From a virus (Duplodnaviria > Heunggongvirae > Uroviricota > Caudoviricetes): a DNA stretch of 4,167 nucleotides. The DNA lies in the IMG/VR virus record IMGVR_UViG_2660238230_000002; one strand, written 5' to 3'. Position numbers and translations under genes: made by a program. The notes below the pieces were generated by a model, which was not told the DNA's origin, made no database searches, and was given only the letters and a program-made list of their open reading frames with translations. Below, one piece after another: positions 1-4,167 of this stretch (within the stretch, counting starts at the first letter, position 1; every line of letters begins with the position of its first letter).

Positions 1-153
1 CCTTCGTAGCCTTCTGACGGCATTAACACTTTCGAGCGGCCAGGTAGCGTGCAGCCGCCGCCTGCCATGTAAACTTCGATTTCCGCATCGTCATTGTCGG
101 GGATGATGTCCCAGGTATCAGATACAAAAAGGGCCGCCAGCTCATAACGCCTC
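1..153 (-). CDS. Partial CDS fragment of unidentified product, open to the window start and cut by the IS5 left end
   Basis: The minus-strand frame is open across the whole 153 nt and reads [51 protein letters not shown]. Both other minus frames and two of three plus frames contain stops. I do not recognise the protein. Confidence 0.3.
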
Positions 154-154
154 C

Positions 155-170
155 GGAAGGTGCGAACAAG
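155..170. repeat. IS5 terminal inverted repeat, transposase-proximal end
   Basis: GGAAGGTGCGAACAAG matches 15 of 16 positions of the inverted partner at 1334-1349. Confidence 0.95.
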
Positions 171-177
171 TCCCTGA

Positions 178-1203
<1,026 letters not shown>

Positions 1204-1333
1204 AAACTGGGGATAACGCCTTAAATGGCGAAGAAACGGTCTAAATAGGCTGATTCAAGGCATTTACGGGAGAAAAAATCGACTCAAACATGAAGAAATG
1301 AAATGACTGAGTCAGCCGAGAAGAATTTCCCCG

Positions 1334-1349
1334 CTTATTCGCACCTTCC
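1334..1349. repeat. IS5 terminal inverted repeat, distal end
   Basis: CTTATTCGCACCTTCC is the reverse complement of GGAAGGTGCGAATAAG. It is followed by CTAA (1350-1353), a typical IS5 target tetranucleotide. Confidence 0.95.
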
Positions 1350-1441
1350 CTAAACAACAGACCGAGAAAGACACTGAAGTTCAAAACACCGAAAGAGATA
1401 ATTGAAAGGGGTGTTGCATTGACAGATTGAATCTACAACAG

Positions 1442-1648
1442 GCCCGCTGGCAGGATGTCTGGCAGCTCTTGCCGGTGGTGGTCACTGCAGTCCCTGTCGT
1501 GTTACTGCTGGCGAATCAACTGAACCTGCTCAACCTCAGCGACAGCACCGCCCATACGCTGGGAGTGAACCTGACGAGGCTACGTTTGGTCATCAATATG
1601 TTAGTGCTGCTTCTGGTTGGTGCGTGCGTCAGCGTGGCAGGTCCGGTC
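1442..1648 (+). pseudogene. Internal fragment (about 70 aa) of a FecCD-family iron-siderophore/citrate ABC permease, possibly fecC-like; no native start or stop
   Basis: [69 protein letters not shown] carries the characteristic FecCD motif (L-x-L-G/S-D-x-x-A-x-x-LG ... hydrophobic helix ... AGPI/V) seen in FepD, FepG, FecD and BtuC. It sits in the middle of ORF 1427-1972. The frame opens only at 1406 after a TGA, and the upstream 1350-1440 is AT-rich and non-coding in appearance. Confidence 0.6.
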
Positions 1649-1878
1649 ACCCGCGATCGCCTGCTGGCATTTCTCGATCAAGAGATGTCAGATTCTCTCT
1701 CCTATCACTTCTGGAACAGTGGCGTAGGGATTCGTCCCAACGAAGAGGACGAGAAGATCGAAGGCTGTGACGATGGTGTGATCATGCATCTGAAGTCGGG
1801 TAAAAAACTGAAAGCTGACTGCCTGCTCTATGCCAACGGTCGCACCGGTAATACCGATTCGCTGGCGTTACAGAACAT
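1649..1878 (+). pseudogene. sthA: Internal fragment (about 76 aa) of soluble pyridine nucleotide transhydrogenase SthA/UdhA, fused in frame to the permease fragment
   Basis: [76 protein letters not shown] matches the central region of E. coli SthA nearly residue for residue as I recall it. Similarity stops at about 1878, after which the frame reads [17 protein letters not shown]... and ends at TGA 1970-1972. Confidence 0.8.
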
Positions 1879-2162
1879 GGAAAACGCGTCGAGCCAGTGG
1901 TTCCGCAGTCCACCGAGCAGGGCTGGTATATCGACAAATCACGCTTTGATTTCCATATCGATCCGGTGCTGAACCAGTCGGTCGGTGGAACGCACTGGAC
2001 TGCCAGCGCACGCTGCCGCTTTACCTGCAAGCCAGCTTGCTGCCGAAAGCCGAACGTGGCGAACTGGTCGCAAAAGCCATTGATGTCTTCCCGCAGTTTG
2101 TCCGTTTCCCGAATACGCTGGAAGAAGTGGCGGCGCTGGAGAGTATTGAAGAGTGCTGGTAA
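1879..2162 (+). pseudogene. Unidentified coding fragment or fragments; the downstream part is a C-terminal gene end with a TAA stop at 2160-2162
   Basis: One frame is open from 1950 to 2159 and reads [70 protein letters not shown] then stop. A second frame is protein-like across 1864-1990 ([33 protein letters not shown]). This is either one gene tail with a frameshift or two separate pieces. I do not recognise the product. Confidence 0.3.
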
Positions 2163-2411
2163 GATGGTCAGCGTGTCGCCGCGCCGCAGCTGCCGCACAT
2201 CATCAGTCCGGACAAACAGGGACGGGCTGGAGCCTTCAACGCGCACGCCCTGTCCGGCATAGCTGATATTTTCAGGGTCATCAAAAACACCACGTATCAC
2301 AGCACCGGACTGCTCACCGGATGTCATGGTGGCTGACGTTCCCATGTACCCGCGTATCGTTTCATCGGCGCAGGCAATGGCAGCATCGAACAGGTTATCG
2401 AAATCAGCCAC
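2163..2411 (-). pseudogene. FII: Lambda-type head-tail joining protein FII, N-terminal 83 codons only (3'-truncated), GTG start at 2409-2411
   Basis: The minus-strand translation MADFDNLFDAAIACADETIRGYMGTSATMTSGEQSGAVIRGVFDDPENISYAGQGVRVEGSSPSLFVRTDDVRQLRRGDTLTI matches lambda gpFII. Similarity ends exactly at 2163, and the 209-aa ORF 1782-2411 continues as antisense read-through of the neighbouring fragment. Confidence 0.85.
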
Positions 2412-2422
2412 AGCGCCTCCCG

Positions 2423-2818
2423 TTATTGCATTCTGGCCAGGCCGCGCGCTGTCATTTCGGCTGCCACACCGGCAGAGACACGGAACGCCGTTCCCGGCAG
2501 CACAAATGCCACAGCCTCATCCCGCGTGGCGTGAAGTGCATCAGTATGCAGCGTCACCAGTGCCACAACCGTGACCAGAGCAGCCGTATCAGTCACGGTA
2601 TCCGTCTGTGCTGATACCACCTCATTTTCATGTCCGGTCAGTGCATTTTCCGGGCTGACAGACGTGTCCTGACCGGCTGCGTCATCCGTGTCATCAAGCT
2701 CCTCTTCCAGCTCTGCCACACGGAGCGCCAGTTCTTCTTTCGTCCCCGTCAGGCTGACATCACGGTTCAGTTGCTCACCCAGCGACCGGAGACGGGCAAT
2801 CAGTTCATCTTTCGTCAT
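2423..2818 (-). CDS. FI: Lambda-type DNA-packaging protein FI, apparently full length (131 aa plus stop)
   Basis: MTKDELIARLRSLGEQLNRDVSLTGTKEELALRVAELEEELDD...HTDALHATRDEAVAFVLPGTAFRVSAGVAAEMTARGLARMQ matches lambda gpFI. The ATG is at 2816-2818 on the minus strand. The 11-bp gap to the FII start and 41-bp gap from the E stop match the spacing I recall for lambda. The track ORF 2423-2857 over-extends by 13 codons upstream. Confidence 0.88.
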   Translation of the reverse strand: MTKDELIARLRSLGEQLNRDVSLTGTKEELALRVAELEEELDDTDDAAGQDTSVSPENALTGHENEVVSAQTDTVTDTAALVTVVALVTLHTDALHATRDEAVAFVLPGTAFRVSAGVAAEMTARGLARMQ

Positions 2819-2859
2819 GAACTCCTCCACAGAGAGAAAATGGCCCCGAAGGGCCACGA

Positions 2860-3836
<977 letters not shown>

Positions 3837-4022
3837 TACGGCTGTCGGTTTACGTTTACGTTTTATTTATTCGGGTTCTTTAGTTTTCTATTTTTAACTC
3901 TTTTGTGTTGAGAAGCAGCCGTGTTTATTCATTTTGTCAACAGACAGGGGCGAAATCTTCTGGTGAATATAAAAGACATCAGTTTCGTTGTTCAGAAAGG
4001 CATTTTTTGTGAGATTCATATC

Positions 4023-4167
4023 AGCGCGCAAATTTCCTGTGCCATGCCCTACACCTACGGCAGTAATGATGGCAACAGCACCACGGATATTGAAAACAGC
4101 AAGCTGGTCGTGATGTTTGGTAACAACCCGGCAGAAACCCGCATGAGCGGCGGTGGCATCACTTATC
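4023..4167 (+). pseudogene. Internal fragment of a DMSO-reductase-family molybdoenzyme catalytic subunit (DmsA/YnfE/YnfF-like), running off the window end
   Basis: SAQISCAMPYTYGSNDGNSTTDIENSKLVVMFGNNPAETRMSGGGITY parallels the DmsA segment SAQIAEGLNYTYGGWADGNSPSDIENSKLVVLFGNNPGETRMSGGGVTYY. The in-frame sequence upstream (FCEIHI...) has no similarity and lies in AT-rich DNA, so the gene is not entered from its native 5' region. Confidence 0.6.

Follow-up and report, generated by a model that had tools for sequence, protein, structure and literature searches.

An in-frame fecC–sthA open reading frame is very probably an accidental frame in a chimeric draft contig

An open reading frame of 181 codons at positions 1427-1972 (+ strand, TTG start) runs from FecC permease sequence into sequence of the transhydrogenase SthA without a change of frame. 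Such a frame could represent a new fusion protein, a remnant of recombination in the cell, or an accident of how the sequence was put together. The initial annotation had interpreted it as an artefactual fusion or a product of recombination rather than a bifunctional protein, and the frame itself is present exactly as it was described there. The window, i.e. the whole 4,167-bp stretch of DNA that was analysed, corresponds to the entire record CDRN01001806.1 of assembly GCA_000944855.1, except for three ambiguous positions. Base-by-base comparison revealed that the deposited record has an N at 1282, inside an IS5 element, and NN at 2161-2162, where the window has A, the ambiguous bases having been swapped for A during window preparation. 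The two Ns at 2161-2162 lie exactly on the joint between a yphG fragment and a block of phage genes, which is the only joint with Ns. The assembly is a highly fragmented draft, its contig numbering implying at least 1806 contigs. A literature search for CDRN01, GCA_000944855 and neighbouring WGS prefixes returned nothing usable on GCA_000944855.1; the LINKS paper (PMC4524009) cites the neighbouring GCA_000944835, an Illumina assembly of S. Typhi that has no bearing on GCA_000944855.1.

To define the composition of the open reading frame, the native fecC, sthA, yphG and yjbH loci of strain M217 were used for alignments and for comparing positions. Aligned separately, the two halves each matched their own gene, as the initial annotation had anticipated. 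Local BLAST against the native loci placed the DNA breakpoint between fecC and sthA at 1647/1648. The position originally given, 1648/1649, is the next codon boundary, and the codon GTC at 1646-1648 in fact straddles the joint, with GT contributed by fecC and C by sthA. The in-frame passage itself was confirmed, since each gene keeps its native frame (position 1 of the fecC codons coincides with position 1 of the open reading frame, and sthA position 3 with position 3). The encoded peptide proceeds from FecC residues 192-260 to SthA residues 207-282 and then to a frameshifted yjbH tail. Its first five codons, including the TTG start, derive from the right end of an IS30 element and the adjoining flank. 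At the other end, a 2-nt filler, GG (1879-1880), which according to the junction alignments belongs to neither neighbouring gene, is followed by the last 30 codons, which are made of yjbH sequence (1881-1972) out of register, with position 3 of the native codons at position 2 of the open reading frame. Because yjbH is read out of frame, these last 30 residues (ending in SIRC) are nonsense, and the stop codon at 1970-1972 sits within the yjbH piece. As a single blunt junction preserves the frame with a chance of 1 in 3, the in-frame reading across fecC and sthA is no more than chance would give.

The out-of-frame yjbH tail and the patchwork character of the whole window go beyond the initial annotation. 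When adjacent segments were compared with reference genomes, they mapped to non-adjacent loci and strands, and the contig resolved into at least 12 pieces, from loci that lie megabases apart in the reference genome. From the left, a ttdA fragment (1-116, - strand, 100% identical) is butt-joined to 38 nt of left flank and a complete IS5 (117-1349 together, + strand; IS5 itself at 155-1349). The flank-IS5 junction (117-170) is present in 802 E. coli genomes. The four nucleotides beside IS5 are unlike, CTCC on the left (151-154) versus CTAA on the right (1350-1353), and comparison of these 4-nt flanks gave no target-site duplication around the element. The two flanks come from different places, which would reflect either the assembly collapse of several IS5 copies or recombination between copies. 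IS5 is followed by the right end of IS30 with about 5 nt of IS911-type flank (1350-1441, + strand, 100% identical to L008 2501-2592); this piece runs about 5 nt beyond the IS30 end before fecC begins.

The pieces that make up the open reading frame and its surroundings are short. In blastn and megablast searches of 5,426 complete E. coli genomes, the fecC match covered 1439-1647 at 99.5% identity and was mismatch-free from 1442; the three bases at 1439-1441 fit the IS30/IS911 piece (100% over 1350-1441) better than fecC. The fecC fragment thus extends over 1442-1647 (+ strand; codons 192-260 of 332, native frame) with 0 mismatches to L001. It is succeeded by the sthA fragment (1648-1878, + strand; residues 207-282 of 466, 98.7% identical), which spans position 3 of codon 206 to position 2 of codon 283 in its native frame, and, beyond the GG filler, by a yjbH fragment that starts from codon 401 (1881-1988, + strand, 100% identical) and a yphG fragment (1989-2160, + strand; codons 687-745 of 1093, 100% identical). 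The yjbH and yphG pieces share a single nucleotide, the G at 1988. The M217 coordinates of these four genes are 4.125 Mb for fecC, 4.508 Mb for sthA, 1.285 Mb for yphG and, on the opposite strand, 4.430 Mb for yjbH.

To the right of the two ambiguous bases at 2161-2162, the contig continues with lambdoid head genes on the - strand (2163-3229), comprising the 5' part of an FII-type head-tail joining gene, FI, and the 3' part of the major capsid gene, which are 96.5-97.3% identical to prophages and lambda-like phages. The capsid fragment is butt-joined to the 3' part of IS100 istB, which starts mid-gene and extends to the IS100 end (3230-3834, + strand). The istB frame itself (3230-3767, + strand) has its 5' end cut off by the blunt joint at 3229/3230 and represents the C-terminal part of IstB only. 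Between the IS100 end and the last piece lies an AT-rich stretch (3835-4021) with no close match; for 3870-4024, the best identity was about 85%, to a rare unannotated or hypothetical locus present in 88 of the 5,426 E. coli genomes, mostly on plasmids. The last piece, a fragment of a ynfE-like DMSO/selenate reductase A subunit gene (4022-4167, + strand, 97.3%), runs off the contig end. Across the contig, fragments of single-copy genes measure 92-231 nt each and multi-copy elements 605-1233 nt. A second chimeric open reading frame, of 209 aa on the - strand (1782-2411), is called as a gene in the public annotation; its N-terminus is a lambdoid head-tail attachment protein (Pfam Phage_attach, residues 8-84), and it continues antisense through the yphG, yjbH and sthA pieces.

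Inspection of the joints revealed how these pieces meet. The joints fall mid-codon and are blunt, with 0-1 nt shared, or carry a 2-nt filler. Coincidence with an IS terminus is limited to 155 and 1349, where IS5 begins and ends, and to 3834, where IS100 ends; the fecC/sthA, sthA/yjbH, yjbH/yphG, yphG/phage and capsid/istB joints lie inside genes and away from IS ends, which is not what IS-mediated rearrangement, with its breakpoints at IS termini, predicts. Microhomology at the fecC/sthA junction, which the initial annotation had proposed looking for, was absent, the joint being blunt, and with 0-1 nt shared at the joints microhomology-mediated recombination is unsupported. Ligation at restriction sites, as in a 3C/Hi-C or Sau3AI library, was rejected, as no site is common to the joints: the fecC breakpoint has a CCGG 2 nt to its left, and native sthA has its GATC upstream of the breakpoint, in the part that was not retained.

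We then asked whether the joined pieces occur together elsewhere. Across the 5,426 complete genomes of E. coli, no place covers more than 35% of 1340-2000, which corresponds to one piece, or more than 37% of 1860-2330, again one piece. Since the best places cover one piece each, fecC and sthA, sthA and yjbH, yjbH and yphG, and yphG and the phage genes are unjoined in all 5,426 genomes. Plasmid records likewise contain none that joins the pieces (fecC to sthA, yjbH to yphG). A 34-mer spanning the fecC/sthA joint was absent from species-representative genomes and JGI metagenome contigs, a 29-mer over the sthA-GG-yjbH joint from species-representative genomes, and a 31-mer over yjbH/yphG from JGI metagenome contigs. 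Every junction tested was unique to this contig. At the protein level, an exact look-up of the 181-aa sequence gave no match, because the public gene call begins at an internal TTG (P0001, 1469-1972, 167 aa). In a homology search of 5.8 billion protein clusters, P0001 was the only protein to cover both halves; it is 99% identical and has one member from one 4167-bp contig, which is CDRN01001806.1 itself. All other matches reached at most 54% of the query and were FecC-like or SthA-like proteins or fragments. A protein family with the same domain order, which the initial annotation had named as a finding that would overturn its reading, is thus not found: the sole protein spanning FecCD and then Pyr_redox_2 comes from this very record, and no E. 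coli genome or plasmid joins the pieces.

Irrespective of its origin, the open reading frame lacks what either parent protein needs. The earlier statement that neither half retains its essential parts is borne out by Pfam searches and motif positions. The first half gave a partial FecCD match (residues 2-74; profile positions 169-241 of 311), whereas native FecC matches the profile at residues 18-330 (profile positions 2-311). This segment matches E. coli fecC codons 192-260 at 100% identity and is in frame, but comprises 69 of the 332 FecC residues and two hydrophobic stretches, as compared to about nine in native FecC. It does not contain the complete transmembrane core of FecCD (PF01032) and could not form a permease. 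The second half gave a partial Pyr_redox_2 match (residues 75-149; profile positions 173-245 of 291). In native SthA (UdhA; soluble Si-specific NAD(P)+ transhydrogenase, a class I pyridine nucleotide-disulfide oxidoreductase), Pyr_redox_2 occupies 7-326 and the dimerisation domain PF02852 occupies 346-457, with GxGxxG motifs located at residues 13 and 183. As the fragment begins at residue 207, both the FAD-binding motif (residues 13-18) and the NAD(P)-binding motif (residues 183-188) are missing, the latter being upstream of the breakpoint; the fragment (76 of 466 residues) stops at 282, and PF02852 had no match in the open reading frame. A promoter scan of 1200-2200 returned 0 sigma-70-like sites. 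A hybrid promoter contributed by the IS30 end was considered and rejected: the TTGACA at 1419-1424 has no -10-like hexamer 16-18 nt downstream, and the scan gave no site.

Sequence quality added a further observation. Ordinary E. coli sequences match the ttdA, IS30, fecC, yjbH and yphG pieces base for base. The exception among the single-copy pieces is sthA, with three transversions in 21 nt, T>G at 1728, A>C at 1737 and T>G at 1748, all of them radical non-synonymous changes (V233G, H236P and Y240D). All three are missing from the 5,426 E. coli genomes, where the piece is matched at 98.7% at best, and the chance that three random substitutions in 231 nt cluster this tightly is about 0.02. Substitutions of the types A>C and T>G are characteristic errors of short reads. 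The three changes are probably uncorrected read errors in a thinly covered stretch, a lead that fits thin coverage but falls short of proof.

Taken together, we consider it very probable that the open reading frame is no gene but an accidental open frame in a contig that arose as a chimera during library preparation or assembly. With unrelated pieces strung together along its whole length and one joint marked by ambiguous bases, the contig fits such a chimera better than recombination in the cell, and we infer that the joints were made outside the cell. Short, unrelated E. coli fragments would have been placed end to end; the joint at 1647/1648 would by its 1-in-3 chance have kept the frames of fecC and sthA in register, the next joint would have shifted the frame, and the open reading frame would end 30 codons later in yjbH, an accidental frame across three joints of the contig. 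An overlap or de Bruijn assembler will normally connect two pieces only where they have sequence in common; for a blunt joint, the template molecules must have been chimeric or a scaffolding or gap-closing step must have been involved. The chimeric joints may accordingly have arisen by co-ligation of short fragments during library construction. Alternatively, tiny contigs of low coverage may have been scaffolded and gap-filled spuriously, which would explain why the single-copy pieces are about read-sized and the repeats longer. The contig resembles other chimeric or misassembled draft contigs in being a short one among more than 1,800, in having breakpoints between loci that are never adjacent, in carrying ambiguous bases both at one of its joints and within a collapsed repeat, and in the uniqueness of its junctions and open reading frames. 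It is unlike a pure overlap or de Bruijn misjoin in that most of its joints are blunt, with neither Ns nor a shared k-mer. Counting against an artefact, the ends of IS5 and of IS100 in the contig are true IS termini, and the joints at these ends could be real IS insertions in the sequenced strain.

These same genuine IS ends, together with the flank-IS5 junction shared by 802 genomes and the perfect sequence of most pieces, are what an origin in the strain itself would build on: repeated illegitimate recombination of an end-joining type, or fragment capture between IS elements and prophage, would have produced a real junk region, and the open reading frame would be a functionless pseudogene mosaic. 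Gene remnants are indeed known from IS-rich genomes of E. coli and Shigella, and the contig resembles such IS-bounded pseudogene remnants in that IS5, IS30 and IS100 flank gene fragments. It differs from them, however, in that its critical joints lie away from IS ends, with at least six blunt joints in a row, none of them at an IS end, connecting pieces of about 100-230 nt whose loci are separated by megabases. Ku/LigD end-joining is, to our knowledge, missing from E. coli, as is any process by which fragments would be strung together through blunt joints. As no other genome shows the joints either, their absence extending over the 5,426 complete genomes, plasmids and the other collections scanned, we regard a real junk region as unlikely; the NN at one joint and the resemblance of the sthA substitutions to sequencing errors also argue against it. 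Less probable still is a genuine patchwork in which many 100-230-nt fragments were joined blunt end to blunt end in a chromothripsis-like or fragment-capture event, in a bacterium without canonical NHEJ, with the fecC-sthA frame as a by-product. Such joints, if real, would point to an unknown multi-fragment end-joining in E. coli, which nothing here supports. Finally, a functional fusion, in which a FecC-derived membrane anchor tethers the SthA fragment, can be excluded for practical purposes: although the halves are in frame and the two N-terminal hydrophobic stretches could span a membrane, the product would have only part 
of SthA (76 of 466 residues, with neither GxGxxG motif and without the dimerisation domain) and 69 of the 332 residues of FecC, would carry three radical substitutions in its SthA piece and 30 C-terminal residues of out-of-frame yjbH, has neither an ATG start nor a promoter-like site, and finds no second example among 5.8 billion protein clusters.

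The reading of the initial annotation, a fusion artefact or recombination product, therefore agrees with the partial halves, the blunt joint and the lack of a second example, and the open reading frame is non-functional as a gene whether the contig is chimeric or a real junk region. Its biological significance is essentially nil. The practical lesson is that chimeric contigs of fragmented public assemblies seed databases with one-off "fusion" proteins such as P0001, with its two Pfam domains, which can be mistaken for novel domain architectures.

Follow-up and report, generated by a model that had tools for sequence, protein, structure and literature searches.

The segment between positions 1879 and 2162 of the DNA analysed here is a butt joint of two unrelated, internal and promoter-less pieces of Escherichia coli core genes, yjbH and yphG, and not a gene, and it almost certainly arose as an artefact of joining. 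The analysed stretch of DNA, referred to as the window, has a length of 4,167 bp and is the entire contig CDRN01001806.1 of the draft assembly GCA_000944855.1. Ordinary, known sequences from E. coli, prophage and insertion sequence (IS) elements make up the contig, and their arrangement matches a known class of chimeric contigs. We infer that the joining took place before sequencing, probably by random end-to-end ligation in vitro of short end-polished fragments. The segment is best filed as something other than a real biological feature; a new gene, a frameshift or a regulatory device is not present in it.

Identity of the two gene pieces

A nucleotide search of complete E. coli genomes, for which a panel of 5,426 was used, assigned the segment to two annotated coding sequences. 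Window positions 1881–1988 are identical in 108 of 108 nucleotides (E 2e-51) to yjbH, and positions 1988–2160 in 173 of 173 nucleotides (E 1e-86) to yphG, both on the plus strand. The first match lies within the yjbH coding sequence at 2501–2608 of reference locus L001, the second at 4001–4173 of reference locus L002, where the yphG coding sequence extends from 1941 to 5222. The yjbH piece covers nucleotides 1203–1310 of a coding sequence of 2097 nucleotides, that is residues 402–436 of 699, and the yphG piece nucleotides 2061–2233 of 3282, that is residues 688–744 of 1094. Each piece is about 5% of its coding sequence (108/2097 and 173/3282 nucleotides), and neither contains a start or a natural stop. 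The translations agree with this assignment. The 35 amino acid peptide KRVEPVV...NQSVG from the first reading frame (frame A) is an exact substring of YjbH (699 residues) that starts at residue 402, and the 57 amino acid peptide NALDCQRT...SIEECW from the second (frame B) is an exact substring of YphG (1094 residues) that starts at residue 688. Hidden Markov model searches with the two peptides returned no matches, the peptides being too short for detection by this method.

The two pieces share a single base, G1988. In the E. coli chromosome yjbH and yphG are unlinked loci which lie far apart. Of the 5,426 complete genomes, 5,415 contain the match to 1881–1988 where yjbH is located, and none has the stretch 1860–2165 in one place. 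The window carries a piece of yjbH, a gene of the yjbEFGH exopolysaccharide operon, and a piece of yphG, which encodes a DUF5107 protein, each with 100% nucleotide identity to its E. coli counterpart (over 108 and 173 nucleotides, respectively) and each different from it in being internal and outside its genomic context. A complete open reading frame in the context of yjbEFGH was not found; the yjbH piece is flanked by pieces of sthA and yphG and not by yjbG or the downstream genes.

Reading frames and the stop codon

A previous reading of this stretch from the sequence only (the sequence-only reading) had described the segment as a gene tail with coding signal in two frames, and had left open whether it represented one gene with a frameshift or an indel near 1950–1990, or two separate short fragments. 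The coding signal in both frames was borne out by the complete matches to yjbH and yphG, which are far beyond chance, and it is the two fragments that were recovered. In a frame scan, frame A (phase 1) was free of stops across 1852–2262, and frame B (phase 0) was free of stops across 1950–2162, where it closes with TAA at 2160–2162. The true coding extent is 1881–1988 only for frame A and 1989–2159 only for frame B. Of the previously noted overlap of about 40 nucleotides it holds that both frames are open from 1950 to 1988; coding in this interval is confined to frame A, and frame B, which reads yjbH out of frame here, merely happens to be without a stop.

One gene broken by a frameshift or an indel is accordingly refuted as an explanation. 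In its favour are the two open frames, which overlap and have coding character, and with a frameshifted pseudogene the window has in common that the coding signal changes its frame within a short stretch. It differs from such a pseudogene in that the two frames belong to yjbH and yphG and not to one indel-bearing gene. The genes are located at unlinked loci, the identity to each is 100% and breaks off sharply at 1988, and they are adjacent in none of the 5,426 genomes. The search of both frames which had been suggested for finding one gene hit twice led from frame A to yjbH and from frame B to yphG; since the frames are two different genes, the proposed check of the reads for a homopolymer or indel error is not applicable.

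The TAA with which the supposed gene tail ended was made by a junction. T2160 is the first base of the yphG codon TTT for phenylalanine 745, and the AA at 2161–2162 is an untemplated filler found in neither parent: yphG goes on with TT, and the lambdoid parent of the adjoining block has CC before GATGG. This TAA is not the natural stop of yphG. The gene itself has TTT at this site, and YphG extends beyond it by about 350 residues, which begin with FARHLLACFY. A 3' end of yphG with its natural stop was thus ruled out, the match being internal and ending at nucleotide 2233 of the 3282 nucleotides of the coding sequence. The truncated FII gene which had been noticed on the opposite strand directly after the stop does begin there, at 2163 on the minus strand.

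Composition of the contig

The contig has about nine equivalent joins, that between yjbH and yphG among them, a circumstance that had been missed in the sequence-only reading. In the window at least nine blocks, drawn from chromosome, prophage, plasmid and IS elements, are patched together, with sizes of about 100–1300 bp and in mixed orientation. Gene boundaries are ignored, the breaks lying inside genes, and all genic pieces are internal. The contig begins with an internal piece of ttdA (L-tartrate dehydratase alpha) on the minus strand at 1–116, which is cut by the contig start and matches 2001–2116 of reference locus L008 in 116 of 116 nucleotides. It is followed on the plus strand at 117–1349 by a complete IS5 (155–1349, 1195 bp) with a left flank of 38 bp of plasmid type; over 117–1352 this block is 99.9% identical to the IncF plasmid p3347558_2 (L009). 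The last 88 bp of IS30 together with 4 bp of the usual IS600 flank occupy 1350–1441 on the plus strand (92/92 nucleotides compared with L010 2001–2092). Next come, both on the plus strand, an internal piece of fecC at 1442–1647 (about nucleotides 574–779 of 999; 206/206 compared with L004, with matches to the FecC and FecCD profiles) and an internal piece of sthA at 1648–1878 (nucleotides 618–848 of 1401; 228/231 compared with L003). A filler of two nucleotides, GG, stands at 1879–1880 between sthA and yjbH; the parental sthA goes on with TG, and the yjbH piece comes after CA in its parent. Alternatively, sthA may run on at this place, position 1879 then being a further T>G miscall.

Downstream of the yphG piece a lambdoid prophage block FII/FI/E occupies 2163–3229 on the minus strand and is identical in 1066 of 1067 nucleotides to a prophage carried by E. 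coli ET201 (L013). It contains the 5' 249 nucleotides of FII (83 of 117 codons), the complete FI (2423–2818) and the 3' 370 nucleotides of E, the major capsid gene, and gives profile matches to Phage_attach, Packaging_FI and Phage_cap_E. The natural context of FI is the full head-tail module C-D-E-FI-FII-Z-U-V. Identity of the block to phage Lambda_2E9 is 97% only. Laboratory lambda DNA as a carrier was ruled out by the identity of at most 97% to phage records as compared to 99.9% to the prophage of wild E. coli. The block is followed on the plus strand at 3230–4024 by the 3' part of IS100, from the middle of istB up to its right end near 3836 (98–100% identical to L007 in the IS100 part), and 188 bp of plasmid-like DNA. 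The contig terminates within an internal piece of ynfE at 4025–4167 on the plus strand (nucleotides 591–733 of 2427; 143/143 compared with L011 3001–3143), which is cut by the contig end.

As to orientation, eight of the ten genic pieces are in sense on the plus strand, namely the IS5 transposase, the IS30 end, fecC, sthA, yjbH, yphG, istB and ynfE. The two exceptions, both antisense, are ttdA and the lambdoid block; a skew of eight of ten towards the same strand is expected by chance in about 5% of cases.

Occurrence and sequence support

The arrangement was found on this one contig only. None of the other pairs of adjacent blocks occurs together in the 5,426 complete E. coli genomes, a 44-mer across the junction of yjbH and yphG was absent from viral, genome and metagenome collections in an exact search, and the mosaic is absent from phage and plasmid records too. 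The same holds for the protein P0001 (window 1469–1972), an open reading frame of 167 amino acids which fuses fecC and sthA and contains FecCD and Pyr_redox_2 domains. Exact look-ups of five open reading frames across junctions gave no match. In a homology search with the frame of fecC and sthA P0001 was a singleton in a public protein collection, seen on this contig only, and it is an artefactual fusion protein. The assembly GCA_000944855.1 is a fragmented draft, the number of the contig (at least 1806) pointing to at least about 1,800 contigs. No paper in the literature collection that was searched mentions GCA_000944855 or CDRN01.

Among the chromosomal pieces sthA stands apart by three transversions at 1728, 1737 and 1748 (T>G, A>C and T>G, respectively), which are clustered within 21 nucleotides and are all non-synonymous, changing valine to glycine, histidine to proline and tyrosine to aspartate. 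The T>G at 1879 is a possible fourth change of this run. No sequence with at least 99% identity to the sthA piece was found among the 5,426 complete genomes. Natural polymorphism would mainly be synonymous in a core gene that is conserved, and confusions between A and C and between G and T are a classic class of base-calling error. Because the changes are clustered, non-synonymous and absent from all 5,426 genomes they look error-like, which suggests low-coverage base-calling error rather than polymorphism.

Insertion sequences and their flanks

Boundaries of blocks coincide with IS termini at two places only, at 1349/1350 and at about 3836. The IS5 lacks the target-site duplication of 4 bp, its left flank being CTCC and its right flank CTAA. 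Its right end adjoins the interior of IS30 exactly at CTAA, the preferred target of IS5, and on this ground the join at 1349/1350 may be a natural insertion of IS5 into IS30 or a recombinant between two IS5 copies. At the junctions 1878/1881, 1988 and 2160/2163 no IS sequence is present, and these do not have the appearance of an IS-mediated rearrangement.

An IS5 from E. coli is also contained in two phage records which are marked as unverified, Enterococcus phage IME_EF3 (L014, PQ520124.1; 3,036 bp) and Campylobacter phage B14 (L015, MG065683.1; 2,504 bp, classed as Lambdavirus). The element is probably a contamination in both. Beyond IS5 these records have nothing in common with the window.

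The 188 bp after the right end of IS100 (3837–4024) are without a close counterpart among the complete E. coli genomes, and a 30-mer from this region had no exact match in a genome contig collection. Positions 3879–4024 are 85–91% identical to IncF plasmids at a place beside the fae (K88) fimbrial operon and a gene for an EAL-domain protein, and an open reading frame of 45 amino acids is found on the minus strand at 3894–4031. The region may be DNA that natively flanks this copy of IS100 on a plasmid variant which has so far not been sequenced.

A further observation concerns the istB gene of IS100 on plasmid p1916D18-2 (L007), which is annotated there as 'AAA family ATPase'. As compared to istB of the window about 60–75 bp are missing from it, and the missing stretch lies between two copies of a 17 bp repeat (ATCTGCCGTTCG...; L007 4961–4977 compared with window 3522–3597). 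The gap in the plasmid gene looks like a repeat-mediated deletion.

Anatomy of the junctions

The junctions, about nine in number, were compared with the parent sequences with regard to microhomology, fillers and restriction sites. Six are blunt, with neither microhomology nor filler. One has an overlap of a single nucleotide (yjbH/yphG at 1988), one is located at the IS5 terminus next to CTAA (IS5/IS30), and two have a filler of two nucleotides (GG and AA). Taken together, seven to eight of nine junctions show 0–1 nucleotides of microhomology or a filler of two nucleotides. This pattern fits a blunt end-to-end joining of random fragments. The join of fecC and sthA is in frame.

Several common sources of chimeric sequence do not agree with these junctions. 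No recurrent restriction site was found at them, and the parents do not overlap by four nucleotides, which rules out an origin by restriction and ligation (Sau3AI/DpnII, NlaIII, HpaII and others; 3C, Hi-C or Pore-C). Misassembly by de Bruijn or overlap methods is disfavoured by zero microhomology at most junctions, as is template switching of a polymerase, such as in chimeras formed in multiple displacement amplification (MDA), PCR or reverse transcription.

Origin of the joins

Three features of chimeric contigs are found together in the window: its pieces come from unlinked loci and replicons, its junctions are mostly free of homology, and its arrangement is absent from independent genomes. 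If the joining occurred in vitro before sequencing, as we consider probable, the DNA of a wild E. coli, with its chromosome, prophage, plasmid and IS sequences, would have been converted to short end-polished fragments, which would then have been joined randomly end to end, either by co-ligation into one clone or template or in a ligation-mediated amplification with phi29 polymerase. An assembler would subsequently have rebuilt the chimeric molecule faithfully as a contig. Kits are available in which fragmented DNA is ligated randomly on purpose ahead of MDA (bioRxiv 10.64898/2026.03.26.714414), and randomly ligated fragments give rise to chimeras which are kept by assemblers as small contigs (PMC5015205; bioRxiv 10.64898/2026.03.26.714414). 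With the randomly ligated chimeric contigs from such procedures (DLMDA, REPLI-g FFPE and whole-transcriptome kits) the window shares short unlinked pieces, blunt joints and an arbitrary order and orientation. It differs from them by its two fillers of two nucleotides, which simple ligation does not predict. Blunt ligation with T4 ligase normally adds no such nucleotides, and this argues against joining in vitro, with the caveat that one of the two, GG or AA, is possibly a miscall. The bias of the genic pieces towards the plus strand is likewise left without explanation by ligation in vitro. Not every join need be artefactual, because the join of IS5 and IS30 at CTAA and the right end of IS100 look like natural IS boundaries. 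The open frames which span junctions, including the fusion of fecC and sthA, are accidents, and no part of the contig is expected to have a function.

It is distinctly less probable that the pieces never formed one molecule and that reads or mini-contigs were concatenated or mis-joined after sequencing, in the course of assembly, scaffolding or submission. The size of the small blocks (108, 173, 206 and 231 bp) is at the scale of read lengths, the large ones are repeats typical of mini-contigs (IS5, IS100 and the conserved lambdoid head module), the assembly GCA_000944855.1 is very fragmented, and the error-like, clustered mismatches in sthA suggest a support of about 1x. Assemblers, however, need shared k-mers or overlaps, and the parents share 0–1 nucleotides at the junctions; moreover, two junctions contain two nucleotides which come from neither parent, and spacers of N are absent. 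Still less can be said for a patchwork formed in vivo, in which E. coli DNA would have been shattered and re-joined by non-homologous end joining (NHEJ), be it in a transgene or biolistic array of a eukaryote or by bacterial end joining. Biolistic arrays have a mean fragment length of 410 bp, and their junctions are blunt in 25%, carry short insertions in 21% and have a microhomology of 1–4 nucleotides in 50% of cases (bioRxiv 10.1101/379644). Mouse transgene arrays are known to hold co-integrated E. coli genomic DNA (PMC6505145). In fragment sizes and in its mixture of blunt junctions, insertions of two nucleotides and microhomologies of 1–3 nucleotides the window resembles such shattered and re-joined arrays, a spectrum that would be expected equally from blunt ligation in vitro. 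It differs from the arrays of transgenic eukaryotes in that host, vector and transgene sequences are missing: no DNA other than that of E. coli, which might have come from a host or vector, was found anywhere in the contig. The donor, in addition, was a wild strain, as indicated by IS100, by a lambdoid prophage that is not lambda and by the DNA resembling a fae plasmid, and not a cloning strain, and the mosaic occurs on one contig only. E. coli is not known to possess Ku or LigD. Its alternative end joining is rare and dependent on microhomology, and both points count against joining in vivo. That the contig represents a real molecule, for which the total DNA of a wild E. coli was shattered and then re-stitched from pieces of 100–1300 bp in a cell, by blunt joining of the NHEJ type, either in the bacterium itself or after uptake by a different organism, we regard as a shade more doubtful yet.

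Very little credence is given to a bacterial arrangement that was selected, for example by IS-driven scrambling which creates new fusion genes. The three IS elements of the contig, the two boundaries at IS termini and the in-frame join of fecC and sthA would be in accordance with it. An in-frame join is, however, expected by chance at one third of junctions, the junctions flanking yjbH and yphG and most of the others have no IS end, repeat or homology, the pieces are internal, without starts or promoters, and the fusion frames run into out-of-frame sequence. Ligation in vitro before sequencing is thus preferred among these explanations.

Implications

For the use of such data the finding is primarily one of data hygiene. 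A deposited draft contig is a patchwork, and gene callers have made from it 'proteins' which span junctions, P0001 being an example. To readers who work from the sequence only, as well as to automated pipelines, joins of this kind can pass for frameshifted genes, gene fusions or junctions between phage and host. If the joins proved to be true in unamplified DNA, they would be a moderately interesting case of massive end joining of bacterial DNA. A re-stitching within a cell would then amount to a chromothripsis-like event with bacterial DNA, in connection with an organism, E. coli, which is devoid of canonical NHEJ.
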